A stretch of 20,000 nucleotides of DNA from an uncultured virus (IMG/VR IMGVR_UViG_3300037657_000059) (IMGVR_UViG_3300037657_000059), one strand, 5' to 3'; shown: positions 1 to 20,000, counted from the stretch's first letter. The notes: a model not told the origin generated them from the sequence alone. Numbers and translations: made by a program.

Positions 1-1388
1 ACTTCCGGGAATTTCCGATCAATATCTATCTGATCGCCCCAATCATCTTTGGTGATTGCCATCACAACAGGAATACTGCTCCGGTTCGCAACTGCCACCA
101 GCTGCGCGGGGATTTCTACAAATAAACGATCATACCGATCGCAACATGGACGTGCCAGCATTCTCTGCTCTGCGATCTTCTCAATCTGGCTCCAGATTTT
201 ATCAATACTCAATTCTATTTCCGGCATTCGTCTGGTATCGCCACTCAGAAAAACATCCATCACCATCGTGGCAGTTGATCTCCAATACAGGAGATCAAAT
301 AAGGCTTTGTCCACAGTAGGAGAGGAAAATTCATCCCAATCAGCTGGCGTTTCTGCGTTCGTATAATAAGCAGGATCCGTGCTGATGTGTTTCATCAATT
401 CATTGGATCCAAGGACCTTGAAATTTACGGTCCCTTTTTCTCCATCATATTCAATCGATTCTCCGTCAATTCTTCCCAGTGTAATGACGTTCTCATAGCC
501 AGCCAGGTATCCCAGGCTTTGCTGCGTGGATCCATACCAATCCTCTGCAAATAAAACCACCAGCGCATTTTCAACCACATCCGCTTCTTCCGCTTCATCT
601 CTCAATGCGATCTCAAATTGCCAACCGCCGTTATCCACATCCCCGTGGCAACTTATTAATTCAAAATCCTCAGCTGGGAGATGTTCATCATCATACACAT
701 AGACTCTGCGGTATCCTGTGGATGATTTTCCATTCCCAGCGGTCACTGTACAGGAAATCCTCTTCCATCCTGGCGAATTATATGTAATTGTTGGTGAATT
801 TGTATTCAGATCGGCTGTAGCGCTCGCTCCAGGAGCTGCCCAGGCGTAAGAACTGATCGTAGACCCCAAAACCCACGATCCGGACCCATCAGGTTCAAAA
901 TCTACACTACCATCAATAAGTTTTAAAACTGCATGCGGACCCATCACGGGTACAGGAGCAAAATTAGCATGCTGATCAACGTATGTAACATCCCAATCAA
1001 CATAGATCTGATCTGATAAAACCTGTGGCAGTTTCGCTCGCAATTCAAAATCATCAATCACGGTTAAATAAAGATCATTTGCCCACTCAACCTCACTGGT
1101 AGCTCCAATATAAAACGTACTCGCACCAGGTGTTTTTCTGATCCTCACCGTGCCTTTATCTCTGGAACCTGCACTTGTCCCCACCAACAAGGTCATTCCC
1201 ACCAGCACATTTCCCAAAGTTCCAGATCCGCCATCAAACGTGATCTCGGTCACAGGGTCTCCAAACGTGCTCTGGTTGACTCTGGCCGTGTACACCGTGG
1301 ATGGCTTAAATATCGCCAGGAATAACCTGGACCGCTGGTGATCCGATCTTAACAATGTCAGTTCGTCATTCGTTACCGCTCGCGCCAT
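1..1388 (-). CDS. Tail tip/hub-like structural protein with PKD/Ig-like segment; 3' end runs off the window (>462 aa)
   Basis: Not in the ORF track; manual translation from ATG 1388 (MARAVTNDELTLLRSDHQRS...) stays open to base 1. Segment DGSGSWVLGSTISSYAW...TITYNSPGWKRISCTVT resembles PKD. Lies downstream of TMP and Dit. Confidence 0.7.
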   Translation of the reverse strand, partial: MARAVTNDELTLLRSDHQRSRLFLAIFKPSTVYTARVNQSTFGDPVTEITFDGGSGTLGNVLVGMTLLVGTSAGSRDKGTVRIRKTPGASTFYIGATSEVEWANDLYLTVIDDFELRAKLPQVLSDQIYVDWDVTYVDQHANFAPVPVMGPHAVLKLIDGSVDFEPDGSGSWVLGSTISSYAWAAPGASATADLNTNSPTITYNSPGWKRISCTVTAGNGKSSTGYRRVYVYDDEHLPAEDFELISCHGDVDNGGWQFEIALRDEAEEADVVENALVVLFAEDWYGSTQQSLGYLAGYENVITLGRIDGESIEYDGEKGTVNFKVLGSNELMKHISTDPAYYTNAETPADWDEFSSPTVDKALFDLLYWRSTATMVMDVFLSGDTRRMPEIELSIDKIWSQIEKIAEQRMLARPCCDRYDRLFVEIPAQLVAVANRSSIPVVMAITKDDWGDQIDIDRKFPE

Positions 1389-1400
1389 TTATCCAACCTT

Positions 1401-2342
1401 CTACTCCATATACTTGATGCCAGCATGAACAATAGCTGACCATCCAAAAGCATCCTTCACCCAAACGCTGGATGCTGAACTAACGTAAATATCAAGAATT
1501 TCTACCTCTGATCCTGCTGATCGCATGCCCAAACTTGTTGAACTTGTATTCGGTTCTTTTCTGATTGTTACTACTCGTAGTGTCTTTAGGATTGCAGGAG
1601 TTGGTTGTGGAACCCATCCTTCTCGTGGAGCACCACACTTCCCACAATGACCACGAGAATCATTTTCCGTATATTGTCCGCAATACTCACACCAGAATTT
1701 TCCTATCGGAATTGTTGGTGGAAGATCATCTACAATCTTGAAATGCTCGTTGTATTCTTGGTCTGTCCCATTGAATTTGTTCCCATCAACGCCGGAATAA
1801 TACCAATCAACTTTTAGATTATCGGTATGTTGCCAAATTACCCATTTCTTCCAAGACGAGTATCTTGGTAGAGAGGGAACAATCACACCGTAATGAGCAA
1901 TCCACAAATCACGATCTGCAAACATGGTGCTCTTACTTCCCATAATCTCGAACCAGGCATATACACCAGTGTAAATTCCAACTTTCTTTCCGTAGAGCTT
2001 CTCGATCTCATTATGATATTGAATCACCACGTCACTGGTCAAACCAGTTACAGGTCGTCTATCTTCAACATCATTCCACAATCCAAGTCGAAGCTTCTTT
2101 CCTTTTATAGCTTCATAGAAAATAGCTGCCTGTTGTTTTCCAGTGTAATTTCCAATGACATAATGATAGACGCCGATAGGAACATTCCTCTTCAATAATT
2201 CCTCATAGTGCTTTTCGAATTGAGTGTCTACCCAAATACCATAAGCACCACGCAGAATTACACCACTGACTGACTCTGCTAACTTATCATAGTCAATGGT
2301 TGATGCTGGTTGCCAAAACGAGATATCTACTATTGGCTTCAA
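1401..2342 (-). CDS. GH25 muramidase (endolysin-type) with internal Zn-ribbon and C-terminal SH3b-like domain
   Basis: GH25 motifs VDISFWQ, GVYHY, LWNDVED (DxE), GIYTG, LWIAHY, WVIWQHT, VDGN; C-terminal TIRKEPNTSS...WVK...GW; TTG start with AAGGA RBS. Confidence 0.9.
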   Translation of the reverse strand: MKPIVDISFWQPASTIDYDKLAESVSGVILRGAYGIWVDTQFEKHYEELLKRNVPIGVYHYVIGNYTGKQQAAIFYEAIKGKKLRLGLWNDVEDRRPVTGLTSDVVIQYHNEIEKLYGKKVGIYTGVYAWFEIMGSKSTMFADRDLWIAHYGVIVPSLPRYSSWKKWVIWQHTDNLKVDWYYSGVDGNKFNGTDQEYNEHFKIVDDLPPTIPIGKFWCEYCGQYTENDSRGHCGKCGAPREGWVPQPTPAILKTLRVVTIRKEPNTSSTSLGMRSAGSEVEILDIYVSSASSVWVKDAFGWSAIVHAGIKYME

Positions 2343-2387
2343 AATAATCCTTTATTTAATAGTCTGTTTCTCATCTTTTCACCTTTT

Positions 2388-2418
2388 CCTGAATCCTCAA
2401 TCCTCAAACCTGAATCCT
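2388..2418. repeat. Heptamer tandem repeat (CCTGAAT/CCTCAAT, about 4.4 units)
   Basis: cctgaat cctcaat cctcaaa cctgaat cct in the Dit-lysin intergenic region. Confidence 0.85.
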
Positions 2419-2419
2419 A

Positions 2420-2815
2420 TTAACTAATCTCTTCCTGCTCAATCAAATACTGAAACTTAATCATCAAATTGAACACCAACTCAGCACGGATATCTTCCTC
2501 CTCCGGCCAAACCATCACAGCCCGGAATGTCTTGAATTCCAGATCGTCTCCATCGGTCGGAGTACAGATATAAACAATCTCACTGGTACCCGAGCAAAAC
2601 TCCCTCAAAAAATCCCGCTGCGTAAGATCCAGCATCGGAAAATTCCAGCTTGCCTGTGGCCAGCCAAAATCACGCACCTTGCCGCTCGCCAGAGTAACCC
2701 GCTCCGATCCAGCCCGAAAAGTTGCCTGGGGAGTTGGAAGATCATTGTAAAGATTATTCAGCTCCTCCATCCCTTCCAGCGTGGCACCGATCATGTAATC
2801 CAATGTCTGTGTCAA
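2420..2815 (-). CDS. Distal tail protein (Dit/gpM)-like
   Basis: 131 aa, directly after TMP with TTGA overlap; size and position typical of Dit. Confidence 0.55.
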   Translation of the reverse strand: MTQTLDYMIGATLEGMEELNNLYNDLPTPQATFRAGSERVTLASGKVRDFGWPQASWNFPMLDLTQRDFLREFCSGTSEIVYICTPTDGDDLEFKTFRAVMVWPEEEDIRAELVFNLMIKFQYLIEQEEIS

Positions 2816-4590
2816 TTAATCACCGCCTTAAATTTTGTGTCAAACATTTTACTAAATTCAAGTCTAAGATTTCTCTTTGCGCTTTCAGAAATATCCCCAT
2901 AGAACACAAATTTATTATCATTTGTAATTCCATAGGATGGTTTGAAGTTCGAGGAAATTTGTTCCCGAACAACACCATTAATTTTTATTGGTTCACGTGG
3001 ATAAGAATTGTCAAAAGGTTTTACAACTTTGGAGTAGTAATTGATATAACTTTGAGCAGTTTGAGAAAATCCTTTCTCAAGTCCTTCTTGATAATTTGTA
3101 AATACTTCTTTGAAATTCTTCAAAATGTAGCGTAATCTCGCAACAACTTTGTCCATTGAATTTCCTAAGACACCTTCTTCAAATCCTTTCATCATATTTT
3201 TTCCCACATCAAAGAAAACTTTTGAAGGAGAATGCATTCCTAAAATTCTTTTTACTACTTCAATAATGTTTTTTACAGGGTTTACAACGGACAAAATGAA
3301 TGAATTAGCCATTGATTGAATGCCGTTGATCATTCCCGCCATTATTTGTCGACCAATATTATTGAAGGACGGCAACATTTTTCTTAAATTGTCAAACAAC
3401 TTTTTTAGTATGATTTTTTCAAGTTCTAATATTGCCTTAAAATTTGCCCACGCCTCAGGACCTGCCTCTTTGATTAAAATTATCAAGGCTGCAATCGCTA
3501 TTCCAAGTGCCAGAGCCGGGCCGATTGCTGCACCTAATGCGCCTCCGACTGCAACTAATGTTCCTTTCATTCCGGCCAAAGCCCCTCCTGTCAGTCCAAT
3601 TTTGGCAGCCAACCCGGCAAACGAAAACCCTAATTTCCCGGTGGCAGCAGCTGCTGTACTGGCAGCAACAGTTTTGGCACCAAAAGCCTTGGTAATCCAA
3701 CCCAGTACCTTGGCAACATTTCCACCCACAGTCAGAATGGGACCCAAAGCCGCAGCAACCATCAGCAACTGAACAATTGCTTTTTTAAGTGCAGGGTCCA
3801 TATTATTAAATTTTTGTAGTAATGGAATCAATATATTGATCAAATCCGTTACCGCTGGAACCAACTCAGCGCCAAAACTTGTTAATAATTCTTGTGACAA
3901 TGCACCAAGTATTTTTGTTGAATTTGCCAATCCACCAGATGTGTTGATGAAGTCTCCCATTTCATCCTTGGATTGTTCCAGCAATGTTCCATACCTGGCC
4001 AGCGCTAGCTCTGCATTTGTCATAGCGTCAATAGATGCCGCAATTCCATTCGCCATCGCATATGATTGAACAGCGGAAACACTCAAATCTTTTCCAAGCG
4101 CCCTTAATGGTTCTGATGAACCAACTAATCCAGCTTTGATTTTTTCAAACGCTTCCTCAGCTGAGAGATTATGAAAACTGCCATAGTCAGATGTAAGTTG
4201 AACAAGAGCCTTACTCATTTTTGCTACTTCGGCTTCTCCAAGCCCCATATTTTTTAGAATTGCGCCATATGTACTTGCAAATCCTAACGCCTCATTTTGT
4301 GTCATACCCAAATCAGTTGCTGCTGTGCTTGCAAACTTATGAATATCTTTTGCCATATCCCCAAAAACAACATTTGCCTTATTTCTTGATTCCTCTAAAT
4401 CGGATGCCATCTTTACTGCAGCAGTTCCAGCAGCCACCAAAGGCAATGTCAAACCAACAGTCATCTTATTGCCAACATTGATCATGCTATCACCCACCTT
4501 GGTGAGCTTTTTTGATGCTGAGTCCAATCCTGAGGTGAATTCACTCACATCTGTGACCAGTTTCACTACCAGTTTTGCTAGAGTCGCCAT
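2812..4590 (-). CDS. Tail tape measure protein
   Basis: MATLAKLVVKL start, TVGLTLPLVAAG, Ala/Gly-rich helical composition, LGMHSPSKVF motif; follows the TAC genes. Confidence 0.93.
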   Translation of the reverse strand: MATLAKLVVKLVTDVSEFTSGLDSASKKLTKVGDSMINVGNKMTVGLTLPLVAAGTAAVKMASDLEESRNKANVVFGDMAKDIHKFASTAATDLGMTQNEALGFASTYGAILKNMGLGEAEVAKMSKALVQLTSDYGSFHNLSAEEAFEKIKAGLVGSSEPLRALGKDLSVSAVQSYAMANGIAASIDAMTNAELALARYGTLLEQSKDEMGDFINTSGGLANSTKILGALSQELLTSFGAELVPAVTDLINILIPLLQKFNNMDPALKKAIVQLLMVAAALGPILTVGGNVAKVLGWITKAFGAKTVAASTAAAATGKLGFSFAGLAAKIGLTGGALAGMKGTLVAVGGALGAAIGPALALGIAIAALIILIKEAGPEAWANFKAILELEKIILKKLFDNLRKMLPSFNNIGRQIMAGMINGIQSMANSFILSVVNPVKNIIEVVKRILGMHSPSKVFFDVGKNMMKGFEEGVLGNSMDKVVARLRYILKNFKEVFTNYQEGLEKGFSQTAQSYINYYSKVVKPFDNSYPREPIKINGVVREQISSNFKPSYGITNDNKFVFYGDISESAKRNLRLEFSKMFDTKFKAVIN

Positions 4591-4593
4591 AGA

Positions 4594-4945
4594 TCAGGTC
4601 CCCGGCAATCGTTTTGCACCAAAACCCGAGAAAATATTGCTCAATTTCTGCATCACTTCCTCAGGAGATTTTTCAACTTCATTTGTGAATACTTCACGCA
4701 TAAAATCTGTTGGTTGGTATGGTTTCGGTTTTTCTTTGTCATCCCTCGCAGTGTTGGCAATCATACTGGTGACAGTGGCCATGCGATATTCATCCTGAAA
4801 AGCCCCAAAGGGTTCCAGGCTGAAAAATGCAATCCACTCATCCAATAATCTTGACGGCATATTCTCCATCATTCCATCCACATCCCATTCACCAACAGCC
4901 AGCGCCAGCCGGAAAGCAAATCGCCTTCGCTGGCGCTCCTTTAGT
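4594..4945 (-). CDS. Tail assembly chaperone T part (C-terminus of the G-T frameshift product)
   Basis: The -1 frame after the slippery site reads LKERQRRRFAFRLALAVGEWDVDGMMENMPSRLLDEWIAFFSLEPFG, continuous with track ORF 4594..4881. Confidence 0.88.
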
Positions 4946-5309
4946 TTTTTGTGATCTCTTCCAGATCATTCTCGGTGATGCCGGATAACCGGGCAGCCAC
5001 ATCATAAATACGATCGATTACCGCAGCACTCTGCCCGCCGATCGCCAGCACATCCTCATCCGTGAAAACCAATTCACCAGAATCAGGATCGATCACAGAA
5101 GCAGCAACCAAACGCGCCCTGGCATTCTGCAGCCTGAGTTTCATCTGGCCTTTGCCAGCATCCTGCAGGTTGGATTGCTCCCACTTGTCACGCGCTGAGG
5201 ACATCAATTCCTTCACGCGCACCTTCGCATCCCATTCCGGAATCTCCACATCCTCAAACCGCACCGGTCTCTTTTTCAGAAACTCTTCCTTCGTCAAATA
5301 TTTACTCAT
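4941..5309 (-). CDS. Tail assembly chaperone (gpG-like); in-frame upstream start possible at 5522
   Basis: ATG 5309 with GAGGTG RBS; VEIPEWDAKVRVKEL and LVAASVIDPDSGELVF patterns; lies before TMP. Confidence 0.88.
   Translation of the reverse strand: MSKYLTKEEFLKKRPVRFEDVEIPEWDAKVRVKELMSSARDKWEQSNLQDAGKGQMKLRLQNARARLVAASVIDPDSGELVFTDEDVLAIGGQSAAVIDRIYDVAARLSGITENDLEEITKN
4944..4950 (-). other. -1 programmed ribosomal frameshift heptamer A AAA AAC
   Basis: ACA AAA AAC TAA at the end of G, matching X XXY YYZ, with an open -1 frame. Confidence 0.9.
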
Positions 5310-5477
5310 AGCCACCTCTTCAACTGCTCCAACTAGATTTTTGTAATACTCATTTTCTTTCTCAATGAGTTCTTCCCTGCTTTTCTCAAATTTCTCAATT
5401 GCATTCAATTCGTTATCAAGCTTTACGAATACATCTTCTAAATATTCAGCCAATTCTTCACCAGTTGGTGATATTTC

Positions 5478-5525
5478 TTTGGACACTTTTTCGGACACTT
5501 CTTTGGACATTTTCCTGGACATTTT
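5478..5525. repeat. Imperfect 12-bp tandem repeat x4 (MSRK/MSKE/VSEK/VSKE)
   Basis: tttggacacttt ttcggacacttc tttggacatttt cctggacatttt. Confidence 0.8.
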
Positions 5526-5530
5526 TTCCT

Positions 5531-5590
5531 TTCGCCTTATCACCCCCTTTGGGGGTTCGCCTTTAGCCTTTAGCCTACGAGCTACGAGCT
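5531..5590 (-). repeat. Hairpin element between 7-bp direct repeats, within a heptamer array (copy 1)
   Basis: Minus strand AGGCGAA-CCCCCAAAGGGGGTGATA-AGGCGAA; plus-strand array ttcgcct ttagcct ttagcct acgagct acgagct at 5556-5590. Confidence 0.8.
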
Positions 5591-6529
5591 AGCATACTTC
5601 TCCACCAGCTCCACAAACCTTCCCGCGTTAAAAGCATCCCCAATCATCCTCTCCTTCCAGCTCTTCCCGACATTCCTTTTCATCACCCGTTCCAGCATGA
5701 GTCGCAAGGCTGGTCCATCCCCGGCATTCTCCGCTTCCATCGGATAGCGCAGCAGCTGCTGGTACTTGTCATAACTCTTCGCCCATTTCATCGTGGCAGC
5801 ATGATTCCCGCTATGCGGGATATTCTGATCACCGAACATGATCACCGGCTTTCCCATCGCTACCGCCATATAAGCCATTGTCTGATGACCAATCACAACA
5901 TCAGCAGCTCTAATATCTTCCCAAACATCGCTGATTTGTGCTCTTCCCAGTTTGTACTTTGGACCCACCATCTTGCGAATCCCGCTCAAATCAATCCTCT
6001 TGATATGTCGTACGGTCAGATCGATCCCTGGGGTATTCATCAACATCGAATAGATTCTGATATTGGTGTTTTTATCAATCTCATGCAGATACCCGTTCCC
6101 GTTCGGGTGGATCGGGCCAAACAGAACTTTGATCTTTCTCTTGATCTCCACCGGCTTCCAATCCAGGATCGGGCATAAACTCCAGCCAATCGGCTCGATC
6201 GGAAGGGGATATCCATACAACCTCATAATCTCCGCCTGCCCCTCACTCATCACAAACATGACTCTGGTATGCTTCCATAATGGATACATGCCATCCCACT
6301 GCAGGTTCGGCCGTGCCGCGTGAGGGTACATCAAAACCGGTACCTTCCTGCGATTCAGCTCATCCAGCGGAATACGAAAACCCATCCCGGCAGGTCCAAC
6401 ATCATGATCAAAGAGCGCAACCTTCACGCCATCTTCCATTGGATTCACAGCCTGACGCCATCCGGCAGCATTCATTGCCTGGCTATATGCCATACTTTTA
6501 TTTTGATGATTGCTTATATAGTAGACCAA
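5582..6529 (-). CDS. GT-B fold glycosyltransferase-like protein (capsule-biosynthesis/glycerophosphotransferase/sialyltransferase-like)
   Basis: C-terminal signature IRAADVVIGHQTMAYMAVAMGKPVIMF; VPVLMYPHA and KVLFGPIHP; TTG start with GGAG RBS. Confidence 0.65.
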   Translation of the reverse strand: MVYYISNHQNKSMAYSQAMNAAGWRQAVNPMEDGVKVALFDHDVGPAGMGFRIPLDELNRRKVPVLMYPHAARPNLQWDGMYPLWKHTRVMFVMSEGQAEIMRLYGYPLPIEPIGWSLCPILDWKPVEIKRKIKVLFGPIHPNGNGYLHEIDKNTNIRIYSMLMNTPGIDLTVRHIKRIDLSGIRKMVGPKYKLGRAQISDVWEDIRAADVVIGHQTMAYMAVAMGKPVIMFGDQNIPHSGNHAATMKWAKSYDKYQQLLRYPMEAENAGDGPALRLMLERVMKRNVGKSWKERMIGDAFNAGRFVELVEKYASS

Positions 6530-7308
6530 GGCATAATCTCCATCTTCTGCAATAACCCATTCGAATGATCCACCCAGCGCACACCTTCAGCTTCCAGGAA
6601 GGGGATAAAGCGCCGTAAATACTCAGCGGTATCAAACCATTGCCAGGTTGTCTGCGCGCCGCATACGTCAATAAATGATTTCTCATTGAAATAGCGTCCC
6701 GGTTCGTACGTCTTTGGATACTCATACCAGTGCTGCGATTCTGCCAGCATCAAATCAAACCCGATCGTATGCACCTCAGCAACCCCAAGGATTCCGGCCA
6801 AATGCAAGCCCTGCAATCCTACGGTGCCAATCGTCAGCTCGGCAGCATCCACACCTTCACGCCCCACCGATGGACCCACCAGCAGACCCCTTCCATATTC
6901 ACGCACACTGAATTCCTTTGGTAGATATTCCAGTTCCAGACCATACGCCCGCCTCACTTTGATCACATTGCTCTGATCTTTTAACAGGCGATAACTCTTA
7001 TCATTCACCAGCCTGACCTTCGCGCCGGTGCGCAAAAACATTTCCATGATCGGAATGTATCGTTTGTTTTTATGTTTCTGTGCCTGGGAGAATGTATGCT
7101 GCATATTTTCAATGCACAGCCAATAATCCAGCTGTGGGATCTGTCCATTCACACCATTTACGCCAATCACAAAATCAAACGCCAGCGAGCTGGCAAGTTT
7201 CTGCCAATTCACGCCGGAGGGACCGCCCAAAACCAGCAGGGCACGCTCTCCGGCGTGTTTTCCGGTCAGTTGCATCATTGCGTTGGGATCATCATTTCTA
7301 TCAGCCAT
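6514..7308 (-). CDS. Maf/DUF115 (MptE-like)/CstII-like glycosyltransferase fold protein
   Basis: GKHAGERALLVLGGPS, DFVIGVN, DYW, TVGLQGLHLAGILGVAEVHTIGFD..HWY match the Maf/GT42-type pattern; likely start ATG 7308. Confidence 0.7.
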   Translation of the reverse strand: MADRNDDPNAMMQLTGKHAGERALLVLGGPSGVNWQKLASSLAFDFVIGVNGVNGQIPQLDYWLCIENMQHTFSQAQKHKNKRYIPIMEMFLRTGAKVRLVNDKSYRLLKDQSNVIKVRRAYGLELEYLPKEFSVREYGRGLLVGPSVGREGVDAAELTIGTVGLQGLHLAGILGVAEVHTIGFDLMLAESQHWYEYPKTYEPGRYFNEKSFIDVCGAQTTWQWFDTAEYLRRFIPFLEAEGVRWVDHSNGLLQKMEIMPWSTI

Positions 7309-7315
7309 AATCGAC

Positions 7316-7810
7316 TCAGACAGAGGTATCCTCGGTAAATTCGTACTCATCCAGATCCGCTGGTCCACTCAATTTGATCGAGACATCCTGGCGCACCAGA
7401 TCATTCATCGGGTATTTCTGCCCCATCTTGGTGATGTGACCCTTGAACTCATACCCCCAGCGATACCCGGTTTGTCCGGGGATGGGAGGTAAGACTCGGA
7501 AGGTCGCATTTTCGCGATCATAATAAGCCGCTTCAAGGCCAGTAGTAGCATCATGGCTCGGATCCCTTGGATCAAACTGGATCGTGAAATTGACCTCTCC
7601 GCCGTCCATCAATCCGGGCATGAACTCTTTATGCTTGTTAGGGCTGCGTAGATGAGTCGCTTCAATCGAATCACGTGAGCGTGTCGGACCGTCCAGATCC
7701 TCAACCCGCGCAATGGTCGTGAAAATACTATCTATTGATCTTTTGATCTGCAAAGCAGTATCGTAAGCCCAGGTGGGCTCTGCAATTCCATCTGCAATTT
7801 GTTCACTCAT
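7316..7810 (-). CDS. Major tail (tube) protein
   Basis: DSIEATHLRSPNKHKEFMPGLMDGGEVNFTIQFDP and IKLSGP, gpV-like; GAGGAG RBS. Confidence 0.92.
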   Translation of the reverse strand: MSEQIADGIAEPTWAYDTALQIKRSIDSIFTTIARVEDLDGPTRSRDSIEATHLRSPNKHKEFMPGLMDGGEVNFTIQFDPRDPSHDATTGLEAAYYDRENATFRVLPPIPGQTGYRWGYEFKGHITKMGQKYPMNDLVRQDVSIKLSGPADLDEYEFTEDTSV

Positions 7811-7815
7811 TTTTT

Positions 7816-8211
7816 TTACTCCTCGTAATATTCAATTCTGTAATCCTGGCGCACCGTAAAACTCTTAGTATCCAGGTTGAATCCGTCATACTCATTTTCA
7901 AGGTGCATGCTGGCGATTCTCACGCCTCCTACACGCCCCTTGAATCCATCCAGTCTCAGGCGCAGCACATTGCCAACCACCAGCGCTTTGTCGTAACTGG
8001 CTGCTTTGATGGTGATCTGCATTCTGGCAGCTGGCGTTTTCGATGGTCCCTGATGCGAGCGTTTCCGCTGGGTAGTGATCGTCTGGTAACAGGCAGCTGG
8101 TAAGGCAGCATTCTGGGGAATCATCAATGGATAGAACCGGTTTCCGATCTGTTCAAAACAGGAAGGATCCTCAGTCACAATCGCATACAAGGCTTCATCA
8201 ATTCTGGCCAT
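7816..8211 (-). CDS. Tail terminator/completion protein (DUF3168-like)
   Basis: RFYPLMIPQNAALPA, RMQITI, LRLRLDGF; GGAG RBS before ATG 8211; position. Confidence 0.82.
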   Translation of the reverse strand: MARIDEALYAIVTEDPSCFEQIGNRFYPLMIPQNAALPAACYQTITTQRKRSHQGPSKTPAARMQITIKAASYDKALVVGNVLRLRLDGFKGRVGGVRIASMHLENEYDGFNLDTKSFTVRQDYRIEYYEE

Positions 8212-8758
8212 ATCGACTCTCCACCAATTTATCAATCTCTTTCCGGAATACCTCTCCGGCCGCATCTCTGGCAGCGTCTTGCTTGCTGTCAGCTGCAGGT
8301 CTCAAAAACGGTTTGGCAGCCATGCCAGGGTGCTCCACGCTTTTTGTAATAATCAACCCGTTTCTTCCTTCGAATGCCAGCGATCCAACAACTTTTCTTT
8401 GTTCTGGTGCCTGATTCTTTTTTGATTTTCGATGTTTGAAAGAAACATAATTTTCTTTTTTCCCTGTTACTTCGTGTGTTGATGAACCAAACTCAAAGAA
8501 GCGCAGATACCATTTTTCTTCATCAAAGCCGATATCCACCTCAGCCGTACCACCATCGATCTTTTCATTGCCAATCAAAATTGGTTCTCCACCAGGAGAA
8601 TTTATTTGCGCAGCACCACGAATCGGATCAGCTCCGGCTTTGGCAGCTGTGAGCAAAGCAGCTCTGGCATATTTTCCCAGGCGATCCAGTTTCTCTTTCA
8701 ATTCCTTATCGCCTTTCATTTTTAGCGAACTGGTTATTTTGTTAGACGCTTTCGCCAT
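8198..8758 (-). CDS. HK97 gp10-like putative tail/neck component
   Basis: WYLRFFEFGS and HPGMAAKPFLRPA motifs. Confidence 0.85.
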   Translation of the reverse strand: MAKASNKITSSLKMKGDKELKEKLDRLGKYARAALLTAAKAGADPIRGAAQINSPGGEPILIGNEKIDGGTAEVDIGFDEEKWYLRFFEFGSSTHEVTGKKENYVSFKHRKSKKNQAPEQRKVVGSLAFEGRNGLIITKSVEHPGMAAKPFLRPAADSKQDAARDAAGEVFRKEIDKLVESRYGQN

Positions 8759-9101
8759 TGGTATCCTCAATCACTTCATCAAGCAGCTCGCTGCACATCA
8801 AATTGATCTCCGCGCCAATCTCGCGCACATTGATTACCGATTCGATCTCGAAATACCGTCCGTTATGGCTCACCCGCATTCTGGGGAGAATATCCTTTCC
8901 CGGTTGGTGTCTTAATCGCATCCTGGTATCAACATCCGCCTGTACCTGCCTGGCTTCCAGATATTCACGCCCGCGCAACGGCTCAATGCTCGCCCAGGCA
9001 CGCAGAAAAACAAACCAGGCGATCTTTTCCTCACCATTGGCAGCCCTGCTCACCTGCTTATCCAGCACCGCAATCCGTTTACGCAATTTTCCACTTTGCA
9101 T
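8742..9101 (-). CDS. Head closure/head-tail joining protein (SPP1 gp16-like)
   Basis: MQSGKLRKRI, WASIEPLRGREYLEA, MRV...GRYFEIESVIN. Confidence 0.9.
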   Translation of the reverse strand: MQSGKLRKRIAVLDKQVSRAANGEEKIAWFVFLRAWASIEPLRGREYLEARQVQADVDTRMRLRHQPGKDILPRMRVSHNGRYFEIESVINVREIGAEINLMCSELLDEVIEDTNGESV

Positions 9102-9118
9102 ATCATGCCCTTTGGGTA

Positions 9119-9721
9119 TCAGCTCACCCACTTCAGATCGTCAGCCAGTAAGGACCGTACACCCATCGGCAATATACTGGCATTGCCACCAGGTGCGGTA
9201 TATACCGCCTCGCGATTCTCATAGTAATGGCCAATCATCAACAGCATTGCCTGGCGATAACGCATTGGCATTTCTTCCGATCCTGTGCATCCATCCATGT
9301 TGTAACCGGCAGTTAATGTGATCTGCACGCCATTCACCGGCCACAATTCCACACCAGGCCAGCTCGCATTTTTCGCCAGTACGATTCTTGCAGGTCGTGA
9401 GAAAGTATCCAGCAAATAATCATCTTCATCAATCGGAGTGCTGGTGCCTTCCTCATCCAGATAGCTGATTCCATCCACCATGACCACCGGCCAGATCGGG
9501 AGTTTGATCTCTCGCCCCGGCCAGCGGTCGTAAGTTAGAATCCAGCTCTGTTCTGCCAGGCATAACCCGGTCAGGCGCTCGATCTCCTGGCGTGCCAGCG
9601 TGATAAGATTGCTGATGAGGGTATTCTCGTCATCATGGTCAATCCTTAAATGCAGCTTTGCCTCTGCCAGGTCGATCGGTTCATCTTCCGGATTAACCGG
9701 ATGTAGTATCCTCAGCGCCAT
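9119..9721 (-). CDS. Head-tail connector/adaptor (HK97 gp6-like, long form)
   Basis: EPIDLAEAKLHLRIDHDDENTLI, QAMLLMIGHYYENRE. Confidence 0.92.
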   Translation of the reverse strand: MALRILHPVNPEDEPIDLAEAKLHLRIDHDDENTLISNLITLARQEIERLTGLCLAEQSWILTYDRWPGREIKLPIWPVVMVDGISYLDEEGTSTPIDEDDYLLDTFSRPARIVLAKNASWPGVELWPVNGVQITLTAGYNMDGCTGSEEMPMRYRQAMLLMIGHYYENREAVYTAPGGNASILPMGVRSLLADDLKWVS

Positions 9722-10001
9722 CTTTTACCGCCTTCCCGGTACCTTTCTTCCCACCAGGTTTCTTTTCAGCTGGTTGCTTCACGGCTTTTTCAGGTGTTTC
9801 AATCACAGCCGTCTCAGCTGGTTGCTTCACGGCTTTTTCGGGTGCGACAATCGCAGCCGATTCTGGTGCACTTTTTCCAGCTGGTTTGGCTTTACCCATC
9901 GTCAGCAGGACCAGCGCATCCTGATCACTGGCTTCAATCACTTCCCCGGCTGCCACCATCACGCCATCACACACAGTAGAGCGCAAGATCTCGATTTTCA
10001 T
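9693..10001 (-). CDS. Small head-region protein with low-complexity Lys/Ala/Pro tail
   Basis: MKIEILRSTV...AGEVIE...LLTMGKA domain followed by duplicated PEKAVKQPAE; lies between capsid and connector genes. Confidence 0.7.
   Translation of the reverse strand: MKIEILRSTVCDGVMVAAGEVIEASDQDALVLLTMGKAKPAGKSAPESAAIVAPEKAVKQPAETAVIETPEKAVKQPAEKKPGGKKGTGKAVKDGAEDTTSG
9766..9861. repeat. 48-bp in-frame tandem duplication
   Basis: tcagctggttgcttcacggctttttc at 9766 and 9814. Confidence 0.9.
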
Positions 10002-10005
10002 CAGA

Positions 10006-10452
10006 TTACCCCGCCACAACTTCCACAGGAGAAACCAGACTCACTAATGTAGCATCGCCTGCATCAGCAGGTTTGTATTGCGAGTTATAGCGGATCGCCA
10101 CACAGAAAATCGGAATGCCTGTCTGCACATTCGGGACCACAATCTTGGGTCTCAAGTAACGCTGTTGTGGGTTATGAACCTGCACAGCCACCACACCATC
10201 GGTGTACACATCGGCTTCAAAATCAGTGTCAGAACCATCCAGCTCGATTTCATTGGCAAATGTTGGACCGGCAGCAGCAAAAACCTTGATATTGAATTCC
10301 AGCTCTGCTCCCTTCACACCACCGGCAGCGAATAGTACTGTATTGAAACTGCCATCCAGCATATCTACACCGGAACCGGTCAATGTTTCGTTATCGGCAG
10401 CTCCATCCAACGCCTGAATGCTGATAACCCCATCTCTCAAAAGATCATACAT
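10006..10452 (-). CDS. Putative capsid decoration/cement-like protein
   Basis: 148 aa, beta-rich and acidic, RYLR motif, strong GAGGTG RBS, immediately after the capsid gene; function inferred from position. Confidence 0.5.
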   Translation of the reverse strand: MYDLLRDGVISIQALDGAADNETLTGSGVDMLDGSFNTVLFAAGGVKGAELEFNIKVFAAAGPTFANEIELDGSDTDFEADVYTDGVVAVQVHNPQQRYLRPKIVVPNVQTGIPIFCVAIRYNSQYKPADAGDATLVSLVSPVEVVAG

Positions 10453-10480
10453 CTTTCACCTCTTTTTCCATCCTTTTCAT

Positions 10481-10505
10481 ACGGGCGGGGCTTATCCCCG
10501 CCCAT
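10481..10505 (-). promoter_or_regulatory. GC-rich stem-loop after the capsid gene, without a U-tract
   Basis: GGGCGGGG-ATAAG-CCCCGCCC. Confidence 0.7.
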
Positions 10506-10527
10506 CAACAATCAATTGACTTTCCGA

Positions 10528-11823
10528 TTAAGTTAAAGCATCCAGCATCGCTGCAAAGCTCTCAGCATGCCGAACGGCAACATCAACATCCTGCAATGCA
10601 ACCACGCGCACAGATCCACTGGTGGAATGGGTGTAAGGATCCACAAGGATATCCAGACCGCCCCATTGCCCGATGATCAGATCTGCCCAGTTCCCAAAGA
10701 AGATCGCTGAACAAACTGCGCCCGAGCTGTTCTTAACCAGATCGCTGGCAACCTGATTGGTAACAAAAGCCTTATACCCGTTCAATGGGGTATTGCTGTT
10801 CTCCCAAACCATTCTTTCACCATAGGTCGCGGTGATCAATGTTTTCTTGAGTTTTCCGCGCACTTTTGCATTGGTGATGTAAGCCAACGCACCAACATCA
10901 GCATTATCAATGGCAACCTCACGTTCGAGATCGATAATATCTGCCCAATCCGGAGCTGCGCCATTGGTATCACCAAGGACTGACCCGATTCCAACGGTCG
11001 CGGCAACGCCACGTGGTTGGTTGTTATTGGCGGTCCCGTGCAATCCGGCTTTATCAATTGCCAGAGCAAGGATGGTGCTCAGATCACGCCGTACAAACAT
11101 TTCAACATCCACGGAGGATTGTTTGAGCAGTTTGCGGGTGTAATCGGTAAAAGCACCAACAGTCTTGGGTGCCAAAGTCACCTGGCCAACAGTCTGATAA
11201 CTCTGGGTCGGAGGATTTCCCTCAGCGATCCAGTAAGCAGTTGCTCCGCCTGTTTGCTTTGGAATCTGCACATCACCAACCAGCCCGCCCATAAATTGAG
11301 CACCGGCTTGCTGTAAAACCATGCGATTGCGCAGCATTTCGATGAAGGATTCTGGTCGGAAATCATTACCGATCAAATATCCTGCATAAGTGGCATCTGC
11401 TTTGGTTAATGGATTGGTACGTTTTTCCAGCCAGTCCTGAGGAACAAAAGCTCCACGAGGTTCAATACCCAATTTCTTGGATGTTGCATCACTGGCTTCG
11501 CGTTCCAATTCAGCACCACGCCAATCACCATTGGCCATCGCATTGATCAATTTGCGCAGTGAATATTTTTGTAATTCACTATCGCTCATGCCAATATCGG
11601 CATTCTTTCCGGAATTGGCTGCCAGCTCTGCTTCCAGATTTATCAGCTTTTCACGTTTCTCGATATCCTTACCCAGTGAGTCAATCTGCTCCATGAATGA
11701 TTGATAATCTTTCGATTCCCCTTCATTCATTGCGCGTTTTTGCTCATCGACAATGTCAACCAGGTGTCGAGCTTTTTCCACCAGTTCAGCCCGTTCGGCT
11801 CGTATTTCACGAATTTGTTTCAT
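10528..11823 (-). CDS. Major capsid protein, HK97 family, with N-terminal coiled-coil delta domain
   Basis: AYWIAEG, TLAPKTVGA, IDKAGLHGT..NQPRG, IFFGNWADL, DVAVRHAESF. Confidence 0.97.
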   Translation of the reverse strand: MKQIREIRAERAELVEKARHLVDIVDEQKRAMNEGESKDYQSFMEQIDSLGKDIEKREKLINLEAELAANSGKNADIGMSDSELQKYSLRKLINAMANGDWRGAELEREASDATSKKLGIEPRGAFVPQDWLEKRTNPLTKADATYAGYLIGNDFRPESFIEMLRNRMVLQQAGAQFMGGLVGDVQIPKQTGGATAYWIAEGNPPTQSYQTVGQVTLAPKTVGAFTDYTRKLLKQSSVDVEMFVRRDLSTILALAIDKAGLHGTANNNQPRGVAATVGIGSVLGDTNGAAPDWADIIDLEREVAIDNADVGALAYITNAKVRGKLKKTLITATYGERMVWENSNTPLNGYKAFVTNQVASDLVKNSSGAVCSAIFFGNWADLIIGQWGGLDILVDPYTHSTSGSVRVVALQDVDVAVRHAESFAAMLDALT

Positions 11824-11846
11824 TTTCTTTTCCTCTTTCTATTTGG

Positions 11847-12506
11847 TTAGTTTTTAGTTAGTTCTTTTAACAAATCCAGGCGTTTCTTTTCCAGATCCAG
11901 TTTGCGAGATCGCTCCTGCGATTCTCCCTCCGTCTCCGATTCCTGCCCGCTATCAACTTCCTCCTGGCCTGAAGATAGCTCTGCCTGGTGAGCATTCAAT
12001 AAATCCCTGGCGTGCACCACTGTTTGTGGGTACGCTGGATAAGTAACAATCGAAACATCATACAATTCAACTTCAATCAGTTCCCGGATCACTTCATCAT
12101 TTTCTTTGTGCCAATCATCGCTGATGGTCCGGAAACCAAAACTCATCTGATCGATATCTCCACGCTTAATACTTTCAACCAGATCCTTCGCCCATTGTGC
12201 GTTTGGAGGAGTGGTATCAATAATCAAGCCGTGTTCATCCTCAGCCAGTTTCAATGTCCCGGAAACATTTCGCCCCAGCACATAATTGGCATCATGGTTA
12301 AAAAGTGCGCGCACATCATCCACCCGAATCGTATTGGCAAATGCACCGGGACGAATACGCTCACGGAATCCACCCAGATCATGACTGAGCTGGTTGAATA
12401 CCGCTGAATATCCATAAATCTTGGGTCCCGATTCCGGATCACCCTCCGAATCAGCCATCACCCGAATTTCTTTTAAAGTAAACGCCCTTCTCTCCAATTC
12501 CATCAT
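11847..12506 (-). CDS. HK97-family prohead protease
   Basis: GYSAVFN, FRERIRPGAF, ALFNHD, MSFGF, LYDVSIVTYPAYPQT. Confidence 0.97.
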   Translation of the reverse strand: MMELERRAFTLKEIRVMADSEGDPESGPKIYGYSAVFNQLSHDLGGFRERIRPGAFANTIRVDDVRALFNHDANYVLGRNVSGTLKLAEDEHGLIIDTTPPNAQWAKDLVESIKRGDIDQMSFGFRTISDDWHKENDEVIRELIEVELYDVSIVTYPAYPQTVVHARDLLNAHQAELSSGQEEVDSGQESETEGESQERSRKLDLEKKRLDLLKELTKN

Positions 12507-12519
12507 CTTTTTCCTTTCT

Positions 12520-12572
12520 TTGCGCCTTATCACCCACTCGGGGGTTGCGCCTTTTTCTTTGCGTCTTTGCGT
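12520..12572 (-). repeat. Hairpin element between 8-bp direct repeats, next to octamer repeats (copy 2)
   Basis: Minus strand AGGCGCAA-CCCCCGAGTGGGTGATA-AGGCGCAA; plus-strand ctttgcgt x2 at 12557-12572. Confidence 0.8.
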
Positions 12573-12573
12573 C

Positions 12574-14625
12574 CTAGCCTGCTGAAATCAAACAATCACA
12601 GCCACTATGCGCCGGTGGATGCCTCACATTCTGATAAACTTTCAACTCATCCGCACCTTCCGGTCGCAGAACATCCCCGACCTGTAAAAACCATTCCTGC
12701 ATGCCAACCTTGCGGCCATCCAATGATTTGCAATACGGGCAGCTTTCCCCGTAAGAATTCCAATACAGCGCGGCTACACCGGCAGCAGCATACACAAACA
12801 CGGAAACAGCACCATTCAAACGCACCGATTCCTCCTGGCCAAATGTCCCGGCCAACCTGTCCCAACCGCTCAGGTCGTTTTCCAATGTCTCATAAGTATC
12901 TGCTCCGGAGGAGAGCGCTTTCGCCAATAAATTATTCACACGGGTTTTCTGATCAAAAGCATGCCGATCAGCCAATGCTTCCAGATAGCGTTTCACAAAT
13001 CGGCGTACCTGTTCAATATCCAGATCACCCAGCAGCACTTCATCAGCTGCCTCTGCAGCCACCAGCTCCGCATAAGCGGTCATGGTCCCGCGCAAAGCAC
13101 CCTGAATAAAATCTTTGTGCTCTTCGTAATATTCATCCAGCCAGATCTGCAATTCCTGCAGACTGCGTTTCCCCAGGATCTTCTTGGCAGTGGTAAGGAT
13201 GTCACGCGCTTCCCGCTTCACGATTCGCTCAGCCACTTCACTGATCACCGGTCGTTGACTCAACATCAAGCGCCGCCTGGTCCCGGCTGAGCGTGCCCGT
13301 TTTTCTCCAGGAGAATTGTTTTCTCTTTCAATCGGAGGAGCACTCAGAAATTGAATATCATCCACATTAAAGCGTTTTTCCAGATCCTTCATGCTGATAT
13401 TGCTGCGAAAATCTTCCGCTTTATCCGCTGGAATCATATTCAGCGGTACATAATGGGTATCACCGCCATCAATCGGGTTCAGGTTCTCTTTCTCCCGGAT
13501 TTCATTCCACGTAAGCCATCCATCCTGCCAGGCCTGATGATATGCCTGATATCGGCTTTGGGTATCACCACGCAGCATTGCATCCACGTTGAATTCGGCA
13601 AAATGTGTCTTTTTTTCCGTTTCTGTAAATAAACAGCGCAATAATTCCTGCTCCCAGCGAACCAGCCACGGTCGCAGGGTATAAATCACAAATTCAAGAC
13701 TCATCTGCTCGATATTTGAGAAGGTAGCCCGTTCCAGATCAGCCAGGCGATGCGGAGGAATTAAGAAGATCCTCGCAATCTCACTCACCTGAAACTTTCT
13801 GGTCTGTAAGAACTGTGCATCTTCCGGAGGGATCCCGATCTGGTTATATTTCATGCCCTCTTCCAGAATCGCCACCCGGTGTGAATTATCCAGCCCCTGG
13901 TGCATCTCGTTCCAGCTGGATTTCAAGCGGGTATGTGCATCATCACTCAAAGAACCGGGATGTTCGAGCACACCGCCAGCCTTGGCACCATTTCCAAAAA
14001 AGCGCGAACCAAATTCCTCGGTAGCAGCTGCCAACCCAAGTGCATTTCGTGCCTCACGGATCGGAGAATAACCGAGCATGCCATCCGAGCTCAATCCGCG
14101 GATGTGTAAAACACGTTCAGCGGGTAAACCAACCCGTCCGCCGCCCTGGCTCTCCGGAAGTGTGGTCACATAGTAGAGTTTTCCATCCACCCAGCGCATT
14201 TCTGTCTGATCCGGTCGCAATGGCCAGAGTGCCTTGATTCTGCCAGCATTATCACTTTCAATCTCTGAGAAACAATTTCCCCAGGTGCAGCAATGCCCCA
14301 TCATGGTTTCACGCCACATAAAACTGGTCATCAATGGATTCGCCTGGTCATGCAGAACCCGGTACAGAGGATGATTGACGTCACGTTCCTTCCCGCGTGA
14401 GAGACGTTTATAAATTGGCAGTGGTAAACTGGCCAGTCCTTCTGAAAGGATCCGAACGGATGCCCAAACAGCAGTCAATTGGATCGATCGCTGCGGAGAT
14501 ACACTTAACCCGCTGGGTGTTTCCCAATTATTCATCCCGCGCATCTTCGTGATCAATCCCCAACCGGAATTCTCGTCCAGTGACCTTCTTTCGAATAAGC
14601 TCCGTAAAATACCGACTTCGCTCAT
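12574..14625 (-). CDS. HK97-family portal fused to a C-terminal Mu gpF/SPP1 gp7-like minor head domain
   Basis: Portal motifs VLHIRG..DGMLGYSPI, AQFLQTRKFQVSEIARIF, NEIREKENL in the first ~400 aa; C-terminal CPYCKSLDG...PPAHSGCDC. Confidence 0.93.
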   Translation of the reverse strand: MSEVGILRSLFERRSLDENSGWGLITKMRGMNNWETPSGLSVSPQRSIQLTAVWASVRILSEGLASLPLPIYKRLSRGKERDVNHPLYRVLHDQANPLMTSFMWRETMMGHCCTWGNCFSEIESDNAGRIKALWPLRPDQTEMRWVDGKLYYVTTLPESQGGGRVGLPAERVLHIRGLSSDGMLGYSPIREARNALGLAAATEEFGSRFFGNGAKAGGVLEHPGSLSDDAHTRLKSSWNEMHQGLDNSHRVAILEEGMKYNQIGIPPEDAQFLQTRKFQVSEIARIFLIPPHRLADLERATFSNIEQMSLEFVIYTLRPWLVRWEQELLRCLFTETEKKTHFAEFNVDAMLRGDTQSRYQAYHQAWQDGWLTWNEIREKENLNPIDGGDTHYVPLNMIPADKAEDFRSNISMKDLEKRFNVDDIQFLSAPPIERENNSPGEKRARSAGTRRRLMLSQRPVISEVAERIVKREARDILTTAKKILGKRSLQELQIWLDEYYEEHKDFIQGALRGTMTAYAELVAAEAADEVLLGDLDIEQVRRFVKRYLEALADRHAFDQKTRVNNLLAKALSSGADTYETLENDLSGWDRLAGTFGQEESVRLNGAVSVFVYAAAGVAALYWNSYGESCPYCKSLDGRKVGMQEWFLQVGDVLRPEGADELKVYQNVRHPPAHSGCDCLISAG

Positions 14626-14780
14626 ATTTTTCTACCTCCAAACAACAGCCCGGCGAGACTCACCAGCACAAGCACGATTCCAGCCGAAATCAAAGCGGCA
14701 GGAATGCTCAACATTCCGATGCCGGAAATCAAACATCCAAAACCAATCAGGAAAATGACATCATTGCGATCAATTTTCAT
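14622..14780 (-). CDS. Small two-TM membrane protein (52 aa) between terL and portal
   Basis: Manual translation MKIDRNDVIFLIGFGCLISGIGMLSIPAALISAGIVLVLVSLAGLLFGGRKI; ATGA overlaps at both ends. Confidence 0.85.
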   Translation of the reverse strand: MKIDRNDVIFLIGFGCLISGIGMLSIPAALISAGIVLVLVSLAGLLFGGRKI

Positions 14781-16414
14781 AATGTCCTGATCCCCCGTTC
14801 GTTATAAACAGATCCGGAACTGGAATAATTCAACGCCCGGCTCATCGCATTCGCCAATGCCACAATCGGGTCGATCCGTTTGGTTCGCACAACGGACTTT
14901 CCCTTGTGTTCTTTCACAAATTTCATGTTTCCATTACCGTTTTTCGCAATGGATGCATTCCCAAACGCCCAACGCGCAACCTGGTCATTTAAATGACTGA
15001 TTTTGCCATCCCGGAAGAGCTTTTCCATCGCATCAATCGGGGTGGTCATATTTAGAAATGTTTGTGGAATATCAACAATCTCAAATCCATGTTTTGACAG
15101 TCTTTGCATCAACATGGCTGCAAAATGCATATCCGGATCGATCTCTTTTATTTTGTAAATTTTCGATAATTCCAAAATCTTGTCCTCTACCACCGTATAA
15201 TCGACCGTGTTCCCTTCGGTCACAGTGATCCAGCCTTCCTTCTCCCACTTGTCATAAGGCACTTTGTCCCGCTCGATCCGTTCGGCCATGCTTTCCCTGG
15301 GAATATAGTTCCGCCAGATAATTCGCCAATCTGCAATGCCTGCCTGGGGAGGAAACAAAAACGATAAAGAAGTAAGATCGGTTGTGGAAGAGAGATCGAC
15401 CCCCAGGAAACAATCCATTCCCACCATATCCATCTCATTCCATTGGCCAATGGTCTTATCAAAAAGATCAATCGGCAACCAGGTCGTCAATTTGGTCGTG
15501 ATCCACTGATTCAGTCTCAGCCAGCGGAATAATCGCTCATCTGCGGGCTTAATCATTGCTTTTGCAGCCGCTTCCCGAACTGATTCGATCTGGATTGTCA
15601 CCCCAAGGGATGGATTAGCCTTAAACCAATTTTTTTCTTCATAAATATCTTTTTCTCCATCGTAGGAGAAAATCACAGGATACCAGGTAGGATCAATCCG
15701 ATCTCCGGATAATAACTGCATGGCATAATCATGCTGCTCCCAACCAATCGAAACACGATCCGGATCATCACCGGCAGTGGTAATCACCCACCAGATCGGT
15801 TGCGCGCGCGCATCACCAGCCCCAAAAGTCATCACGTCCCACAATTCGCGATTCGGCTGGGCGTGTAATTCATCAAAAATAACGGCAGAAACATTCAAAC
15901 CATGTTTGGTATATGCCTCAGCTGAAAGTACCTTATAAAATGAACCGGTAACCTTATCGAAAATCTGTTTTTTACTGGCTACAATTTTGGAACGTTTTTG
16001 CAAAGCTGGCAGCTGGTCGATCATATCCACCGCTACATCAAAAACAAGAGATGCCTGCTCCCGATCAGCCGCGCATCCGTACACCTCGCCATTTTTCTCA
16101 CCATCTGCAAACAAATGATAAAGAGCAGCACCGGCTGCCATTTCGCTTTTTCCGTTCTTCTTAGGCACTTCCAGATAAACATACTTAAATTGACGGTTAC
16201 CGTCCGCTTTCACCGTCCCATACACATCCTGGACAATACTTTTTTGCCAGGATAACAGTTCAAAAGGCTTTCCGGAAAATTTGCCTTTGGTGTGTTTGAG
16301 GTGCTCAAAAAACCAGACAGCACGGTCAGCGCGTTTTTGGTCAAACATTGCCGCAGCTCCTGCCAGGTTGATCACCAAAACGAAAATCAAAATGGAAAAA
16401 ATAAATCTTTTCAT
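14777..16414 (-). CDS. terL: Terminase large subunit (Terminase_1 type); alternative start at 16348
   Basis: Walker A VPKKNGKS, Walker B VIFDELH, ITTAG, nuclease motifs GVDLS and RIDPIVA. Confidence 0.97.
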   Translation of the reverse strand: MKRFIFSILIFVLVINLAGAAAMFDQKRADRAVWFFEHLKHTKGKFSGKPFELLSWQKSIVQDVYGTVKADGNRQFKYVYLEVPKKNGKSEMAAGAALYHLFADGEKNGEVYGCAADREQASLVFDVAVDMIDQLPALQKRSKIVASKKQIFDKVTGSFYKVLSAEAYTKHGLNVSAVIFDELHAQPNRELWDVMTFGAGDARAQPIWWVITTAGDDPDRVSIGWEQHDYAMQLLSGDRIDPTWYPVIFSYDGEKDIYEEKNWFKANPSLGVTIQIESVREAAAKAMIKPADERLFRWLRLNQWITTKLTTWLPIDLFDKTIGQWNEMDMVGMDCFLGVDLSSTTDLTSLSFLFPPQAGIADWRIIWRNYIPRESMAERIERDKVPYDKWEKEGWITVTEGNTVDYTVVEDKILELSKIYKIKEIDPDMHFAAMLMQRLSKHGFEIVDIPQTFLNMTTPIDAMEKLFRDGKISHLNDQVARWAFGNASIAKNGNGNMKFVKEHKGKSVVRTKRIDPIVALANAMSRALNYSSSGSVYNERGIRTL

Positions 16415-17022
16415 TTTTTATCATGCCCACCGGGTACATCTTTTCCATCGTTTACATAATCTGTGACCTGATCGAAGAATTCACCCCACGGATCAGTCTT
16501 TTTATCTTCCGGCTCTTTTTGTTTTGGAGCGACTCCAGCTCGTGATCGCGGCGTGAGATACAAATGCTGTCGCATCTTGAACATAAGATCTCGTTTGCGG
16601 TCCACTCTGCCATCCAGCTTTATAATCTGATCCATCGAGCCTTGAATCTTTTCCACCATCATCACGGCTTCAACAACATTTCCCTCATCAATAAACTTGC
16701 TGTGCGCTTCAATCAGCAGCTGGTATATCCTGCGTGTGTTGGAGCGCATATCATCCAGCTCACTTACCTGCTCAGCCAGCACACAATAATCAACCAGCAG
16801 GTCAAGATCAAAGCGGGTCACAATCTCGCCCTCTGTGGAGCGATACTCGCGCATGACTCTGCGCCAGGTTTCCGCTGCAGTCTTCATCTCCCGGATCGCA
16901 GCTGGGGCATTGGTCGGCAATTGTCGCGCTGGTCTTAGCATAGACTCAGATTCCTCGCGTGCCTGGCTCTCGGCCGCCGTATTATGTCTCACAATCAGGG
17001 CTTTTGGTTTCCTAGCGGGCAT
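16411..17022 (-). CDS. terS: Terminase small subunit (P27-like)
   Basis: MPARKP start with GGAG RBS, LTPRSRA motif, between HNH and terL. Confidence 0.85.
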   Translation of the reverse strand: MPARKPKALIVRHNTAAESQAREESESMLRPARQLPTNAPAAIREMKTAAETWRRVMREYRSTEGEIVTRFDLDLLVDYCVLAEQVSELDDMRSNTRRIYQLLIEAHSKFIDEGNVVEAVMMVEKIQGSMDQIIKLDGRVDRKRDLMFKMRQHLYLTPRSRAGVAPKQKEPEDKKTDPWGEFFDQVTDYVNDGKDVPGGHDKK

Positions 17023-17494
17023 TATCGGGATTCTCCACATTGGGAAATTTTTTCGTACAGCACTTCCGCTGCGGTCTCGTGTGCGAACCTGGTAGAGATT
17101 TCGACCCCCCTATCCCCCCGGCCGTGGATGACCTACCGAATCCTGAATCAATAGCCGCGGTCTTTCGACTGTGACAACTCTTGCACAATGGCTGCAGATT
17201 ATCCATCCGGTTGGTACCACCCTCGCTCAGTGGGACTATGTGGTCCACCTCCGTGGCTACAACTACCTCCCCAATCTCAGCGTGCACCCCCCATATATCA
17301 GAACATAGGGGTACTCTTGACAGCACCAACCCCCTCAGCTTACGCCAATTGGAACCATACCCCCTACTTGCAGCACTACCCCGCCTCAGATCATACCCCC
17401 TACTCTCAGACTTATGGGTACCACAATATGCCCCATCGCTTACCAGCTCGGGGCATCCAGGGTACTTGCAGGGTTTCTTTGGTTTATTCGGCAT
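17012..17494 (-). CDS. HNH endonuclease (HK97 gp74-like packaging cofactor)
   Basis: PCKYPGC, YCGTH, RGYGSNW, VDHIVPL..GG....NLQPLCKSCHSRKT. Confidence 0.95.
   Translation of the reverse strand: MPNKPKKPCKYPGCPELVSDGAYCGTHKSESRGYDLRRGSAASRGYGSNWRKLRGLVLSRVPLCSDIWGVHAEIGEVVVATEVDHIVPLSEGGTNRMDNLQPLCKSCHSRKTAAIDSGFGRSSTAGGIGGSKSLPGSHTRPQRKCCTKKFPNVENPDNAR
17045..17120 (-). other. Candidate cos/packaging region
   Basis: GGGGGGATAGGGGGGTCGAAATCTCT...AGACCGCAGCGGAAG just upstream of terS, the usual cos position in HNH-terS phages; exact cut site not determinable. Confidence 0.45.
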
Positions 17495-17690
17495 ACTCAT
17501 CCTGTGGATATTTATCCTGTTGATACTTATCCTGTGGAACTTCCAAATCTTTCATTTCTTTTTCCAGTTCAGTGATCCGATCCCGGTAGTACTGCAATCC
17601 TCGATCATTCAGTTCATGATCATCTTCGAGGATTGCCAGCATTAACCTGGCATAATCCAGCTCGATCTCCAGATCCAGCTTATTCGGCAT
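17484..17690 (-). CDS. Small acidic hypothetical protein (68 aa)
   Basis: MPNKLDLEIELD...; AGGA RBS; fills the gap before HNH. Confidence 0.7.
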   Translation of the reverse strand: MPNKLDLEIELDYARLMLAILEDDHELNDRGLQYYRDRITELEKEMKDLEVPQDKYQQDKYPQDEYAE

Positions 17691-17705
17691 ACTAATCCTG
17701 CGGAT
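17484..17705. repeat. 26-bp direct repeats (17484-17509 and 17680-17705) plus a 15-bp x3 tandem repeat (17495-17539)
   Basis: ttattcggcatactcatcctgtggat vs ttattcggcatactaatcctgcggat (24/26); PQDKY/QQDKY/PQDEY. Confidence 0.9.
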
Positions 17706-18129
17706 CTTCCTTTTTCTTTCGCAGGATCTCCACCCCATCTTTCCACTTGCTGATCTCAACGATTGATTTCTCGGTAAAGATATGATGGTGATTGATCCTT
17801 TCCAATACCAGATCGGTCTTACTGGATACCAGCTGGATCGATTGGTTTAAAAGGGAAATGGATTTCTGTTGATCTTCCTGCAATCCCTTGATAAATCGGT
17901 TCGTGTGGGTTATTAACTCTCGCTGGAAATTATCCCGCTTCTCACCTTGCGCTTCATTCCACACACGCTGCTTCTCAGATTCTGCAGCCTGGAATATACG
18001 TTCTTTCTCCCTTGTTTCTTCCCGGACCTTTGCCAGCGCATCCTCCCGCCTGAGCAGGAAGATCACAACAACAAAAATTAAAACAGCCATTGGCCATTGA
18101 TTTGCAATGCTTGCCAGAATGGTTTCCAT
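17692..18129 (-). CDS. Single-TM coiled-coil membrane protein, putative holin-like/lysis accessory
   Basis: N-terminal hydrophobic helix then charged coiled coil; TGATG overlap with the upstream holin-like gene. Confidence 0.55.
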   Translation of the reverse strand: METILASIANQWPMAVLIFVVVIFLLRREDALAKVREETREKERIFQAAESEKQRVWNEAQGEKRDNFQRELITHTNRFIKGLQEDQQKSISLLNQSIQLVSSKTDLVLERINHHHIFTEKSIVEISKWKDGVEILRKKKEDPQD

Positions 18130-18509
18130 CAATTCTCTCCCCCGATTCCTGTGAATGTCTTATTCACCGCTCTTGTAACCAACTGGGTGATCAAACCCTT
18201 GATCAGATCATATAATCCGGAGGCAACCAGACCAATCGCCAGACCATAAACACCAACGCCAAACCAGTACACAAATAGCACATACCAATCCAGGGATAGA
18301 GGCGGCCGCTCTGACATGACCATAAAGCCACTGCCAAAGAACAGCCCCAAAACCAATGAGAGCACCAGCAACCCGTTCCCCGTGATCAGCTGGCTACCGT
18401 CCTTTTTAGTGAGGCGTTTCGCCCACTCCACCAGACCAAAAACAACAAACAATAATGGCACACCTTTGACCGCTGCCTGTAAAAATGACGTGAAGTCCAT
18501 TCCTTCCAT
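18129..18509 (-). CDS. Putative holin (three TM segments)
   Basis: Three hydrophobic segments, LVEWAK and GLVASGLYD patterns; AAGGAG RBS before ATG 18509. Confidence 0.7.
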   Translation of the reverse strand: MEGMDFTSFLQAAVKGVPLLFVVFGLVEWAKRLTKKDGSQLITGNGLLVLSLVLGLFFGSGFMVMSERPPLSLDWYVLFVYWFGVGVYGLAIGLVASGLYDLIKGLITQLVTRAVNKTFTGIGGEN

Positions 18510-18532
18510 TCCCAGCTCCTTCCCCAAAACAC

Positions 18533-18569
18533 AAAAAAAGACCGTCAGAAAACTAAGCTCCTGACGGTC
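18533..18569 (-). terminator. Intrinsic terminator in the late leader
   Basis: GACCGTCAGGAG-CTTAGT-TTTCTGACGGTC followed by T7. Confidence 0.9.
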
Positions 18570-18639
18570 CATTGCCGCTCTATGGAATTACAACGATCTA
18601 TTCAATTGTCAAAACGAAATCACGCGGTCAATTGCCGCT
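18564..18639 (-). promoter_or_regulatory. Leader with two repeated mini-hairpins AGCGGCAAT(T/G)GACCG, 60 bp apart
   Basis: Repeats at 18625-18639 and 18565-18579 (14/15 identical); the second overlaps the terminator 5' arm. Confidence 0.75.
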
Positions 18640-18644
18640 ACCTA

Positions 18645-18673
18645 ATTATACAATTTTTCTAACCGTGATGCAA
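18645..18673 (-). promoter_or_regulatory. Sigma70-type late promoter
   Basis: TTGCAT (18673-18668), 17-bp spacer, TATAAT (18650-18645). Confidence 0.8.
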
Positions 18674-18685
18674 GCGGTTGTGGGC

Positions 18686-19351
18686 TTATTCATTAATTAT
18701 TAAATTAAGACTTAACTGCATTTGTGCTTCTTTAATTCGCTTATCCGCAATTGAATAATATGTTGGGTCAATTTCAATACCGATAAAGTTACGGTCATGT
18801 TTTACACTCCAATATCCGCTGGTTCCTGTACCCATAAAGCAATCCAATATTGTTTCACCATTAACAGAAAATGAATCAATTACACGTCCAGTTATATCAA
18901 GGCTTGTTTGTCCTGGATGATTATACTTTTTTTCTTTGTAAAAATATCCCATACCGGGAACCTGAACATTCCACCAATGATCCTTAGTGCGCTTAACCGG
19001 TTTATTCGGAACAAGTAGTGGAATATATTGATGAATAAAGTTATTTCTAATTGCACCTTCTGGGGACCATGCACAAATAATTTGATGATGGTCTGGAAGC
19101 TGGTTGTAAAACCAAAGTAAATTCTTTTTTGGTGGATACACAGCAAAAGTTTTACATACTCTTTTTAATTCGGTTAACCACTTAATGCACCAATTAAAAT
19201 ATTCCTCTTCTGGAAGATCATCTTTATATGTTCCATAATCTTTGCCAATATTATATGGTGGATCAACAAATCCAAAATCCACAATTTTATCAGGTATCCC
19301 CTTCAAGACATCCAAGCAATCACCAAGATACAGTTCAACAGACAAGTCCAT
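18686..19351 (-). CDS. Orphan N6A/N4C DNA methyltransferase, beta class
   Basis: GDCLDVL, N-terminal DPPY, C-terminal ILDCFMGTGT and FIGIEID; visibly AT-rich. Confidence 0.93.
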   Translation of the reverse strand: MDLSVELYLGDCLDVLKGIPDKIVDFGFVDPPYNIGKDYGTYKDDLPEEEYFNWCIKWLTELKRVCKTFAVYPPKKNLLWFYNQLPDHHQIICAWSPEGAIRNNFIHQYIPLLVPNKPVKRTKDHWWNVQVPGMGYFYKEKKYNHPGQTSLDITGRVIDSFSVNGETILDCFMGTGTSGYWSVKHDRNFIGIEIDPTYYSIADKRIKEAQMQLSLNLIINE

Positions 19352-19363
19352 CCCTTTCGCCTT

Positions 19364-19570
19364 TCAACATTCCCCTTTCCCCTCATTAAACACAACCGGC
19401 TTCCCCTCCACTACATGTGAGATGCGATACACCTGCCAGCGCTTCACGTCAATCCGCAAGGACCCAAACCCGCCAGCATCCTTTTTCAGGATCTCAAGCC
19501 GGTTCTTCAACTCCAAAGCCTGCTCTGTAGTCATGCCCAACCAATCCGCCACAATCTGAGCTTCATCCAT
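19364..19570 (-). CDS. Small protein, DUF2292/YezD-like; candidate late regulator
   Basis: Helix followed by GFGSLRIDVKRWQVYRI, resembling the DUF2292 pattern; AAGGA RBS before ATG 19570 (alternative start 19588). Confidence 0.45.
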   Translation of the reverse strand: MDEAQIVADWLGMTTEQALELKNRLEILKKDAGGFGSLRIDVKRWQVYRISHVVEGKPVVFNEGKGEC

Positions 19571-19829
19571 GATTATCATCCTTGCCATTCAGACTAACAA
19601 ACAATCCCAGCTTCGCCAAAACTTCCAATCCATCTTCATATTCGATTTTCGCTTTAGGATTGGAATAGCGCATCCTTTTAACAATCAGAGTACAGACTTT
19701 ATCAATCAATAAATAATCTCCATCTTCCGCTTTTTCCAGGGTAGACACATAAGCCGCAGCCTGCTCTTTTAACGAAGAAATTTCAAATAACTCAAGATCC
19801 TTGAGAATCTTCTGCTTTTTCTCGTTCAT
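19563..19829 (-). CDS. Hypothetical phage protein (88 aa)
   Basis: GGAG RBS before ATG 19829; packed with neighbouring ORFs. Confidence 0.7.
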   Translation of the reverse strand: MNEKKQKILKDLELFEISSLKEQAAAYVSTLEKAEDGDYLLIDKVCTLIVKRMRYSNPKAKIEYEDGLEVLAKLGLFVSLNGKDDNHG

Positions 19830-19965
19830 AGCGCTCCAATGCCATCTTCTCAATCCTACGATCCGCAGACGCAGCCACCTGGCACATCGCAATAATTAAA
19901 ATTCCTACAAACGCACCAACCATACAACCAAGCACAAAAATCAAAAGACCATTCCAGAAATTCAT
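19792..19965 (-). CDS. Small membrane protein (57 aa), DUF3789-like
   Basis: Manual translation MNFWNGLLIFVLGCMVGAFVGILIIAMCQVAASADRRIEK...; GGAGG RBS; not in the ORF track. Confidence 0.75.
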   Translation of the reverse strand: MNFWNGLLIFVLGCMVGAFVGILIIAMCQVAASADRRIEKMALERYEREKAEDSQGS

Positions 19966-20000
19966 TTTTCCTCCCTCTCACTTGATTTCTTATTTAATTT

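What the first reader, a model, noticed from the sequence alone, without database searches (positions are those of the whole stretch)
18533..18673. Late leader with dual mini-hairpins, the second mutually exclusive with the terminator: candidate antitermination switch
Seen: a near-consensus promoter predicts +1 near 18639. The RNA would begin with hairpin GCGG-CAAUUGA-CCGC (18638-18624). Exactly 60 nt later comes GCGG-CAAUGGA-CCGU (18578-18564), whose 3' half is the 5' arm of a strong terminator upstream of all lysis and virion genes. The loop word CAATTGA occurs a third time between them (18608-18602). Known: two hairpins with the second overlapping a terminator is the ANTAR logic, but these loops are 7 nt and lack the ANTAR closing pair; lambda Q acts through a DNA site instead. 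Inference: a protein binds both loops and blocks terminator folding to switch on late genes.
Basis: partly seen in the sequence, partly recalled or inferred. Interest (0 to 1): 0.78.

Follow-up and report, generated by a model that had tools for sequence, protein, structure and literature searches.

The report
Phage late-gene leader with twin hairpins
Just upstream of this phage's lysis and virion genes lie a strong promoter, two copies of a conserved 17-base hairpin-forming word and a strong terminator, which most likely form a switch that turns on late genes by letting transcription read through the terminator.

Summary
TTGCAT-17-TATAAT (18673-18645) is followed by GCGG-CAATTGA-CCGC (18638-18624). 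Exactly 60 nt later comes GCGG-CAATGGA-CCGT (18578-18564), whose 3' half is the base of a 13-bp terminator (18570-18539, T7).

New evidence:
- Three relatives keep the module. One of them, L172, has a 65%-identical upstream protein, a different first late gene and an unrelated spacer. It still keeps both 17-mers, the first at the RNA 5' end and the second overlapping a differently built terminator.
- Metagenome variants change the spacer but not the hairpins.
- The third CAATTGA and the central block are not conserved.
- All 10 stem pairs are invariant, so there is no covariation. No Rfam family matches and no RNA data exist.
- A conserved 68-aa protein of no known fold, encoded just upstream, is the candidate factor.

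Best reading: this is an antitermination-controlled late leader like lambda PR'-tR' or AlpA-PalpB-tB. The twin motif is the factor's recognition site. I favour RNA hairpins that block the terminator base (about 0.4). A DNA-level loading site (about 0.25) is not excluded. It is a new variant of a known kind, of moderate interest.

The parts
19364..19570 (-). Gene for a 68-aa protein (74 aa if read from the ATG at 19588). It is the candidate trans-acting factor. Its start overlaps the stop of the upstream 87-aa gene.
   Evidence: It is conserved upstream of the leader in L001, L124 and L172. It abuts the module in metagenome variants (loose end at 18679). The family alignment is A6. The AF2 model has pLDDT 84 and shows two helices plus a beta-hairpin. 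No Pfam or PHROG family matches. No structural match was found.
18686..19351 (-). N6/N4 DNA methyltransferase gene. It is an insertion between the small-protein gene and the late promoter and is not part of the switch.
   Evidence: Pfam N6_N4_Mtase at 2.4e-23 and phrog_67. It is absent in L001, L124, L172 and the metagenome variants, whose homology to the window ends at 18673 or 18679.
18661..18679 (-). Inverted repeat AACCG-N9-CGGTT spanning the -35. It marks the left border of the conserved module.
   Evidence: Read. AACC...GGTT is kept in L001 and L124. L172 lacks it and has CAGAA-N6-TTCTG in the promoter spacer instead. Its function is unknown.
18645..18673 (-). Sigma-70-type promoter TTGCAT-17-TATAAT.
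   Evidence: It is identical in L001 and L172, and TTGCCT in L124. It is the only TTG-N19-21-TATAAT in the window and in the 33-kb relative G406. No start-site data exist.
18624..18640 (-). Copy 1 of the 17-mer, (T/G)AGCGGCAAWNGACCGC. It forms hairpin 1, at +1 to +15 of the predicted RNA.
   Evidence: (-6.0 kcal/mol). It is invariant in window, L001 and L124. L172 has loop CAAAAGA. No variant was seen in 4 metagenome runs.
18601..18623 (-). Variable spacer, which includes the third CAATTGA (18608-18602).
   Evidence: Of 11 variant places in the leader, 9 lie between 18603 and 18622. The word reads CAATTAA in L001. The spacer in L172 is unrelated.
18581..18600 (-). Block TAGATCGTTGTAATTCCATA. 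It is invariant among close variants only.
   Evidence: It is identical in window, L001, L124 and the metagenome variants. It is not present in L172. A similar word, ATAGATCGTAATT, occurs in L125, which lacks both promoter and terminator.
18564..18580 (-). Copy 2 of the 17-mer, GAGCGGCAAWNGACCGT. It forms hairpin 2, and its 3' half is the first bases of the terminator's 5' arm.
   Evidence: (-3.8 kcal/mol). The loop is CAATGGA, CAATAGA or CAAAAGA in window, L001/L172 and L124. The only variant place is 18570, in the loop.
18533..18570 (-). Intrinsic terminator: a 13-pair stem with a 6-nt loop, then a U7 tract.
   Evidence: -19.4 kcal/mol. In L172 the lower 7 pairs (GACCGUC/GACGGUC) are the same. 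The upper stem is rebuilt with one two-sided change (A-U to G-C) and three one-sided changes (read).
18129..18509 (-). First late gene, encoding a 126-aa membrane protein that looks like a holin. Its ribosome-binding site GGGGAAGGAG lies at 18524-18515.
   Evidence: It is followed by a 146-aa protein, a 91-aa protein, HNH, terS, terL, portal, protease, capsid, tail genes and endolysin.

Best explanation
This is the control region of the phage's late operon (lysis, packaging and virion genes).

Proposed mechanism:
1. A host-type promoter fires without help, but transcripts stop after about 100 nt at a strong intrinsic terminator.
2. Late genes come on when a phage factor lets RNA polymerase pass that terminator.
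3. The factor's recognition site is the 17-nt word (G/U)AGCGGCAAWNGACCGY. It is present twice: once at the very 5' end of the RNA, and once where its 3' half (GACCGU) forms the bottom of the terminator stem.
4. I think the word is most likely read as an RNA hairpin, with a 4-5-bp stem, an apical AAWN and a bulged A.
5. A protein clamped on copy 2 stops the terminator from zipping down to its U-tract. That leaves only a weak upper stem 6 nt away from the U-tract, so termination fails.
6. Copy 1 gives a second contact, for a dimer or for recruitment while the RNA is still short.
7. The best candidate for the factor is the conserved 68-aa protein encoded just upstream.

Shown: the anatomy, the mutual exclusion, and the conservation of both words and of the overlap.
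Inferred: the start site, RNA rather than DNA recognition, and the identity of the factor.
For: Anatomy.

Energies:
- Hairpin 2 alone cannot beat the terminator (-3.8 against -19.4 kcal/mol).
- Forcing it leaves a 6-pair upper stem separated from the U-tract. Default termination and a need for a factor both follow.

Conservation:
- L172 shares a 65%-identical small protein but has another first late gene.
- It keeps the TTGCAT-17-TATAAT promoter.
- Copy 1 starts 9 nt after the -10, against 7 nt in the window.
- Copy 2 overlaps the terminator.
- The 55-nt spacer is unrelated and the upper terminator stem is rebuilt.
- Spacings between copies are 59, 60, 60 and 70 nt.

Natural variants from four groundwater runs:
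- 11 variant places lie in the leader: 9 in the spacer, 1 in the hairpin-2 loop apex, and none in either stem.

Distribution and orientation:
- The word occurs only in the leader: 2 of 2 exact copies in the window, in G406 (33 kb, 89% complete) and in G407.
- All 8 copies have the same orientation, a conserved 5' AG without a symmetric 3' CT, and a non-palindromic loop. This fits a directional, single-strand reading.
- Hairpin 2 closes with G-U in 4 of 4 sequences and hairpin 1 with G-C in 4 of 4. That still pairs in RNA but breaks the DNA palindrome.

No conserved TAnnnT pause-like word follows the start. This is my reading.

The same layout (promoter, short leader, terminator, holin-like gene) recurs in 5 of 29 unique loci outside the close family by script, and by eye in L127 and L160.

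Candidate factor:
- Its gene is the last conserved gene before the promoter in all 4 sequences, and it abuts the module in variants.
- Possible remote homologues sit directly before such modules in L160 (hhalign 80%) and L152 (60%). Those leaders each hold a 5-bp, 7-nt-loop hairpin.
- Control: L140 scores 0.3%.
Against: - There is no covariation: 10 of 10 stem pairs never vary, and RNAalifold finds 0 compensatory pairs. Conservation is of sequence, which a DNA site would also show.
- GCGG-N7-CCGC has half-sites 11 bp apart, which is a usual geometry for a helix-turn-helix dimer. The candidate protein's N-terminus looks like a helix-turn-helix.
- The 60 and 70 nt spacings differ by about one DNA turn.
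- No Rfam family matches, even at E up to 10.
- There is no transcription start, no terminated RNA and no RNA data at all.
- The comparison rests on only 4 sequences plus contig variants, which may come from one sampling campaign.
- The protein has no known RNA-binding fold.
- The link between protein and leader is adjacency only.
- The known small antiterminators for this gene layout, Q and AlpA, act through DNA sites (PMC7969949, passages read).
Confidence: 0.4

Rival explanations
1. Processive, Q/AlpA-like antitermination through DNA. The 15-17-mer is a duplex-DNA (or non-template-strand) loading site next to the start. A small DNA-binding protein binds it, joins RNA polymerase early and makes it terminator-resistant. 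The overlap of copy 2 with the terminator is inherited or incidental.
For: - The gene layout is the same as lambda Q-PR'-tR' and AlpA-PalpB-tB. AlpA is a small winged-helix protein, and its terminator starts 54 nt after the start site, upstream of lysis genes (PMC7969949, passages read).
- The candidate protein has a helix-turn-helix-like N-terminus.
- The word is conserved as sequence, with invariant stems.
- It is a partial inverted repeat with half-sites 11 bp apart.
- The spacings of 60 and 70 nt differ by one helical turn.
Against: - Known Q and AlpA sites lie between or upstream of the promoter hexamers, not at +1 to +15 and +61 to +75.
- A second copy 60-70 bp downstream, always overlapping the terminator's 5' arm, has no role in that scheme.
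- No conserved -10-like pause word follows the start (read).
- The word is asymmetric, and copy 2 breaks the palindrome (CCGT).
- No other strong terminator in the late operon calls for processivity.
- No Q, AlpA or other antiterminator family was found in the window's proteins or in 26 proteins of G406.
Confidence: 0.25
2. Operator sites for a repressor. A dimeric protein binds the two inverted repeats, at +1 and at +61 to +75, and blocks or loops the late promoter. The terminator is a separate safeguard.
For: A site at +1 to +15 is a classic roadblock position. There are two sites 60-70 bp apart, and the neighbouring protein is helix-turn-helix-like.
Against: - A repressor does not explain why a strong terminator always follows, or why it shares bases with site 2.
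- Some factor would still be needed to pass the terminator.
- The word is absent from the immunity and early region of the 89%-complete relative G406.
Confidence: 0.08
3. No dedicated phage protein is involved. Hairpin 1 is a 5'-end stabiliser, and the roughly 100-nt terminated RNA is a product in its own right (like lambda 6S or StxS). Alternatively the RNA acts in cis or with host factors (put- or N/Nus-like) to modify polymerase.
For: - A hairpin at the extreme 5' end is a known mRNA stabiliser. This is established knowledge, recalled.
- Terminated PR' transcripts can be regulatory RNAs (PMC7547250, abstract seen).
- No factor has been identified here.
Against: - Stabilisation does not explain an identical second copy fused to the terminator, nor the sequence-level conservation of loop and stem.
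- put RNAs are larger two-stem elements, and nothing like them or boxA was matched.
- Late genes still need a way past the terminator.
Confidence: 0.12

Closest known systems
Lambda Q with PR', qut and tR' (6S RNA)
   Same: A constitutive promoter sits immediately before the lysis and late genes. A short terminated leader RNA is made by default. The regulator gene lies just upstream. Late genes are switched on by terminator read-through.
   Different: Q binds duplex DNA between the promoter hexamers and needs a sigma-dependent pause. It is processive, and its terminator is independent of the site. Here a twin 17-mer lies inside the transcript and is fused to the terminator, no conserved pause word was seen, and no Q-family protein was found.
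AlpA with PalpB and tB of Pseudomonas aeruginosa (PMC7969949)
   Same: A small protein of about 70 aa controls a promoter followed about 54 nt later by an intrinsic terminator, directly before holin-like lysis genes. Regulation is by antitermination.
   Different: The AlpA site (GGGACG-N5-GGTA) lies between -35 and -10, and AlpA passes foreign terminators. Here the conserved words are downstream of the start and overlap the terminator. The protein gives no Phage_AlpA match, even at E up to 10.
ANTAR regulators (EutV, NasR, AmiR) and their dual-hairpin RNA targets
   Same: There are two small hairpins of like sequence. The second is mutually exclusive with a terminator, and a protein is needed because the hairpins are weak.
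   Different: ANTAR loops are hexaloops with A1 and G4, and the linker is short (recalled). Here the loops are 7 nt (or 4 nt with a bulged A), the linker is 45-55 nt, and the first hairpin is at the RNA 5' end. No ANTAR-domain protein was seen in the proteins scanned, and there is no Rfam match.
Lambda and P22 N with boxB (nut sites)
   Same: Both use 15-nt hairpins recognised by a small phage protein, in two copies per genome.
   Different: nut sites sit one per early operon, need boxA and Nus factors, and act processively away from terminators. No arginine-rich N-like protein or boxA word was found here.
BglG/LicT/SacY with RAT antiterminator RNA
   Same: A small beta-rich RNA-binding dimer stabilises a weak RNA structure that overlaps the terminator's 5' arm.
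   Different: RAT is a roughly 29-nt imperfect stem-loop present in a single copy. The Rfam bglG-cis-reg model scores 19.5 bits on L172 against a threshold of 80, which is chance level.

Membership tests
ANTAR dual-hairpin target | Two tandem hairpins with hexanucleotide loops (A at position 1, G at position 4) and a short linker (definition recalled) | tested here: not met
   The loops are CAAWNGA (7 nt) or AAWN with a bulged A. The linker is 45-55 nt.
ANTAR dual-hairpin target | The second hairpin is mutually exclusive with an intrinsic terminator | tested here: met
   GACCGU is shared by hairpin 2 and the terminator's 5' arm in 4 of 4 sequences.
ANTAR dual-hairpin target | An ANTAR-domain protein is encoded with it | tested here: not met
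   No ANTAR match was found in 12 window proteins or in 26 proteins of relative G406 scanned against Pfam. The window's own early region beyond 20000 was not seen.
Lambda Q-type late antitermination | A Q-family protein is encoded upstream of the late promoter | tested here: not met
   No Q family appeared in the Pfam or PHROG scans. The upstream 68-aa protein has no family.
Lambda Q-type late antitermination | Promoter, then a promoter-proximal terminator, then lysis and late genes | tested here: met
Lambda Q-type late antitermination | A DNA binding element at the promoter plus a sigma-dependent pause word in the initial transcribed region | tested here: inconclusive
   No TAnnnT word is shared by the window and L172 in the first 35 nt (read). 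DNA binding is not testable with these tools.
AlpA family antiterminator | Phage_AlpA (winged-helix) protein | tested here: not met
   There is no Pfam match at E up to 10. The fold searches gave no significant match: Foldseek best E 0.79 and VIA best Z 3.0. A distant winged helix is not excluded.
Lambda N / boxB | A roughly 15-nt hairpin with a GNRA-like pentaloop next to boxA, and an arginine-rich N protein (recalled) | tested here: not met
   The hairpin length fits, but the loop is different. No boxA-like word and no arginine-rich small protein were seen.
DUF2292 / YezD-like small proteins (for the candidate factor) | A match to PF10055 above its curated cut-off (22 bits) | tested here: not met
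   3 of 25 aligned members match, with best E 0.01, below the cut-off. The window's protein does not match. The nearest named Atlas cluster scores 0.76. This is a lead only.
Any Rfam family | A covariance-model match at the gathering score | tested here: not met
   There are 0 matches in the window. At E up to 10 only chance-level rows appear.

The most novel reading that the evidence does not exclude
A previously undescribed family of phage proteins of about 68 aa switches on late genes by clamping a specific 15-17-nt RNA hairpin. The proteins have two helices and a beta-hairpin, with no known fold, and are at best remotely DUF2292-like. The hairpin is present at the RNA 5' end and again fused to the terminator's 5' arm. 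This would be a passive, ANTAR/BglG-style attenuation switch used in place of Q at the early-late junction of temperate phages, possibly of Chloroflexota. Each lineage would carry its own hairpin-protein pair (window type, L160 type, L152 type).
Probability: 0.3. Interest if true: 0.75.

Novelty: new variant of a known kind. Interest (0 to 1): 0.55.

Why it matters
Late-gene control by antitermination is a textbook theme, but the known cases are proteobacterial: Q, N and AlpA. Here the same gene layout appears in uncultured groundwater phages. Their holin relatives sit in Anaerolineaceae and Chloroflexia genomes. The cis element is different: a duplicated hairpin word fused to the terminator. 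The candidate factor has no known family or fold.

If the RNA-clamp reading holds, it would be a new, compact and portable protein-RNA switch, with a 17-nt site and a 68-aa protein. It would also give a first handle on gene regulation in phages of a poorly studied phylum. Even if the factor acts through DNA, the module marks the early-late boundary and the lysis cassette in such genomes.

Tried and rejected
- **Rfam.** Nothing at gathering score, and only chance rows at E up to 10.
- **Named phage, plasmid and E. coli collections.** No DNA match.
- **Own assembly.** It is not held. The nearest record, G001, ends at window 16279 and lacks the leader.
- **Exact and degenerate word scans of IMG/VR.**
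  - 0 hits.
Only the record of L001 had a second copy.
  - 15 stretches, of which 2 are real.
  - 52 stretches, of which 2 are real. The rest are tandem repeats or GC-rich coding DNA.
- **A sample of 401 genomes of the class of G002.** The holin profile was found only in G002 itself.
- **Shared motif across distant leaders.** k-mer counts gave only promoter, ribosome-binding-site and terminator words. Small subgroups do exist: CAGAGTT..CCGCCTG in 3 leaders and TAGCAAT in 3.
- **Conserved upstream gene across all holin loci.** None was found by BLAST clustering.
- **RNA evidence.** No RNA holder was listed.
- **Dimer test of the 68-aa protein.** No verdict; score 0.29 against a mark of 0.42.
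- **Fold searches of its model.**
  - No match in PDB (Foldseek best E 0.79, HU/IHF-like rows; VIA best Z 3.0).
- **The 87-aa neighbour.** No PDB or Atlas lead.
- **L003.** It is not a relative of the leader.
- **The L140 upstream protein.** It is not homologous; hhalign gives 0.3%.
- **Literature.**
  - DUF2292/YezD: one incidental mention.
  - XtrA/PBSX: 4 papers listed by title and abstract start, none with a function for XtrA in what was shown.
  - Chloroflexi/Anaerolineae with phage and antitermination terms: 14 papers hold at least 4 of the 5 terms, and the 10 listed all have 0 occurrences of 'antitermination'.
  - RNA-binding late antiterminators in phages: no such system among 19 papers listed.
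  - These searches cover the held library only.
- **Ideas rejected.**
  - CsrA GGA loops: only the window's copy 2 has GGA.
  - A leader peptide or extended holin start from the ATG in the hairpin-2 loop: it is absent in L001, L124 and L172.
  - A cos or pac site: contig ends fall between HNH and terS.
  - HutP/TRAP UAG repeats: their spacing is irregular.

Full report
**What is there**

The window is the late half of a tailed-phage genome, on the minus strand. The gene order is: DNA methyltransferase (18686-19351), the leader in question, a 126-aa holin-like membrane protein (18509-18129), two small proteins, HNH endonuclease, small and large terminase, portal, protease, major capsid, connector and tail genes, tape measure, and endolysin.

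The minus strand of the leader holds these elements:
- TTGCAT (18673-18668), a 17-nt spacer, then TATAAT (18650-18645).
- GCGGCAATTGACCGC (18638-18624).
- CAATTGA (18608-18602).
- GCGGCAATGGACCGT (18578-18564).
- A 13-pair stem (18570-18539) followed by seven T.
- A ribosome-binding site and the holin-like gene.

The two 15-mers are 93% identical and exactly 60 nt apart.

**Is it more than chance?**

- The word GCGGCAATNGACCG has two exact copies in 20 kb, both in the leader.
- The promoter is the only TTG-N19-21-TATAAT on either strand; shuffles give a mean of 0.58.
- No other terminator-like site in the window comes near this one. The rest are at shuffle level.
- One correction: the -35 matches the consensus at only 3 of 6 positions, so the tool's promoter scan did not list it.
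- The start at about 18639 is inferred from the -10 only.

**Energetics**

- Hairpin 1 folds at -6.0 kcal/mol, hairpin 2 at -3.8 and the terminator at -19.4.
- Forcing hairpin 2 raises the leader's energy from -31.5 to -22.1 kcal/mol.
- That constraint leaves only a 6-pair upper stem, separated from the U-tract by the unpaired ACGGUC.
- Termination is therefore the default, and hairpin 2 could only win if something holds it.
- The mutual-exclusion logic is physically sound.

**Relatives**

Named phage, plasmid and E. coli collections hold nothing similar. The window's own assembly is not held, and the nearest record stops inside terL.

Searches with the holin-like protein gave two close relatives, L001 (IMG/VR) and L124 (metagenome). 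A profile of the upstream small protein gave L172. L172 is a distant relative:
- Its small protein is 65% identical.
- Its first late gene is a different 164-aa membrane protein.
- The rest of its layout is syntenic.

L172 reads TTGCAT-17-TATAAT, then GAGCGGCAAAAGACCGC starting 9 nt after the -10. An unrelated 55-nt spacer follows, then GAGCGGCAATAGACCGT. The GACCGTC of that second copy begins a terminator with a different upper stem (GACCGTCGGAAAAAA...TTTTTTCGACGGTC, then T7).

Between the window and L172 the lower seven terminator pairs are identical. The next pair changes on both sides (A-U to G-C), and three further pairs change on one side while staying paired. This is my reading. The terminator therefore shows structural conservation, while the 17-mers are conserved as sequence.

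Start-to-start spacing of the two copies is 60 (window, L124), 59 (L001) and 70 (L172).

**Natural variants**

Contigs from four groundwater metagenome runs were laid on 18300-18900. They show:
- 11 variant places inside the leader.
- 9 lie in 18603-18622 (the spacer, including the third CAATTGA).
- 1 is at 18570 (the loop apex of hairpin 2).
- 1 is at 18644 (between the -10 and the start).
- None falls in either stem or in the conserved loop letters.

In these variants, homology to the window ends at 18673 or 18679. The methylase gene is therefore an insertion. In one variant the end of the small-protein gene abuts the module.

A third set of short contigs shares only 18531-18577 and has five differences and four small gaps. 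Upstream it reads a different -10-like context, and it has A in place of G at 18578. If real, this is a single-hairpin version with an A-U closing pair. I could not read those contigs in full, and the runs may belong to one campaign.

**What is not conserved**

- The third CAATTGA reads CAATTAA in L001 and is absent in L172.
- The block AATAGATCGTTGTAATTCCATAGAG is invariant only among close variants.
- Both are therefore not core parts of the element.

**Covariation**

On the four-sequence alignment all 10 hairpin pairs never vary. RNAalifold on three sequences finds no compensatory pair. This neither supports nor refutes pairing.

The points that lean towards a directional, single-stranded reading are these:
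- All 8 copies lie in the same orientation.
- There is a conserved AG on the 5' side with no symmetric CT on the 3' side.
- The conserved loop letters (C, A, A ... G, A) are not palindromic.
- Copy 2 closes with G-U in 4 of 4 sequences, and copy 1 with G-C in 4 of 4.
- The copy-2/terminator overlap is kept even though the rest of the terminator was rebuilt.

The points that lean towards DNA are these:
- Conservation is at the sequence level.
- The GCGG-N7-CCGC geometry has half-sites 11 bp apart.
- The spacings of 60 and 70 nt differ by one helical turn.

**Where else the word occurs**

Nowhere else. There are two copies per genome, both in the leader, in the window, in the 33-kb, 89%-complete record of L172, and in the record of L001. 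Three word scans of IMG/VR returned only those two records as real hits.

**Wider architecture**

There were 44 rows: the window plus 43 loci encoding relatives of the holin-like protein. Eight have under 150 nt upstream and 4 are duplicates, leaving 32 unique loci.
- My script finds a terminator within 90 nt of the start in 10 of the 32.
- It finds a promoter plus terminator in 8 of the 32. That is 5 of 29 outside the close family: L130, L132, L139, L140 and L152.
- By eye L127 and L160 also have the layout, though their terminators failed my T-run or mismatch rule. So do the short L128 and L131.
- The leader sequences differ between lineages.
- Several lineages carry their own small hairpin next to the terminator: L160 has ACCGC-N7-GCGGT at the 5' end, L152 has ACCCT-N7-AGGGT 5 nt before the terminator, and L132 has a twice-repeated ATCAACCGT.
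- In the other loci the holin gene simply follows other genes.
- Some relatives of the holin protein lie in MAGs titled Anaerolineaceae and Chloroflexia, at 39-46% identity. This is a weak host hint.

**The candidate factor**

In all four sequences the last conserved gene before the promoter encodes a 66-74-aa protein (window 19364-19570). One variable insert follows it: the methylase in the window, and unrelated 71-73-aa ORFs in L001 and L172.

Sequence searches:
- It has 24 close homologues.
- A full-library profile search found 18 proteins at E up to 0.001.
- No member reaches a Pfam or PHROG threshold. DUF2292 appears below threshold in 3 of 25 members and as the nearest named Atlas cluster at 0.76.
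- A profile search of PDB sequences matched only a helix-turn-helix-like repeat, aligned to the N-terminal helices.

Structure:
- With 20 sequences AlphaFold2 gives pLDDT 84. The model has helices at 3-11 and 15-30 and strands at 36-43 and 46-54.
- Foldseek (best E 0.79, HU/IHF-like rows) and a full VIA scan (best Z 3.0) find nothing significant.

Possible remote homologues:
- Small proteins directly upstream of the L160 and L152 modules align to the family profile with hhalign probabilities of 80% and 60%.
- L127 scores 13% and the L140 control 0.3%.
- This is association by position and is not evidence of binding.

The near-complete relative G406 has an integrase, a Cro/CI-type repressor and early genes. 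Pfam finds no Q, AlpA, ANTAR or sigma-factor family among the 26 proteins scanned.

**Comparison with known systems**

- The gene layout is that of lambda Q-PR'-tR' and of AlpA-PalpB-tB. In the latter a small protein lets polymerase pass a terminator that begins 54 nt after the start, upstream of lysis genes. Its DNA site lies between the promoter hexamers (PMC7969949, passages read).
- The cis logic (two like hairpins, with the second excluding the terminator) is that of ANTAR targets and of BglG/RAT. The defining ANTAR loop and linker features are not met, and no family model matches.
- I therefore file it as working like a protein-dependent antitermination leader, and as a member of none of these families.

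**Verdict**

- That this is an antitermination-controlled late leader I hold at about 0.75.
- That the twin word is read as an RNA hairpin that blocks the terminator base I hold at about 0.4.
- A DNA-level, Q/AlpA-like loading site: about 0.25.
- Operator-type repression: about 0.08.
- Factor-independent or by-product readings: about 0.12.

No supplementary files were consulted. The papers cited were seen only as search listings, abstract starts and passages.

Noticed in passing
window 18686-19351: The N6/N4 DNA methyltransferase gene sits exactly in the slot between the small-protein gene and the late promoter. L001 and L172 carry unrelated 73-aa and 71-aa ORFs in that slot, and some metagenome variants carry nothing there. 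The slot looks like a hot spot for inserted genes.
   Followed up: partly
window 18570-18572: In this variant only, the hairpin-2 loop CAATGGA creates an ATG in frame with the holin-like ORF, giving a 147-aa ORF from 18572 to 18129. L001, L124 and L172 have CAATAGA or CAAAAGA, so this is probably chance.
   Followed up: yes
window 18661-18679; L172 2449-2465: Inverted repeats overlap the promoter: AACCG-N9-CGGTT around the -35 in the window family, and CAGAA-N6-TTCTG in the promoter spacer of L172. The sequences differ but the position is similar. They may be sites for another regulator.
   Followed up: partly
metagenome contigs laid on window 18531-18577 (records 6, 13, 19): A separate contig family shares only the 3' part of hairpin 2 plus the terminator, directly after a different -10-like context. 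It has A for G at 18578. This may be a single-hairpin version of the leader in another phage.
   Followed up: no
L130, L134, L139 (upstream of the holin-like genes): Three distant leaders share CAGAGTT(T/G)(A/G)CCGCCTG running into the terminator's 5' arm. L134 and L139 have a related small zinc-ribbon protein of about 80 aa just upstream. This may be a second regulator-leader pairing.
   Followed up: partly
L132 about 2405-2450: The leader has two direct repeats of AT(A/T)ATCAACCGT, 21 nt apart. The second lies just before the terminator.
   Followed up: no
L125 2430-2500: This relative of the holin-like gene (46% identity) keeps ATAGATCGTAATT and a TAGCAAT word but has no promoter and no terminator. 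The control module can evidently be lost or gained as a unit.
   Followed up: no
G406 (record of L172), reverse-complement coordinates 18220-22600: This is a temperate layout: two tyrosine integrases, a MazF/PemK-like gene, a Cro/CI-type HTH repressor, and a tRNA-T-arm-like word (GCGGATTTGAACCGC) near the integrase. The word suggests a tRNA attachment site.
   Followed up: no
window 18742-18757: Inside the methylase gene, TATTCAATTGCGGATA is an inverted near-copy of the hairpin-1 word (13 nt, 85% complementary) and of CAATTGAATA (10 nt, 100%). It is window-specific and probably due to the CAATTG palindrome.
   Followed up: no
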